A stretch of DNA of 64,000 nucleotides, taken from Candidatus Margulisiibacteriota bacterium. GTDB lineage: Bacteria > Margulisbacteria > WOR-1 > O2-12-FULL-45-9. Position numbers and translations under genes: made by a program. Positions within the stretch are counted from its first letter, which is position 1. The number at the start of each line of letters is the position of its first letter. Below, piece by piece: positions 1-64,000 of this stretch. The notes under the pieces were generated by a model, which was not told where the DNA came from, did no database searches, and saw nothing but the letters and a program-made list of their open reading frames with translations. Location of the stretch: contig JAYEOW010000040.1 in assembly GCA_034723395.1 (NCBI GenBank), positions 8,424-72,423 of the forward strand. The letters run 5' to 3'.

Positions 1-471
1 GCATCCCTGCGAACAGTAATTAGATAATTCGATGATCCCGTGCACGCAGCAGGAATTGCTAAGGTGTTTTTGGCGAAGGAAGTTAGCCGATTTGTACAAA
101 AGCTCGAGCTCTTTATCTTTTTCGAGGTTTAGCAGGTAGAGAAGTTCCGCATCCTTCAACGGCAGGTCTTCCAATGCTTTGTCCAGGATAAGCGATAACT
201 TTTTATCGGCTCCGCTCTTCTCAACATCAATGCGAGAGAGACGGAGGTCGAGCTCCTGCAGTTCAAAGAAGGTCTCTTTCCAGGTGGTGAGGATGGATAT
301 CGCTTCAGTTTGGGGGATGTTTTTTATTGCATAGCCCCCCTGGGCATAGATATAGTCGCCTACTTTAAGGTCGTCCAGCTCATTGATAGCCTGCTTGGTC
401 TCTCCAAAATAGGTGAGGGTGATGATCTTCCCGTCGATTTTTTCGACCTTTCCCGGGATGGCGTAACACAT
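1..471 (-). CDS. HypC-like domain fused to a HydE/BioB-type radical SAM domain (runs off the window edge)
   Basis: Hand translation from ATG 471: MCYAIPGKV...GDYIYAQGGYAI (HypC-like), continuing without a stop into ...CCVHGIIELSNYCSQGC (start of CxxxCxxC in a HydE/BioB-like context). Not in the ORF track. Confidence 0.8.
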   Translation of the reverse strand, partial: MCYAIPGKVEKIDGKIITLTYFGETKQAINELDDLKVGDYIYAQGGYAIKNIPQTEAISILTTWKETFFELQELDLRLSRIDVEKSGADKKLSLILDKALEDLPLKDAELLYLLNLEKDKELELLYKSANFLRQKHLSNSCCVHGIIELSNYCSQGC

Positions 472-473
472 AA

Positions 474-716
474 TTATTCACAGTCGAAAGATACCAGTCT
501 AAGCTCCCTGGCATCGCTATTTTCGATCTCAACTTCTGCTCCTTCGACAATCGTCCCTTTTGTCTTTTCCTTAAAAAAGTGAAGTAAGATCTCGGGATTG
601 ATTTCTGTATATTTGCCCATTTTTATATAGACCTTACATATCTTTTTGGCATTATTTTCCTCGCCACGTTTAATAATATCTCCCAAAAGATCTTTTAACA
701 GGTGCATTTCATGCAT
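474..716 (-). CDS. hypA: Hydrogenase nickel chaperone HypA, short form without zinc finger
   Basis: N-terminal MHE motif, GT..EGA.VEIE and C-terminal ELRLVSFDCE; hydrogenase operon context. Confidence 0.85.
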   Translation of the reverse strand: MHEMHLLKDLLGDIIKRGEENNAKKICKVYIKMGKYTEINPEILLHFFKEKTKGTIVEGAEVEIENSDARELRLVSFDCE

Positions 717-1168
717 TTTAACAACTCCTCCGCGGCAACCTTAACCTCACCGCTCATTTTTTCTCCAAGTGCAATATTTTTGGATTGAACTCCAATAAAT
801 AAAACTTTCGATCCGGTGTCATCGGCAATGATCTTGCTGATAACTCTTAGCGGAAAGGCGTGAGTGCTTAAGGTGCTATCAGGGATCGCTTCTTCCGGGA
901 TTATTCTTACTTCTCCAGCCGCCCCTCCAAAATCGGCCGCGTCGATAATAACCGTTTTTGCCGGTTTATAATCAACCGCCTTATCAACAACATTTTCCGG
1001 TTTATCTCCCGCATCTAAGAGAAGATAGCCATTACCGGTTTGTTTGAATTTGCCAGCGATATAAGGACCGAGTCCATCATCAGAGCGCAGGGAGTTTCCC
1101 ACGGTGATGATGAGCGTAATTCCTGCTTTAGACGCTTTAAGGGCCTCTTTTACTTCAGAGGTTAACAA
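695..1168 (-). CDS. Hydrogenase maturation endopeptidase (HycI/HyaD family)
   Basis: GNSLRSDDGLG, IIDAADFG, STH motifs; follows the large subunit. Confidence 0.92.
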   Translation of the reverse strand: MLTSEVKEALKASKAGITLIITVGNSLRSDDGLGPYIAGKFKQTGNGYLLLDAGDKPENVVDKAVDYKPAKTVIIDAADFGGAAGEVRIIPEEAIPDSTLSTHAFPLRVISKIIADDTGSKVLFIGVQSKNIALGEKMSGEVKVAAEELLKCMKCTC

Positions 1169-2492
1169 ACTTCACGTCCAGGAAATGCGCGGAACAGGAG
1201 ATACAGGGATCATAAGCCCTGACCAGCATCTCAAGGGCCAAGGTTATCTCTTCATCGCTTTTATCTAGAATTTCCGGTACCAGCTTTTTCATATCGTGTT
1301 CGATATTGTTAACATTTTGATTGGTGGGAATAACGCAATTGGCTTTTTGGATGATCCCTTTTTCGTCAACTTCGTAGTTGTGGAATAATATTCCACGCGG
1401 AACTTCTACGGCGCCAACGCCATTGCCGGGCTTGACCGGAATGGTCCCTTTTTCGTTTAATCCGACAATTACTGTCTCATCCCGATTGATCCCGTTTTTC
1501 TTAAGATCTTCCATGATCTGGATCGAATCTTCAAGCGAATGGACGCATTCGACCAGTTGGGCGGCGGTGTTTAAATATGGATTGATACATTTTGGTTTTA
1601 AGCCGACCGCATCGGCGACCGCCTTGGCCTTTGGATGTAGTTTACCGGCATTCAAGTTAAATCGAGCCAGGGCCCCGACCGCGTAAGAGTCGCGGCTCAG
1701 CTTGGCATGCTTTGCCGAAGAGTGGGGGACGACGAATTCATTGGTGATCTTCTTGTAATCTTTTTTGTTCATCCTTACCCCGTCAGTCGATCCTACTTCC
1801 CCGCTAAGCATCGGATATTCGGCGTCGTCGCTTACCAGCCCGACATATTCGGTATCCCTTTCAAATTCGGGGAACTTTAAGGTTGCCGCAAGCTCAACCG
1901 TGGCTTCCATATCCGGGCGCATATTGTAAAGAATGTTCAGCATGGCGTCCAGATCTTTTTCTTTAGGAAGCTTGGTGAATCCCCCTACAATCGAGGAGAT
2001 CGGGTGGACATGCCGGCCGACCAGGAGATCACAGACATCATTGCTGGCCTTTTTCATCCTAAGGGCGCGGCGGACAACTTTATTGTGCGTATCAATCAGC
2101 GGAACAAAGCTTTTTACCCCCAAAAGATCGGGAGCGACCAGTAAATATATATGCAGGAGGTGGCTGTCTAGGTTTTCCATGTGCAGCAGGAATTTTCGCA
2201 GCTTGATCGTCTGCTCCGACGGAGTAAAACCGATCGCATCTTCCGCCGCCTGGATGGAGGCCAAAGTGTGGCCGCAGGAGCATATCCCGCAGATCCGGCA
2301 AGTGATGTGCTGGGCCTCAAAGATCGAACGCCCCTGGAGCATCCCCTCAAAAAATCGGGGAGCTTCGACGATCTGCAGCTGGCAGGTCTTTAATTCACCG
2401 TTCTTAACGTCGACAACAATATTTCCGTGGCCTTCGACCCGGGTCAAATATTCAACATTTACACATACATTTCTTTTACTCATGATTGTCAT
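1155..2492 (-). CDS. NiFe hydrogenase large subunit (group 3b-like)
   Basis: TRVEGHG, L1 RICGIC, L2 DPCISCSAH followed by a cleavable C-terminal extension. Confidence 0.96.
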   Translation of the reverse strand: MTIMSKRNVCVNVEYLTRVEGHGNIVVDVKNGELKTCQLQIVEAPRFFEGMLQGRSIFEAQHITCRICGICSCGHTLASIQAAEDAIGFTPSEQTIKLRKFLLHMENLDSHLLHIYLLVAPDLLGVKSFVPLIDTHNKVVRRALRMKKASNDVCDLLVGRHVHPISSIVGGFTKLPKEKDLDAMLNILYNMRPDMEATVELAATLKFPEFERDTEYVGLVSDDAEYPMLSGEVGSTDGVRMNKKDYKKITNEFVVPHSSAKHAKLSRDSYAVGALARFNLNAGKLHPKAKAVADAVGLKPKCINPYLNTAAQLVECVHSLEDSIQIMEDLKKNGINRDETVIVGLNEKGTIPVKPGNGVGAVEVPRGILFHNYEVDEKGIIQKANCVIPTNQNVNNIEHDMKKLVPEILDKSDEEITLALEMLVRAYDPCISCSAHFLDVKFVNL

Positions 2493-3225
2493 TTTCCCTG
2501 CATTTGTTATACATATTCATCTTGTTTTTGATCAGGTCCATCGGGATTTTATATTTTTTGATCACATCGATCGCGCCATTTTCATTTGGATTGCTTACCA
2601 TCCCCCGGCATCCATAGCAGATATTGCCATTATTAATACACCAGGAGTTGCAGCCGGCGCGCGTGATCGGCCCCAAACAGGTGATCCCCTTTTGGTAGAG
2701 GCAGACGTTTTCATTTAATTTGCATTCAACGCAGACCGAATAATCAGGGACATCATAAGGGAGGCCGGCGAGGGCGGCCTTTAGTACTTTAACAAATTCC
2801 GGGATATAGACCGGGCAGCCGTGTACCAGGTAATCAACTTTTACCACCTGGGGGACCGAGCGGGTCTCGATTGTTTCGAAAAATTTAGCGTCTTTTCCGT
2901 ACACCTCTTTACGGATATCACCCAGTTTAAAATTATTCTTCATCCCGTTGACCCCGCCGATGGTAGCGCAGGAGCCGTAGGCGATTAGGACCTTTGATCT
3001 TTCGCGGATTTTCTTAATCCGTTCGATGGCATGCGGAGTAGTTATGCTTCCCTCGACAACGGCCACATCAAAATCCTGGTCCCATTTTTCGCTCATTACT
3101 TCACGAAACTCAACCACGTCGATCGCACCTAAAACGTCAAGGAGCAGCTTTCCCATGTTGGCGACCTGCAGCTGGCATCCCTCGCAGCAGGCGAAATCAA
3201 AAAATGCTACTTTGGGTTTTCCCAT
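2476..3225 (-). CDS. NiFe hydrogenase small (delta) subunit
   Basis: CCEGC, GSCA, GCP, CLGP and CYGCRG cysteine motifs. Confidence 0.95.
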   Translation of the reverse strand: MGKPKVAFFDFACCEGCQLQVANMGKLLLDVLGAIDVVEFREVMSEKWDQDFDVAVVEGSITTPHAIERIKKIRERSKVLIAYGSCATIGGVNGMKNNFKLGDIRKEVYGKDAKFFETIETRSVPQVVKVDYLVHGCPVYIPEFVKVLKAALAGLPYDVPDYSVCVECKLNENVCLYQKGITCLGPITRAGCNSWCINNGNICYGCRGMVSNPNENGAIDVIKKYKIPMDLIKNKMNMYNKCRENDNHE

Positions 3226-3227
3226 CT

Positions 3228-4064
3228 TTATAAGGCCTCTTTTATATCTTTGATTTTATCGTAGCTAAAAACCGGCCCGTCCTGGCAGCAATAAACATTG
3301 CCGATCTGGCAGTGTCCGCACTTGCCCAGGCCGCATTTCATATGGCGTTCAAGCGATACCAGAATTTGTCGTTCCGGGATCTCTTTTTTGAGCAGTTCCG
3401 CTATCACGAACTTGTACATGACCGGAGGGCCGACAACAACGGCAAAGGTCCTTTCCGGTTCCAGGGTGATGCCGGGAATAAGAGACGTGATCAAGCCGAC
3501 ATTGCCTTTCCAGTCCGGGTCAGCCTGGTCGACAGTGCAGTTGAGTTTTACGTCCAAGCGCTTGTTCCAGTCGTCGACTTCATCATTGAAGAGCATATTC
3601 TGCGGGGTCTTGCAGCCCAGCAGTATGTCCACCTTGCCGAAATCCCGGCGGTTATCTATCACATAATTGATAAGCGAGCGCAGCGGCACAAGTCCAAGCC
3701 CCGCCGCCACAAAAAGCAGGTCATTGCCTTCGAGGATCCTGACCGGGAAACCCTTGCCAAACGGGCCGCGAATGCCAACTTCATCACCAGCCTCCAGTTT
3801 ATGCAGGGCGCCGGTAAATTTACCGGTATTTCTAACAACTAGCTCAAAAGAACCACGCTTAGTGGGGGAGGAGGAAACGGAGATAGGAGCTTCACCCACA
3901 CCTAACAAAGAAACCTCAACGAACTGGCCTGGCTCATGGTCCAGGCTTTCGCCTCCAGGCAGCTCGATCTCAAAGTACTTTTCCGTCTCGGTCATCTGTT
4001 TGGTGCGCAGGACCTTGCTTTTTTTTATCTCGTATTCTGAGTCTTTCAGTTCAATCTGTTCCAT
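3228..4064 (-). CDS. Hydrogenase/sulfhydrogenase gamma subunit (FAD/NAD(P)-binding, 2Fe-2S)
   Basis: PGQF, RGPFGKGF, ERHMKCGLGKCGHC, CQDGPVF. Confidence 0.93.
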   Translation of the reverse strand: MEQIELKDSEYEIKKSKVLRTKQMTETEKYFEIELPGGESLDHEPGQFVEVSLLGVGEAPISVSSSPTKRGSFELVVRNTGKFTGALHKLEAGDEVGIRGPFGKGFPVRILEGNDLLFVAAGLGLVPLRSLINYVIDNRRDFGKVDILLGCKTPQNMLFNDEVDDWNKRLDVKLNCTVDQADPDWKGNVGLITSLIPGITLEPERTFAVVVGPPVMYKFVIAELLKKEIPERQILVSLERHMKCGLGKCGHCQIGNVYCCQDGPVFSYDKIKDIKEAL

Positions 4065-4065
4065 T

Positions 4066-5127
4066 TTAACCTCTTCCTGCTTTGGTGTCTTTAATATCTT
4101 GTTCTTCGACCAGTTGGGTCAGCGTTTCTTTTAGGTTGATCTCAGCCATACAGGTCCGGCTGCAGCGGCCGCAGCCCGTGCAGAATAATCTTGAAAACTT
4201 TTCCATAGGGTATTTAAATTTTCTGTAATAGCGGTGGCGTTGACGGGCGGCGCGTTCTTCGCGAAAACTTTCGCCTCCAGCGACCTTGGCAAAGCCTTCG
4301 TTCTGGCAGGAATCCCAGCGTCGGTAGCGTTTACCAGTCTTCAGGTCGAGGTTTGGCTCATCGACTACGTCAAAGCAGTAGCAGGTAGGGCAGACATTAG
4401 TGCAGTTGCCGCAGGCCAAACATTTTTCACCCAGTTGTTCCCAGACCTTGCTGTTATAGCTTTTATCGAACATTTCCGGGATCTTTTCGTGGACGACCGG
4501 CACCTCGTTGGCAAAGATCTTTCTTTTCTCTTCCCTGAGCGCGTCCAAAGCTTTTAGGTCGGGTGGAGTGGCTTCAGCAAAAAGTTTGCTTTTCTCGATT
4601 ATTGCGTCCCCGGCCTGAGTGTTAATATGGATAATATACTTGTCCCCGATATCGGTCATAAAGAGGTCGTAACCGCCGTTTGGCGTATGGTTGTGTACCA
4701 GGCGGCAGCTGGCAAATTCATCGCAATAATCATTGCATTCATAGCCAACGATGGTGATCTTGTTCTTGCGAATCAGATAGTTAATGTCTTTGGGGCGCTC
4801 AGAGAAAACCATATTCAAGCATTGGATGCCGGCCAGATCACAAGTATGGACGCCGAACAGCACCATTTCTTCGCATTCCACCACCGGCTGCATATCTTGT
4901 CCTTTGCTGGTATCAAAGGTGGCCAGAGTCTCGAATTGCGGTATAAAATATTTCTTAGGCGGCAGGATGGTGGGGATGTGATCAATCGAGACCTGTTCGC
5001 CTGAGGTCACGTCTTCAAAAGCGAATTTATTGCTACCTTTGGCGACCGGGGCAACTACCCGCTGTCCTTTGGCCAGTTCGGTGATGAACTTATCCAGGTC
5101 TGTTTTTTTTATCGTTACGTATTGCAT
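4066..5127 (-). CDS. Hydrogenase/sulfhydrogenase beta subunit (4Fe-4S dicluster)
   Basis: CLACGNCTNVCPTCYC and CTGCGRCSRTC; ATG 5127 chosen, TTG 5145 is an alternative start. Confidence 0.93.
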   Translation of the reverse strand: MQYVTIKKTDLDKFITELAKGQRVVAPVAKGSNKFAFEDVTSGEQVSIDHIPTILPPKKYFIPQFETLATFDTSKGQDMQPVVECEEMVLFGVHTCDLAGIQCLNMVFSERPKDINYLIRKNKITIVGYECNDYCDEFASCRLVHNHTPNGGYDLFMTDIGDKYIIHINTQAGDAIIEKSKLFAEATPPDLKALDALREEKRKIFANEVPVVHEKIPEMFDKSYNSKVWEQLGEKCLACGNCTNVCPTCYCFDVVDEPNLDLKTGKRYRRWDSCQNEGFAKVAGGESFREERAARQRHRYYRKFKYPMEKFSRLFCTGCGRCSRTCMAEINLKETLTQLVEEQDIKDTKAGRG

Positions 5128-5134
5128 AAAGGAT

Positions 5135-5152
5135 TTGTGAAACAAATCACAA
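5135..5152. promoter_or_regulatory. Rex operator of the hydrogenase operon
   Basis: TTGTGA-AACAAA-TCACAA, close to Rex consensus TTGTGAA-N4-TTCACAA; rex gene adjacent. Confidence 0.88.
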
Positions 5153-5160
5153 GCTCCGGT

Positions 5161-5189
5161 ATACTACCCGAAAAAAAAGGGCTTGTCAA
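5161..5189 (-). promoter_or_regulatory. Sigma70-type promoter of the hydrogenase operon
   Basis: TTGACA (5189-5184), 17-bp spacer, TAGTAT (5166-5161). Confidence 0.8.
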
Positions 5190-5227
5190 GCCCCGAACCT
5201 AAATAACATATGGTCCGTGGCAGGAGA

Positions 5228-5845
5228 TTATTTAATAAAAAACGATAGGGTTTTAAGTTCCATGGCGAGATCAATATTATTTACCTTAACCTTCTTGGAA
5301 AGGGATAGTTTTACCGGAGCAAAATTTAAAATAGCTTTTATTCCGCATCCATCTAAATGGCGGGCAGTTTCTTGGGCTGATTCGGTGGGAACGGTGAGGA
5401 TGGCGATCTCGATCCCGTTGTTCCTGATCTGATCAGAGAGTGCTTTAATAGGATGACAGATAAAACCTTTAATTTTTCGTCCGATCTTCCTGGAATCATT
5501 ATCAAATACTGCTATGATTTGGAAGCCAAGAGCTTGAAAACCCTTGTAGGCGGCGAGGGCAGAACCGAGATTTCCCATCCCGATAATACAGGCCTTCTTT
5601 TCATCTTCGATCCCGAGGATTTCGGCGATTTTGTTGCGCAGTCCAAGAACATCATAGCCGGACCCTCGTTTACCCAATTTACCAAAATAGGAGAGATCTT
5701 TTCTTACCTGCGAGTCACGTATCTCCATCAGGTCAGCCAGGCTTTTTGAGGAAATATTTTTGGTTCCCTGCTGGACAAGGAAATAGAGATAGCGGTAATA
5801 AAGCAATAGCCGTTGGATTGTCTTTTTTGGTATTTTTCTTTTCAT
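5228..5845 (-). CDS. rex: Redox-sensing transcriptional repressor Rex
   Basis: RL..YYR, QVRKDLSYFG..G..G.GY, GMGNLG Rossmann motif, ILNFAP. Confidence 0.97.
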   Translation of the reverse strand: MKRKIPKKTIQRLLLYYRYLYFLVQQGTKNISSKSLADLMEIRDSQVRKDLSYFGKLGKRGSGYDVLGLRNKIAEILGIEDEKKACIIGMGNLGSALAAYKGFQALGFQIIAVFDNDSRKIGRKIKGFICHPIKALSDQIRNNGIEIAILTVPTESAQETARHLDGCGIKAILNFAPVKLSLSKKVKVNNIDLAMELKTLSFFIK

Positions 5846-5848
5846 AGA

Positions 5849-5866
5849 ATGTGAATTATTTCACAA
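5849..5866. promoter_or_regulatory. Rex operator upstream of rex (autoregulation)
   Basis: ATGTGA-ATTATT-TCACAA, overlapping the -10 of a minus-strand TTGACA(5883-5878)-17-AATAAT promoter. Confidence 0.85.
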
Positions 5867-5956
5867 GCTATAATATTTGTCAACCCTGAACCTGTGTGAG
5901 CATAGTTCAGGGTCAAGGTTGAATTATGCTTTGCGCATCTGGTAGAATAAGGCACT

Positions 5957-6154
5957 ATGGCCGAAAAAAGACTTTTTAAAGAGATGACCATTGCGGAGGC
6001 AATAAAGCTTAAGCCCGAGATCGCGCCGATCTTGATGTCAAAGGGGATGCACTGTCTGGGCTGTGTTATAGCCCACGGGGAGACGATTGGCCAGGCGGCG
6101 GCGGTCCATGGGTTTAATGCTGAAGAATTGCTTGATGAGCTGAATAAAGTTTGA
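5957..6154 (+). CDS. DUF1858-family small protein
   Basis: MTIAE...P....L...GMHCLGC....ETI.QAA.VHG pattern. Confidence 0.85.
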   Translation: MAEKRLFKEMTIAEAIKLKPEIAPILMSKGMHCLGCVIAHGETIGQAAAVHGFNAEELLDELNKV

Positions 6155-6175
6155 GGAAAAAGGGAAAGGATAATT

Positions 6176-6409
6176 ATGGTAAACATTAGAGTTTATTCGA
6201 CTCCAACTTGTCCTTACTGTAAAATGGCAAGACAATTTTTAGGGGAAAATAGTATAGTTTTTGAGGATGTTGATGTTTCCTCTAACCAAACGGCTGCTCA
6301 AGAAATGGTCAATAAATCGAGACAGATGGGTGTGCCGGTTATCGATATCGATGACCAGATAGTAGTTGGTTTTGATAAAGGTAAAATCAGACAATTAATT
6401 GGCATCTAA
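6176..6409 (+). CDS. Glutaredoxin-like protein (NrdH/YruB family)
   Basis: YSTPTCPYC, GVPVI, VGFD. Confidence 0.92.
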   Translation: MVNIRVYSTPTCPYCKMARQFLGENSIVFEDVDVSSNQTAAQEMVNKSRQMGVPVIDIDDQIVVGFDKGKIRQLIGI

Positions 6410-6428
6410 GGCTAAGGAGGGGTATTAA

Positions 6429-6605
6429 ATGGCAGTGTCAGTAGACCAAGCTTTATGTACTGGTTGCGGAGTATGTGTTGACCTTTGTCCGGAGGTTTTT
6501 GCCTGGGGGTCAGAGGGTAAGGCAACCGCAGTAAAACAAGAAGCTGAAACGTGCAACATAGAAGAAATTGCTAACCAGTGCCCGGCAGAAGCGATCAACC
6601 TTTAA
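6429..6605 (+). CDS. Monocluster ferredoxin (58 aa)
   Basis: Hand translation MAVSVDQALCTGCGVCVDLCPEVF...CPAEAINL; SD AAGGAGG; below the ORF-track cutoff. Confidence 0.92.
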   Translation: MAVSVDQALCTGCGVCVDLCPEVFAWGSEGKATAVKQEAETCNIEEIANQCPAEAINL

Positions 6606-6633
6606 TTTGCGGAGAAAGGAAAATTAAACCCAA

Positions 6634-7962
6634 ATGAGACTTGCCAAGAAGTTGGAATATAGCTTTGGCGCAATAGCTACCGCGCTCTCTTATCAAGCCT
6701 TTTCAACCTATATAATTTTCTTTTATGTTGACGTAGTAAAGCTTCCCGCCTCGTTAGCGGCGGTCGCAATGCTGATCTACGCGATCTGGAATGCGATCAA
6801 TGATCCGATCGCTGGATTTGTGTCAGACCATACTCATACCCGCTGGGGGAGGAGGATCCCCTACATTCTGTTCGGCGCAATTCCCTTTGGTCTGATCTAT
6901 TTTCTGGTCTGGACACCACCTTTTACCGATTTTAATCAGGTCTTTTGGCTTTTTCTCTACTTTTTAGGGTTCATCTGCCTATTTGATACTTTTTATACAG
7001 TTACCATTCTCAACTGGGCCTCGCTTTATCCAGAGATGTTCCCGACCCTGGAGGAGCGTTCCGAGGTCAATGCCTACCGGCAGAGTTTCGGGATGCTGGG
7101 ATTGATTTTGGGGATTGCGGGCCCACCATTGATTTATGGGTCGTTGGGGTGGGGTTGGATGGGGGCGATCTTCGGAATAATAATTTCGTTGGCTTTATTG
7201 GTCGCGCTGCGCGGGTGTTTCGAGCATAAGCAATTCTGCCAGGAAAAACAGATCCCGCTGTTAAAATCTTTTAAAGCGACCTTAAAGAACCGCTCGTTCC
7301 TGACCTTTGTCTTTGCCAATTTATTCGTCCAATATGCCTTTACAATTATTCTGGCCAGCATCCCTTTCTTTGCAAAGTATGTGTTGAACGAGGGGGCCAC
7401 CGGAACGGCGGCGATATTGGCGGCAGCGTTTTTAACCGCAATCCCCATGCTTTATGTTTGGGAAAAGCTGACGATCAGGTTTGGCGCTAAGCGGTGCTTT
7501 ATGGCAACGATGATCATCTTAGCGGTCTTATTGGTCCCTCTATTTTTTGTCGAAACATTTATGGCGGCCTTGATTAGCTCTGCCTTGATCGGGATCGGGC
7601 TTGCCGGATTTATCCTTATTGTCGACATCATCCTCGCGGATATTATAGATGAGGATGAAACAAATACCGGAACGCGGCGTGAAGGGATGTATTTTGGGGC
7701 GAATGCCTTTATCACCCGTTTTGCTATCGGACTAGAGGCATTTAGCATGGGGATTGTTTTTGTCCTTGCCCAATATAACCCGTATATATTTACCCAAACC
7801 AGGGAGTTTTTGTCCGGATTAAGATTGCTGATTGCCGGCTTCCCGATTGTAGCATTGCTGCTGGCGTTTCTGATCATGTGGTTTTATCCGCTTTCCGGAA
7901 AAAGATTAGAAGAGCTTAGGGGAAAAGTAAAAAAAATCCATGTTAAGAAAGGGGTGATTTAG
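6634..7962 (+). CDS. MFS transporter, GPH (MelB-like) symporter family
   Basis: WNAINDP..G..SD.T.TRWGRR.PY, RREGMYFG; about 12 hydrophobic segments. Confidence 0.9.
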   Translation: MRLAKKLEYSFGAIATALSYQAFSTYIIFFYVDVVKLPASLAAVAMLIYAIWNAINDPIAGFVSDHTHTRWGRRIPYILFGAIPFGLIYFLVWTPPFTDFNQVFWLFLYFLGFICLFDTFYTVTILNWASLYPEMFPTLEERSEVNAYRQSFGMLGLILGIAGPPLIYGSLGWGWMGAIFGIIISLALLVALRGCFEHKQFCQEKQIPLLKSFKATLKNRSFLTFVFANLFVQYAFTIILASIPFFAKYVLNEGATGTAAILAAAFLTAIPMLYVWEKLTIRFGAKRCFMATMIILAVLLVPLFFVETFMAALISSALIGIGLAGFILIVDIILADIIDEDETNTGTRREGMYFGANAFITRFAIGLEAFSMGIVFVLAQYNPYIFTQTREFLSGLRLLIAGFPIVALLLAFLIMWFYPLSGKRLEELRGKVKKIHVKKGVI

Positions 7963-8151
7963 ATGGCAGCAGGGCAAAAAGCAGAGATCGATGCGAATAC
8001 TTGTACAGGGTGCGGAATATGCGTTGACGCGTGTCCCCAGCAGGCGCTGGAAATGGTTGACGGAATAGCAAAGCTAACCAAGCCGGAAGCTTGTGACGGG
8101 TGTGCTAGTTGCGTTGAGGCATGTCCGGTCCAGGCAATTGTGATGAAGTAA
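7963..8151 (+). CDS. 2[4Fe-4S] ferredoxin
   Basis: Two CxxCxxCxxxCP motifs. Confidence 0.93.
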   Translation: MAAGQKAEIDANTCTGCGICVDACPQQALEMVDGIAKLTKPEACDGCASCVEACPVQAIVMK

Positions 8152-8235
8152 CGAATCCTTGGATTGGCTTGACATTCAGAAGGGCAAGTTGTTAGAATTG
8201 CAGCAGCTAATATAAGATAAGGGGAGGTGAATTAA

Positions 8236-8508
8236 GTGAACAAACAAGAACTCCGTAACGCAGTAGCTAAAAAGACCAAGATGTCTAAGGCCGCGGTATT
8301 AAATATAATGGATGCCTGTTTTGATGAGATCGAAAAATCTTTGAAAAAGGGTAAAAATGTTCGCCTGGTCGGGTTTGGCACCTGGAAGAAGATCAGAAGG
8401 AAGGCTCGTGCTGGGAGAAATCCTCAAACCGGCAAAAAACTAACAATTAAAGCAAGGAATGTCGCTAAATTTTCTATGGGGCAGCATCTCTTTGACCAGC
8501 TCAATTAA
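8236..8508 (+). CDS. hup: HU family DNA-binding protein
   Basis: MNKQEL, GFGTW, ARAGRNPQTG; SD GGAGGTGA; upstream TTGACA...TAGAAT. Confidence 0.95.
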   Translation: MNKQELRNAVAKKTKMSKAAVLNIMDACFDEIEKSLKKGKNVRLVGFGTWKKIRRKARAGRNPQTGKKLTIKARNVAKFSMGQHLFDQLN

Positions 8509-8515
8509 TTCCTAG

Positions 8516-8552
8516 CCCCTACCTGCCTGCAGGTAGGTAGGGGTTTTTCTTT
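8516..8552 (+). terminator. Intrinsic terminator after hup
   Basis: Hairpin CCCCTACCTGCCTGCAGGTAGGTAGGGG followed by a T tract. Confidence 0.75.
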
Positions 8553-8646
8553 GCCTCCAGCGTCGAAATCTCGACATTTTTGGATGAAATCCATTCGTAA
8601 ACCATTTTATTTAAGGTGGTAATAAGATTGCTGTTATTCCCACATC

Positions 8647-9015
8647 ATGGGACTGGAAAGCTACGAGCTAGGGAAAAAAGGGGAAGAGATAGCCGAAAAA
8701 TACCTGGTCAAGCAGGGATATCAAATCCTCGAACGTAATTTCCACTCTCGGCAGGGCGAAGTTGACATAATAGCCAAAGACAGAGATTTCCTCGTTTTTA
8801 TCGAAGTTAAAAGTTATTCCTACCGTAGTTATGGGTCTCCCGTTGGCGCAATTAGAAGAGCGAAAAAACAGAGCTTAATCCACGCGGCACAAACCTACCT
8901 CTATAAGAAAAATATCCAGGATACTTATTGTCGTTTTGATGTGATCGCAATCTACAAGAAATTTAATGGCGAACAATTGATCGAACATTATCGGGACGCG
9001 TTTTACATATGTTAG
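8647..9015 (+). CDS. yraN: YraN family nuclease
   Basis: G..GE..A..YL...GY.ILERN, GEVDIIA, FIEVK, RFDVI. Confidence 0.93.
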   Translation: MGLESYELGKKGEEIAEKYLVKQGYQILERNFHSRQGEVDIIAKDRDFLVFIEVKSYSYRSYGSPVGAIRRAKKQSLIHAAQTYLYKKNIQDTYCRFDVIAIYKKFNGEQLIEHYRDAFYIC

Positions 9016-10541
9016 TAAAAATAAATAGTGCTGCAGTTTTAGGGTTAGATTCGTATCAAATTGAAGTTGAAGTCGATTCCAGTAAAAGATTGCCTGGACA
9101 ATCGATTGTCGGTCTTCCGGATGCGGCGGTAAAAGAGTCGCGCGATCGTGTTCGTGCGGCGATTGAAAATTCCGATTTTCAATTCCCTCCCGGATATTTT
9201 ACCATCAATCTTGCCCCTGCAGACACAAAGAAAGAGGGGCCCCTTTATGATCTTCCGATTGCCCTGGGGATACTTTCGTCCTCTGAGCAGATCTCAACTA
9301 AGGATTCTAACGGTACGGTTGTTTTGGGAGAATTATCTTTAGACGGGAGTGTCCGTCCGGTTAACGGGATATTATCTATTTGCTTATCATTAGCTGGTAA
9401 AAAGAGAAAGATATTGGTCCCAAAAGAGAATGCGGACGAGGCGGCATTAGTCAGAGGACTCGAAGTTATTCCGGTCCAGAGCTTGAAAGAGGCGGTCGGT
9501 TATTTAGGAGGATCAATTAGGATCTCTCCGCACAGAATTGATCTATCCTCACTTTTTAAGAAGGACCCGGAATACGGGATCGATTTTTCGGATGTAAAAG
9601 GGCAGGGGCATGTTAAGCGGGCGCTGGAAATTGCGGCGGCCGGTTCACATAATCTTTTAATGGTTGGCTCTCCGGGCTCGGGAAAAACAATGCTCGCCCG
9701 CCGCATTCCGACCATTCTTCCCCCCTTATCATTAGACGAAGCGCTTGAGGTCACAAAGCTATATTCGGTAACCGGCTTGCTTCATGGTAAAGGGTCGCTC
9801 ATCACTTCCCGTCCTTTCCGCACTCCCCACCATACCACTTCGGACATCGGGATCATTGGCGGAGGAAGGATTCCCAGGCCGGGAGAAGTTAGCTTGGCTC
9901 ATTTCGGAGTGCTCTTTTTGGATGAGTTTCCGGAATTCGATCGGAGAGTGCTCGAAGTTCTCCGCCAGCCGCTAGAAGATGGCCATGTAACCATATCCCG
10001 GGCCCACTCTTCGCTGACTTATCCGGCACAATTTATGCTGATAGCAGCGATGAATCCCTGTCCTTGTGGGAGGCTTTACGATTCCAAACAAAGTTGCAGT
10101 TGTACCCCTTATGAGATCCAGCGCTACTGGAAAAAGCTTTCGGGCCCATTGATCGATCGGATAGATATTCAACTCGAAGTCCCAAGACTCAGACCTGAAG
10201 AGCTGTCTGCGATGCCTGAAGGAGAGCCATCTAGAAATATTCGCGAAAGAGTTATCAAGGCGAGAAATATCCAGCGAGAGCGATTTAAAGATAGTGGGAT
10301 CTATTCAAATTCGAGGATGAACCCAAAACAATTAAAGAAGTTTTGCGAATTGGATAAGGAGGCGGAAGGGATCTTAAAATCGGCAATTATTCACCTTAAT
10401 TTAAGCGGGCGCGCCTACGATAAAGTCTTAAAAGTTGCCAGAACAATTGCCGATCTTGAAAGGATCGAAATGATCGAGGCGAAGCATATTGCTGAGGCAA
10501 CACAATATCGATCATTAGATAGGAAAGGAGGTGAAATTTAG
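9009..10541 (+). CDS. comM: ComM/YifB Mg-chelatase-like AAA+ helicase
   Basis: VGLPDAAVKESRDRVR, GSPGSGKTM, PGEVSLAH.GVLFLDE, AAMNPCPCG. Confidence 0.95.
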   Translation: MLVKINSAAVLGLDSYQIEVEVDSSKRLPGQSIVGLPDAAVKESRDRVRAAIENSDFQFPPGYFTINLAPADTKKEGPLYDLPIALGILSSSEQISTKDSNGTVVLGELSLDGSVRPVNGILSICLSLAGKKRKILVPKENADEAALVRGLEVIPVQSLKEAVGYLGGSIRISPHRIDLSSLFKKDPEYGIDFSDVKGQGHVKRALEIAAAGSHNLLMVGSPGSGKTMLARRIPTILPPLSLDEALEVTKLYSVTGLLHGKGSLITSRPFRTPHHTTSDIGIIGGGRIPRPGEVSLAHFGVLFLDEFPEFDRRVLEVLRQPLEDGHVTISRAHSSLTYPAQFMLIAAMNPCPCGRLYDSKQSCSCTPYEIQRYWKKLSGPLIDRIDIQLEVPRLRPEELSAMPEGEPSRNIRERVIKARNIQRERFKDSGIYSNSRMNPKQLKKFCELDKEAEGILKSAIIHLNLSGRAYDKVLKVARTIADLERIEMIEAKHIAEATQYRSLDRKGGEI

Positions 10542-10678
10542 TGTATAAAGTGGTTTATCAACTACCTTTTAATTCAATTAGAGAAATTTATATGAAGTCA
10601 GATGAACTCCAGACGTGGCTTAGATGGAACTGGCTGAAAGAGAGGATAATTAGTTATGAAAAAGTGTTATCAATATAA
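10541..10678 (+). CDS. Small hypothetical protein (45 aa)
   Basis: GTG start overlapping the comM stop, strong SD AGGAGGTGA; MYKVVYQLPF...WLRWNWLKE... Confidence 0.5.
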   Translation: MYKVVYQLPFNSIREIYMKSDELQTWLRWNWLKERIISYEKVLSI

Positions 10679-10805
10679 TAAAGATAGTTATCGAAGGATC
10701 AGGATGCTGGAAAGAATATTAATAAATGAGAATTCAGATGAAGTTAAGAGACTTTTAGCGATGGTTGGGTTGATGCAGTTTGCTTTAAGGAAGAACGAAT
10801 TATAG
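10656..10805 (+). CDS. Small hypothetical protein (49 aa)
   Basis: ATG with GAGGA SD; MKKCYQYNKDSYRRIRMLE...RKNEL; fills the gap to the convergent gene. Confidence 0.4.
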   Translation: MKKCYQYNKDSYRRIRMLERILINENSDEVKRLLAMVGLMQFALRKNEL

Positions 10806-12146
10806 CTTTATCTTCTCCCCATGTACGATCTTGTTAATCACAAGGCCGGAGAGAAGCTTGGGATAGAAATAAGTCGACTTATGGGGCATTTTTTCGAGCT
10901 TGCTGGCGATCGAGGTGATCTCTTCGAGCTTGGTCGGATTTAGCAAAAAGGCGACCTGATAATCGTGATTATCAACCCGATCGATTGCCTCTTCGAGTGC
11001 TTTAACATATGAGACCTTATCTTCGGTTTCGTTAGCAATTCCAAGGATACGATCAAATACCGCATAGTGAAGAACCGTTACATCGAGGTTTTTCCATGCT
11101 TTCGGCTTTTCCTCCTCGACCATCTCTTCTACAACGTATTCATCTTTTAAGGTCAACAGGTAATATTTGTTATTCCCGAGATACATGCCATAAGCGTGTT
11201 GATCGAGACCTTTCTTTGTTAGATCTTTTAATAGTTTCTTCTGCACCCTTTTTGCAGATGTTTTGGTCGCCTTGTATAATTTCACGTCAAAGAAGCGTTC
11301 GAGCTCTTTTTCAAAACGGTTCGGATCAAAATAGGGTAGATTGTACAGCACCCGATGGATTGGGAGCACGGCTAAACCTTTGTCCTCGATAGGGGTAAAA
11401 TACATCAATATGTGATTATAAGCTTCTTCTTCGGAGAATTTGGTGTTTTTTGTCTTTAGTTCATTCTTAAAACGGAGGGCTGCTTCATAGCGATGGTGGC
11501 CGTCGGCGATAAAGACAGTCTTGTCGCGCATTTCTTTAATGATCTTGGTGATAGCGGGTTTCTTGTCTATTTTCCAGAGGCGGTGTTTTACTTTATCTTT
11601 ATCTTTATCTGTTACATCAATCAGCGGTTTTCTTCGCATGTATTTCTTGAAAATCTTTAAAAGTTTACTTTTTGGATCGCTATAGACCGAGAAGATCGAC
11701 TCAAGATTTGAGGAGGTTGTCCGCATCAGCTGGAGCCGGTCGAGCTTTGCCCGGGAATAAGTCTCTTCATGAGGAAATACCTTGCCGCGTCCCATATCTT
11801 CGAGCCTTAAGAGGGCGAAAAATCCGAGCCGGGTAAACTTTTTACCTTCTAGGCTAAAGCGCTGTTCGTAAATATAAAAAGAGGGTTTTTCATCCTTTAT
11901 CAGGATGCGGTGGCGGAGCCATCCTTCAAGAAAAGCGGCCGAGCGGATATATTTGTTATTATATTCCCCATCACTGGAAAATTCTTTGCCCAGGATAAGC
12001 CGGATGAAATTGAAATCGTGCAGATTATAAAAATCCTCCTGCATTTTATCATCGATAACATCATAGGGTGGGGTAAAAAGATTGTCGAGCTTTTTAAATT
12101 TACCTTTATTATAAAGAATTCCTTCGAAAGGAAATAATTTAACCAT
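10800..12146 (-). CDS. DUF1015 family protein
   Basis: PPYDVI, PHEET, IADGHHRYE, KSTYFYPKL.SGL. Confidence 0.9.
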   Translation of the reverse strand: MVKLFPFEGILYNKGKFKKLDNLFTPPYDVIDDKMQEDFYNLHDFNFIRLILGKEFSSDGEYNNKYIRSAAFLEGWLRHRILIKDEKPSFYIYEQRFSLEGKKFTRLGFFALLRLEDMGRGKVFPHEETYSRAKLDRLQLMRTTSSNLESIFSVYSDPKSKLLKIFKKYMRRKPLIDVTDKDKDKVKHRLWKIDKKPAITKIIKEMRDKTVFIADGHHRYEAALRFKNELKTKNTKFSEEEAYNHILMYFTPIEDKGLAVLPIHRVLYNLPYFDPNRFEKELERFFDVKLYKATKTSAKRVQKKLLKDLTKKGLDQHAYGMYLGNNKYYLLTLKDEYVVEEMVEEEKPKAWKNLDVTVLHYAVFDRILGIANETEDKVSYVKALEEAIDRVDNHDYQVAFLLNPTKLEEITSIASKLEKMPHKSTYFYPKLLSGLVINKIVHGEKIKL

Positions 12147-12203
12147 GGCGATCGCATTATAACATCACTTTAATTTCGCGTCAAATTTGCTATAATACGG
12201 CAG

Positions 12204-14513
12204 ATGAGAACCCGAAAACCGGTAATTTTTGTTTTAATAAGCTTATTTTTCATCCTTCCCGGCTTTGCCAAGTTCATCGATGTGCCGAAAGGGCACAAGA
12301 GCGCTCCCGCCATCCAGAAGCTTCTCGATTTCGGCATAATAAAACTTTCTCAGGAGGGGAAATTTAAGGGAAAAACCCCTGTGACCATGTATCAAATGAC
12401 GGTAATAATGGACGAGATCCTGGACAAATCGGGAAAGAGAAAGGCCCTGGAGGCGGTGCCGATCGAAGATTTTTACGTCAATGTACCAGAAAAACATTAT
12501 GCTTATAGGGCGGTCAGGGATATGGTTAAAATGGGACTTTTTGTTGTTCCTGATTCAAAGGTCTTTCCCGGGGAGATCAAAGTTAACCGCGCAACATTTT
12601 ATTCCTACATGGCGGCCTTTTTAGAGAGGTTGGAGGGGAAGGCCTTGGCAAAGGCGGCTGCGAATAAAGGATATTCGGACCTTTCAAAGGGTCACGCGGC
12701 CTATCCTTATGTGCAAAAACTGATTGGTGCCGGTCTTCTTGGCGGGAAGGGAAAATTCAACGAGAATATGCTGGTTAGCCGTTATGAGATGGCCTCCTTT
12801 ATCGATAAGATCGTTGATTATTACTTAAAACTTAAGGTCGCGGGGAGGGTGGGGGACCAAAGCGGATATATTGATATTCTAAAAAGCAATTACGCCTTCA
12901 ATTCAATTAATGAGCTGATTGAGATCGGAGTATTGAAGCCGAGGGATGGGGAGAAGTTTTTTGGAAAGACCTTGATCAACCGTTATTTTCTGGCGGACCT
13001 GACCTTAAGGATCCTCGAAAAAGTTGTCTTGCAGGAAGATGTTAAGCCTGCCCCCTTTGCCAGGTCTTATAAGGATGTCCCGACGAGCCATTTTGCGTAT
13101 AAGTCGATCCAAAAGCTGATAACTTTAGGAGTCATCCCGCCGGGGAACCGGGCTGAGCTTTTCTACGGAGAGAGGAAGATCAGCCGTTATCAGATGGCAT
13201 ATTTTGCTTTTTCGGCGGTCGAGTATGTGCTGCGCGATACGCTTATCTTTCAACCGGCGCACTCTTCGCTCGGTTATTACGATGTCCCGACCGATTATTT
13301 TGTCTTTGACACGATACAAAAACTGGTATGGCTGGATGTTTTGGAAGGCGGGTTGAAAAATAAGTATAACGGCAACGAATATATCGACCGGTATGAGCTC
13401 TGCTCTTTCTCGGTGGAGCTGATTGAGGCGGTGTTTGAAAAGATCGAGGAGCTGAAAGAGGAGGTTTATAAAAAACCAGAGGGGTTTGGTTTTGAGACCT
13501 ATCTGAACACACAGCTTAATTTTTCCCAGGTTTCAGGCGTGACGGAAGCAAGCGCGTATCAGCAGGCCGATATCATGGTCGACCGGGAGATAAGGAAGGA
13601 CCTTTCGGCTTTTATTTCTTTCTCATCACGCTATAATTTCGGGGATACGACGACTTTAAGCTCCCCTTTCCTGGAACAGGCTTATCTTTTGTTTGAGGAG
13701 GGGCCTTTTGTTGCCCAGGTTGGCCGCGCCGATTATTATCAGGGGTATACCCCGTTTGGGAACAGTATTTATGTAGACACAAATTCGATCGACCAGGTCC
13801 TGGCAAATTATGACCATCATCTGTTCAACCTTAATGCGATCGCCGGTAAGTTTGTTTATTTTGGAGATATAAGCCTGGATTCTAATTTTGGCACAATAGC
13901 TTTTTCTCCCAAACTTCCGCCAACGCTAAGCTGGCTGGAGCTTTCGTTGGGGACGAGTATTGTTACCGATCTTCCTGATCCGACCTTTAGTTATACGCTG
14001 CCGACCAGGGTGGTGCAGGGCTACGGAGGGCTGAGGATAAACCTGTTAAATGTTTTTGAATTTACCGCGGAAACCGCTAACCTGACCTTTAGCGATCCTT
14101 CTGTTTTTTCGATAATCGGGACATCTGCCAATAAAGATACAACAGCGACCCAATATTCACTTTCATATTACTCGGAAGATTTTGGTTATGTGGTATCGCT
14201 GGGCTATCAGGCGATCGGGGACGATTATTTCCTGAGCGTTTTCAACGACCCGACCTCGATCCCGGGGACCGCCCGGAATACCGAAAGCTGGCTGTTCAGG
14301 ACCAGGCATTATCCTTCATCTGCCCAAATGATCGGGGCGGATCTCTCTTATGTCTCAACCGACGGTTATAATAATAAGACAGGATTGTCGGGTTACTATA
14401 ACTTTGAAGTGCTCGAAGATGCTTATCTGAATTTCGAGCTGAGCAAGATCATGGATAATCTCTCTGCGCAGGATGAAATTAGGGCTTCCTGCTCATTTTC
14501 GCTTTCGTTCTAG
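12204..14513 (+). CDS. Secreted protein with six SLH repeats and a probable C-terminal outer-membrane beta-barrel
   Basis: Signal peptide; six (F/Y)xD(V/L/I)..(H/N/Y)....I..L...G-type repeats; aromatic beta-rich C-terminus ending SFSLSF. Confidence 0.8.
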   Translation: MRTRKPVIFVLISLFFILPGFAKFIDVPKGHKSAPAIQKLLDFGIIKLSQEGKFKGKTPVTMYQMTVIMDEILDKSGKRKALEAVPIEDFYVNVPEKHYAYRAVRDMVKMGLFVVPDSKVFPGEIKVNRATFYSYMAAFLERLEGKALAKAAANKGYSDLSKGHAAYPYVQKLIGAGLLGGKGKFNENMLVSRYEMASFIDKIVDYYLKLKVAGRVGDQSGYIDILKSNYAFNSINELIEIGVLKPRDGEKFFGKTLINRYFLADLTLRILEKVVLQEDVKPAPFARSYKDVPTSHFAYKSIQKLITLGVIPPGNRAELFYGERKISRYQMAYFAFSAVEYVLRDTLIFQPAHSSLGYYDVPTDYFVFDTIQKLVWLDVLEGGLKNKYNGNEYIDRYELCSFSVELIEAVFEKIEELKEEVYKKPEGFGFETYLNTQLNFSQVSGVTEASAYQQADIMVDREIRKDLSAFISFSSRYNFGDTTTLSSPFLEQAYLLFEEGPFVAQVGRADYYQGYTPFGNSIYVDTNSIDQVLANYDHHLFNLNAIAGKFVYFGDISLDSNFGTIAFSPKLPPTLSWLELSLGTSIVTDLPDPTFSYTLPTRVVQGYGGLRINLLNVFEFTAETANLTFSDPSVFSIIGTSANKDTTATQYSLSYYSEDFGYVVSLGYQAIGDDYFLSVFNDPTSIPGTARNTESWLFRTRHYPSSAQMIGADLSYVSTDGYNNKTGLSGYYNFEVLEDAYLNFELSKIMDNLSAQDEIRASCSFSLSF

Positions 14514-14873
14514 GGCGCGGTTGACTAGATCGTATATAACTTCCATCATAAAAGGTTTGCTGACGTATTCCATGGCTCCTAATTCGACTGCCCGGACCTT
14601 GCTTTTTTCCGAAGCGTAGCCGGTAACGATGCAGCATTCGGTCGAAGGGCTTAATTCCTTTATCTTTGCCAGAATATCCAATCCGATATCGCGGCCGTTA
14701 AAGCGGAGATCGATAAAGGCGATATCAAATTTATCTTTCTGGACGGCAGAGGCGGCGTCTTCGAGGTTCATAGCCGTCTTGACCGCATACTCCTTTACCT
14801 CAAGGATCATTTTTAGCGATTCGAGGACCGCTAATTCGTCGTCAACTACCAGGCAATTTGTTTTATCGGCCAT
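14493..14873 (-). CDS. Single-domain response regulator (CheY-like)
   Basis: VVDDE, FIDL, VTGY, YVSKPF. Confidence 0.92.
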   Translation of the reverse strand: MADKTNCLVVDDELAVLESLKMILEVKEYAVKTAMNLEDAASAVQKDKFDIAFIDLRFNGRDIGLDILAKIKELSPSTECCIVTGYASEKSKVRAVELGAMEYVSKPFMMEVIYDLVNRALERKRK

Positions 14874-14883
14874 TGGTCTCTCC

Positions 14884-15096
14884 TTATTTTTTCGATAACA
14901 GAAGCTCGAACACGTTTATCTGTTCGATGACCATGCGGCCTCCGTCAGGGCCGGGTTGGGTCAGTTCTATTTTAAACTGCCAGAGCCAAATTACAACCCC
15001 CACCAGTATAGCAAAAACGGCCAGGGTTGCGATCTCGACGATTCGGGCCTGCCTGGCCATCTCCTGCTGGGTTATCGCTTTAAATATATTTTTCAT
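14884..15096 (-). CDS. Small single-pass membrane protein
   Basis: One hydrophobic helix; start overlaps the ABC gene stop (ATGA). Confidence 0.7.
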   Translation of the reverse strand: MKNIFKAITQQEMARQARIVEIATLAVFAILVGVVIWLWQFKIELTQPGPDGGRMVIEQINVFELLLSKK

Positions 15097-16832
15097 TCTT
15101 CACCTGCATGCGCTTGATAGAATTTGTAGAATTCGCCCTTCTTTTCGAGCAGCTTTTCGAACGTCCCTTGTTCCGTTATCCGGTTCTTGTGGATCACGTA
15201 GATCTTATCCGCGTTCTTAAGGGTGGGGATGCGATGAGAGATTATGATCACCGTCTTATCTTTGCAGCGCCTTTTTAGATTTTCATAAACCTTGGCTTCG
15301 ACCAAGCTGTCGAGGGCGGAGGTCGCTTCGTCCAATACCAGGATCTTTACGTCGCGGTAGAGGGCGCGGGCGATTGCCAGCCTTTGCTCCTGCCCGCCCG
15401 AGAGGCCGATCCCCCCTTCGCCGATCCGGGTATCGTAGCCATTGGCGCAGCCCATGATAAAATCGTGGATCTCCGCGTCCTTGGCGGCCTGGACCATGTT
15501 CTTTTCGTTTATCTCTTTGCATCCGTACTGGAGGTTCTCGCGGATCGTCCCCGAAAAAATTATCACATCCTGGGAGACGATCGAGATATAGGCGCGGAGG
15601 GTCATCAGCGAGACCTGTTTGAGGTCGTATTTATCGACATAGATGTGGCCTTCGCTCGGATCTAAAAAGCGGAGGATCAGATCGAGGATCGTGCTTTTTC
15701 CGGCGCCGCTCGCTCCGGCTACCGCGGTGATCTGCCCCGGATTCGCGGTGAGGCTGATGTTTTTCAGAATATACTCTTTCGTATCCGCGTAGTGGAAGCT
15801 GACTTTATCGAATTTGATCTTCCCTTCGATATAATAAAGGACAAAGGTTTTAACGTCCTGGTAAGCTTCGGGCTCAACGTCCATGATCTCGTTGACGCGG
15901 GTGATCGAGACAAAACTGCGCGCCAGTGATTTATATACTTCGCCGAAATCCATAAAGGGCTGGTGGATCTGCCCCAGGTAGACCAGTATCGCCATGATCT
16001 CTCCAATCGTGATATGGCCGGTGATCACGCGGTAGCCGGCATACCAGGCGATAAAGCTGGTCCAGAGGGTAATCATAGTCGAGTCGAGAAAGCTGTTGAA
16101 CAGGCCGGTAAACAGATTTTCCCGCACCAGCATAAAGACCGATCTTAGTTTATCGATCAGCCTCCCGGTTTCATAAACTTCCTGGTTAAAGGATTTGATC
16201 GTCTTAATGTTGCCCATCTTTTCCTGATAAAAGGAATAGATCTCCGATTCTCTTTTTTGGGATTTTTCCTGGATATCCTCAAAGCGTTCGGCAAAGATCC
16301 TGGTCTCGATAAAATAGAGCGGGATGCCGAGCAGGGCGAGGAGGGTGAGATTCCAGTCGATCATGATGCAGATGATAAATAAGGCGATCAGCTGCAGGGC
16401 GGTCTTGACCAGGACCGGGATCGTTTCGGCCACTGTATCCACGATTACGTCAATGTCGTCAGTTACCCTTACCATCATATCGCCCACCTGTTTTTCCTTA
16501 TGCACGCTCATCGGCAGGCGGAGGACGCGGGTAAAGAATTTCTGGCGCAGGTCGATCGAGAGGGTCTGGTGGATAAAGGTGTCGAGGTAGCTGGTTATGC
16601 CGGAGAAAAAGGTATCAAAGAGAAAGATCACGATGCCAAAGAGGACCAAGAAGGTCAATAAGTAGAGATCCCGGTTTGGATAAGCGTAATCGATCAAAAT
16701 TTTTGTGATCAGCGGGGCGGCCATGCTAAAGATGACCGAGAGGCCGACCGCCAGCAGGGACAGTGAGCTTTTATCCCAATAGGGGAGGAGGAGCTTAAAA
16801 TAGCTTCCGAAGATCTTCAACCTTTCATGCAT
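15093..16832 (-). CDS. ABC exporter, fused TMD-NBD (no peptidase domain)
   Basis: N-terminal TM domain, GASGAGKS, LSGGQ, VLDEATSALD, SHR. Confidence 0.95.
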   Translation of the reverse strand: MHERLKIFGSYFKLLLPYWDKSSLSLLAVGLSVIFSMAAPLITKILIDYAYPNRDLYLLTFLVLFGIVIFLFDTFFSGITSYLDTFIHQTLSIDLRQKFFTRVLRLPMSVHKEKQVGDMMVRVTDDIDVIVDTVAETIPVLVKTALQLIALFIICIMIDWNLTLLALLGIPLYFIETRIFAERFEDIQEKSQKRESEIYSFYQEKMGNIKTIKSFNQEVYETGRLIDKLRSVFMLVRENLFTGLFNSFLDSTMITLWTSFIAWYAGYRVITGHITIGEIMAILVYLGQIHQPFMDFGEVYKSLARSFVSITRVNEIMDVEPEAYQDVKTFVLYYIEGKIKFDKVSFHYADTKEYILKNISLTANPGQITAVAGASGAGKSTILDLILRFLDPSEGHIYVDKYDLKQVSLMTLRAYISIVSQDVIIFSGTIRENLQYGCKEINEKNMVQAAKDAEIHDFIMGCANGYDTRIGEGGIGLSGGQEQRLAIARALYRDVKILVLDEATSALDSLVEAKVYENLKRRCKDKTVIIISHRIPTLKNADKIYVIHKNRITEQGTFEKLLEKKGEFYKFYQAHAGEE

Positions 16833-16909
16833 TAATTATAGTATATAACTTGAAGAAGAATCGGGCAAGCTGACGGATTTATGATATAATACTTGTGGAG
16901 GTGTTTATT

Positions 16910-17077
16910 ATGGCAATGAGTAAAAGACACAGCAAAAGCAGCAGGCTTTCAGGTATTAAAAAGACACGAGCAAAACCAAAGATACAAATGGATGATGATT
17001 TGACCCGAACATTTATAAAGAAAACTGAAGGGAAACTACAAAAAAGAGTGCCGGGAACAAAATGGAAAGTGGCTTGA
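16910..17077 (+). CDS. 55-aa Lys/Arg-rich peptide A (candidate radical-SAM substrate)
   Basis: Extended -10 TGATATAAT (16882-16890), SD GGAGGT, ATG 16910; directly upstream of a radical SAM gene. Confidence 0.7.
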   Translation: MAMSKRHSKSSRLSGIKKTRAKPKIQMDDDLTRTFIKKTEGKLQKRVPGTKWKVA

Positions 17078-17094
17078 TAATATAGCTGTATTTT

Positions 17095-18745
17095 ATGCAA
17101 AAAAAAATGTCCCGCACCTAAGCAGTACCACCGTGCTCTGGCTAAAGAAATTATTAGTAATTTATCCTCCCTTATTGAGCTTGATTATTTATCTAAGCGC
17201 GATTCTTCCCCCGATTCATGTGAGATAATTTATCAGCCGGAATTTCTTTATCGAACCGCCGACCCAAGGATTGATTTTATTAAACGCCTTTTAGAAATCA
17301 CTTTCTCTGATTCCGATCTCCCGACTAATCCGTCATCTTTTAGTTTGAAGCGCCTTAAGGACTGGATGGTCGGAATTACAGCTGACGATCTTATTGAACA
17401 GATGAGCTGGGCGTGCAAAGCGGATTGTGTTTTTTGTTATCAGAAAGGGAGCCCCCCTTTTATGCGCGTGAAGATGCGCATGTCTAAGGAAGAGATCAAG
17501 ACACGGCTTAAGTATTATAATGGGAAAAAGGGGCTTACATGGTGTACTCCTTATGAAAATGACGAAGTGTTGAACAATCCATTCATTGAGAATGTGCTGA
17601 AGCAGATCCGGCGAAAAGACAAAGAGATGCTGCGGATCATTACTAATGGGGTCGCTCTTACGCCACAAATGATCGCCAAACTAAAAAAAGCTATGCCGCT
17701 ATTCATTGACATATCGCTAAACAGCACAAATCCTGAGATACGCAGAAAATTGATGCGTGACTCATCCCCGGAAATCGCGATCCAGAGCATCCCCTTGCTT
17801 AGAAAGCACAAAATTCCTTTTGTAGTTAAGATCGTTGCTTGGCCGGGAGTCCCCTTTTCAGATATTGAAAAAACGATCAAGTATGCAGATAAATACGATG
17901 CTTTCCGCGTAGAAATTGGAAGCCCGGGAGTAACGCGTTACCTTCCGGATGTTTCTTTTGATTATAAGCGGCACTGGAAGAGGGTAGTTAAGTTTGTGAA
18001 TTCAATAAAGCGGAAATATAACATACCTATTGTGTCTGATATTTATATTGATAAGAATAATTATAGACGGTGGGATATTCCAGTTGTACAGGGAACCATA
18101 AAGCATTCACCGGCCTATACTCATGGAGTTAAGCCCGGAGACGTTATTGAAGAAGTGAATGGACAGCTTGTGGATTCCCTTTTCGGGGTTTTTAGGGAAT
18201 TGTTGAAGCGGCGGAAGGCGCGGTTAAAGATTCGCCGCGGCGGTAAAACTTTATTTTTTAACCTAAAAGAGAAAAAAAAGTATCCGTATCTATTTGACGG
18301 TCAAAGGATGCGGGGCCCTTTCGGGATAAGATTTAAATTAGCCAAAGAACTCATGCTTTCGGATGACGACATCATTGATATTAAGCGATTTGCTAACATT
18401 CATCGGGCGAAAAGAGTATTAGTTTTAACCTCGGCCAGGGCCTATTTCTTGATCAAATATAAGATGGAGAAGTTGAAACTTTTTAAAAGTAGTAATGCCC
18501 GGATAAAACTGGCGATCGCTGAAAATAAAATGTACGGCGGTAACACCAAGTGCGCGAATTTACTGGTGGTAGATGATTATATTCATGCCGTGAAAAAGCA
18601 CAAGAAGGAATTTAAGCCGGACCTGGTGGTTATTCCTTCGAGCCCCTTTAATGCCTGGGAGCGGGATGTGGTGGGGCGGGTGAACCTCGATATCGAGAGA
18701 GAGACAAAGGTCCCCGTAGAGTTTGTTTACAACGAAATACTCTAA
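17095..18745 (+). CDS. Radical SAM protein with PDZ-like and C-terminal DUF512-like domains; 5' end irregular
   Basis: CKADCVFC, TNG, GVKPGDVIEEVNG (PDZ-like), N..YGGN....LLVVDD (DUF512-like). Frame open from 17081; ATG 17095 is offset by one base at an A9 run; first in-frame canonical start is TTG 17345. Confidence 0.85.
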
Positions 18746-18982
18746 TTACTTATAAAGCTTATTGATCTTCACGCTATCCAAAAAATGAAACCCATCCACC
18801 TTCACGTCTTCTCCCTTATAAGTCAGTGCCACAATATCCATGGTTTCTTTTAGCAGGTCTTTGACGAAATCTTTAAAAGGATCCTTGCTGCGCCGTTTCT
18901 TTTTGGGGATATCCAGCTTCCAGCGTAGAATAAAGTCGCCGTTTTCGTCAAGGTTAGGATTCGTTTGTTTTTTATTTTTCAT
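18746..18982 (-). CDS. 78-aa protein, possibly the isolated N-terminal piece of a paralogous radical SAM gene
   Basis: SD AAGGAG and ATG 18982; DPFKDFVKDLLKET resembles DPRIDFIKRLLEIT in the N-terminal extension of 17095-18745. Confidence 0.55.
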   Translation of the reverse strand: MKNKKQTNPNLDENGDFILRWKLDIPKKKRRSKDPFKDFVKDLLKETMDIVALTYKGEDVKVDGFHFLDSVKINKLYK

Positions 18983-18995
18983 GATGTTTCTCCTT

Positions 18996-19577
18996 TTACG
19001 ATAAAGGTTCAACCCGACTATTATAAACAAATTCAACCGGAATGCCTATTTCGCGTTCGATGTCCAGATTATTTCTGCCGATTATATCTCTGCCCCACAA
19101 GTTAAAAGGAGAGGAGGGAAGAATGATCAGGTCTGGATTGAACTTTTTGGCAGCTTGTTTTATATTCCGAATGAAATCTTCAACGACCAGAAGGTCCCCC
19201 GAGTTGATAGTCCCTCCGAAAAAATAGTTCTTTGCCGAGATCACACGCAGGTTAAGCTGGTATTTTTTTAAAGTGTGTTTTATTAAGGGAGCCACTCTCG
19301 GCGCGGCGTCAATATTATTAATGAGAAAATCTCTAATTGTTTTTAATTCACTGTTTTTGTATTTCCTATTTATCTTTTTTGTTGATTGTAAATAATATAT
19401 CCTTTTTATATATTTTGAAATATTTTCTGGTCTTAGGACATAATAAAAAAACTCAAGGCCAAGGTTTTCTTGAACTACGTCAACTTTATGCTTGTGTAAA
19501 TATGCATAAAGCTTTGCAGTTCCCAATGGTAGATTAAAAGATAAACTACCCGGTGGGGTAAGAAGTAAAATATCCAT
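18996..19577 (-). pseudogene. Chimeric ORF: start of a B12-binding radical SAM protein joined to a DUF512-like C-terminus
   Basis: MDILLLTPP....LPLG.A.L.AYL start; C-terminal about 100 aa clearly paralogous to the C-terminus of 17095-18745 (PDL...PSSPFN.W.RD..GR.NLDIERE...PVEFVYN); no CxxxCxxC. Confidence 0.7.
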
Positions 19578-19710
19578 TATATTACCAGTAATAATATCAT
19601 AGGCGGGTTTGTTTATGAAATTGCGGAAAAGTTATGTGATGAATAATGAAGCAGAATATGCGGGTCGTGGAGCCCTCCCCAACATCAAAAAGCCCCTGAA
19701 AGTGTGCTTT

Positions 19711-20715
19711 TTATTCAATAAAACACAAAGCGGAGCGATTTAAATTATTTGGAATTTTATATGGATCCTTAAAAAGGACGCACTGGGCGTTATCTGGAGC
19801 AAAAAAGGTGTTGTGTAGTTCATAGGTCCTTTGCTTGCAGCCGCCAAGACATTTTTTATTGGCTTTACAGTAGTGACATTCACTAATATTATTTGAGGTT
19901 GATCTTCTTATTTCTTTCATGACCGGATGGTTTTTAAATATTTTTGTAAAATTATCTTTTCTTATATTTCCCATAACCTTATTTCTCATCGGCATGCAGG
20001 GGACGATATCGCCGTTAAACAATATCGCGATAAATTCATAGCCAACGCCGCATGCGGTTCCCCTTGCTCTAGATGTTATATCTAATCCTTCCGGTTCGGA
20101 TATTTTGTGCATACAATCTTTATAATCTTTTAGCTTGGGGTAGAGTTTTTTCCCCGCTTTTCCGCTGGGATTTATCAGGCTTATCCCGGCGGTAATATTG
20201 AAATGCTGGCAAAAATCGACAATATCCTGGATTTCTTTAACGTTATTTTTCATAACAATTGTTCTGACCACAACGTTAAAGCCTTGTTTTTTACATAGTA
20301 AAATCGCGTCTATTGCTTTTTTAAACGAACCCTTTTTGCCTCTGATAGCATCATGTGTTTTAGCATTAGCTCCGTCGAGGCTAATTTGAATGGTATCGAT
20401 GTTAATTTTTTTAAATCTTTCAATTGCCCGCTTATCAACTAGTGTGCCATTGGTCAAAAGATGGATTTGCAGCCCCTTCTGTGAAGCGTAGGCGGCAATT
20501 TTGTAAAAACGGGGATGTAAAAGAGGCTCTCCGCCGGATAAAATCACTTTTTTGGCCTTGTTCTTTGCTGTGGTGTCGAGAATATTAAATATTTCTTTTA
20601 AGGATAATTCTTTTGAAAATAAACTGCCATCCGCAAAGCAATGTATGCAATTTAAATTGCACCGTTTAGTTATTTCTAAATATAGCGAATCTAAATGCAA
20701 AAGATTATTGCTCAA
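19711..20715 (-). CDS. Radical SAM/SPASM domain protein
   Basis: CNLNCIHC, SGGEPLL, QISLDG; SPASM cysteines CGVG...GDIVPC...CHYC.....C.GGC...C. Confidence 0.93.
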   Translation of the reverse strand: MSNNLLHLDSLYLEITKRCNLNCIHCFADGSLFSKELSLKEIFNILDTTAKNKAKKVILSGGEPLLHPRFYKIAAYASQKGLQIHLLTNGTLVDKRAIERFKKINIDTIQISLDGANAKTHDAIRGKKGSFKKAIDAILLCKKQGFNVVVRTIVMKNNVKEIQDIVDFCQHFNITAGISLINPSGKAGKKLYPKLKDYKDCMHKISEPEGLDITSRARGTACGVGYEFIAILFNGDIVPCMPMRNKVMGNIRKDNFTKIFKNHPVMKEIRRSTSNNISECHYCKANKKCLGGCKQRTYELHNTFFAPDNAQCVLFKDPYKIPNNLNRSALCFIE

Positions 20716-20743
20716 GAGATTAGGTCTTTTTAGCTGGTCAATC

Positions 20744-20911
20744 CTAGTCGGCGATCATCCCAGGGAATATTTTCTTTCTTGTTCTCATTCCAGGAGAGGC
20801 CTTTAATTTTTTTATCTCTTTGAGAATTTTGGTTGTGCTTGAGGATACTTCGGTCCGGACCTCTTTTTTGATGAGTTTCTTTAAGTCTGATAATTTTAGG
20901 GTTTCTTTCAT
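20744..20911 (-). CDS. 55-aa Lys-rich peptide B (candidate SPASM substrate)
   Basis: Hand translation MKETLKLSDLKKLIKKEVRTEVSSSTTKILKEIKKLKASPGMRTRKKIFPGMIAD; SD AAGGGGG; TTGCTT-17-TATACT promoter; not in the ORF track. Confidence 0.7.
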   Translation of the reverse strand: MKETLKLSDLKKLIKKEVRTEVSSSTTKILKEIKKLKASPGMRTRKKIFPGMIAD

Positions 20912-21008
20912 GCTTAATAACCCCCTTTTTTTGTAGTATACATCAACCTTTCTTCCGAAGCAATACGTCTTTTTATTTTGTAGGATGTTTTATGATAACA
21001 TAAAAAAT

Positions 21009-21137
21009 GTGACAGCAATAAACAACCCCCAACAAAAACTCTGTTCCGACATCAAAAAGTTCCTGGATGTCTACAAGGTCCTTTCCGCCGACGGCAAAGC
21101 CCAGTTCGAAGCCCAGATGGCGGGAGAGGTTTATTAA
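21009..21137 (+). repeat. Copy 1: truncated 5' half of the 24120-24338 gene (42-aa ORF)
   Basis: GTG...NNPQQKLCSDIKKFLDVYKVLSADGKAQFEAQMAGEVY*. Confidence 0.9.
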
Positions 21138-21212
21138 CTTGACATTTTTGATGGCTTTTGTTAATGTACATCTGTCAAACAGGACAAAATTGTCTTATTT
21201 GGAGGATGATTT

Positions 21213-22013
21213 ATGCTTAAAGATGAGTTAACCGCTAAAGCGCATGAGGAGGGCCTGCCGCTAAAAATCCTTGAAAAAGAGGCTTTGCAAATTTACATTT
21301 TAAGCGAGTTGTTCGCTCTGCCGGAATCGACCCGGCTGACTTTCCAGGGCGGGACCTGCCTGCGCCTGGTCTATAACGGGGCGCGTTACTCAGAAGACCT
21401 GGATTTTGTAACCTCTGCTGACAACAATAATATCGATCAGATCATCAATAATTTGTCCAAAGCGCTTGTCCGGCTGGAGCCGCTCTTCGGCGGGGAAATT
21501 ATTACAAAAAAGCAAAAGGTATCTCCCACTTTTTGCCGCTTCAGAATTCATAACCGGAAAGAAAATATTCACGAATCTTTTTTTGTCAGCCTGGAATTTG
21601 GCCGGTATCCGGCTTATACCTTAAATGTCGTTCCCTTGCGTCCGCAAAAAAAGCTTCCGGGATTGCCGCTGACCCTGGTCCGAGCGGAAAAGCCCGAAGA
21701 GATCCTGGCCGACAAATTGTGCGCTATTGCCGGCCGGCCCTTTTGCAAAGGGCGCGATTATTTTGATCTTTGGCTGTTAAAGCAGCAGGGGATTACGCTT
21801 GACACAAACTTGCTGGGGAAAAAGCTTAAAGATTATTCTATCCCCGCGGATAACCTGGCTCGCGGACTTAACCTTGCTTCAGCCAAAAGCATTAAAAATG
21901 AGATGGAAAGATTTTTGCCGTTAAAATACCGGCGCCAGTTCGAAAACGACGGCTATGCCGGCCTGCTGCAACAAGCCCGGTCAATCATTGAAGAGGGGCT
22001 GCAAGCGCTATGA
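21213..22013 (+). CDS. abiEii: AbiEii-family nucleotidyltransferase toxin (type IV TA)
   Basis: FQGGTCLRLVY...RYSEDLDF, EILADKL.A, KGRDYFDLW. Confidence 0.92.
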   Translation: MLKDELTAKAHEEGLPLKILEKEALQIYILSELFALPESTRLTFQGGTCLRLVYNGARYSEDLDFVTSADNNNIDQIINNLSKALVRLEPLFGGEIITKKQKVSPTFCRFRIHNRKENIHESFFVSLEFGRYPAYTLNVVPLRPQKKLPGLPLTLVRAEKPEEILADKLCAIAGRPFCKGRDYFDLWLLKQQGITLDTNLLGKKLKDYSIPADNLARGLNLASAKSIKNEMERFLPLKYRRQFENDGYAGLLQQARSIIEEGLQAL

Positions 22014-22603
22014 AAAAATATTTTACCTTCTCCTCCTGGCTGACGCTCCTGCAAAAACTGGGCAGGGAAAATCAAAAGATCCTCTCCCCCCGGACCCTGC
22101 AAAGGGCCAGCGGATTGGGCAGCCAGGCGATCTCAAAAGCCATTCAGCGCCTGGTCCGGCGCGGGGACCTGATCAAACTTTATAAAGGGGCCTACGCCAA
22201 TAAATATTCTCCGCCTTCGCTTGAAGAAGTGGCCATGTTTTACGGCAAGCCCTGTTATATTTCTTTTGAGAGCGCGCTGGAAGATCGGGGCATTATCTCG
22301 CAGGCGCCGCAGGTGCTTACCTGCGCGGCCACGCGCAAGCTAAAAAAATTAAAGACGCCGCTGGGTGAGATCGTATTCCATAGGATCCACCCGCGCTTAT
22401 TTAGTAGTTTCGAAAATGATAAGGGGATTCTCCGCGCCACCGCCGAGAAGGCTTTTCTGGATTATTTATATATCAATCTCAAAAATGAAAAACAGATCCC
22501 TGCGCTGGACGAGTTTGACATGGGGCAATTAGATAACAAGAAGACTAAAAAGCTGGCAAAGATCTTTCCCCAAAGCGTCAGGCGCCGCCTACTTTTGGTC
22601 TAA
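22010..22603 (+). CDS. AbiEi-like antitoxin / transcriptional regulator
   Basis: N-terminal HTH-like region, L.KG.Y, YISFESAL...GII.Q, ATAEKAFLDYLY; ATGA-coupled to the toxin. Confidence 0.85.
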   Translation: MKKYFTFSSWLTLLQKLGRENQKILSPRTLQRASGLGSQAISKAIQRLVRRGDLIKLYKGAYANKYSPPSLEEVAMFYGKPCYISFESALEDRGIISQAPQVLTCAATRKLKKLKTPLGEIVFHRIHPRLFSSFENDKGILRATAEKAFLDYLYINLKNEKQIPALDEFDMGQLDNKKTKKLAKIFPQSVRRRLLLV

Positions 22604-22631
22604 CGGCTCATTTTATGCTAAAATTCAACCG

Positions 22632-22793
22632 ATGACTGAGCAAAACCCGCAAGAAAAACTTCTAAACGATGTAAAACACTTCCTCGAGGTCTACAAAGTC
22701 CTTTCCCCCGATGGCAAAGCCCAATTCGAAGGCCAAATGGCCGGGTCGGTTTATGCTATTAAAATGTTCATTGACAATGAAGACTATATATGA
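22632..22793 (+). repeat. Copy 2: truncated 5' half of the 24120-24338 gene (53-aa ORF; homology ends near 22750)
   Basis: MTEQNPQEKLLNDVKHFLEVYKVLSPDGKAQFEGQMAGSVY then an unrelated tail. Confidence 0.9.
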
Positions 22794-22827
22794 TAAGTTT
22801 TCATTAGCAGTGAATGGAGGTGGATTT

Positions 22828-24096
22828 ATGGATAGAGCATTATTAAAAGAGATAGTTTTAGAGCAACGGGAAGTTATAAAAAATAAGGATCTGGGGATAG
22901 AAAGGGAAAAGCTTGATTTAATTGAAGGATCTATAAAGCTTCCACACGCTATCGTTATTTCCGGGATCAGGCGCGTGGGGAAGTCAACCCTGCTTGCCCA
23001 AATTATGAGTAAATTCTATAAATATGATGCTTATTATCTTAACTTTGAGGATGAGCGTTTAATGGACTTTAAGGTTTCGGATTTTAATACCCTTTATGAG
23101 ATATTTGTGGAGCTTTTTGGGGAAAAACAGGTTTTTTTCTTTGATGAAATTCAAAATGTGAAGGAGTGGGAGGCGTTTGTCCGGCGTATGTATGACCGGA
23201 AATTTAAGTTTTTTATTACCGGCTCAAATGCCTCGCTTTTAAGTAAAGAACTGGGGACTAAATTGACGGGAAGATTTGTGCCGGTCGAGCTTTTTCCCTT
23301 TTCGTTCAGGGAATATATGAGATTTAAAAAATATTCTTTACCTGATAAGGCTCTCATGCTTACTAAAGAAAGAGGAAAGATAAAACGCTTTTTTAATGGA
23401 TACTTAAAAGAGGGGGGGATGCCGGAATATCTAAAATATAAGGACCTGGATATTTTAAGGAGAATTTATGATGATATATTATATCGTGATGTTGTTGCCA
23501 GATATAGGATTAAGGAGATAAAAAATCTCAGGGAAATGTCCCTTTATTTTTTGAGTAATCTTTCTGCTTTGTTTTCTTATAATAAACTTAAACAGTATCT
23601 TAATTTGGGGAGCATAAATACAGTAAAGAGTTTTGCTGAGTATCTTCAAAATACCTATATTCTTTTTGTGATAAATATTTTTTCCTTTTCTTTAAAACAA
23701 CAGTTTATTGCGCCAAAGAAAATATATTGTGTGGATAATGCCCTGGCGAACGCAATTGCCTTTAAATTTTCGGAAAATAGGGGTAAGTTTTTGGAAAATG
23801 TTGTATTTGTAGAGCTTAAGAGAAGGGGCTCTGAAATTTATTATCATAAAACTGCTAAAGGACTTGAGGTTGATTTTCTGGTAAAAAAGGGAAGAAAGGT
23901 TGAGAAGCTAATTCAGGTAACCCTGGGGATGGGGAAAACCGGCGTTAAGGAGCGGGAATTAAACGCGCTTCTTTCGGCGTTGGAAGAACTTGATGTGAAA
24001 GAGGGGATGATTTTGACGGAAGAAGAGGAAAAAGAAATTAAATTAGGCGGAAAGAAGATAACTGTTAAGCCGGTATATAAATGGCTGTTAGAGTAA
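22828..24096 (+). CDS. AAA+ ATPase (AAA_14) with DUF4143/nuclease-like C-terminus
   Basis: SD GGAGGT and ATG 22828; GIRRVGKST, FFDEIQ, TGSNASLL, GGMPE, KKIY.VD, EN.V, EVDF, IQV; AT-rich. Confidence 0.9.
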   Translation: MDRALLKEIVLEQREVIKNKDLGIEREKLDLIEGSIKLPHAIVISGIRRVGKSTLLAQIMSKFYKYDAYYLNFEDERLMDFKVSDFNTLYEIFVELFGEKQVFFFDEIQNVKEWEAFVRRMYDRKFKFFITGSNASLLSKELGTKLTGRFVPVELFPFSFREYMRFKKYSLPDKALMLTKERGKIKRFFNGYLKEGGMPEYLKYKDLDILRRIYDDILYRDVVARYRIKEIKNLREMSLYFLSNLSALFSYNKLKQYLNLGSINTVKSFAEYLQNTYILFVINIFSFSLKQQFIAPKKIYCVDNALANAIAFKFSENRGKFLENVVFVELKRRGSEIYYHKTAKGLEVDFLVKKGRKVEKLIQVTLGMGKTGVKERELNALLSALEELDVKEGMILTEEEEKEIKLGGKKITVKPVYKWLLE

Positions 24097-24119
24097 GTAT
24101 TATAGGGGAAGATAGTATA

Positions 24120-24338
24120 ATGAATAACCCACAACAAAGACTTTTAAACGATGTAAAAAAGTTCTTAGAGGTCTACAAAGTTCTCTCTCCGGATGGCAAA
24201 GCGCAATTCGAAGGCCAGATGGCGGGATCAATAAAGGACCAGGACGATAAGACCAGGAAGTTATATCATGCTCTTCTGCAAGCGGCCAAAGACGGCAAAG
24301 ATGTAGAAGCTGCTATCCAGGAGATGGGGAAGGGCTAA
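24120..24338 (+). CDS. 72-aa hypothetical protein, the complete copy (copy 3) of the repeated gene
   Basis: MNNPQQRLLNDVKKFLEVYKVLSPDGKAQFEGQMAGSIKDQDDKTRKLYHALLQAAKDG...; converges on parB. Confidence 0.85.
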   Translation: MNNPQQRLLNDVKKFLEVYKVLSPDGKAQFEGQMAGSIKDQDDKTRKLYHALLQAAKDGKDVEAAIQEMGKG

Positions 24339-25225
24339 ACCCGGGATAACGTCTTTTTCCCGCGGAAGATAATTTCTAGTACCCGTTCGAGGTCCTCTTT
24401 GCTGAAGTAATTGATCTCGATCCGCCCTTTTTGCGGAGTCCCCAGTATTTTTACTTTTGTTCCGAGAAATGTTGTTAATCTTTCAACCAGGGCGTTTAAT
24501 TCCGCATTTTTTGTAAAAGCGCGTTTGCGTCCGCCTTTCCTGGCTTTTTGTTTTTCACTTTTTCCAGAAACTAAAATTTCCACGTCGCGAACATTTAATT
24601 TGCTGGAGATGATCTGTTTCCAGGCTTCAAGCTGTTTTAGCTGGTCAGAAATCGCCAAAAGCGCCCGCGCGTGCCCAACACTAATTTCTTCTTTGCGGAG
24701 ACTTTGTTTGATCTTATCCGGTAAAGTAAGGACGCGAAGCATATTGGTAACGGTGGACCTGTTCTTCCCCACCTTTTTAGCGACTTGTTCCTGAGTGATC
24801 TTAAATTCTTTGATCAGGAGGGCGTAACCCTCGGCTTCATCCATCGGATTGAGGTCTTCGCGCTGGAGATTTTCGATCAAGGCGATCTCGAGCGATTGCT
24901 CGTCGGTAAAATCCTTTATGATTGACGGGACCAGGGTGAGCCCGGCAAGTTTAGCCGCTCTCCACCTGCGTTCACCGGCGACCAGTTCGTATCTCCCTGC
25001 CCGCATCCGGGTCAGGATCGGTTCGATCACTCCCTGCTCTTTGATCGAATCCGAAAGTTCTTTTAATGCATCCTTGGGAAATTCGGTCCTTGGCTGACGC
25101 GGATTTGGATATATTTTACCGATATCGATATTTACGATCGTCCTCCCGCCGGCAAAGATCGCCTTCTTTGGGATCAGCGCGCTCAATCCTTTACCCAAAC
25201 CTCTTTTTTTAGAATTGTCCATCAT
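24335..25225 (-). CDS. parB: Chromosome partitioning protein ParB
   Basis: GLGKGLSALI, NPRQPR, AGERRWRA, ENLQREDLNP, HTH. Confidence 0.97.
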   Translation of the reverse strand: MMDNSKKRGLGKGLSALIPKKAIFAGGRTIVNIDIGKIYPNPRQPRTEFPKDALKELSDSIKEQGVIEPILTRMRAGRYELVAGERRWRAAKLAGLTLVPSIIKDFTDEQSLEIALIENLQREDLNPMDEAEGYALLIKEFKITQEQVAKKVGKNRSTVTNMLRVLTLPDKIKQSLRKEEISVGHARALLAISDQLKQLEAWKQIISSKLNVRDVEILVSGKSEKQKARKGGRKRAFTKNAELNALVERLTTFLGTKVKILGTPQKGRIEINYFSKEDLERVLEIIFRGKKTLSRV

Positions 25226-25976
25226 CTAATACCTCCCGACAAAGATTTTCGTAGGCCTGCGCCCCTTTTGATCCCGGATCATAAAAGATAATTGGCTGGC
25301 CAAAACTGGGCGCCTCGGCCAAGCGGATATTTCTCGGAATAACTGATTTAAAAACCTTGCTGCCAAAATATTTACGGGTCTCTTCGGCAACTTGGGCAGA
25401 AAGTAAGGTTCTCGGATCGTACATGGTAAGAACAATCCCGCGGATCTTTAGCCCGGGATTCAACCCTTCCCGGACCAATTCTAAGGTATGGGTTAACTGG
25501 CTAATTCCCTCGAGTGCGTAGTATTCGCACTGGATCGGGATAATAACTTCATCTGCCGCAGTCAGGGAATTTACGGTCAGAAGCGATAGCGAAGGAGGGC
25601 AATCGATAATAACTATATCATAATCATCTTTAACTGATGCTAAAGCATCTTTTAAGCGGGTCTCTCGCGGCTCCATGTTTATAAGTTCAACCTCTGCTCC
25701 GGCGAGTTGCGGAGTAGAAGGGAGAGAATCTAAATTTGCGATCGGGCTTTTGATAATTACATCCTTGGCGGGAACGCTGCTGATCAATACATCATACAGG
25801 CACTGTTTAATGGTTGAACGGTCGATGCCTATGCCTACTGTGGCATTACTTTGCGGATCAAAATCGACCAGTAAGATCTTCTTGCCGAAAGTTGCTAAGT
25901 AAGATGCCAGATTTACGGTGGTGGTGGTCTTTCCGACTCCGCCTTTTTGGTTTACGATCGCGTAGGAGATGCCCAT
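25209..25976 (-). CDS. parA: ParA/Soj ATPase
   Basis: NQKGGVGKTTT, DPQSN, IDCPPSL, QCEYYALEG, EAPSFG. Confidence 0.97.
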   Translation of the reverse strand: MGISYAIVNQKGGVGKTTTTVNLASYLATFGKKILLVDFDPQSNATVGIGIDRSTIKQCLYDVLISSVPAKDVIIKSPIANLDSLPSTPQLAGAEVELINMEPRETRLKDALASVKDDYDIVIIDCPPSLSLLTVNSLTAADEVIIPIQCEYYALEGISQLTHTLELVREGLNPGLKIRGIVLTMYDPRTLLSAQVAEETRKYFGSKVFKSVIPRNIRLAEAPSFGQPIIFYDPGSKGAQAYENLCREVLDDGQF

Positions 25977-25991
25977 TGCCCGCTTATTATA

Positions 25992-26630
25992 TCATAGCGG
26001 TCTTTTTTTGGCCATTCCGGGGTGGCGGGGGTATTTTTCGGGAGTAGGGGATATTTTTTCGATAATAATTAGTGAGCGGATGATCTCTGAATCTGGTAGT
26101 TTTACTTTTTTCATCTCTTTTATTTTTCCACCAAGAATTTTGATTGCGTTCTCCGCTGATTGAATCTCGTCTTCGATCTTTTCTTCCTTGTAAGCGACAA
26201 AAATCCCTCCAACTTTTACAAAGGGGAGGCATAGCTCGGAAAGGACGTTTAATTTCGCGACTGCGCGGGAGAGGGAGATATCATATTGCTCCCGTTTATC
26301 TTTAACAATTTCCTCAGCTCTTCCCCAGATGATTTCCACATCTTTTAAGTTTAATGTTGAAACAACATGCCTTAGAAATTCAACTTTCTTGCGGGTCGCT
26401 TCAACTAAGGCCAACTGAATTTGAGGGAATGTTATTTTTAAAGGGATGCCTGGGAAACCAGCCCCGGCGCCAATATCGATGATAGATTGGTCTGTGAGGT
26501 TGACTACTTGAGAAATAGAGAGTGAATCTTCAAAATGTTTTAGCTTTATTTCGTCCGGTTTGGTGATGGAGGTAAGATTAAACTTCCTGTTCCACTTCAG
26601 AAGCTCTTTGAGATAGACTTCAAACATCAA
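25992..26630 (-). CDS. rsmG: 16S rRNA m7G methyltransferase
   Basis: NLTSI, HFEDS, DIGAGAGFPG, SRAVA; synteny with parAB. Confidence 0.96.
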   Translation of the reverse strand: MMFEVYLKELLKWNRKFNLTSITKPDEIKLKHFEDSLSISQVVNLTDQSIIDIGAGAGFPGIPLKITFPQIQLALVEATRKKVEFLRHVVSTLNLKDVEIIWGRAEEIVKDKREQYDISLSRAVAKLNVLSELCLPFVKVGGIFVAYKEEKIEDEIQSAENAIKILGGKIKEMKKVKLPDSEIIRSLIIIEKISPTPEKYPRHPGMAKKRPL

Positions 26631-28378
26631 AAGGCCTGGCCGATAGAAAAGTGCATTATTCCTTCGCCAAAGGCTTTGCCGCTAGGCACGCCCCAGTCCA
26701 AGCGGATCGGGCCGAGGGGGGTATTAATGCGGACCCCGGGTCCCCAGCCGGAGATAAAATCTGCCGGAACGGGGGCTCCCTCATTCCATGCATTTCCCCA
26801 ATCATAGAAAAATACTCCTTGGAAGAGTTCTGAGAAATTAAGCCGGTATTCGGCGTTAAAGATCAGTTTCCTGGTCCCGCGCCTCGCCTCAGAAGGATAA
26901 TATCCTCGTACTGTATTTGCTCCCCCTGCCCAATACTCTTCGCCGATCGGCACATCGCCAAAGCCGATGCCGGAGCCAATGTGTGTCGCAAAGACCTGAT
27001 TGGACTGCACGGGATAGTAGTGGTTGACATCGCCGCCGATCTTGAAGAAGGTGGTGGTCCCGCTGGAGTGTTTCCATCCCTGTTTTAGGGAGAGGGAATA
27101 GAACCGGCCCTTGGTCGGATTGAGCCAGAAATCGCGGGTATCGTAAGACAGGGTGAGCCCGACAGTGTCGGACTGGTACGATTCAAATGTGGAGCTTCCG
27201 TGGGGGGAGACGACTTCGCTCCCCAGAGACCAGGCGATCTTGTAATCATCATACAATGGTTTTCCAACCGACATATCCCAACCGTTGTAGCGAGCGTCTT
27301 GCTCGGTTAGATAAATATCCCTTCCAATTGTTAACCACCTTCTAAAGGTAAAAGAGGTGTGGTCGCCAAATCTTTCCGGCATGAGCCATGGATTGGTATA
27401 TTTAAACTGGTAAGTCGATAGTTCCTGCCCGGATTGCCCGCGGATCATTATCCCCTGGCCGCTCCCCATTAGGTTGTTTAGTGAGAGGTCGATAAAGCCA
27501 AACCATCCCTCGGCCTCGCCGTAACCGCCGCCAAAATTTATGGTGCTGGTGCGGGTCTCTTTAATATCTAATACAATAACTACTTTATCTGTCGTGCTCC
27601 CGGCTTCAAATTTTGGGTTTACCTCGGAAAAGAATCCGAGATTAAATACACGGCGGAGATCGTTTTTAAATTTTGTTTCGTTAAAAACCGTCCCCGGCTG
27701 GGTCTTTAGTTCACGGATAATTACGTAATCCTTGGTATTATCATTTCCCTCCAGCCCGATCGATTCGACAATTCCTTCGATGATTTTGATGGTAAGTGTA
27801 TTATTGATCTCATCAGTTTCCACATCGATCACGCGGGCCAGAATGTAGCCGTTATCCTTGTAGCGTGAGTTTATCTTGGCGATATCCTCCTGGAGGGTCT
27901 TAAAATTCAGGGTTTTGCCCGTTCTGCTTTTTATAAGCGAGAGAAGATCTTGGGAGGTATAAACCGTGTTTCCATCGAAAACGATCTTTTCGATCTTTGG
28001 GTTTTCCTCAACGATAAAAGTCACAACCGTTCCGCCCGCTTCCGATTCGAAGGTGGCGGTTACATCTTTGAAAAATCCCAGGCCATAAACCGCTTTAATA
28101 TCGCTTTGGACCTTTTTTTCGTAAAGGCTGTCACCGATCCGGCTGAAGATAACGTCCATTATTTCCTGGTCCGGCACGTTCTGGTTCCCTTTAATATTTA
28201 CCCCGGTAATGATGGGGGAAACCTCGACCGTATCGTCTTGCGCGAATGCTGAAAAACTAAAAAGAAGGAAAAACAATGCTAAGAAGATTGGAAGGAACCT
28301 GAGACTAAAAGTTTCGGTTCCTTTTCTTTTAAAACCGCGAATTTTATTCGCAGGCTTTAAGGATTTTAATATTTTCAT
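26627..28378 (-). CDS. Omp85 (BamA/TamA) family outer-membrane protein
   Basis: POTRA-like repeats, VRGY motif, TPLGPIRLDW, terminal F. Confidence 0.92.
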   Translation of the reverse strand: MKILKSLKPANKIRGFKRKGTETFSLRFLPIFLALFFLLFSFSAFAQDDTVEVSPIITGVNIKGNQNVPDQEIMDVIFSRIGDSLYEKKVQSDIKAVYGLGFFKDVTATFESEAGGTVVTFIVEENPKIEKIVFDGNTVYTSQDLLSLIKSRTGKTLNFKTLQEDIAKINSRYKDNGYILARVIDVETDEINNTLTIKIIEGIVESIGLEGNDNTKDYVIIRELKTQPGTVFNETKFKNDLRRVFNLGFFSEVNPKFEAGSTTDKVVIVLDIKETRTSTINFGGGYGEAEGWFGFIDLSLNNLMGSGQGIMIRGQSGQELSTYQFKYTNPWLMPERFGDHTSFTFRRWLTIGRDIYLTEQDARYNGWDMSVGKPLYDDYKIAWSLGSEVVSPHGSSTFESYQSDTVGLTLSYDTRDFWLNPTKGRFYSLSLKQGWKHSSGTTTFFKIGGDVNHYYPVQSNQVFATHIGSGIGFGDVPIGEEYWAGGANTVRGYYPSEARRGTRKLIFNAEYRLNFSELFQGVFFYDWGNAWNEGAPVPADFISGWGPGVRINTPLGPIRLDWGVPSGKAFGEGIMHFSIGQAF

Positions 28379-28395
28379 AAGTTACTACCCCTTTC

Positions 28396-31300
28396 TTACC
28401 AAAAAGAAAACCCTGCTTTAAGGGTTATTTTTTCATCTCCAGACATTAATTCATGAATGTTGGCTGGTTCTCGATAGTATATTATAGACCAAATAGGGCT
28501 TAATTTATAGGTTAATTGGTAATTTAGATAGGTCTCTTCCCCTCCGGTTTCCTGGTTGAATTGAGAGTATTTAACGTCCAGGTAAAATTTGTCAAAGAAA
28601 CCCTTAACGAAGCCGACTCTCCAATCAGGCTTTTCCCCTTCCAGGGCGCGGGATTCAGAAACCCCCATTGCCTGGCGGATATCCTTACCAAAATTGTATT
28701 CAAGGGTTAAGCTTTCGAGCCCAAAGCGTTGTTCAAGCTCCCGTTCTAAACTGCGGAAGATCAAGGTTTGGACACGACTGCTGATATAATCGGCGACAAC
28801 AAGGTTGGTATCGACATCATCCCCGCCTTCTACCCCGGTCAATGATTTAATAAAATCAGGAAGGAGCATAACCTTGATCGCTTGCTCGCTATATCCGCCC
28901 GGTTTTAAGTCATTATTTTTATCTTCTACAAAGCTGTCTAATGAGATGGTGAGCGCGCGTTCTTTCTCGGCGGCGCCGATTACCCCATGCAGCCGGGAAA
29001 TGACAATCACTTTATTTTTTGTTACATTTCCATCGGTGCCGGTCTCGCTTTCTTCTACGTCGACTTTAGCAGTAATGATTATATCTGGCTTTACCCCTTC
29101 GCTTCCTTTCTCACCGCTAAAGAGGGCGCGGTTCTCTTTGACTTTATCGGGATTAAATGTGTAATAGCTTTCTTGTTGTGCAACATTTAGCAGGGTGAAT
29201 TCACGGTTAAAGATGTTTACCGTTCCCCTTTTGACCGCGATATTACCAAAAAGGGATGGATTGGTGGAGGTTCCAGTAATCAAGAGCCTATCACCGCTTA
29301 TTTCCAGGTTCATGAATATATTGCTTAGGTCAAAGGTCGCGACATCACCCATCACCGCATAGACATTTTTCCCGAGAGCCAGATCTAGATCATAAACGAC
29401 CGGAAAGATCTTTTTGCCATTGCCGGGGCGCTTTGAGATATTAATGACCGCGTTGCTGGCGCTAGCCTTCCCTTTTAATGCGGGACCGGCGCTTAAATCG
29501 AAATAAAGCGGGCCATAGATTTGGGCTGCTTTGATGTCTACTATCCCGGTATAAAGTTGGGGCAGGTCCACATAAAAGGTGTAAGGGCTTAAGGCGATAT
29601 TAAGCGAGACCATTTTTTCGTCGGAAAGGACCTTGCTGATATCGACCGATCCCGCGAGGCCGATGAAGTTTGGGTATCCTCTGGTCCGTTTTCCCTGCCA
29701 GTTGCCGGTTAGTGATGGAATTTGAACGATGCCGTCGACAATATTTGCTTTCCCGCTCATGGCTTTAATTTCAGAATCGATCGCTTTTACATAAATCGTA
29801 CTCTCTCTGCATTCTATATTACCGTTGATCCGGGGATGGGTGAGGGGGCCGGCCAGGGTAATGGACGCTTTTGCTTTTCCTTTGATCCAACGCACATCTT
29901 TGCTTACCAGGTTAAAGAGCCCGACCGCGTCATCGTTTAAATTTGCCGCCAGGTCGAGGCTGCCGGAAGATGAAAGATCAATTGTTCCAGCCAAGGATGA
30001 GTGTTTACCGTCCTCAGTCAGGGAAAATTCGTGGACCTTAACATGTCCATTGGTTTTGGTTACCGCAATCGAAGTCTTATCAAAATGAACCCCGGCGAAA
30101 GTAACATTGTCCCCTTTAACCGCGGCAGAAAATTGCGGATTATCGGCCGGTCCGATAAAAGAAGCTCGCATGTTAAAGGTCCCTTTATATCCCTGATCGA
30201 AGAGAATCTTTAGTATGTCCAGCGGCATGCGGGTTGCGGTCAATTCGAGATTAATATTTCCGTCTAAGCTAATGTTTCCGCTGGCATTTAGCCTCCCTAA
30301 TTTTTTAGCGAGCTCAAGCTTTTCAATGTTTATCTGGTTATCTTTTAAAGAGGCTTTGGCATGTAATTTATCAAAGTTAAACTTCCTAAAATACCCCTTT
30401 TCCACATCCCCGTTAAACTTACCGGAGAGATTATTTATCTTTCCCTTTAGGGAGATGTCCCCGGATATCTCCCCGCCGTACTCTCCCTTGATCTTGACCG
30501 CTTCTTGTTTTTTGCTGGTTTTAGTTAATTTATCCCAGAGTTTGAGGAAGTAGTCCCGTTTCCCGTTGGCGGAATAGATATTTAGTTTCCCCTGGTGGAC
30601 ATATTCTTGCGGAGAAGGGATCTCCAGGGCCTTAAGATTTATTTTTGACTTGTTACCCATTTCCGGGACGTATAATCGGCGCGATATTTCGCTGTTTATC
30701 TTGTCAACCAGCTCGAAAGCGTAAGCGAGGTCGGCCTGGATTATTTTTAATTTTAGATCGAGAGAGCTTTCTTCCGGCTGGTCGGTATTAAGCGCGTTTA
30801 AATCGACCGACCCGGAAACGACAAACTCATTTTCTCCGCTGGAAAACCGGACCGGACAGCTCAGGTTAAGAATGTTGGAAGAATAAGAAACGCTCCCTTT
30901 AATCCGGTCAAAGTCGAGCTTATTCAGGCGGAAATCCTGCAGCCAGAAGGTGGCGGCAAATCCAGGATTATTAATGTTTCCTTCAGCGACCATGTTTATT
31001 CCAAGTTTTCCATCGAGCCGACCATATTTATTGGTAAATTTTTTAAATTCCGAAAAGCCGATCACGCCATTTAAGGACCCCTTTATCTGTTTATCTTTGC
31101 TACAGGTAAGATCAAACATGAAATCAGAATTTTTAGTTTTAAATATGCAATTTGGAAAACTTAAATTGTGGTTTTCCCACTTAAATTTCAGCCGGCTCTC
31201 TTTGATCGATAGATCGGCCAGGTTGACGCCGGTTAAAACGATCTTTCCGTAGGCGTTCAAGTTTAAAAGCGGACCAAAGGAGATAAGCTGGGTTTCCTTA

Positions 31301-33300
31301 GAGAGTTCGCCGGTAACCTCAAAACTTATATCCCCAAAACCGGTTGGATCTTTTGCCTCCTTAGGGAGGAGTAAGTTCAGAATTTTAAGATCGTCAAGAT
31401 CGATCTGGCTGCCGTGAACGGTCAAGCTGGTTGGATGGCCGATGCCGGTTTGTCCGGAAACCTTTAGCATTGATTGGTCCCTAATAAAAGATACATCTTC
31501 AACCTCAATTAACCCGTCACCGAGAGTTATTTTTCCCTGGGCGAGGTCAAATCTCTGTTCTCCGATTTCCCCATCGCTTAGCTTTATCGACCCGGAGGCA
31601 TTAAGCCGTTTCAACGGCGCGGCCAGGAAGTTATCGTCAAGCTTAAAGTTTATATTACCCTCGAAGGAATCGACGATAGCGGCCATGGGGCCTAATAATC
31701 CATTCCCCGAAAGCTCAATGCCGCTGGCGCTGGATTGAAAATTAAATTTCAGATCACGCGAAATAGTGCCGGTCGATTTAATTGAGGCGGTTTTTGAAGA
31801 GGCGGTAAAATGTTCAAGGACCACATCCCCATCTTTTATTACAAAAAGGGATGATAGTTTTTCAATCGGTTGGCCGAGGAACTGGGCCCCGGATAAGTTC
31901 GCTTCCAACTCTCCCTTTAACCGGTTTGCCGGCCCGTAGAGATTAACATTGCCGGAGGCTTTTCCGATAATTCCGGGAGAATTCTGCGATAAAGCGGCGA
32001 GATTGATCTGGCTTAGCTCTGTCCGGATAGATAGAGTGGGCATTAAGGTTGAAAAATCGACATTGCATTCCCCGGCTAATTCCCCCTTGTATAAATTCAT
32101 ATTTGGGATATCGACCTTTAAAAGTTTTTTGGCAAAGGATAATTTAGATGTCCCGGAAAAACTCTGGCCGTAGAATAACCCGTTTATTACAGTCGCTTTT
32201 CCTGACGCAATCGGAGATTGGGCTGTTCCCTGGAGCCGGACAGAGGCATTTGCCAGGCCGGATAGTTCTAGTTTGCTGGTTTGCGGGAATATGGATACAA
32301 GATTTTTTAGGTTTCCTTGAGCGAATGAAATGTTAAAATCGAGGTTTTGCTTTTTAAAGTCAGATAAACGGCCGTTTACCAGGACCTTGAGCCCGTTTAT
32401 TTCGGCCCGGGCATCTTTTACCGATAAACTGTTATCTTTAAGGGTTAATCTGCCGCTGCTGTTTTCAAAGTTAAAGTCATAAAGTTTAGCTCCGGCGGAA
32501 AAGATAGAAAAATCGCCGCTTAATGAGACCGCCCTCCCTTTTATCCGGGGAGAGGAGAGTCTTAAGGTGAGATTAACCTTTCCCTTCTCAAATTTAACAA
32601 TGTCTAAGGGGATAGTATAATTACCCCATTTTCTAAGATCCAGCCGGTTGGCGGAGATTTTATAAGAGAAGGTCTCTTTTTTCAGGTTAACTGTCCCATT
32701 AATCCTTGCCAGTGCAGGGGAAGGTTTGCTGTCAATCTTTCCGCCGATATCTATTTTTATCCTGTCTTTTTTACTGAAATCGACTTTTCCTTTTACCCCG
32801 GTGAGCTTTTCGTGAAAGGCGACAAAGTCTTTACGGAAGCCTTTGAAGTCGCGGTAATCGATGCTGCAGTTTTTGAAGGTCAGTTTGGCGCGGAAGGGGG
32901 GTGGAGGGGGGTCTCCTGGCTTTCCCCGGGGGAGGATAGTTAAAACGTTCAGTTGCTCTTTGCGGTCCCGCCTGACCTTAAAGTCTCCATCTTCGATGGT
33001 GATCCTGGTGATTGCCGGAACGATATCTTTTTTATAGGCGAATTTGATCAGGCTGTAGTTTATATAAACTTTCTTGGCGGTTGCAAAATCGGGGATATTA
33101 ACATCGTGGAAGATAACCTGACCTACAATCCTTCCATCGACATTGCCAACAGTAATTTTTCTGTTGAATTGTTCGCTAAGCGCCTTTACGGTTTCGGTGC
33201 GGATCTGATCGTAAATAGAGTCGCGCCATTCGCCGACCGAAAATGCGGAGGTGCATACGGCTATGATCAGCAGGGAGATCAGGAGCAGGAATTTTTTCAT
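28396..33300 (-). CDS. tamB: TamB/AsmA-like translocation-assembly protein
   Basis: 1634-aa beta-rich repeat protein with N-terminal anchor, directly upstream of Omp85. Confidence 0.8.
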   Translation of the reverse strand: MKKFLLLISLLIIAVCTSAFSVGEWRDSIYDQIRTETVKALSEQFNRKITVGNVDGRIVGQVIFHDVNIPDFATAKKVYINYSLIKFAYKKDIVPAITRITIEDGDFKVRRDRKEQLNVLTILPRGKPGDPPPPPFRAKLTFKNCSIDYRDFKGFRKDFVAFHEKLTGVKGKVDFSKKDRIKIDIGGKIDSKPSPALARINGTVNLKKETFSYKISANRLDLRKWGNYTIPLDIVKFEKGKVNLTLRLSSPRIKGRAVSLSGDFSIFSAGAKLYDFNFENSSGRLTLKDNSLSVKDARAEINGLKVLVNGRLSDFKKQNLDFNISFAQGNLKNLVSIFPQTSKLELSGLANASVRLQGTAQSPIASGKATVINGLFYGQSFSGTSKLSFAKKLLKVDIPNMNLYKGELAGECNVDFSTLMPTLSIRTELSQINLAALSQNSPGIIGKASGNVNLYGPANRLKGELEANLSGAQFLGQPIEKLSSLFVIKDGDVVLEHFTASSKTASIKSTGTISRDLKFNFQSSASGIELSGNGLLGPMAAIVDSFEGNINFKLDDNFLAAPLKRLNASGSIKLSDGEIGEQRFDLAQGKITLGDGLIEVEDVSFIRDQSMLKVSGQTGIGHPTSLTVHGSQIDLDDLKILNLLLPKEAKDPTGFGDISFEVTGELSKETQLISFGPLLNLNAYGKIVLTGVNLADLSIKESRLKFKWENHNLSFPNCIFKTKNSDFMFDLTCSKDKQIKGSLNGVIGFSEFKKFTNKYGRLDGKLGINMVAEGNINNPGFAATFWLQDFRLNKLDFDRIKGSVSYSSNILNLSCPVRFSSGENEFVVSGSVDLNALNTDQPEESSLDLKLKIIQADLAYAFELVDKINSEISRRLYVPEMGNKSKINLKALEIPSPQEYVHQGKLNIYSANGKRDYFLKLWDKLTKTSKKQEAVKIKGEYGGEISGDISLKGKINNLSGKFNGDVEKGYFRKFNFDKLHAKASLKDNQINIEKLELAKKLGRLNASGNISLDGNINLELTATRMPLDILKILFDQGYKGTFNMRASFIGPADNPQFSAAVKGDNVTFAGVHFDKTSIAVTKTNGHVKVHEFSLTEDGKHSSLAGTIDLSSSGSLDLAANLNDDAVGLFNLVSKDVRWIKGKAKASITLAGPLTHPRINGNIECRESTIYVKAIDSEIKAMSGKANIVDGIVQIPSLTGNWQGKRTRGYPNFIGLAGSVDISKVLSDEKMVSLNIALSPYTFYVDLPQLYTGIVDIKAAQIYGPLYFDLSAGPALKGKASASNAVINISKRPGNGKKIFPVVYDLDLALGKNVYAVMGDVATFDLSNIFMNLEISGDRLLITGTSTNPSLFGNIAVKRGTVNIFNREFTLLNVAQQESYYTFNPDKVKENRALFSGEKGSEGVKPDIIITAKVDVEESETGTDGNVTKNKVIVISRLHGVIGAAEKERALTISLDSFVEDKNNDLKPGGYSEQAIKVMLLPDFIKSLTGVEGGDDVDTNLVVADYISSRVQTLIFRSLERELEQRFGLESLTLEYNFGKDIRQAMGVSESRALEGEKPDWRVGFVKGFFDKFYLDVKYSQFNQETGGEETYLNYQLTYKLSPIWSIIYYREPANIHELMSGDEKITLKAGFSFW

Positions 33301-33644
33301 TAAAAGAGGACCCCGATAAGGATAGCAAGAGCCGGGCTGACAAAAAAGTCAAAAGCGAGCTCTGATTTGTAGAGTACCTTCTGGGCGGCGATCCCCGGTT
33401 CTTCGCTCTGGGTAATTCCGGAGACCGATTTCAATAGGTAAATCCGCAGTAAAAGCTTGGCCAGGATGATCAGCGGAATAAAAAACCAGAGGTTAATTGA
33501 ACTTATAATTATGTAGGTAATACACAATCTTTCGAGCAGTCCATCCCAATCGAGATGGAATTTTATCTTCTCCTTTAAAAGAAAATTCTTTAAATAATGA
33601 AGGAGAATGGTCCCCCCAAAGGTTGAAATAAGCAGGGCTAGCAT
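33300..33644 (-). CDS. Small membrane protein
   Basis: Hydrophobic ORF coupled to tamB; G.LER motif. Confidence 0.7.
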   Translation of the reverse strand: MLALLISTFGGTILLHYLKNFLLKEKIKFHLDWDGLLERLCITYIIISSINLWFFIPLIILAKLLLRIYLLKSVSGITQSEEPGIAAQKVLYKSELAFDFFVSPALAILIGVLF

Positions 33645-33668
33645 GTAATAAATATAGCGGAATTATAG

Positions 33669-33821
33669 AAAAAAAGCAACCCTGACGGACTTCCTGCCCA
33701 GGTGAAACAACCCCCTCTTTTTCTCCCCCTTATAAAGGGGGAGACATTAAGTTTACTTTCTTCCCCTTAATAAGGGGAACCTGCCTGCCGGCAGGCAGTA
33801 TACAAAAAAAGCAACCCTGAC
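33669..33821. repeat. 18-bp direct repeats flanking a cluster of small palindromes
   Basis: AAAAAAAGCAACCCTGAC at 33669-33686 and 33804-33821; between them CCCCTTATAAAGGGG, CCCCTTAATAAGGGG, CTGCCTGCCGGCAGGCAG. Confidence 0.8.
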
Positions 33822-33840
33822 ACGGGGGCCAGGGTTGCTT
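33804..33840 (-). terminator. Intrinsic terminator of the lipoprotein gene
   Basis: Stem AAGCAACCCTG/CAGGGTTGCTT followed by a U tract on the minus strand. Confidence 0.8.
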
Positions 33841-33854
33841 ATATAAAACAGAAA

Positions 33855-34622
33855 CTAGAGTCCGGCAGCAACTACGGAGCCATCGGTTAGATCAACATTG
33901 TAGGTTCCACTTCCGCCGCTGGTAATTGTGAGAACGGCAACACTTGTCCCATCAAATACCAATGTTCCGGCTGCGACAGTAGAGCCACTGGAACTAACGG
34001 ACCAGCTTATATCGCCGGATGGATAACCGCTTGCGCCAACAGTAAGAGTTCCATAATCATAGGTGATCGTGAAATCATCTCCACTGTAAGTGCTGGTGTA
34101 TTGGATCGGCCCATCAATTGATTTAGTCGGCGAATAAGTAAAAGTCATCGGATCGGTCTTACTGGTTCCGAAGCTGATGGCATAGGATCCGCCCGAGAAG
34201 GTATATTCGATGGTGACGGCCATAATCATTTTTGTAACATCTGCAGATGTTAAACCGGCTAATCCTAAAATTGTTGTTACTTCACCATTCGTATCATATA
34301 TTTTAAAGGCGAATGTTCGGGTATAGGTAAATCCGCCAGCCGAATAATTGTCGGAACCTTCAAACCAACCATCTGCGCTGCGGGACAGGGTGATCGCGCT
34401 AGCCATTGGCGGGGCAACTGCTGTAGAAAATCCTGATATCCCTGCAGCAGAACCGGCGGCGTTGTCTACCGTTAAACTGTTGCTGGCAGCAACTCCGACT
34501 CCGCCAGCAACTGTATCTGCCGGAATGGTTGTATCTCCACCAGATGAGCTGGTTGACGAACATCCAGAAATCAGCGCGATCCCTAATCCGAGCACCAATA
34601 AAAGACTAAGTAATTTTTTCAT
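33855..34622 (-). CDS. Ser/Thr/Gly-rich lipoprotein
   Basis: SD GGAGGTG and ATG 34622; lipobox ISG-C. Confidence 0.8.
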   Translation of the reverse strand: MKKLLSLLLVLGLGIALISGCSSTSSSGGDTTIPADTVAGGVGVAASNSLTVDNAAGSAAGISGFSTAVAPPMASAITLSRSADGWFEGSDNYSAGGFTYTRTFAFKIYDTNGEVTTILGLAGLTSADVTKMIMAVTIEYTFSGGSYAISFGTSKTDPMTFTYSPTKSIDGPIQYTSTYSGDDFTITYDYGTLTVGASGYPSGDISWSVSSSGSTVAAGTLVFDGTSVAVLTITSGGSGTYNVDLTDGSVVAAGL

Positions 34623-34634
34623 TGTTTTCACCTC

Positions 34635-34658
34635 CCTGCCCCGAGCTTGTCGAGGGGC
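34635..34658. repeat. REP-like palindrome (CCCGAGCTTGTCGAGGG type)
   Basis: Related to the element at 63936-64000. Confidence 0.65.
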
Positions 34659-34667
34659 TTTTATTCA

Positions 34668-35771
34668 TTACATTGAAAATCCGAAATCAAAAATTGTCGA
34701 GTTGTTCTTTGGGGTTTCGCTATCAAGCATCAAGGCGACATTCAGGCCCCAAATTCCCGCACCATAGGTGGTCATTGAAATCGGGCTGCCCGATGGTCCT
34801 CCCGAAACCATACCTCCGCGAAGGACAATTAAACCGCCTGCGATTGGCATTTCTGCCCCGATATGAGTAACCGAATATGAAGTTCCGCTTCCAGAAACAG
34901 AGTCGAGGTCTGCGGCCAAGACCAGTCCGATAACCGGGATTTTTGTCCCAACACCTATCGTTGTGGTGACCGGACTAGTGGTACCTACTCCTGCTGCAGA
35001 GGTTGTGGTTTGGGTTAAAATAGCGCCAGTTAAAGGATTGTAGGTTGTATTTTTGGTTGTTATGTCATTTTTTAGCGTCGACGATATATCGCGCATCACA
35101 ATAGCAATTTTCGTCGGCCAACCTGCCTCCAGTCCAGCCCTGGCTCCTAGGTCAAAAGCAGTTCCAGTCCCTTTGGTAACCTGTTCTGTACTAGAACTCA
35201 CTCCAGAGGCAGTACTTTGTGAACTAAATGAATTGATCGACTTAATATTTAAACCGAGATCTAAGCTGCCGATTGGGAGTGCTGGAATTGCAAATCGATA
35301 ACCTAAAGTTGCCGCAGCCTCGGTCCCAAACATAGCAGTTGCCGAGCTTCCAACCAGGGTATTAATGTCCGGTTTGGTAAGGTTTAATCTGCCAACCGAG
35401 ATAACACTAACGCCTACCTTTTGGATCTTAACCCCCATCAGGGCGCTTAGAGATCCGTTCATATCAAAAGTCTGGGTAAAATATTGCGAAAGGAAATCTT
35501 CGGGTTTTTCGACTGAGTTGACGACCTGCATAATGTCGTTTAATCCGTCGGTGGCAGCGCCCATCCCCACCTTAAGTTCGCCCAGACTTCCACTGGCTAT
35601 AGCCGCCGGATTGTAATAAACACACATGACATCGTCACAAAGGGCGGAACCGGCGCCTCCCATTGCTCCAAACTTTGCGCCAAAGCCATACGGCGCGTAG
35701 GCAGACTGGAAAGCGAGTGTTGAAGTGGAAACTAGTGCGAGGATTAGCGAGGCGAAAATGATCTTTTTCAT
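34668..35771 (-). CDS. Outer-membrane beta-barrel protein (FadL/TraF/PorV-like)
   Basis: Signal peptide; GA...AMGGA......D....YYNPA plug motif. Confidence 0.75.
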   Translation of the reverse strand: MKKIIFASLILALVSTSTLAFQSAYAPYGFGAKFGAMGGAGSALCDDVMCVYYNPAAIASGSLGELKVGMGAATDGLNDIMQVVNSVEKPEDFLSQYFTQTFDMNGSLSALMGVKIQKVGVSVISVGRLNLTKPDINTLVGSSATAMFGTEAAATLGYRFAIPALPIGSLDLGLNIKSINSFSSQSTASGVSSSTEQVTKGTGTAFDLGARAGLEAGWPTKIAIVMRDISSTLKNDITTKNTTYNPLTGAILTQTTTSAAGVGTTSPVTTTIGVGTKIPVIGLVLAADLDSVSGSGTSYSVTHIGAEMPIAGGLIVLRGGMVSGGPSGSPISMTTYGAGIWGLNVALMLDSETPKNNSTIFDFGFSM

Positions 35772-35863
35772 AAATCTTCCCCTTTCTCCTTCTAGAAGTG
35801 GCCTAAATATAGCACAATTGCTTGAATTGTCAAGCTAATCGTGCTAAAATGAAACTTAATTTT

Positions 35864-36475
35864 ATGGTCAAAAGAGCAAAAAAAAGGCATGGATTACTGG
35901 TTGTAGTCTCTGGTCCTTCCGGCGTAGGAAAATCCACCGTAGTTAAGAAACTCTTACGACTAGATAAAAACCTTAAGGTATCGGTTTCTGCCACTACCCG
36001 TCCGCCGCGGCCCGGCGAAAGCGACGGCGAACATTATTTCTTTGTTAGCCGTGAGCAGTTTGATAAACGAGTAAAGCAGAATGATTTCCTTGAGTGGGCG
36101 ACCGTTCATGGATTTCATTACGGAACGCCGCTAAGCTGGCTAAAAGGGGAGCTGGCTGCGGGGAAGACGATTGTTTGCGAGGTAGATGTTCAAGGAGCGG
36201 CTTCGATCAAAGAGACGGTCGAAGCAAACCGGGTCAATGCGTCCGCGGTTTTTGTCTTTGTGATCCCTCCTTCGGTCGATATTTTGGCTTTTAGGCTGAA
36301 GAAGAGAAAGACCGAGGATGAGGAGGTGGTAAACTATAGGCTGCGGGCGGCGATCGCCGAGCTGCAGGTTATGGAGAAATACGACTATATTGTCGTAAAT
36401 GATAAGGTCGAGTCGGCGGCCGAAAAGATCCAGGCCATTATTAATGTTGAAAAAGAAAGGACGTTATTGAATTGA
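35864..36475 (+). CDS. gmk: Guanylate kinase
   Basis: SGPSGVGKST, TTRPPRPGE.DG.HY.F, YGT. Confidence 0.97.
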   Translation: MVKRAKKRHGLLVVVSGPSGVGKSTVVKKLLRLDKNLKVSVSATTRPPRPGESDGEHYFFVSREQFDKRVKQNDFLEWATVHGFHYGTPLSWLKGELAAGKTIVCEVDVQGAASIKETVEANRVNASAVFVFVIPPSVDILAFRLKKRKTEDEEVVNYRLRAAIAELQVMEKYDYIVVNDKVESAAEKIQAIINVEKERTLLN

Positions 36476-36804
36476 AAGAAAAAATGAAAGAACAAGAAAT
36501 AAGTATCGATAATTTGTTGCCGAAGGCGGTAAATAAATTCCTGCTTTCAAATGCGGCGGCGGGGAGGGCGAAACAGATCGTTGACGGATCCCTTCCTTAC
36601 GTGCACCATTTTGACCCAAATAATCCGGTAGTTACCGCGTTAAGAGAGATCGCGGCTGATAAGGTCCGCATCCGGGTGCTCTCAGGGCCATCCAAGAAAC
36701 CGCAAGAAATTTTAGCTAAAATTGATGAAGACGAAGCTCCTTCAGCGCTCGAAAGATTAGCCAGAGGGGTCAAGGTTAAAGAGAAGAAGCAAAAGAAGAA
36801 GTAA
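36472..36804 (+). CDS. rpoZ: RNA polymerase omega subunit
   Basis: NKF.L....A.RA.Q, P...ALREI; between gmk and coaBC. Confidence 0.85.
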   Translation: MKEKMKEQEISIDNLLPKAVNKFLLSNAAAGRAKQIVDGSLPYVHHFDPNNPVVTALREIAADKVRIRVLSGPSKKPQEILAKIDEDEAPSALERLARGVKVKEKKQKKK

Positions 36805-36825
36805 TATACACGGGATACCACGGAC

Positions 36826-38016
36826 ATGTTGCACGGCAAGACCATCATTTTGGGTGTTTCCAGTAGTATCGCGGCCTACAAAGCTTGTGAGGTCGTTTCG
36901 CAGTTAAAAAAGCTTGGGGCAGATGTTTGGGTGACGATGACCAAAGAGTCGGCGAACTTGGTTTCCCCGCTTACCTTTCGCACCCTTTCGGGTAATCCCG
37001 TCATCCAAAATCTTTTTTCCGAAGAACTGTCGAATATTCCTGTCCCCCATATTTCATTAACCCAAAAGGCAGATCTTATGGTTATTGCTCCATGCGGTGC
37101 AAATATTTTGGGGAAGCTGGCGGGAGGGATCGCTGATGACGCGTTGACCACGATGTTTCTTGCCTCAAAAGCAAAAAAGGTGCTTGCTCCGGCAATGAAT
37201 TCAAAGATGTGGAAGAATCCGATCGTCTTTCAGAACGTAGAAAAACTGAAAGTTTCGGGATATCTTTTTATAGGTCCGGAGGAAGGGATGCTGGCTTGTG
37301 GAGATGAAGATATCGGTCGGATGTCGGAACCTGCGGATATCGTTAAAAATATTATCAGTTTATTAATACCAAATCAGGATCTGGCCGGAAGGCATATTCT
37401 GGTTACCGCCGGAAGAACTCAAGAGGCGATCGATCCGGTGCGCTATATTTCAAATCGTTCTTCGGGGAAGATGGGTTATGCCCTAGCCAGGGCAGCGAGA
37501 GAGCGTGGAGCAAGCGTTACTTTGGTCTCCGGGCCTTCTAATACGAATGCTCCATTAGACATTAAACCGGTGAAAGTTGAATCGGCCGGGGGAATGCTTG
37601 AAGCGGTACTTGATTATTATAATAACGCGGATGCTTTGATTATGGCAGCCGCAGTTTCGGATTATATTCCAACCGTGGTGAATAAAAAGCGAAAGCTTAA
37701 AAAGAATAAAAATAATCTAACGCTTGAGCTAAAACCAGCGACCGATATTCTTAAGCAGGTTTCTATACAAAAGGGGAGGAAGGGACGGATATTAGTCGGT
37801 TTTGCGCTTGAGACAGATAACCTAATCAAGAATGCCCAGAAAAAGTTGAAAGCGAAAGATTTGGACCTGATCGTGGCTAACGATAATTCGACTTTTGATG
37901 CTGATTCAATAAAGTATTCGATCTTACATCGAGGTGGAGAGGTCGAAAATTTTCCATTACAACCGAAAAATACCGCCGCACATACGATAATTGACCGGAC
38001 CGCCACCCTCTTTTAA
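36826..38016 (+). CDS. coaBC: Phosphopantothenoylcysteine decarboxylase/ligase
   Basis: SIAAYKA, PAMN..MW, LACG..G.M, DPVRYISNRSSGKMG, GFALET. Confidence 0.97.
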   Translation: MLHGKTIILGVSSSIAAYKACEVVSQLKKLGADVWVTMTKESANLVSPLTFRTLSGNPVIQNLFSEELSNIPVPHISLTQKADLMVIAPCGANILGKLAGGIADDALTTMFLASKAKKVLAPAMNSKMWKNPIVFQNVEKLKVSGYLFIGPEEGMLACGDEDIGRMSEPADIVKNIISLLIPNQDLAGRHILVTAGRTQEAIDPVRYISNRSSGKMGYALARAARERGASVTLVSGPSNTNAPLDIKPVKVESAGGMLEAVLDYYNNADALIMAAAVSDYIPTVVNKKRKLKKNKNNLTLELKPATDILKQVSIQKGRKGRILVGFALETDNLIKNAQKKLKAKDLDLIVANDNSTFDADSIKYSILHRGGEVENFPLQPKNTAAHTIIDRTATLF

Positions 38017-39983
38017 TGTTTGCCGAAGTCATTCTTTCTAAAGTTACGCCTAAACTTGATCGAATTTTTCATTATGCGGTCCCGCAAGCGCTTGAAAAAT
38101 CCATCCAAATCGGGTCTCAGGTTGCGATCCCTTTTGGGAGGAGAAAAACCACCGGTTATATTGTAGGATTTACCAGGGAAAGTGATGTTAAAGGGATCAA
38201 AAATATCGATTCTGTTATTTCTGACGCCCCTCTATTTTCGGTAAAGCAGGTTGCTCTCGCCCGGTGGATCGCTGATTATTACTGTTCGTTTTTTTCTAGC
38301 GCTTTGCAGTTGGTTATGCCGCCTGGAGGAAAGCGAAGGGCGTTAGCGGAGGCGAAGGGCGAATCGTTAGGTGAAGTGCGTAATGAGCTTCAATTAACGA
38401 CGGAGCAGAGCGTTGCGTTGAAAGAGATTAAAACCGCGATTGATGCCGGGCGCCCGGAAAAGTTTTTGTTGTATGGGGTAACGGGATCCGGAAAGACGGA
38501 GGTTTATCTGCAAACGATCGCGTATCTTTTACTGAAGAATAAGAGCTCAATCGTTTTGGTCCCGGAGATTTCGTTGACTCCGCAAATGGTCCAAAGGTTT
38601 AAAGAGCGTTTTGGCGAGCAAATCGCCGTTCTGCACAGTCATCTCACGCTGAAGCAGCGGGGGATCGAGTGGGAGCGGATCGCTACGGGAGAGGCGAAAA
38701 TCGTGGTCGGGGCGCGTTCGGCATTGTTTGCCCCGGTCAGTGATCTCGGCTTGATTGTGATTGATGAAGAGTATGAGAATAGCTATAAACAGGATAAGAA
38801 TCCTCGTTATCACGTTCGTGAAGTTTCCTTCTTTTTAGCAAAACAGCATAATGCTATCGTAATTTTAGGTTCTGCTACACCGTCGATCGAGACTTATTAC
38901 CAGGCGGAAGCAGGAGCGATTAAAAAACTGACTTTATCTAAGAGGATCGATGATCGAAAACTTCCTCCGGTCGAAGTTATCGATATGCGGCACGAAAAAA
39001 GATTTATTCTATCGCAAAAACTGAGGGATGAATTAAAAGCGACGGTCGAACGCGGCGAACAGGCGATCCTTTTTATCAACAGGAGAGGATTTTTTACCTT
39101 TGCGATGTGCCGTGAATGCGGTTTTACGCTGCAGTGTCCGCACTGTTCGATCTCGCTTACTTATCATGCGGGGGAGCGTAAATTGATTTGCAACCGCTGT
39201 GACTATTCAACGGATCCACCGGCTTTATGCCCGCAATGTAATAGTTCATCGATCACTTTTTTCGGAACGGGCACGCAAAGGATCGAAAAAGAGGTCGCGG
39301 ATAGTATTCCAAAAGCTCGAATAATTAGATACGACCGTGATTCGGTTGCAAAACGCGGTTCGCATGAAGAATTATTTAAAACTTTTGCTGAAGGGAAGGC
39401 AGATATCCTGATCGGGACTCAAATGGTGGCAAAAGGATTGGATATTGCCAATGTAACTTTGGTTGGCGTAGTTTCCGCCGACACCGCGCTTAGACTTCCC
39501 GACTTCCGCGCGGCGGAACGCACTTTCCAGCTCTTAACCCAGGTTGCCGGCCGCGCCGGCCGCCATCATCTTCCCGGGAAAGTAATTATCCAAACTTATG
39601 ATCCGGAAAACTATGCGATCCGAAGTTCGGCCAGGCATGGCTATGATGATTTCTACCAGGAAGAGATTAAGTACCGGCAAGAATTAAATTATCCTCCATA
39701 TTCGAAGTTGATAAATCTGATGTTTTCGGGAAAAGAGATAAACAAAGTTAAGAAGATAGCAGAAGACGCAAAGCAGTTATTATCGAACAGGATCAAGGAT
39801 GGAATTCTTGGTCCAGCGCCGGCAGTAATTACCCGATTGCGCGGCAGCTGGCGTTATCAAATTCTTCTTAAAGGGGAGAATTTGGAAAAACTGCGGGAAG
39901 CGGTTAATGGATCATTGGCGAAACTGATCATTCCCGTTGAGATTAGGTTAACCATCGACGTTGAGCCGATGGGGATGTTATAA
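38016..39983 (+). CDS. priA: Primosomal protein N'
   Basis: GVTGSGKTEVY, PEISLTPQ, DEE, four CxxC, QVAGRAGR. Confidence 0.97.
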   Translation: MFAEVILSKVTPKLDRIFHYAVPQALEKSIQIGSQVAIPFGRRKTTGYIVGFTRESDVKGIKNIDSVISDAPLFSVKQVALARWIADYYCSFFSSALQLVMPPGGKRRALAEAKGESLGEVRNELQLTTEQSVALKEIKTAIDAGRPEKFLLYGVTGSGKTEVYLQTIAYLLLKNKSSIVLVPEISLTPQMVQRFKERFGEQIAVLHSHLTLKQRGIEWERIATGEAKIVVGARSALFAPVSDLGLIVIDEEYENSYKQDKNPRYHVREVSFFLAKQHNAIVILGSATPSIETYYQAEAGAIKKLTLSKRIDDRKLPPVEVIDMRHEKRFILSQKLRDELKATVERGEQAILFINRRGFFTFAMCRECGFTLQCPHCSISLTYHAGERKLICNRCDYSTDPPALCPQCNSSSITFFGTGTQRIEKEVADSIPKARIIRYDRDSVAKRGSHEELFKTFAEGKADILIGTQMVAKGLDIANVTLVGVVSADTALRLPDFRAAERTFQLLTQVAGRAGRHHLPGKVIIQTYDPENYAIRSSARHGYDDFYQEEIKYRQELNYPPYSKLINLMFSGKEINKVKKIAEDAKQLLSNRIKDGILGPAPAVITRLRGSWRYQILLKGENLEKLREAVNGSLAKLIIPVEIRLTIDVEPMGML

Positions 39984-39989
39984 TTTGTT

Positions 39990-40481
39990 ATGATTCGAAA
40001 AATATTAAGATTCCCAGATCCAGTACTTCGCAAAAAAGCAAAATCGGTTAAAAGGGTTACACCTGAAATTGTCAAGTTAATCGATTCGATGCTGGAAACA
40101 ATGTATGCTGCTCCTGGAATTGGTCTAGCAGCTCCTCAAATTGGAGAATCGCTCCGCATTATTGTTACTGATATTGGAGATGGGCCGATTTCTATGCTTA
40201 ATCCAGAGATTGTAAGCAAAAATGGAGCCCAAACTATCACCGAAGGGTGCCTTTCAGTTCCTGGAGTAGAAGCGCCGGTTGAGCGGGCTTCCCACGTAGT
40301 TATAAAGGGGCTGGACAGGAAGGGGGAAAGTGTTAAAATCGAGGCAGCGGGGCTAATGGCTACCGTTTTTCAGCACGAAATCGATCACTTAGACGGGATG
40401 GTTTTTATCGATCGGGTAAAGGATCCGAGCTTGATCCAGCATGTGGCATTTAGATCAGAAAAGCGGGAGGAACTAATATGA
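39990..40481 (+). CDS. def: Peptide deformylase
   Basis: GIGLAAPQ, EGCLS, QHEIDHLDG. Confidence 0.98.
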   Translation: MIRKILRFPDPVLRKKAKSVKRVTPEIVKLIDSMLETMYAAPGIGLAAPQIGESLRIIVTDIGDGPISMLNPEIVSKNGAQTITEGCLSVPGVEAPVERASHVVIKGLDRKGESVKIEAAGLMATVFQHEIDHLDGMVFIDRVKDPSLIQHVAFRSEKREELI

Positions 40482-40861
40482 GAAAAATCAAAAATCCAAA
40501 ATCTAAAATCCAAACATGGTTAAATTATTTAATTATATTTACATTGTTGGGATTTGGGATTTTGTCATTGGGATTTAATGAAGCCCATGCCCAGACGGGG
40601 CCGCCGTACAGCTATCGTTTTCCAAAAGCTCCTGCATCCTGGGGGAACGCGGTGGATTTTGGTAACTTATCTCCCGGGTTTTTCCAGGTAATGTTCCAAA
40701 ACCGGGCGGGCATCGTCCGCATCGCGACCTACGGAATTGTCGGCGCGTCGATGGATAAACTGAGAGATCCGCAGCTAATGATGGTGTTTGCCTTCAATAA
40801 ACCAAATGTTGTGTCAGAAGAGATCTGGCTGGATAAAGAAGCGGTAAGCGGTAATGAATAG
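40478..40861 (+). CDS. Secreted hypothetical protein
   Basis: Signal peptide ending AHA; overlaps the def stop; SD GGAGG. Confidence 0.7.
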   Translation: MRKIKNPKSKIQTWLNYLIIFTLLGFGILSLGFNEAHAQTGPPYSYRFPKAPASWGNAVDFGNLSPGFFQVMFQNRAGIVRIATYGIVGASMDKLRDPQLMMVFAFNKPNVVSEEIWLDKEAVSGNE

Positions 40862-41099
40862 AACTTTATTGATAGCTTGCTGTTTCATTATTCTGCCTGG
40901 TGTGGTTTTTGCCCAGGCGCCGGAATTTAGATATGAACCACCTGGGAAAATATTGTACTGGGCGCCGCCTCCCGAATTTGTAATTACCGATAAGGAATGG
41001 TCTCCACCTCCCGGGTTTGAGGAGTATGCCCAGCCTTGGGGAGCGCCTCCCGATTGGGGAGCTCCAGAAGAGTGGGGGACCGAAACGGAGTTTGAATAA
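40854..41099 (+). CDS. Small secreted Trp/Pro-rich protein
   Basis: Signal peptide ending VFA; repeated W-(G/S/A)-x-P motifs. Confidence 0.6.
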   Translation: MNRTLLIACCFIILPGVVFAQAPEFRYEPPGKILYWAPPPEFVITDKEWSPPPGFEEYAQPWGAPPDWGAPEEWGTETEFE

Positions 41100-41104
41100 A
41101 GCAA

Positions 41105-43564
41105 ATGATGAGCGAACAGCCGGTGGTAGGGTATGTTCCTGCTCCAATAATAGAGCTGCATAGCGGGGTCCTTTTTAATGTCGCAATCGGATTATTGGTT
41201 TTTCTATGCTCCATATTTGCTGCCTGGGTAATTTTAACTCGCTGCGATAAAACATCCGGTAAAAATCTGTTCGTCTTGTTCCTTGCCTCTCTTGGCCTGT
41301 ATTGGCTGCTGATCTCGGTTGGTAATATTTACCAGTTTTTGAACCTGCTTGAATATATTCCATGGATAGCTTATCTGATAAAGGGGATTTCGATATTGCC
41401 GTTTGTTTTGCTCGCCTATTATCTATGCACGCAACTATTTGAAAATGAGTTCTTAGTCGGCGCCGGAACTTTTATCTATTTTCTGGTCTGTTCGGCCTAT
41501 GTTTATATGACTATAACTGTTGATGGGACAGCAAATACAGCGACTTATTGGGGAGTTCAATGGCAAGTTAGCGGGATGGCCCTTGAGCTATTTAGAAATG
41601 GATTAATCCTCCCTTTAGTGATTGCGGCCGGTTTTTTGCTCCTAGAAAATCTTTATTCGCTGGTCATCGAAAGAATCCCGGTAAATATTTCCCTCTATTT
41701 AGCCTCACTTGTTTTTATATTTGTAGAATTTATTCAAACCGGAGCAAAAGAGGTTAGCTGGGAGGGGGTTCTCTCCCGCCTTGCTTATGTTTTTATCGTA
41801 CTTTTAGTTTATATATATTATGTTGAAATGCAAAAAGGGAGTAAGTTTGTCGATCGGGAAGAAAATGTCGTCTATCGGCGAATGCCGCGGATACCCTATT
41901 TTGTAAAGTTATTGTTGATTTTTATTGTTATATCATTAATCCCAATTACGATTTCATCTTTGCTGATATTTGTGTCGTTTAAGGAGATCATAGACCTCTA
42001 TATCTATAAACCACTGCTTTGGAACTTAAAAGTATCGCGCGAGGCTTTTCTGGCCGCCCTTTCAAGCATTCAGATACAGGCGATTTTTCTTATGCTCTTA
42101 ACCGGGACAATAGTCCTAGTCGTCTCGGTAATCGTTTCGAGGTCAATATCCCGTTCTCTAGGGACGATTTCCAAGGGGATGGATAAGCTTTCCAGGGGTG
42201 ATTACAGCTTTAAGATACGCCGGGATAGCAATGATGAAGTTGGCGACCTGATCAATTATTTCAATGATATGTCGGCCCAGATCAAACGCTCCCGCGAGTT
42301 GGTCGAAGCTTGGAATAAAGAGCTGGAGAAGAAAGTTGCCGAGCGGACCGAAGATCTCAGGGCCTTATTTAACATATCAAAATCGATCGGGTCGAGCTTA
42401 GATATCGAATTACTATTTAGCAAAACAATGGAGCAGCTGCTGCCGATCTTGAAGGTAAATGTTTATGCCATGCTGATGGCAGGTGAGAAAGGGAGTTTTA
42501 CTGTCCGCTTTAGCCAGGGGGTAAAAGAACTTCCGGAGAAGGTAGAAGTGCAAACCGGTATCTTGGGCGAGGCCTGTTCCAAAAATGAGATCATCTTTTC
42601 CGAAAACGTTTTAGATGATCCGCGCTGTAAGGGCGATTTTTATAAAAAACTGGGACTGAGAAGTATTATTATTGTCCCATTACGGGCAAAGGGGAATACA
42701 CGGGGGATCCTCTGTCTGGGGACAAAAGAATATCACAAATTTTCAAAAGAGAGGGACGTAAACCTGCTTTCGACCATCTCTGACCAGTTGGCGATTGCGC
42801 TTGAAAATGCGGGGATTTACGAAAAAGAAAAGGCGGCGGTTGAAAGATTGACCCAGTTGGACGTAATGAAGAATGAGTTTATCTCGATGGTCTCCCACGA
42901 ATTAAGGACGCCGATAACCGCAGTTGATGGCTACATTTCGCTCTTTTTAAACGGGACCTTAGGGGCGCTTACCGAAGACCAGAAAAAGTATTTAAGCATG
43001 GTCAAAGATAACGGGCAGCGTCTTTTAAATATCATTAACCGCCTGCTCGATTTTTCACTGATCGAAGCGAGCCGTTTTAAGATCGCAAAAGAGCTGGTGT
43101 CGATGGATGATATTTTATATACCGTTGAAGCGGTGGTAAAGCCGATAATTATAAAATATAAAGCAGAATTTAAGATGAATTTAAAAGCAAAAAACGATAA
43201 GTTTATGGGAGATCGCAATAAGATGATCGAGGTCCTGGTAAATTTGATCGAAAATGCCCTGAAGTTTACAGTGGAAAATGAAGCGCCCAAGATCGAGGCT
43301 TCCACAAAAAACACGGGAGATTATCTTCGGGTTGAGGTGGCAGATAAAGGGATAGGGATAGAAAAAGAGTATTTCGAGAAGGTGTTTAATAAATACTATC
43401 AGGTTGAGGATACAATGACCCGCAAAGCAGGGGGGGTAGGGCTTGGACTTGCCATTGTTAAAGAGGTCATTGCTGGTCATAAAGGAAAGATCTGGATCGA
43501 ATCTGGTGGAAAAGGGAAGGGGTCAAAATTTATTTTCGAGGTCCCTGTAGCGGAGAAAATATAA
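41105..43564 (+). CDS. Membrane sensor histidine kinase (multi-TM, HAMP, GAF, HisKA, HATPase)
   Basis: SHELRTP, NLIENALKF, D.G.GI, GGVGLGL. Confidence 0.93.
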   Translation: MMSEQPVVGYVPAPIIELHSGVLFNVAIGLLVFLCSIFAAWVILTRCDKTSGKNLFVLFLASLGLYWLLISVGNIYQFLNLLEYIPWIAYLIKGISILPFVLLAYYLCTQLFENEFLVGAGTFIYFLVCSAYVYMTITVDGTANTATYWGVQWQVSGMALELFRNGLILPLVIAAGFLLLENLYSLVIERIPVNISLYLASLVFIFVEFIQTGAKEVSWEGVLSRLAYVFIVLLVYIYYVEMQKGSKFVDREENVVYRRMPRIPYFVKLLLIFIVISLIPITISSLLIFVSFKEIIDLYIYKPLLWNLKVSREAFLAALSSIQIQAIFLMLLTGTIVLVVSVIVSRSISRSLGTISKGMDKLSRGDYSFKIRRDSNDEVGDLINYFNDMSAQIKRSRELVEAWNKELEKKVAERTEDLRALFNISKSIGSSLDIELLFSKTMEQLLPILKVNVYAMLMAGEKGSFTVRFSQGVKELPEKVEVQTGILGEACSKNEIIFSENVLDDPRCKGDFYKKLGLRSIIIVPLRAKGNTRGILCLGTKEYHKFSKERDVNLLSTISDQLAIALENAGIYEKEKAAVERLTQLDVMKNEFISMVSHELRTPITAVDGYISLFLNGTLGALTEDQKKYLSMVKDNGQRLLNIINRLLDFSLIEASRFKIAKELVSMDDILYTVEAVVKPIIIKYKAEFKMNLKAKNDKFMGDRNKMIEVLVNLIENALKFTVENEAPKIEASTKNTGDYLRVEVADKGIGIEKEYFEKVFNKYYQVEDTMTRKAGGVGLGLAIVKEVIAGHKGKIWIESGGKGKGSKFIFEVPVAEKI

Positions 43565-43565
43565 A

Positions 43566-44501
43566 ATGAAGATAGTGTTCATGGGAACTCCCTCTCCCGC
43601 GGCGGAGATCCTAACCAAGTTAATTAAAAAGAAGTACCAGATCCTTTGTGTGATCACCCAGCCCGACCGACCCAAAGGGAGAGGGCAAAAGTTATCTTTC
43701 TCTCCGGTAAAAGAGGTGGCATTAAAACACGGGCTTCCGATTGAGCAGCCGGAAAAGGTGAAGGGAGATAAGGCATTTGCTGCCTTTATTAAGGCGTTGA
43801 ATCCGGAGGCGATCGTAGTTGTGGCTTATGGGAAAATCCTGCCTAAAGAGATTTTAGAGATCCCCCAAAAAGGGTGTCTTAATGTTCACGCTTCTTTGCT
43901 CCCGAAATATCGCGGGGCTGCCCCGGTGCAGTGGGCGATCTTAAAAGGGGAAGAAGAAACGGGAGTAACAGTGATGAAGCTGGATGAACTTTTGGATACC
44001 GGGGACATCCTTCTCCAAAAAAAAGTTAGGATCAGTGAGGATGATACGACGATAACTTTGATGGATCGTCTTTTTAGTGCGGGGGGGAAGCTTTTGATCG
44101 AGGCGTTGGAGAAAAAAGTAAAGCCGACCAAACAAAATGATGCCGAAGCGACCTATGCGCCGATGCTGGCAAAGGAGAGCGGGGAGATCGACTGGCGAAA
44201 AAGCGCCAGGGAAATCCATGATCGGGTGAGGGCCTTGATCCCGTGGCCGGCCGCACACACTTTTTATAAAGAAAAATTGTTAAAAATATTAAAAACAGAG
44301 TTACATGTTTTGGATCTTGAGTTAAAACGCCAGGAACCCGGCACGATTATTGAGATTATAAAGAATGTCGGTTTTATCGTCGCTACGGGAAAAGGGGATC
44401 TGCTGATCAAAGAGGTACAACCGGCGGGGAAAAAGGGGATGGGGGCATATAATTTTGCTATCGGCCACGACTTGAAAAGTAACGAAACCCTTCCAAATTA
44501 A
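43566..44501 (+). CDS. fmt: Methionyl-tRNA formyltransferase
   Basis: FMGTP, TQPDRP.GRG, NVHASLLPKYRGAAP. Confidence 0.97.
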   Translation: MKIVFMGTPSPAAEILTKLIKKKYQILCVITQPDRPKGRGQKLSFSPVKEVALKHGLPIEQPEKVKGDKAFAAFIKALNPEAIVVVAYGKILPKEILEIPQKGCLNVHASLLPKYRGAAPVQWAILKGEEETGVTVMKLDELLDTGDILLQKKVRISEDDTTITLMDRLFSAGGKLLIEALEKKVKPTKQNDAEATYAPMLAKESGEIDWRKSAREIHDRVRALIPWPAAHTFYKEKLLKILKTELHVLDLELKRQEPGTIIEIIKNVGFIVATGKGDLLIKEVQPAGKKGMGAYNFAIGHDLKSNETLPN

Positions 44502-44516
44502 GGGAAAAATCATCCC

Positions 44517-44569
44517 TTGACACCCCAGATATGGTGTAGTAACCTTCTTGCACGCTCTAAATAAGGGGT
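44517..44569 (+). promoter_or_regulatory. nrdR-nrdD promoter with tandem NrdR boxes
   Basis: TTGACA 44517-44522; box 1 ACCCCAGATATGGTGT (44522-44537); weaker box 2 GCTCTAAATAAGGGGT (44554-44569), starts 32 bp apart. Confidence 0.75.
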
Positions 44570-44576
44570 TTGAGGA

Positions 44577-45032
44577 ATGAAGTGTCCATTTTGTCAAAAC
44601 ATTGAAGATAAGGTGCTGGAATCGCGTGAAACGGATGACGGAAACGCGATTCGCCGGCGACGTGAATGCCTGTCATGCAGGGGCCGCTTTACCTCTTATG
44701 AGCGGTTAGAAGAGAAGCCGATCTTGGTAATGAAGCGCGATGGAAGGCGCGAACAGTTTAGCCGGGAGAAGATCCGCAAAGGGGTTATGCGCGCCTGCGA
44801 AAAAAGGCCGGTATCCGCAGATGCGGTAGACAGTATGGTTGATGAGATCGAAAGGGATATCCACCGGGAGGCGGGGAGAGAGGTTCTTAGTTCTAAAGTC
44901 GGAGAGATGGTGATGGATAAGCTCCAGGCGGCAGACAAGATCGCCTATATCCGCTTTGCTTCGGTCTATCGAAAATTTGAGGACCTTTCAGAATTTATCA
45001 AAGAGGTAAAAGAAATTACAATAGGGGGATAG
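44577..45032 (+). CDS. nrdR: Transcriptional repressor NrdR
   Basis: MKCPFC, IRRRREC..C..RFT.YE, ATP cone, AYIRFASVY. Confidence 0.98.
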   Translation: MKCPFCQNIEDKVLESRETDDGNAIRRRRECLSCRGRFTSYERLEEKPILVMKRDGRREQFSREKIRKGVMRACEKRPVSADAVDSMVDEIERDIHREAGREVLSSKVGEMVMDKLQAADKIAYIRFASVYRKFEDLSEFIKEVKEITIGG

Positions 45033-45036
45033 TAAA

Positions 45037-47136
45037 ATGGAAGTACAAACCACAGTAAAACCAAAAATAAAAGATGACGCCACAGACCTGGCGTTATTTG
45101 TCAGGACTTCGGATGAAGATATTAAAGGTTGGAAGCGGAGTAAGATTGTCGACGCGCTGGTCCGTGAAACAAATATCGACCGCGAGATGGCTGATCTGAT
45201 CGGGGAAGAGGTCGAAGAGCAGATCAAGCGCTTGAACTTAAGAACGGTTACCGCTCCACTGGTTCGAGAACTTGTCGACGTCAAACTATTAGAGCACGGA
45301 TTAGAAGAGGCGCGCCGGCGCCATACCCGCCTGGGCCTGCCGATCTTCGATGTAAAGGAGATTATCCTCAACCAGAATAAAGAGAACGCTAATGTCCCGC
45401 ATGGGCCGGAAGCGACCAACTTAACCCTTTCAGAAGGGATTAAAAAAGAATTTGCCCTGCTTCATGTTTTTACCCAGGATATTGCCGATGCGCATATGCG
45501 GGGAGATATCCACCTGCACGACCTGGGTTTTATCGATCGCCCGTACTGCAGTGGACAATCGGTTGAATATGTCAAGAAATTTGGATTGGACCTGCCTAAC
45601 GCTTTGTCACAGGCCCGCCCGGCAAAACATGCTGAGGTTCTTTTGGCGCAAATGGTAAAGTTTTCTGCCGCTCTCCAGGGGGTATTTGCCGGAGCGATCG
45701 GTTGGGATGCGGTCAATATCTTCTTTGCCCCATTTCTGGTCGGGGCGACCGATAAAGAGGTCCACCAGCTCGCCCAGATGATGATTTATGAATACAGCCA
45801 GCAAGCAGTGGCGCGCGGCGGCCAGGCGATCTTTTCGGACATTAATCTCTACTGGGAGGTACCTAAACATTTTGAGAAAGTAAGGGCGATTGGCCCGGGG
45901 GGAGAATACACCGGGAAGACCTATGCCGATTATATCGAAGAGTCACAGCGTTTTGCATGGGCCCTGTTTGATGTGTATAAAGAGGGGGATGGATCGGGCC
46001 GTCCGTTCTTTTTTCCGAAACCGTTGGTCCACATGACCGAGAAGTTCTTTAAAACTCCGCGCCACGAAGAGTTCTTAAGGCATATCTCAGAGGTTGCTAC
46101 CGAGATGGGGAATACCTATTTTGTTTTCGACCGGGGAGATACCGCTAAGATATCCGAATGCTGCCGTTTATCATTTAAGCTCGAAAAATCGGACCTTGAT
46201 GACGCGGCAGAGCCGTGGAGGATGCGTTATTCTGCGCTGCAAAATGTTACCGTTAATTTGCCCCGCGTCGCTTTTAAGGCGAAGGGCTCAGAGAAAAGGC
46301 TGTTTGATATCCTGGGGGAAAATCTGGAATTATGCGCGCAGGCTCATATCCAGAAGAAAAAGTTTATCGAAGATATCCTGGAAAAAGGCCAGCACGGCCC
46401 GCTCTCGATGCTGGCGATGAAAAGGGATGGGCAGCGTTATCTTAGGATGTGGCGGGTAAGTTATCTGATGGGGATCCTCGGATTAAACGAACTGGTCCAA
46501 TCGCATTTAGGGAAAGAGATGCACGAGACGCCCGCGACCCTTAAATTCGGCCTAAAAGTGGTCTCTTATATGAAGATAAAATGTGAAGAGCTTTCCAAAA
46601 AATACAATATGCAGTTTGTTTTAGAACAGACCCCGGCCGAATCAACTGCTTACCGTTTTGCCAAGCTTGATATGGAGCATTTTCCGGAACAGGCCGATAA
46701 AGTTATAAAAGGGGATAAGGCGACCCGGGAGATGTATTATACGAACTCTACCTACTTTAACGTTTCCCACCAGATGAATCCGGTCGATCGGGTAAAACAA
46801 GAAGGATTATTCCATCCGTTGATCGATGCGGGGGCATTGACCCATGTTTGGCTGGGAGAGTCAAAGCCGAGCCCGGAATCAGTGGCTAACTTTGTAATAA
46901 AAACGTTCAAAAATACCGATAACGCGCAGATTGCCTTCTCTCCCGAATTTACCTCCTGTAATCAATGCGGGAAGATCTCACGCGGACTGAATGATAAATG
47001 TTCTTACTGTTCTTCAGATGATATTGAGGGGATCACCCGTATTACCGGATATTTTTCACGGATAAGCGGTTGGAACAAGGGGAAGCTCGGCGAGCTCAAA
47101 GATAGATTTCGCAGCCAGGAGTACTTTAGCAAATGA
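45037..47136 (+). CDS. nrdD: Class III ribonucleotide reductase, copy 1
   Basis: ATP cone, HLHDL...PYC, ECCRL, TPAES, YYTNS, CxxC/CxxC, RITGY glycyl loop. Confidence 0.96.
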   Translation: MEVQTTVKPKIKDDATDLALFVRTSDEDIKGWKRSKIVDALVRETNIDREMADLIGEEVEEQIKRLNLRTVTAPLVRELVDVKLLEHGLEEARRRHTRLGLPIFDVKEIILNQNKENANVPHGPEATNLTLSEGIKKEFALLHVFTQDIADAHMRGDIHLHDLGFIDRPYCSGQSVEYVKKFGLDLPNALSQARPAKHAEVLLAQMVKFSAALQGVFAGAIGWDAVNIFFAPFLVGATDKEVHQLAQMMIYEYSQQAVARGGQAIFSDINLYWEVPKHFEKVRAIGPGGEYTGKTYADYIEESQRFAWALFDVYKEGDGSGRPFFFPKPLVHMTEKFFKTPRHEEFLRHISEVATEMGNTYFVFDRGDTAKISECCRLSFKLEKSDLDDAAEPWRMRYSALQNVTVNLPRVAFKAKGSEKRLFDILGENLELCAQAHIQKKKFIEDILEKGQHGPLSMLAMKRDGQRYLRMWRVSYLMGILGLNELVQSHLGKEMHETPATLKFGLKVVSYMKIKCEELSKKYNMQFVLEQTPAESTAYRFAKLDMEHFPEQADKVIKGDKATREMYYTNSTYFNVSHQMNPVDRVKQEGLFHPLIDAGALTHVWLGESKPSPESVANFVIKTFKNTDNAQIAFSPEFTSCNQCGKISRGLNDKCSYCSSDDIEGITRITGYFSRISGWNKGKLGELKDRFRSQEYFSK

Positions 47137-49229
47137 CCGTATCCGAAGTACTAACTAACCCTATCCAAGCCGAAGAAGATGCGACCGATCTTTCGGTATT
47201 TGTCCGCACCTCAACTGATGACATTGTCTCCTGGGACAAGGAAAAGATCGTAAAGGCGTTGCACAGGGAGACCGGGCTTAATCCTGAGATCGCGATGATC
47301 ATTGCGATCGAGGTTGAGAAGCAGATCCGCGCTATGGCGGTCAAGGCGATCACTGCGCCATTAGTCAGGGAATTGGTTGATGTTAAGCTGCTTGAATACG
47401 GATTAGAAGACGCGCGCCGCAAGCATACCCGACTGGGGGTTCCGGTTTACGATGTAAAAAAGATCATCTTCCATAAGAATAAAGAGAACGCCAATTCTCC
47501 GCATTCGCCGGAGGCGACCAACCTGACCTTGGCCGAAAATATTAAAAAAGAATTTGCCCTTTTAAATGTTTTTTCGCTCCCGGTTGCCGACGCGCATATG
47601 TGCGGCGATATCCACCTGCACGATCTCGGATTTATCGACCGCCCTTATTGCAGCGGACAATCGATCGAATATATTAAAAAGTACGGGCTCGATCTTCCGG
47701 ATAGCAAAGGATCGGCCAAACCGGCAGCGGACGCGGATGAGCTGATCTCTCATATTGTAAAATTTTCAACCGCTTTGCACGGGCATTTTGCTGGAGCGAT
47801 CGGGTGGGATGCGGTGAATCTATTTATAGCCCCTTACATCGAAGGGTATGGTTATGGGCACGTAAAAAGGCTGGCCCGTAAGTTGATCGAGGAGTTTGCT
47901 TCGGTTGCGGTTTCGCGGGGGGGGCAGGGCCTTTTTTCGGACCTGAATATTTATTGGGAGATCCCGAAGCATTTTGAAGATGTCCCGGCGATAGGTCGCG
48001 AGGGGATCGATACAGGAAGAAAGTATAAGGATTTTATAACCGAGGCCCAATCCTTTGCCCGCGCTATGTTTGAGGTTTATCTTGAGGGGGATGGGGTAGG
48101 GAGGCCTTTCTTTTTTCCAAAACCGCTGGTCCATATCACCAACAAGTTTTTTAATACTCCGGGGCATGAAGAATTTCTAAATTTGATCTCAAAGGTATCT
48201 TCCGAAATGGGGAATACCTATTTTGTTTTTGATCGCGGGGAAACCGCTAAGATCTCCGAATGCTGCCGGCTTTCTTTTAAGCTCGAATACTCTGATCTTT
48301 TAGATGCTAAGAAGCCATGGAGGATGAGATACTCTGCGATCCAAAACGTGACCTTAAATTTGCCCCGCATGGCTTACCGTGCAAAAAAAGATAACGATAA
48401 GCTGTATGGAGAGATCGGGAGGATGTTGGAGGTAACGGCCCAGGCGCACGTTGAAAAGAGAAGGTTTATCGAACAGCTGTTAAAAGAGAAGAGCGATGGC
48501 CCTTTGTCTCTTTTGGCAATGGAGCGGGATGGGGAGGCTTATTTGCGCCTAAAAAGGGTAACTCATTTGATCGGGATCTTAGGGCTAAATGAAATGGTCC
48601 AGTATCATTGTGGAAAAGAGCTGCATGAAGGTAACGATGCGTTGCGGCTTGGTTTAAAGATAATCTCTTTTATGAAGATAAAGTGCCAGCAGCTTTCCGA
48701 AAAGTATGATCTTCACTTTGTTTTGGAGCAAACTCCGGCCGAGTCGACCGCCTACCGTTTTGCAAAACTGGACCGTGAACATTTTCCGGAGGAGAGCGGA
48801 AAAGTCGTGAAGGGGAAGGGAGAGAGCGACGAGATTTACTATACAAACTCGACCTATATAAACATTTCTCACCCGATGAACCCGATTGACCGGGTAAAAC
48901 AGGAGGGATTGTTCCATCCGCTGATCGATGCCGGGGCATTGACCCACGTCTGGTTGGGAGAGTCAAGGCCGAGCCCTGAATCGGTGGCAAATTTTGTTAT
49001 CAAGACATTTAAAAATACCGATAACGAACAGATAGCCTTTTCACCTGAATTTACCGCTTGTGTAGATTGTGGAAAGACCGCGCGCGGGCTTTTTGAGCGC
49101 TGTCCCTATTGTTCATCTGGGAATATTGAGGGGATAACCCGGATCACCGGTTATTTCTCCCGTATCCCGGGATGGAATAAGGGGAAGATCGCGGAGTTAA
49201 AAGATCGTTACAAGGAGGGAATTAGATGA
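47133..49229 (+). CDS. nrdD: Class III ribonucleotide reductase, copy 2
   Basis: Same motifs as copy 1, all intact; ATGA-coupled. Confidence 0.95.
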   Translation: MTVSEVLTNPIQAEEDATDLSVFVRTSTDDIVSWDKEKIVKALHRETGLNPEIAMIIAIEVEKQIRAMAVKAITAPLVRELVDVKLLEYGLEDARRKHTRLGVPVYDVKKIIFHKNKENANSPHSPEATNLTLAENIKKEFALLNVFSLPVADAHMCGDIHLHDLGFIDRPYCSGQSIEYIKKYGLDLPDSKGSAKPAADADELISHIVKFSTALHGHFAGAIGWDAVNLFIAPYIEGYGYGHVKRLARKLIEEFASVAVSRGGQGLFSDLNIYWEIPKHFEDVPAIGREGIDTGRKYKDFITEAQSFARAMFEVYLEGDGVGRPFFFPKPLVHITNKFFNTPGHEEFLNLISKVSSEMGNTYFVFDRGETAKISECCRLSFKLEYSDLLDAKKPWRMRYSAIQNVTLNLPRMAYRAKKDNDKLYGEIGRMLEVTAQAHVEKRRFIEQLLKEKSDGPLSLLAMERDGEAYLRLKRVTHLIGILGLNEMVQYHCGKELHEGNDALRLGLKIISFMKIKCQQLSEKYDLHFVLEQTPAESTAYRFAKLDREHFPEESGKVVKGKGESDEIYYTNSTYINISHPMNPIDRVKQEGLFHPLIDAGALTHVWLGESRPSPESVANFVIKTFKNTDNEQIAFSPEFTACVDCGKTARGLFERCPYCSSGNIEGITRITGYFSRIPGWNKGKIAELKDRYKEGIR

Positions 49230-49516
49230 GTTTAGAAGTAAAAGTGTTCGGGAAACCGGGGTGTGAATTTTGTAAAACGACCATGAAAAAATTCGAGACC
49301 TTTTTCAGCCGCTGGAAGATCGATCCGGAAAAGGTGAAATTAGATTTCTTTGATATGGAAACGGTGGATGGGATGGCCGAAGGAGCGTTTTACGGCGTAA
49401 CCAAAATTCCTTCAACCGTTATCGAAAAGGAGTCAGAAATTATAAGCCGCTGGGATGGGAAGGTCCCGCTTTCCGAGGAATTTAAAGATCATTTAAGCTC
49501 TTTTTCTTTAGCTTGA
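49226..49516 (+). CDS. Thioredoxin/NrdH-like redoxin
   Basis: CEFC, IPST; coupled to nrdD copy 2. Confidence 0.85.
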   Translation: MSLEVKVFGKPGCEFCKTTMKKFETFFSRWKIDPEKVKLDFFDMETVDGMAEGAFYGVTKIPSTVIEKESEIISRWDGKVPLSEEFKDHLSSFSLA

Positions 49517-50985
49517 ACAATTAAGGCGTTGCTGACCCTGCGTTGATAACCGGCGGTTGGCTGGTTTATGCTTTTTCCCTTGATTACCATGGTGGAAGAG
49601 CTTCCTCCATCCAGGTTCATCGCGTCTACTGCCCCAAGACTGATCATGAGGTTAGAGAGCTCCTCTAACGAAGCTCCGATACTCACGTGATTTTTCTGCC
49701 TCAGTTTCTTGCGGCGCGGCCTTCCGTCGACAGTTACCAGCAGAAGGCGGTGGTCTTTGGTCAGGCCGATTGCGGTGCGGGCGGCCCTCCCTCTGGCGAT
49801 GTCCATTTTAAATCGCTCTTCATGTTTTGAGACATAAACCCGGCCGTGTTTTAGGATGCGCGGCCCGCCGGAGATAAGGTTTACGATGTTTTTTGGTGAG
49901 GTAGTGTAGGGGATGATTTTGATCGCTGTATCTACTCTTTCCCCAACTTTAATGCTTTCGGAGAATACCTCGACCTGGGGTCCGCTGACAGAGATTACGT
50001 AGCCGTCCTGCGGGATATTAGAGTTCGAAACGTTAATTTTAGTTATTTTTGACCCCGACACCACGATCTCGATCCCCTGCTGGTTGGTCCCGGTACTCTC
50101 TCCCCAGACGGGGGTATACATGATCGTATCGCTACTTCCCCGTCCCTGATTGATCCCGGTTATTTTGTATCGGGTCCTGTTCGCTGTGTAAAAGTAGCTT
50201 GAAACGAATATATTATCTATATACGGGGTATTGTTCTCGTCAAGAAAGAAGGCGGTCCGGTCGTAGATCGGGGAGGAAACGATCTCACGGTCGATCATCA
50301 GGGCGCCGAGCGGACTGCCGGTCGAGGCAAAAAAGGTGCCGTTTATTCCGGCGATCCCTCCATTCTCGTCCACGATGTTGTTTACTTTGTCCAGGTAAAA
50401 ATGTTCCCTTTCAGCGGTTGGCCGGGTCCAGGGCATAATGATATTAATAAATGAGTCGACCAGGTTGCTCTTTTGTTTTCGAGCCAGCGCCGGGCGCACA
50501 CTTGCCTGGTCAAGGTTGACGCGGAGGACATTGGCTTTGATCTGCCCGGATTGGATGCCTTTTTTTACCTCGAGGTGTTCGATCCCCGGGGCGACCGTCC
50601 CGCCATACGTGATATTTAAATATTCTCGCCCGAAATCGACTACCAGGCGGGGCGGGTAGTTCAGGTAAAAGATATTATATTCGATCGGCTCGGACAGGGG
50701 GATAGTGACCTTTAAGTCTTCTCCATCCCTTTCGATCTCAAAATATCTTACGATCAGGTCATTTAGCTCAACGTAACTCTCAATCTGCTTCCCCGCGTCT
50801 ATATCTTTAAAACGGAGAACGATCTTGTCTTTTGATTCTTCACTCTCGTAAGTGAATCCGTCGTCAAAATCAAAGACCGCGCGTATCTTGTCCGGATAGT
50901 GTCCGAAACGCACCCGGTAGAGGGTGGCAGCGTTAACCGATCCTCCAAGCAAAAACGCGATCAGTAATGTGATTAATGTTCTAAT
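49489..50985 (-). CDS. Secreted phosphodiester glycosidase (NAGPA/DUF2233) family protein with an AMIN-like N-terminus
   Basis: INGTFF, ARTAIG, VTVDG, AMNLDGGSS; probable ATT start at 50985 (ORF track uses TTG 50952). Confidence 0.85.
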   Translation of the reverse strand: MRTLITLLIAFLLGGSVNAATLYRVRFGHYPDKIRAVFDFDDGFTYESEESKDKIVLRFKDIDAGKQIESYVELNDLIVRYFEIERDGEDLKVTIPLSEPIEYNIFYLNYPPRLVVDFGREYLNITYGGTVAPGIEHLEVKKGIQSGQIKANVLRVNLDQASVRPALARKQKSNLVDSFINIIMPWTRPTAEREHFYLDKVNNIVDENGGIAGINGTFFASTGSPLGALMIDREIVSSPIYDRTAFFLDENNTPYIDNIFVSSYFYTANRTRYKITGINQGRGSSDTIMYTPVWGESTGTNQQGIEIVVSGSKITKINVSNSNIPQDGYVISVSGPQVEVFSESIKVGERVDTAIKIIPYTTSPKNIVNLISGGPRILKHGRVYVSKHEERFKMDIARGRAARTAIGLTKDHRLLLVTVDGRPRRKKLRQKNHVSIGASLEELSNLMISLGAVDAMNLDGGSSSTMVIKGKSINQPTAGYQRRVSNALIVQAKEKELK

Positions 50986-51815
50986 TGTTCAATTACCTCT
51001 CTAATAACCCAGTCGGGCGTTGATGCCCCGGCGGTTATTCCAATCTTCTCTTTCCCCTCAAGCCACGCTGGATCCAGCTCTTTCACCGTTTGTATCTGAT
51101 GGGTTTCTGTCCCAATATTATTACAGAGTTCGGTAAGGCGTTTTGTATTCGCGCTCTTTTTGTCCCCGATAACCAGCACCAGTTCTACTTTCCTTGCCAG
51201 GTCCATGGCTGCCTCCTGGCGTTTTGAGGTCGCTCCGCAGATCGTGTCGTATTCTTTAACATCCTTCGCCAGTTTTCTTATGGCAGCCACGATCTTTTTA
51301 AAATGCGTTTCTGATTGGGTGGTCTGCGCCAGCACGCCTACTCTAGTATCAGCATGAATATCGATTTTTTTCAGTCCATCTGGATTTTCCACCACAACCC
51401 CTTTTCCTTTGCTCCAGCCGATCAGTCCCTTAACTTCGGTATGGCCGTTGTCTCCGACGATAACGACCAGGCGGTTTTCATTTGCAAAGCTCTCCGCTAC
51501 TTTTTGCGCCTTCTTTACCCAGGCGCAGGTGGTATCAATTGTTCCTAAGCCTTTGTCTTTTGCCTCCTGGTAAACCTGTGGGGGGACCCCATGGGCGGAT
51601 ATTAAAATTATCCCTTCCGGGCCGGACGCGATCTCAGATACGGTTTTTGCGGTTTTGATCCCGGCTTTATTGAACTTATCGATAACCTGGGTGTTATGGA
51701 CGAGATTCCCAAGCATATATACGGGATGACCAGTTTTGGTTTGGTCGAGCGCGATTTTGTAAGCTCTTTCTACCCCTTCGCAGAATCCGGCATGTTCAGC
51801 CGTGAATATTTGCAT
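50973..51815 (-). CDS. ispH: 4-hydroxy-3-methylbut-2-enyl diphosphate reductase
   Basis: GFCEGV, HN, AHG, DTTC, QTT, TIC.AT..RQ, SAN, TAGASTP. Confidence 0.97.
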   Translation of the reverse strand: MQIFTAEHAGFCEGVERAYKIALDQTKTGHPVYMLGNLVHNTQVIDKFNKAGIKTAKTVSEIASGPEGIILISAHGVPPQVYQEAKDKGLGTIDTTCAWVKKAQKVAESFANENRLVVIVGDNGHTEVKGLIGWSKGKGVVVENPDGLKKIDIHADTRVGVLAQTTQSETHFKKIVAAIRKLAKDVKEYDTICGATSKRQEAAMDLARKVELVLVIGDKKSANTKRLTELCNNIGTETHQIQTVKELDPAWLEGKEKIGITAGASTPDWVIREVIEQLEH

Positions 51816-52962
51816 CTTTCATCCGCTTGATCGCTTCTTTGATCCGTTCCTTGGGGATCGTGATCGCGAAGCGAACGTATCCCTCTCCGAAGGAGCCGTA
51901 ACCACTGCCGGGGACGGTTAGAATACCGCATTTTTCAAGCAGCTTTTCGGCAAAGGAGGCCGACGTCTCATCTTTCGGCACTGGGGCCCATATATAGAAA
52001 GTCGCTTTTGGCTTATTGAGCTTCCAGCCCAGTGAATTTAATCCGTCAACCAGCACATTCCGGCGCTCCTCAAAGATCTTGTTGTTTTCAGCAATGCACT
52101 GCTGAGGACCTGAGAGCGCCTCGATCGCCGCCAGCTGGATCGCTTTAAAAGCGCCGCTGTCGACGTTGGATTTGATCGTTGCCAACGCCTGGACAGCTTC
52201 TTTGTTCCCTACGGCCATGCCAATGCGCCAGCCGGTCATATTATAGGTTTTAGAAAGAGAATGGAGCTCAATCGCAACCTCCTTTGCGCCGGGAATTTCT
52301 AAGATCGAGCTTGGTCTATACTCACCGTAGGCCATTTCAGAATAAGCGAGATCAGAGACGATCAGCAGGTCGTTTGCTTTGGCGAAGTTTACGCATTTTT
52401 CGAGGAAATCTTTTCCAGCCACGGCCCCTGTGGGATTATTCGGATAGTTGATAAATAAAAGCTTTGCCCTTTTTAGTATATCAGCCGGGATATTGTCCAG
52501 ATCGGGGATAAAATTATTTTCCGCGGTCAACGGCAGGATGTAAGGGTCTCCTCCTGCCAGAATTGTCCCTATTTTATAGACCGGATAAGCGGGGTCGGGG
52601 ACGAGCGAGATATCTCCCGCATCTATAAAAGCAAAAAAGAGGTGGGCTAATCCCTCTTTTGATCCCAGCAGGGTGCAAACTTCGGTCTTTGGGTCGAGCG
52701 AGACATTAAAGCGTTCTTTATACCAATTGGACACCGCCTTCCTAAAAGAGATCTCCCCCCTGGATGACGGGTAATTTGCCGCTGCTTTGGTCTCTAATAC
52801 GTCGTGCATTTTTTTGAAAATGTGGTCGGGGGTGGGGAGGTCGGGATCGCCGATCCCGAAGTCGATGATATCAACCCCTTTTTTGGTCAGCTCTTCTTTT
52901 TTCTCCTCTATCTTAACGAATAGATAAGGAGGGATCTGTTTTAGCCTTTTGGATTTTCTCAT
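51796..52962 (-). CDS. dapL: LL-diaminopimelate aminotransferase
   Basis: PPYLF, IGDPDLPTP, NYPNNPTG, SLSKTYNMTGWR; adjacent to dapF. Confidence 0.88.
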   Translation of the reverse strand: MRKSKRLKQIPPYLFVKIEEKKEELTKKGVDIIDFGIGDPDLPTPDHIFKKMHDVLETKAAANYPSSRGEISFRKAVSNWYKERFNVSLDPKTEVCTLLGSKEGLAHLFFAFIDAGDISLVPDPAYPVYKIGTILAGGDPYILPLTAENNFIPDLDNIPADILKRAKLLFINYPNNPTGAVAGKDFLEKCVNFAKANDLLIVSDLAYSEMAYGEYRPSSILEIPGAKEVAIELHSLSKTYNMTGWRIGMAVGNKEAVQALATIKSNVDSGAFKAIQLAAIEALSGPQQCIAENNKIFEERRNVLVDGLNSLGWKLNKPKATFYIWAPVPKDETSASFAEKLLEKCGILTVPGSGYGSFGEGYVRFAITIPKERIKEAIKRMKDANIHG

Positions 52963-53747
52963 TGACCATACTTCCCTTCAAAAACTTTCTTGGCCGGTCC
53001 GCGAAGCAAAACATGCTTTTCTTCATTTAGTTCTATATCCAGGTCTCCTCCCGGGAGATGGACGACCGCCCGTTTAAGCCCGCTGGCAACCATTGAGGCG
53101 CATGCTCCCGTCCCACAGGCCAAGGTCTCTCCGGCGCCGCGTTCCCAGACCAGTACTTCTAATTCTTTATCGTTTAAGATCCGAACGAATTCGACGTTTG
53201 TCCGATTAGGAAAATTCGGATGATTTTCAATTAAGGGGCCAATATCGGTAATATCAATTTCGGACAAATCCTCTGCAAGAATAACGGCATGTGGATTCCC
53301 CATAGAAATTTCCTGAATTTCAAGCTCAATATCCTTAATTTTTAATTTTTCGTTTTTAATTTTCTTTGGGATTCCCATATCGACTTCGACCCCCGCGACC
53401 GTTTTATCCGGGCCGAGAATTACGGCAGGGAGAATTATCCCTGCGAGAGTTTCGACCGAAATAACCTCTTCCTCTTTAAGTTTGTCAGCTTCGTATACAT
53501 ATTTTGTAAAGCAGCGGATCCCATTGCCGCACATCTCCGGCTCGGAGCCGTCCGGGTTAAAGATCTGCATCCGGTAGTGCGCTTTTTCGGAAGGCCAGAC
53601 GACCAAGAGACCGTCAGCGCCGACCCCAAAGTGCCGATCGCAGATATCGATCGCCAGCTGTTTCAAATCGACCCCTTTTAGGTCGTCTTTCCGGCTGTCG
53701 ATCAGCACGAAATCATTCCCTAAACCGTGATATTTACTGAACTTCAT
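52959..53747 (-). CDS. dapF: Diaminopimelate epimerase
   Basis: HGLGNDF, EMCGNG, GNPH, ERGAGETLACGTG. Confidence 0.97.
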   Translation of the reverse strand: MKFSKYHGLGNDFVLIDSRKDDLKGVDLKQLAIDICDRHFGVGADGLLVVWPSEKAHYRMQIFNPDGSEPEMCGNGIRCFTKYVYEADKLKEEEVISVETLAGIILPAVILGPDKTVAGVEVDMGIPKKIKNEKLKIKDIELEIQEISMGNPHAVILAEDLSEIDITDIGPLIENHPNFPNRTNVEFVRILNDKELEVLVWERGAGETLACGTGACASMVASGLKRAVVHLPGGDLDIELNEEKHVLLRGPAKKVFEGKYGQ

Positions 53748-54096
53748 AATAAGCCGCCTTTGCTGTCGCCGATTCCCAGACGACCGCTTTACTTACTGAC
53801 CCTATCTTCTTTTTCATCGCTTGATAAATAAACCGGGCCAAATTTTCGGATGATGGATTTTCGGAATCGAAAGGTTTTATGTCATTCAATAATTTATGGT
53901 CGAACATATCCAAAACTTCTTTTAAGTTATTTTTGAACTCCTTAAAATCGATCAGCAGACCGGTTTTATTGAGTTTATCCCCCTTTAGGAAAACCTGGAT
54001 CTTCCAGCTGTGGCCGTGCAGGTTCTCGCAGGGGCCTTGGTAGCCCCGCAGCGCATGGGCGGCATGGAAAGTATCTTCGACCATCAATTCGTACAT
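53734..54096 (-). CDS. queD: 6-carboxytetrahydropterin synthase
   Basis: F.AAH.L, CENLHGH, NPSSENLA, WES. Confidence 0.95.
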   Translation of the reverse strand: MYELMVEDTFHAAHALRGYQGPCENLHGHSWKIQVFLKGDKLNKTGLLIDFKEFKNNLKEVLDMFDHKLLNDIKPFDSENPSSENLARFIYQAMKKKIGSVSKAVVWESATAKAAYYEVQ

Positions 54097-54116
54097 ACCC
54101 TAATTTTACCGTATTT

Positions 54117-54920
54117 TTAAGTAAGTGTCACTTGTTTGGCGCCGATAATCGGCTTGCCTAACAGACGGGAACCAAGGTCCTGGAACTGGATGGCTGGACC
54201 GGTAGTGAAATACTCGTATTTGGCGGGCGATATGTTGGTTTTTAAAGTTCCGGCCTTTTTAAGTATCTTTTTTATTTCAATGGTTGCTTCTTCTGCGGGA
54301 TCGATTAGGACCACGTCTTTACCGGTGATAGTTTGGATAATTTTTTTAAGATGTGGATAATGCGTGCAGCCCAGGATCAGCGTATCGATTTTTTCCTTGA
54401 GTAAAGGTTTAAGATATTCTTTAGCTGCCCTTTTGGTCTCTTCTGCCCCGATAAATCCCCCCTCAATTAAGGGGACAAAGAGGGGGCAGCCGGCAGCGTG
54501 GACATTTGTCTCTTTCTTCAATGCTTTGATCTTTTTTTGAAACGCGTGGGAATTAACTGTGGCGGCAGTTGCGATTATTCCGATATTACCGGAGCGGGTT
54601 GCCGCCACGGCCGCTTCAGATCCCGGGTCGACCAGGTTTATAATTTCTACTTTATAATCGTCTTTGACCGCTGGATAGGCGATTGCCGATGATGTCCCGC
54701 AAGCCATCACGACCATTTTGGCCCCTTGTTTAATAAGAAATGGGATGATTTCGTGATTGATCTTGATTATTTCTTGCGCAGAGCGCCCGCCGTAAGGGAC
54801 GCGGGCGGTATCTGCCAGGTAGATCAGGTCTTCATCGGGGAGTCTTTTTATGATCTGGGAAATAACCGTAAGTCCGCCCACTCCCGAATCAAAAACGCCG
54901 ATCGGGGAGGAGGGGGTGAT
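54117..54920 (-). CDS. murI: Glutamate racemase (start uncertain)
   Basis: PIGVFDSGVGGLTV (upstream of the ORF-track GTG), PYG, ACGTS, LGCTHYP. Confidence 0.93.
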   Translation of the reverse strand: MTPSSPIGVFDSGVGGLTVISQIIKRLPDEDLIYLADTARVPYGGRSAQEIIKINHEIIPFLIKQGAKMVVMACGTSSAIAYPAVKDDYKVEIINLVDPGSEAAVAATRSGNIGIIATAATVNSHAFQKKIKALKKETNVHAAGCPLFVPLIEGGFIGAEETKRAAKEYLKPLLKEKIDTLILGCTHYPHLKKIIQTITGKDVVLIDPAEEATIEIKKILKKAGTLKTNISPAKYEYFTTGPAIQFQDLGSRLLGKPIIGAKQVTLT

Positions 54921-54978
54921 CTTTTCGGGCTTTGTTTTCCCTCCTATTTTTGGAGTTACCTTATCGGCAACTATTTTT

Positions 54979-56013
54979 CTAACGATCCCTACTTCTGAAA
55001 TAGTTCTTAACCCCCTTTACAATATAGGCCGCGACCTCTTTTTGGAAGCTCTGCTTTTTTGCCAAACTAGATTCTTTGGGATTGCTGATATACACCGGTT
55101 CAACCAGCGCCGACGGCATATTAGTATGGTTGCATACGTAAAGCATCGCTTTTCTAAGCCCTCGGTCCCTTCTTTTTATTCCGCGGATAAGGCTCCGGTG
55201 AATATTCAGGGCCAGGTTACGGCTCTTTTGCTTGTAATAAAAGGTCTCCGTGCCGGAGGCAGATCGGATACCGGAATAATTGTAATGGATCGAGATAAAA
55301 ATGTCAGCCTTAGTTTTATTAGCGAACTTGACAATGTCTCTTAGATTGTATTTCCGGTCGCTATTTCTGGTCAGATAAACGGTGGCGCCGGCCAACTTCA
55401 GCAGATAAGCGGTTTTTCGCGCGGTTTGAAGGTTAAACGTTTTTTCGGGGATCCCATCCAAAGAGAATGCTCCTGGATCTCTCCCCCCATGTCCGGGATC
55501 GATCACGATAATTTTCCCCTTCAGCGGAAGGTTCCCCCCTTTTTTAACCGGTTTATATTTATAAGCTTTGATTTTCTGGCCTTTTTCTTTGAGATTGGCC
55601 TTTTCCCATGCAGCCAATATTTTATCCGCACGATCGGTCCGATCGGAGATCTCAACCACCGATTTGTTCCGGCCAAAAACATTTACAATCTCATAATCGA
55701 TATCTTTTTTTAGATAGACGACGATACGGGCTGTGTTTTTATCCAATTGTTTCACGCGGACATCGCTGATCCGTTTTGATTTTCGCTTCGATATTTTTAT
55801 ATTTTTACTGACGCTTGTGTTAGATAGGTCAATAACAAGTTTGTCCTCGAGCAGCAACCCCTTCCCCTTTACGTATCCGGTGGTGTAGATATCCAGGTAG
55901 TCAAACCCCCGATCGCGCTTTGCCTCAACTTCGCTAAGCCGCCGGTTTTCGGCCGATAGGGGGGAGACCAGGAACGCGGCCAGGATAATTATGCTAAAGA
56001 TATTCCTAGGCAT
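54979..56013 (-). CDS. N-acetylmuramoyl-L-alanine amidase (AMIN + Amidase_3)
   Basis: Signal peptide, DPGHGG.DPGA, E, SIH.N, LVE. Confidence 0.92.
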   Translation of the reverse strand: MPRNIFSIIILAAFLVSPLSAENRRLSEVEAKRDRGFDYLDIYTTGYVKGKGLLLEDKLVIDLSNTSVSKNIKISKRKSKRISDVRVKQLDKNTARIVVYLKKDIDYEIVNVFGRNKSVVEISDRTDRADKILAAWEKANLKEKGQKIKAYKYKPVKKGGNLPLKGKIIVIDPGHGGRDPGAFSLDGIPEKTFNLQTARKTAYLLKLAGATVYLTRNSDRKYNLRDIVKFANKTKADIFISIHYNYSGIRSASGTETFYYKQKSRNLALNIHRSLIRGIKRRDRGLRKAMLYVCNHTNMPSALVEPVYISNPKESSLAKKQSFQKEVAAYIVKGVKNYFRSRDR

Positions 56014-57334
56014 ATCCCTTAATCATTTTTAAAAGGTCGTCCCGTTTATTTATTTTTGGATGATCAAGGACCTCTTCAAGCAGGCAGTTTAATACTTTCC
56101 CTACCTTTGGGCCGGATTTTATTTTTAGCGTATTCATAACATCTTTTCCGTCAACTTTTAGGTCTTTAATGTGCAGTGCGTTTTCCTCTCTTAATATCTT
56201 TTTGATCCGTTTCTTGAGCTGGACCAGATAGTTGGAGCCGATCTCTTGCTCCATCGCGCTGGCATCCGCGTTCCTCAAGGTAAAAAGGGGCCCGACCATT
56301 TCTGCCCCGCCGATCCGACGGATAAAGCGCCTTACTGCGGCATCGCTCCAATCAGAAGTATAATTAAACATATGGTGACTGATCAGGTTAGCGATCTTTT
56401 TTATGGCGTTGCTGCTGAATTTTAATCTTTTTAGTATTTTTTCGGTCATTTGGCAGCCGACCTTGTCGTGATTGTAGAAAGTGTACCCAACCTTGCATCC
56501 TGGCTTGCCAATGTCGTGGAGCAGGGCGGCCATCCGAAGGATAGTATCCCCCGCCGGAGCGGCGTCGCAGGAATAGAGGCTGTGCCAATAGACATCGTAC
56601 TTGTGGAATTTAGGCGGCTGCTTGACGCGATAGGTTTTGACCAGTTCCGGGACGATCAATTTTAAGAGCCCCGACCTGCGCATTAGCTCAAAGCCTGTCG
56701 ACGGCTTTTTAGCCGCAAGAAGCTTTACGATTTCGTCATGGATCCGCTCCATCGCCACTTTTTTGGTGATTTTTAATGTCTTCGAGATGGCAGCAAAGGT
56801 CTTCGGTTCGATTTTAAATTGGAGTTTGGCGGCAAAACGGCAGGCGCGCACCGATCTTAGCCCATCCTCGGAGAACCGGTCGACCGGATTGCCGACTGTT
56901 CTGATTATTTTCTTTTTAAGATCTTTTTTTCCGTTAAAATTGTCGATTAACTTGTCTTCGATGGGGTCATAAGCGATCGCGTTTATCGTGAAATCACGGC
57001 GGGAGAGATCCTGGTGGATATCACCGGTAAAAACTACATTCTTAGGGTGACGCCCGTCTATATATTTCTCGTCCGAGCGAAAAGTGGTGACCTCATAGGC
57101 CTCTTTATCTAAAATTATCGTTACCGTGCCGTATTTTATCCCGGTTGGGACAACTTTTTTAAATAGTTTTTTTACTTTGTTGGGCTTGGCGGAGGTAGTG
57201 ATATCCCATTCCAGGACCGGTAATCCAAGGAGCATATCTCTGATGCAGCCCCCTACAAGGTAGGCCTGATAGCCGTTTTTTTTGAGGGTTTTTATTATTT
57301 TAACTGCATTTTTTGGGAATTTTTTCCTGCGCAT
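56006..57334 (-). CDS. cca: CCA tRNA nucleotidyltransferase with HD domain
   Basis: VGGCIRD, EWD, RRDFTINA, EDGLR..RA.RF, LLHDIGKP. Confidence 0.92.
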   Translation of the reverse strand: MRRKKFPKNAVKIIKTLKKNGYQAYLVGGCIRDMLLGLPVLEWDITTSAKPNKVKKLFKKVVPTGIKYGTVTIILDKEAYEVTTFRSDEKYIDGRHPKNVVFTGDIHQDLSRRDFTINAIAYDPIEDKLIDNFNGKKDLKKKIIRTVGNPVDRFSEDGLRSVRACRFAAKLQFKIEPKTFAAISKTLKITKKVAMERIHDEIVKLLAAKKPSTGFELMRRSGLLKLIVPELVKTYRVKQPPKFHKYDVYWHSLYSCDAAPAGDTILRMAALLHDIGKPGCKVGYTFYNHDKVGCQMTEKILKRLKFSSNAIKKIANLISHHMFNYTSDWSDAAVRRFIRRIGGAEMVGPLFTLRNADASAMEQEIGSNYLVQLKKRIKKILREENALHIKDLKVDGKDVMNTLKIKSGPKVGKVLNCLLEEVLDHPKINKRDDLLKMIKGYA

Positions 57335-57412
57335 ATTTAAAGTTTACCCCAGCTGATATGCAATGTAAAGACGATTGACTTGAGCTAGGCACAGGTTTAT
57401 AATAATTTTATC

Positions 57413-58981
57413 GTGAAACAGTCTCCTTTTGTGAGAGGCTTGGTCATTGTTTTGGCGGCTACACTTATTGTCGGAGGGCTGGTTTTTTCAAATCGCATTT
57501 TAGCTGGAGATGCTTTCGAAAAAGAAGAAGCCCAGCACGCCCTTTACGGGTTTTGGCTCTGGCGTGATATCCAAGCCCTTGACTGGGGCAGTTTTTGGCA
57601 CGATACCGAGCGCCAGATGTATTGGCCTTTTTTACACTCCTGGATATTGTCTTCTTTTTTCCTTGTTTTTGGAGTTAGCTATGTTTCGGCGAGAAGCCTA
57701 AGTTTGCTCTTTTTTGTGTTATCGATAATCATGCTCTATGCCCTTTCTAATAAAATATCAGAAAAGTCGGGGTGGAGGATCGGGATTATCTCGGCGTTGT
57801 TAATGCTTACTTCCCCGCTGATGATCAAGTATGCTTCTTTGAATATGCTGGAGGGGTTGGGGAGCCTTCTCTTTTTAAGCTGCGCTTATATGTACTTACA
57901 GGCTGAAGAGAGGAAGGACCTATTGCACTATCTTTTCCTGGCTCTCCTTATGAGCTTGTCTATCTATACAAATTATATCTACGCCTTTCTGCTGATTCCT
58001 GCTGCTTTGTTTGGGACATTCGCTGACCTGGGGCCGATATTTTATAAAGCGTATGAACTTCGCAAAAAGGGTGAAAAAGCGGCAATGCAATTTGCCTGGT
58101 GGGGATATAAAAAACTGATCTCGCTCGCGGTTGTCCTGGCCCTTGCCGGGATATGGTTTTCTTTTTCGTTTTTTAGGAAAGTAACCTTTTTTCTAGACGC
58201 GATATTTAAAAATTGGGGAGGGGTGATGGTAAACAGCGTCTGGGAGGCGGTTGCCTATTATCCAAAGGTAATCATCGGGCAGGCAACCTTTTCCCCCTGG
58301 CTTGGCGGATTGCTTATTTTTTCACTTTTACTCCCGTTCGTGGCGGCCCATTATCAGGGATTAAATAAGATGTTTATCCTTGTCTGGGCGGTTTTATTAT
58401 TGATCACCTTAACCGTGACCACTAAAACGCCCAGCATGGTTTATATTGTCGTCCCTTTTATGTTTTTGATATTTTCGGCAACCATAGTCTATTTTTACGA
58501 CCGCTTTGCCGCTAAAAATAAAAAATATGCGCAGGCGTTATTGCTTATAGTTCTATTGCCTGCTTTATTATCCCTGCCGTCCACTTACCGCTTATATTTC
58601 CCTTTGAGAAGCGGAGAAAATATGGTCCAGGTCCTGGATTATTTTAGGGGGAGCGTCCCGGAAGATAAAAGCATTGCGATTATTTTGGACCATAAGCGTT
58701 TAAATCCGGAAGTGGTGCAGTTCCATTTTCGCGGGAGAGCGGGTGAGGTTTTAACCGATCCCAGAATGGCTGAGGAGCGGGACCTTGATGAAGATTGCTA
58801 TTTCTTAACGATTGAAATAGATGAAGGGTCAAGGTATCGGGAGGGGATCAAAGATGACTCACTCTATCAATGGAATTCGTGGATCTGGTCGAGTGAGATG
58901 AACGGTGATATCCGGTTCTATTCATCACGCAGGTTCGATGGCCTTGGGTTAACCGCCAAGATATTTAAATTTACCCCATAA
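57413..58981 (+). CDS. GT-C type (ArnT/PMT-like) membrane glycosyltransferase
   Basis: Multi-TM; acidic pair after TM1, YWPFL, ARSLS, SP.....S...LE pattern. Confidence 0.7.
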   Translation: MKQSPFVRGLVIVLAATLIVGGLVFSNRILAGDAFEKEEAQHALYGFWLWRDIQALDWGSFWHDTERQMYWPFLHSWILSSFFLVFGVSYVSARSLSLLFFVLSIIMLYALSNKISEKSGWRIGIISALLMLTSPLMIKYASLNMLEGLGSLLFLSCAYMYLQAEERKDLLHYLFLALLMSLSIYTNYIYAFLLIPAALFGTFADLGPIFYKAYELRKKGEKAAMQFAWWGYKKLISLAVVLALAGIWFSFSFFRKVTFFLDAIFKNWGGVMVNSVWEAVAYYPKVIIGQATFSPWLGGLLIFSLLLPFVAAHYQGLNKMFILVWAVLLLITLTVTTKTPSMVYIVVPFMFLIFSATIVYFYDRFAAKNKKYAQALLLIVLLPALLSLPSTYRLYFPLRSGENMVQVLDYFRGSVPEDKSIAIILDHKRLNPEVVQFHFRGRAGEVLTDPRMAEERDLDEDCYFLTIEIDEGSRYREGIKDDSLYQWNSWIWSSEMNGDIRFYSSRRFDGLGLTAKIFKFTP

Positions 58982-59051
58982 TGCAAAGCCCGCAAATGAA
59001 AAAATTTAACGGTCCCGTTGGCTGTTATTTTTTGTCAGCAAATAAAAAAAG

Positions 59052-61085
59052 ATGAATATATTATCATCTTCCGGATTAGCAATCTTTGTAACGAGCATTT
59101 TTACCGCGGTTTTTGTTTTTTACAAGAACCCCAAAGGGAAAATGAACATCTCTTGGGCGTTGTTCTGTTGTTCGCTCGCTTTGTGGGGCTTGGGGCTCTT
59201 CTTCGGGTTTACCGCTGGCAATAGGGCCGTAGCATTATTCTGGAGCCGGTTTTTAAACCTGGCAGCGATATTTATCCCTTTCTTTTTCCTGCGTTTTGTT
59301 TATGCTTTTTTGGGGATCGAAGAAGAGAGGAGGCCGGTATTGCTGGTCGCTTTGACCGCCACGTCACTTTATTTTATGCTTTCTATCTTATTCTCTGATT
59401 GGTTTATTCCCGGGGTGGTTGCTAAAGCCCCCTTCCGTTTTTATCCGGATGCCGGCGTTCTCTATTATTTTTTCCCTATCCTCTATTGCATCCTGGCGGG
59501 CTTAGGGGCCTGCGATCTTTTACGGGCGTATACCAAGGCAGATGGGATGCGGCGCAACCAGATAAATTATCTATTTTGGGGGATGGTGATAGGATTTGTC
59601 GGCGGGGCGACTACCTTCCCGTATGTTTTTAACATCAATATTTATCCTTTCGGCACCTGGGGGGTAATTATTTATGTGTTAGCGGTCGGTTATGCTGTTA
59701 CCAAGTTTCGCCTGATGGATATCTCAATAGTGATCAGTCGTTTTGTGGCCGAGGTCAGCGCCATATTTTTTGAAGCGGTGATCTATTTGATGCTGGTATG
59801 GCTTTACCGCAATCATGTTTCGATCTTGATCGACCTCCCTTTCCTGGTTTGGACGATCGCCTACGGGGTCCTGGTTGGGCAGCTGCATCAAAAGGCCAGA
59901 ACACTGGTCCAGACTACGGCGGACAAGATTTTTATCAAAGGGAAATATGATTATTTTAATGAGCTGTCCCTGGCGATCATGAAAGTAGGTGAAAAGCTTT
60001 CTCTCCCTTCGATCCTTAAGGTCCTTTATAACGTGTTTTACGACGCGATCGAAATATCGGCTCCCCGGATATTTCTGCCCGAATATTTTTGCGATCCCGA
60101 TAAGAATTCCAGGCGTTACCTCGTTTATGCTCGCGAGATCGCCCATCCTAAAACGTGGGGTGAGGAGATAAGGTTTGAAGATGAAATGGTCCAGGAGTTG
60201 ATTAGGAAAAGGGATGTAATCCTTAGGCCGCATGACCGGACAAGACAGTTGATTATCCCCTGCATGGTGGAGGAGCGATTGGTCGGGATCTTCGTTTTAG
60301 GAAGAAAGCTTTCGGAAGATCCGTACTCCCCGGAAGATATAAGATTGTTAAAGGTCTTTGCGAGCCAGGCGGCAGTCGCCTTGGACCATGCACGTTCCTA
60401 CGGGAAGATAAAAGCGGAGTTTGACCTTATCGAGCGGCAGCTTTTCCGGTCCCAGAGCTTAGCTTCCCTGGGAACATTGATCGCGGGAGTAACTCATGAG
60501 ATCCGGAACCCATTGAGTGTTATCCGTTCTCAGACCGAACTTTTACCGATGAAAGAGAGGAGTTATGAGGATCTAAAGAAATTTAGCAAGATGACAGTAA
60601 AGCATATCGACCGGGTGGAGGGGCTCGTTCAAAGGATGCTCGATTTTGCTAAAAAGAAGCCAAAAATAGAAGAAGAGGTGGACCTTAATGAGTTGATCGA
60701 GGCTTCTCTGCAGCTGGTTGACCCAAAAAAGGTTAGTGTAGAGAAAAAACTAAATAAACTCCGTAAGATCCGGGGTGTTCCGGGAGAAATTGAAGAGGTT
60801 TTTGTAAACCTTATGCAAAATGCGGTCGAAGCGATGCCGAACGGAGGGAAGTTGAGCTTAAAGAGCTATCCTTTAGGCGGGAGAATAGTAGTTGAGGTCG
60901 CAGATACCGGAAAGGGGATCCCGGAGGGTATAAAAGAAAAAATATTTGACCCGTTCTTTTCTGCCCGGCACGAAGGCGTAGGGTTGGGGCTTTCGATTGC
61001 TTATCGCATTATCCGTGAACATGGAGGAGATATTGATATCGACAGCGAGCCGGGAGAGGGAACGACCTTCCGGATAGAATTCTAG
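59052..61085 (+). CDS. Membrane sensor histidine kinase (7TM-type N-terminus, GAF-like, HisKA, HATPase)
   Basis: HEIRNPL, NL.QNA.EAM, DTG.GI, FDPFF, G.GLGL. Confidence 0.93.
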   Translation: MNILSSSGLAIFVTSIFTAVFVFYKNPKGKMNISWALFCCSLALWGLGLFFGFTAGNRAVALFWSRFLNLAAIFIPFFFLRFVYAFLGIEEERRPVLLVALTATSLYFMLSILFSDWFIPGVVAKAPFRFYPDAGVLYYFFPILYCILAGLGACDLLRAYTKADGMRRNQINYLFWGMVIGFVGGATTFPYVFNINIYPFGTWGVIIYVLAVGYAVTKFRLMDISIVISRFVAEVSAIFFEAVIYLMLVWLYRNHVSILIDLPFLVWTIAYGVLVGQLHQKARTLVQTTADKIFIKGKYDYFNELSLAIMKVGEKLSLPSILKVLYNVFYDAIEISAPRIFLPEYFCDPDKNSRRYLVYAREIAHPKTWGEEIRFEDEMVQELIRKRDVILRPHDRTRQLIIPCMVEERLVGIFVLGRKLSEDPYSPEDIRLLKVFASQAAVALDHARSYGKIKAEFDLIERQLFRSQSLASLGTLIAGVTHEIRNPLSVIRSQTELLPMKERSYEDLKKFSKMTVKHIDRVEGLVQRMLDFAKKKPKIEEEVDLNELIEASLQLVDPKKVSVEKKLNKLRKIRGVPGEIEEVFVNLMQNAVEAMPNGGKLSLKSYPLGGRIVVEVADTGKGIPEGIKEKIFDPFFSARHEGVGLGLSIAYRIIREHGGDIDIDSEPGEGTTFRIEF

Positions 61086-61567
61086 CTTTTTTTCTTCTGG
61101 CTCTTTTTATCGAAATCCTCTTTTTTGTTGACATGTTTCTCAAAGGTGTCTAATACCATTTTACCTTCCCGGCCTTTGAAATAATTATTGATAGTCGTGA
61201 TTAACTCTTCGATCTTAAATGGCTTTTTTATGTAATTTACAACAAATCCGGCGGTTGCTTTATCCCACTTTTCTTCATCTTCCCAGGCGGTAAGCATGGA
61301 CACTCCGATATCCTCGCCGAATTCATTGCGGATTTTTTTTAAAAATTCAAGCCCGTTCATCCCCGGCATTTTAATATCTAAAAAAATCAGGCGGATACGA
61401 TTGCCGCCTAGTCCAAAAAAGATCTTATTCTTGGTCAGCAACTCGAGTGCCTGGTCGGCCGAGTAGGCGGTGACCGCATCATATTTGTCCGTTTCCCGAA
61501 TGATGCTAGAGATAGAATCAGCCAGGTCGATCTCATCGTCAACGACCATGATCAACGGTTTAGGCAT
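61082..61567 (-). CDS. Response regulator receiver protein
   Basis: SD GGAGGT and ATG 61567; VVDDE, LDIKMPGMNG, LTA, KPF. Confidence 0.92.
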   Translation of the reverse strand: MPKPLIMVVDDEIDLADSISSIIRETDKYDAVTAYSADQALELLTKNKIFFGLGGNRIRLIFLDIKMPGMNGLEFLKKIRNEFGEDIGVSMLTAWEDEEKWDKATAGFVVNYIKKPFKIEELITTINNYFKGREGKMVLDTFEKHVNKKEDFDKKSQKKKS

Positions 61568-61616
61568 AATCTGCACCTCCGCCTTTATTTTCTCATAGCA
61601 TGTTATAATATGCAAT

Positions 61617-62693
61617 ATGCTTAGAAAATTGCTAAAAATATTAGGGGTAGTGCTCCTGGTTCCGCTGTTTTTCGGGCTATTTTCATTAAGCTCGCAGGAG
61701 CGGATTAACGAGGTCGTGCCGCGGAAAAAAAGAAGTTCGGGGAAGGGGATCTACATTACTGCGGCGGTTTCAAAGACAAAATCCTACTTCAATTATATCA
61801 AGCGACAGGCAAAAAGATCGGGGATCAATACGATCGTGATCGACGCCAAACGCGATCTGGAGCCGCCGGTACTGGAAATGATCAGGCAGAAAGAACTTAA
61901 GGATGATTCGTGCGTTCTTTCTAACCCATGGCTGACGAAACTCGCCAAGGATCTCCACCGGGACGGATTTATTGTTACGGCGCGGATAGTCGTTTTTAAG
62001 GACGATCATCTGGCAATTGCCCGTCCCGACCTGGCGGTAAGGGTAAAAGGGGGAGGCTTGTATCGGGATTTTAAGTGGGGGCGGTGGGTCGATCCCTATT
62101 CGGACGAGGTCCGGCTCTACAACGAAAAGATCGCCGAAATTGCCGCCCTCTCGGGGGTAGATGAGGTGCAATTCGATTATATCCGTTTTCCGGCTGAAGG
62201 GAATTATCGGGATGCGTGTTATGAGTTCGACCGGGAGGGAGTTAGCCGGGTGGACATAATTTGCCGGTTCTTATCGGACGTAAAAAACAACCTGAAAAAA
62301 TATAATATTTCCCTGGGGGTAGATATCTTTGGGGTTACCGCCTGGCAAAATGAGTATGATATTAAGGGATTAGGGCAGGACCTGAAGAAAATGTCTGAAT
62401 ATATCGACGTTCTCTCCCCGATGTTTTATCCTTCCCATTTCCACTCGGGGTATGACGGTTATGAAAATCCCGGCGAGCATCCTTACTATTTTGTAGATAC
62501 CGGAGTTCGGCGTGCAAAAATGATCCTGGGAAAGACCAGGGTTAAGATAATACCGTGGATCCAGGGATTTGACCTGAGGTCGCCTAATTTCGGGCCGGAA
62601 TATATCATAGCCCAAACGAGGGCTTGTCCGGAAGGGTTCCTGGTATGGAACGCGGCAAACAATTATTCGGTCACATTTTCTGCACTACGGTGA
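61617..62693 (+). CDS. Putative glycoside hydrolase (DUF4015-like)
   Basis: N.IVID.K, ARIVVFKD, WVDP, DEVQFDYIRFP, PM.YPSH, PWIQ.F, WNA. Confidence 0.85.
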   Translation: MLRKLLKILGVVLLVPLFFGLFSLSSQERINEVVPRKKRSSGKGIYITAAVSKTKSYFNYIKRQAKRSGINTIVIDAKRDLEPPVLEMIRQKELKDDSCVLSNPWLTKLAKDLHRDGFIVTARIVVFKDDHLAIARPDLAVRVKGGGLYRDFKWGRWVDPYSDEVRLYNEKIAEIAALSGVDEVQFDYIRFPAEGNYRDACYEFDREGVSRVDIICRFLSDVKNNLKKYNISLGVDIFGVTAWQNEYDIKGLGQDLKKMSEYIDVLSPMFYPSHFHSGYDGYENPGEHPYYFVDTGVRRAKMILGKTRVKIIPWIQGFDLRSPNFGPEYIIAQTRACPEGFLVWNAANNYSVTFSALR

Positions 62694-63225
62694 TCTTTTT
62701 AATATAATCCATTTTGTCCCAGGGTTTATCGGTTTGTTCGAGTTTCCCGCCATTCTTAATGAGTATTTTTGTCCCGGCTTTTTTTACCTTAAATGTTTCT
62801 GCAAGTTTTTTTTGGGCCCGATCACTGTTCTTGCCGTGATAATTTACCTTAAAGGCGATAACGTCACGGACTTTTAATTTTTTAAAAGCCTCTTTCATAT
62901 GTTCGTATTCTTTACCGCCTGGTTTCAGGCCATCGGCGGAAAAGAGAAGGACGATAAGCTTATCGGATTGCAGGGCGTTTTTATAATCTTTAACATTAAA
63001 ATCCTGGGCGTAGGGAGCCGACCGGCGAACGGTAAATCTGGCAATGCGGGTTATTGTCTTCTTCCCGCCTTTAATCTCAGTTATAGTCCTGGCGCTGGTC
63101 TCTACTTTTATCGCTTCATCTTTTGGGCTTTTTGTTTTTTCTTTCGCAGCCAGAAGGGGCGTGGATAACGCCAATATCAAAATGAATGATAAAAACAGGG
63201 CGATAGGTTTATTCAACACGTTCAT
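62671..63225 (-). CDS. Secreted protein with a degenerate thioredoxin-like C-terminus
   Basis: Signal peptide; VLLFSAD...FKVNY...LA..F.V pattern; no cysteines. Confidence 0.55.
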   Translation of the reverse strand: MNVLNKPIALFLSFILILALSTPLLAAKEKTKSPKDEAIKVETSARTITEIKGGKKTITRIARFTVRRSAPYAQDFNVKDYKNALQSDKLIVLLFSADGLKPGGKEYEHMKEAFKKLKVRDVIAFKVNYHGKNSDRAQKKLAETFKVKKAGTKILIKNGGKLEQTDKPWDKMDYIKKITVVQKM

Positions 63226-63322
63226 TCCTCCAGGACCTAAGCTTACAGGAACCAGTATAGAATACAGAAGGAGAAAGTGTCAATAGTTGACGGCAGGGCT
63301 CATTTATAAGTATAATGCGTTC

Positions 63323-63835
63323 ATGCGAAAGAAAGAGCGGTTCCTGGTTACCTACGCGACCAAAGGCGGCAGTACCTTTGATGTGGCGGAAAAGATCGGC
63401 CATGTGATCAAAGAAAAAGGTTATGATGTAAAGGTCCTTCCGGTTAAAGGGGTAGAAGAGATTAAGTCCTATAACGCGGTTGTTGTGGGGAGCGGGGTCA
63501 GGGCGGGGAGATTATATTCGGAAGCAGTTAATTTTGTAAAAAAACACCAGGAGGATTTAGCGAATATCCCGGTGGCCTATTTTATCGACAGCTTGACCAT
63601 GTCGGTCGAGAACGAAAAGGCTCGGGCGACCGCGGAGGGGTATTTGAACCCGTTGAAAAAGATCGTTTCTCCCAAAGAGACCGCGCTCTTTGCCGGAAGA
63701 TTACAAATGAAAAAAGTCCCCCTGCACCTAAGGTTGGTCCTGAAGATAATGAAGGTGAAGGAAGGGGATTACCGCAAATGGGACCAGATCTCCGCCTGGG
63801 CCGAAAGCCTTCCTGGCAATCTTCTTGCAAATTAG
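63323..63835 (+). CDS. Flavodoxin-domain protein (HemG-like)
   Basis: YATKGGST..VAE.I, VVVGS, FAG.L, GDYR.WD.I..WA. Confidence 0.85.
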   Translation: MRKKERFLVTYATKGGSTFDVAEKIGHVIKEKGYDVKVLPVKGVEEIKSYNAVVVGSGVRAGRLYSEAVNFVKKHQEDLANIPVAYFIDSLTMSVENEKARATAEGYLNPLKKIVSPKETALFAGRLQMKKVPLHLRLVLKIMKVKEGDYRKWDQISAWAESLPGNLLAN

Positions 63836-63884
63836 TATTGAGCCAACCCTTGCCATTGAACATGGGAAGGTTTATAGGGTTACG

Positions 63885-64000
63885 ATGGGCAAAAAGGCTG
63901 ATTGGTTGGAAGATAACTGGTACAAGGTGATAACTGCTTGCCCTGAGCCCTTCGATTCACTGCGTTCGCTCAGGACAAGCTCCGTCGAAGGGCTTGCCCC
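63885..64000 (+). CDS. Possible 5' end of a gene running off the window
   Basis: ATG 63885, open to the edge: MGKKADWLEDNWYKVITACPEPFDSLRSLRTSSVEGLA. Confidence 0.35.
   Translation, partial: MGKKADWLEDNWYKVITACPEPFDSLRSLRTSSVEGLA
63936..64000. repeat. Nested REP-like palindromic element
   Basis: CTTGCCCTGAGC/GCTCAGGACAAG and GCCCTTCGA/TCGAAGGGC inverted pairs. Confidence 0.75.

Follow-up and report, generated by a model that had tools for sequence, protein, structure and literature searches.

The window analysed here, a 64,000-nt stretch of the genome of an uncultured, Saganbacteria-like member of Candidatus Margulisiibacteriota, contains three direct copies of a 104-nt sequence, starting at 21024, 22644 and 24126, with identities of 76-85% (copy 1 is 77% identical to copies 2 and 3). 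Each codes for the N-terminal 36-38 residues of a protein of 72 aa, the product of what we call the host gene. Copy 3 (24120-24338, on the + strand, as are all features of the window given here) is the intact gene, convergent with parB and with full-length matches in relatives. The other two are cut-off 5’ parts of the gene: copy 1 (21009-21137) is homologous as far as Val38 and then continues with Tyr and a stop codon, and copy 2 (22632-22793) is homologous as far as 22751, in a 53-aa frame that crosses the junction. A Pfam search with the 72-aa protein gave only a weak match to DUF7366, below the cut-off. Copy 1 is preceded by an extended -10-like element (20989-21001) that is probably of the host gene’s promoter type, as the same TG-n-TA(A/T)AAT-type element stands before intact homologues, and the extended -10 element of copy 2 (22612-22624) would be the duplicated start of the target. 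Such an element also lies a few bases 5’ of the intact gene’s start, which suggests a leaderless transcript. Copy 2 is bracketed by a 17-nt imperfect direct repeat (14/17; 22604-22620 and 22742-22758), and the second junction resembles the host gene’s own extended -10 region (shuffle p=0.007, a comparison chosen post hoc); there is no comparable match at copy 1 (p=0.41). Between the three copies, synonymous differences amount to 0.52-0.67 and amino-acid-changing ones to 0.06-0.14. With so few amino-acid changes against so many silent ones, the copies appear to have evolved as working genes rather than having been duplicated and then left to decay.

A single full-length match to the host gene was found in each of 45 of the 64 other genomes of the class; these relatives belong to other genera and carry the source names Margulisbacteria or Saganbacteria. 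Three matches occur in this genome alone, and no further cut-off copies were found in the 64 class genomes, 15 metagenome loci or two genome loci, nor were cut-off pieces present in viral contigs or in a search of proteins of 22-72 aa. The gene is accompanied by parB in 34 of the 45 loci and, in 27 of them, by its usual upstream neighbour, which we take to be DUF1015-like. In the window, about 9 kb (about 10800-21000), including radical-SAM genes, part the host gene from this neighbour; locus L031 has radical-SAM-like genes directly upstream of the gene, and L033 has other genes there. Given this variety of DNA 5’ of the gene, the upstream site resembles a general insertion hotspot.

Between the copies of the host-gene start lie two cargo modules, 1.6 and 1.5 kb long. 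The left limit in each case lies just 5’ of a conserved -35 box and the cargo ends just beyond the stop codon, after which the host-gene promoter region and 5’ end are repeated, so that one whole gene is left. The first module encodes a predicted AbiEii nucleotidyltransferase toxin of a type IV toxin-antitoxin system (21213-22013; PF08843, E=5e-27; PADLOC AbiEii, E=2e-41) and a predicted AbiEi antitoxin (22010-22603; PADLOC AbiEi, E=5e-26; PF13338 below the cut-off), and with this gene pair and a palindrome in the promoter region it has the make-up of an AbiE system, as judged at gene level. Its putative promoter, TTGACA-17-TAATGT with a TG extension, lies at 21139-21167 and is followed by a palindromic operator-like site, GACAAAATTGTC (21183-21194). 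AbiEi is described as binding inverted repeats in its own promoter (PMC3985639), and the palindrome is likely the site of AbiEi autorepression, a prediction from comparative analysis. The second module encodes an AAA_14-DUF4143 ATPase (22828-24096), identified by Pfam and assigned by PADLOC to the candidate system PDC-S01. Its putative promoter (22768-22799), TTGACA-17-TAAGTT with a TG extension, has the same layout as in loci L084-L086, and its TTGACA (from 22771) sits within a 13-nt palindrome (22768-22780) that was seen as a hairpin.

The initial annotation had proposed that each module carries its own promoter, and this appears to be borne out by conservation. Our homologue set (n=24) comprised the AbiE operon in nine other genomes of the class, with toxins 64-79% identical, and 15 ATPase loci, in which start positions were estimated from alignments. 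A TTGAC box stands upstream of 22 of the 24 homologous cargo loci (14 of the 15 for the ATPase), compared with 15 of 150 control genes. In the AbiE homologue loci the positions of the -35 and -10 boxes are kept in 9/9, with the -10 at 16-17 nt from the -35 box, as is the palindrome (9/9), and the conserved part of the homologous modules begins at the -35 box. The conservation of -35 box, -10 and palindrome across these loci supports the reading of self-contained promoters. Each -10 hexamer agrees with TATAAT in 3 of 6 positions only, and owing to these degenerate boxes a consensus promoter scanner flagged neither promoter.

Both modules follow the same seven letters. GGTTTAT stands at 21128-21134 (junction 1) and 22748-22754 (junction 2), directly after codon 38 of the cut-off copies, where the intact gene has AATAAAG (24230-24236); these coordinates, and the TTGACA-17-TAA(T/G)NT arrangement with its TG extension after each 7-mer, are as first annotated. 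TTGACA begins 4 nt after the 7-mer in module 1 and 16 nt after it in module 2. The 7-mer is composite: G-GTT, made up of the last base of codon 37 and a codon for Val, is gene-like, and TAT belongs to the promoter flank. In the 49 intact proteins compared, S, A or E fills position 37 in 46, Val fills position 38 in 9, and position 39 is Lys in 46 and Tyr in none. Since Tyr39 never occurs in the intact proteins, homology stops with codon 38, which makes TAT the first triplet on the cargo side, and the possibility that Val-Tyr here is ordinary gene homology, which had been named as a way in which the motif could lose its meaning, falls away. BLAST carries the repeat between copies 1 and 2 through the 7-mer, for 111 bp; past it, the two cargo flanks share nothing significant (shuffle p=0.27).

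The genome contains 423 GGTTTAT sites (0.25 per kb), and the four gene-side letters of the 7-mer are common to 1.3% of pairs among 18 intact homologues. Its sharing by both junctions is probably more than chance, although the composite make-up leaves the 7-mer less remarkable than it seems at first. The least probable of the readings considered here is indeed coincidence, in which two unrelated insertions with long target duplication ended at the same codon and seven letters matched fortuitously: module left ends are generally AT-rich and close to the -35 box, the motif was chosen post hoc, and GGTTTAT is found upstream of 4 of the 150 control genes, but an end in the same register, among roughly 150-200 allowed positions, combined with a seven-letter match would by our estimate occur well under once in a hundred times.

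It had been claimed that GTTTAT marks a conserved module end or a crossover site, and neither part of the claim holds. In none of the 24 homologous modules do the 130 nt upstream contain GGTTTAT; GTTTAT occurs in one of these loci, at -129, far from the promoter. Neither string is found at either junction of nine other repeat-flanked modules of the genome (described below), so that other junctions without the motif, the second outcome that the initial annotation had named as damaging, are what we see in 24/24 and 9/9 cases. Nor is the 7-mer present in the right ends of the modules, in copy 3 or in any of the 18 intact target loci examined, which represent the empty target; these are the places in which a recombinase core would be expected. 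The inverted arms looked for around a crossover are missing as well, the best match being 7/13 against a background mode of 8, and single-strand folds at the junctions are no better than those of shuffles (z-scores -0.5 to +0.9).

These results bear directly on site-specific accretion, in which a tyrosine or serine recombinase acting in trans would integrate DNA at codon 38 and restore the gene’s 5’ end each time, the modules being decayed cis-mobilizable elements and GGTTTAT an att arm. The same register and the same seven letters in two unrelated cargos speak for such a process, a published case describes integrase-less elements accumulating in tandem at a single site (PMC5704250), and the genome has three tyrosine recombinases and one serine recombinase on other contigs, from where one of them could act in trans. 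However, the 7-mer is missing from the empty target (0/18), and its absence from the right ends, from the homologous and other modules, the lack of arms or of hairpins above the shuffles, and its alteration in a sister strain (see below) all count against an att site. Relatives of the four recombinases were found neither in the window nor in 124 loci, Pfam shows no mobility gene in the inserts, and viral contigs contain no host-gene fragment. We regard this reading as very unlikely and already largely refuted. Two particular systems were also considered and set aside. An integron attC site finds no junction hairpin and no Rfam match in 16000-27000; for a dif module, no XerC/XerD arms were seen at the junction, a weaker result in that the dif pattern used matched nowhere in the genome. 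Joints that skip a module are absent from the contigs of four sequencing runs, contigs being assemblies that drop rare variants.

A sister strain carries a simpler version of the locus. In contigs of run X2 (X2-X4 are one study), the same site reads cut copy, ATPase, intact gene and parB, with a normal promoter and gene start ahead of the left copy; the AbiE module has no cover in the sister-strain contigs at 85% likeness. Over about 1470 nt the strain differs from the window by 92 substitutions and 5 gaps, of which 4 substitutions and 2 deletions fall in the 13 nt of 22746-22758, including 22752 T>C and the loss of 22754. This is far above the module average (p=0.0003) and near the expectation for unconstrained DNA (p 0.015-0.05), so that the junction behaves in the opposite way to a recognition site. 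In the same run the two gene copies merge into one 62-nt contig at double depth, which means that they are identical there at positions where the copies in the window differ, and suggests homogenisation or recombination between copies.

Modules between direct repeats are not peculiar to this locus. Of the homologous cargo loci, 23 could be scored, and 7 of these have direct repeats of 18-101 bp on both sides, compared with 2 of 150 control genes (Fisher p=9e-6); the controls are all drawn from this genome, and the cargo loci, being related, are not independent of one another. In five of the seven the repeat consists of the start or end of an adjacent gene of the host, in one it is a copy of the antitoxin’s 3’ end, and the remaining locus sits between small paralogous reading frames. 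Within the genome itself, a list of 22 repeat-flanked candidates yielded nine outside the window, which were examined together with the two window modules; one overlapping composite row and 10 rows that resembled paralogue pairs, repeat-element pairs or housekeeping genes were dropped. There are thus at least nine other accessory modules between repeats of 26-108 bp (C6, C15, C20, C24, C26, C29, C31, C43 and C53 of G000; loci L099-L106 and L110), seven of them with toxin-antitoxin or defence-type Pfam matches; their cargo consists of two MNT-HEPN-type pairs, two AAA_14-DUF4143 genes, DUF559, HTH-Fic, a SIR2-like gene and two unknowns. At another module of the genome the repeat copies are identical at 42 of 42 positions.

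Stacking is also seen in another genome, G013, where stacked cargo that includes an AAA_14-type ATPase lies among three copies of a 1623-aa gene’s end (L121: 1896-1940, 5689-5717 and 7066-7110). The copy ends lie within 6 nt of each other and their sequence is other than GGTTTAT, so that stacking in the same register does not need this 7-mer. Several further arrangements were noted. In G040, both ends of a single 239-aa gene are duplicated, the 3’ end over 145 bp and the 5’ end over 26 bp, each around a different cargo (L122: 3891-4861 and 5412-6847). In G009, an ATPase lies between copies of the upstream gene’s 3’ end plus the downstream gene’s start (L123: 1342-1465 and 2828-2934), the duplicated gene ends being fused at a short shared word. 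In G010, a 38-bp copy of the antitoxin’s 3’ end stands about 125-160 nt upstream of the AbiE start (L048), as expected after a circular or tandem intermediate.

Taken together, the locus has the properties of insertion with long target duplication: target repeats above 30 bp (104-111 bp), a single-copy empty site in relatives, no mobility gene, an insert below 20 kb, and repeats whose length and sequence vary between sites. We favour, as the more probable reading though by no means a secure one, two stacked cassettes in which GGTTTAT is the far end of the repeat shared by copies 1 and 2, present at both junctions by descent and not read by a recombinase. In this scheme one insertion with long target duplication would have created the junction between cut gene and cargo after codon 38. 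A second cassette may then have been taken up into this structure, the AT-rich TTTAT/TAT ahead of its -35 box probably serving as a short joining homology. Cassettes would pass between lineages by RecA-dependent natural transformation, anchored in the gene start of about 105 nt and in the gene’s 3’ end or parB, and each copy would once have been a working allele in some lineage. Such movement of cassettes between lineages would account for the differences among the copies, which resemble those among alleles from separate lineages; recA, comEC and dprA are all present in the genome.

Several observations sit uneasily with descent. It predicts that copies 1 and 2 should be close, yet they are only 77% identical, and a tree of the 5’ copies over 102 nt leaves their branching unsettled, so that the reading has to invoke allele replacement. 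Between sequences that are 15-23% divergent, recombination is described as inefficient (PMC6382021). Moreover, the sister strain has lost TAT, whereas the more distant copy 1 keeps it, and only two junction lineages are known.

In a rival reading the 7-mer is convergent, a codon for Val followed by AT-rich promoter flank, and two independent illegitimate joins (homology-facilitated illegitimate recombination) took place at T-rich microhomology by the Val38 codon, each donor bringing cargo upstream of an intact gene copy and being anchored in the gene’s 3’ end or parB. This would explain the allele-like divergence in one step, and Val38 is present in 9 of the 49 intact proteins. TATT/TTTAT precedes the AbiE -35 box in the unrelated loci L047 and L049, and the DNA upstream of the host gene varies among relatives (DUF1015-like neighbour in 27/45). 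Against it, two joins would be needed at the same codon and with the same four gene-side letters, which only 1.3% of intact pairs share. In L047 (G057), the best relative of the AbiEii toxin, a 17-nt stretch upstream of the promoter nearly matches codons 31-36 (p=0.001 for this one locus, nine loci tested); but the match weakens in wider alignments (p 0.02-0.12) and falls within the end of an unrelated gene, in a protein that its relatives match up to the final residues, and it is probably a coincidence. We consider independent joins unlikely but still a rival to be taken seriously, and judge descent to be more likely than either site-specific accretion or chance. GGTTTAT is accordingly graded as likely an inherited leftover of an insertion with long target duplication rather than the recognition site of a site-specific enzyme.

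A bolder extension, which we consider improbable, is that Saganbacteria run a dedicated, sequence-relaxed pathway for the capture of defence units that extend from -35 box to stop codon. It would duplicate 26-110 bp of a gene end, would account for at least 11 modules in the 1.7-Mb genome, and would have used codon 38 of the host gene beside parB as a repeated entry point, with GGTTTAT as the footprint of joining.

Insertion with long target duplication has been described for restriction-modification genes (Furuta, Abe and Kobayashi, 2010; PMC2853133, which cites Nobusato et al., 2000). That description reports variable repeats above 30 bp, no mobility gene, frequent placement across a start or stop codon, and mostly competent species. 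The modules described here share the cargo without mobility genes, the variable repeats over 30 bp across a start or stop codon, the target gene left whole and the competence genes of the host. They differ in their cargo, which is AbiE and an AAA_14-DUF4143 ATPase (PDC-S01) rather than the restriction-modification genes of the original survey, in the stacking of two modules on one target with the same end point, and in repeats that are 76-85% identical and differ mostly at silent sites, compared with identity over 62 nt in the sister strain. A search of the literature at the level of listings gave no paper on long target duplication with this cargo or in Saganbacteria, although the supplements of PMC2853133 may hold stacked cases, and direct repeats and microhomology are not mentioned in the accessible part of PMC13617665.

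Other known systems offer partial parallels, as far as the excerpts of the respective papers go. The T6SS immunity arrays of V. cholerae also arise without an integrase, by repeated insertion at one conserved anchor, and retain remnants of earlier residents, but there insertion is anchored in the effector region and displaces immunity genes (PMC5361080, PMC6382021), whereas here the remnant is the 5’ end of a host gene and each cassette has a putative promoter of its own. Tandem accretion of cis-mobilizable elements (PMC5704250) likewise places integrase-less cargo blocks at one gene with copies of the target end between them; unlike that case, we find no conserved core in the target or ends, no arms and no parent element, and the same cargos occur here at unrelated genes with other repeat lengths. 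Finally, module 1 resembles the described AbiE type IV toxin-antitoxin operon (PMC3985639) in its two genes, own promoter and palindrome in the promoter region, and is unlike it in having the toxin gene first and a palindrome whose sequence differs from the S. agalactiae repeats.

In summary, what had looked like the lead to a new site-specific recombination site can be set aside as false. Long target duplication is a class already known, to which toxin-antitoxin (AbiE) and ATPase defence cargo in Saganbacteria would be added. With two stacked modules in the window and a sister strain that carries one, the locus offers a natural series in which the integrase-free insertion and spread of such modules can be studied.
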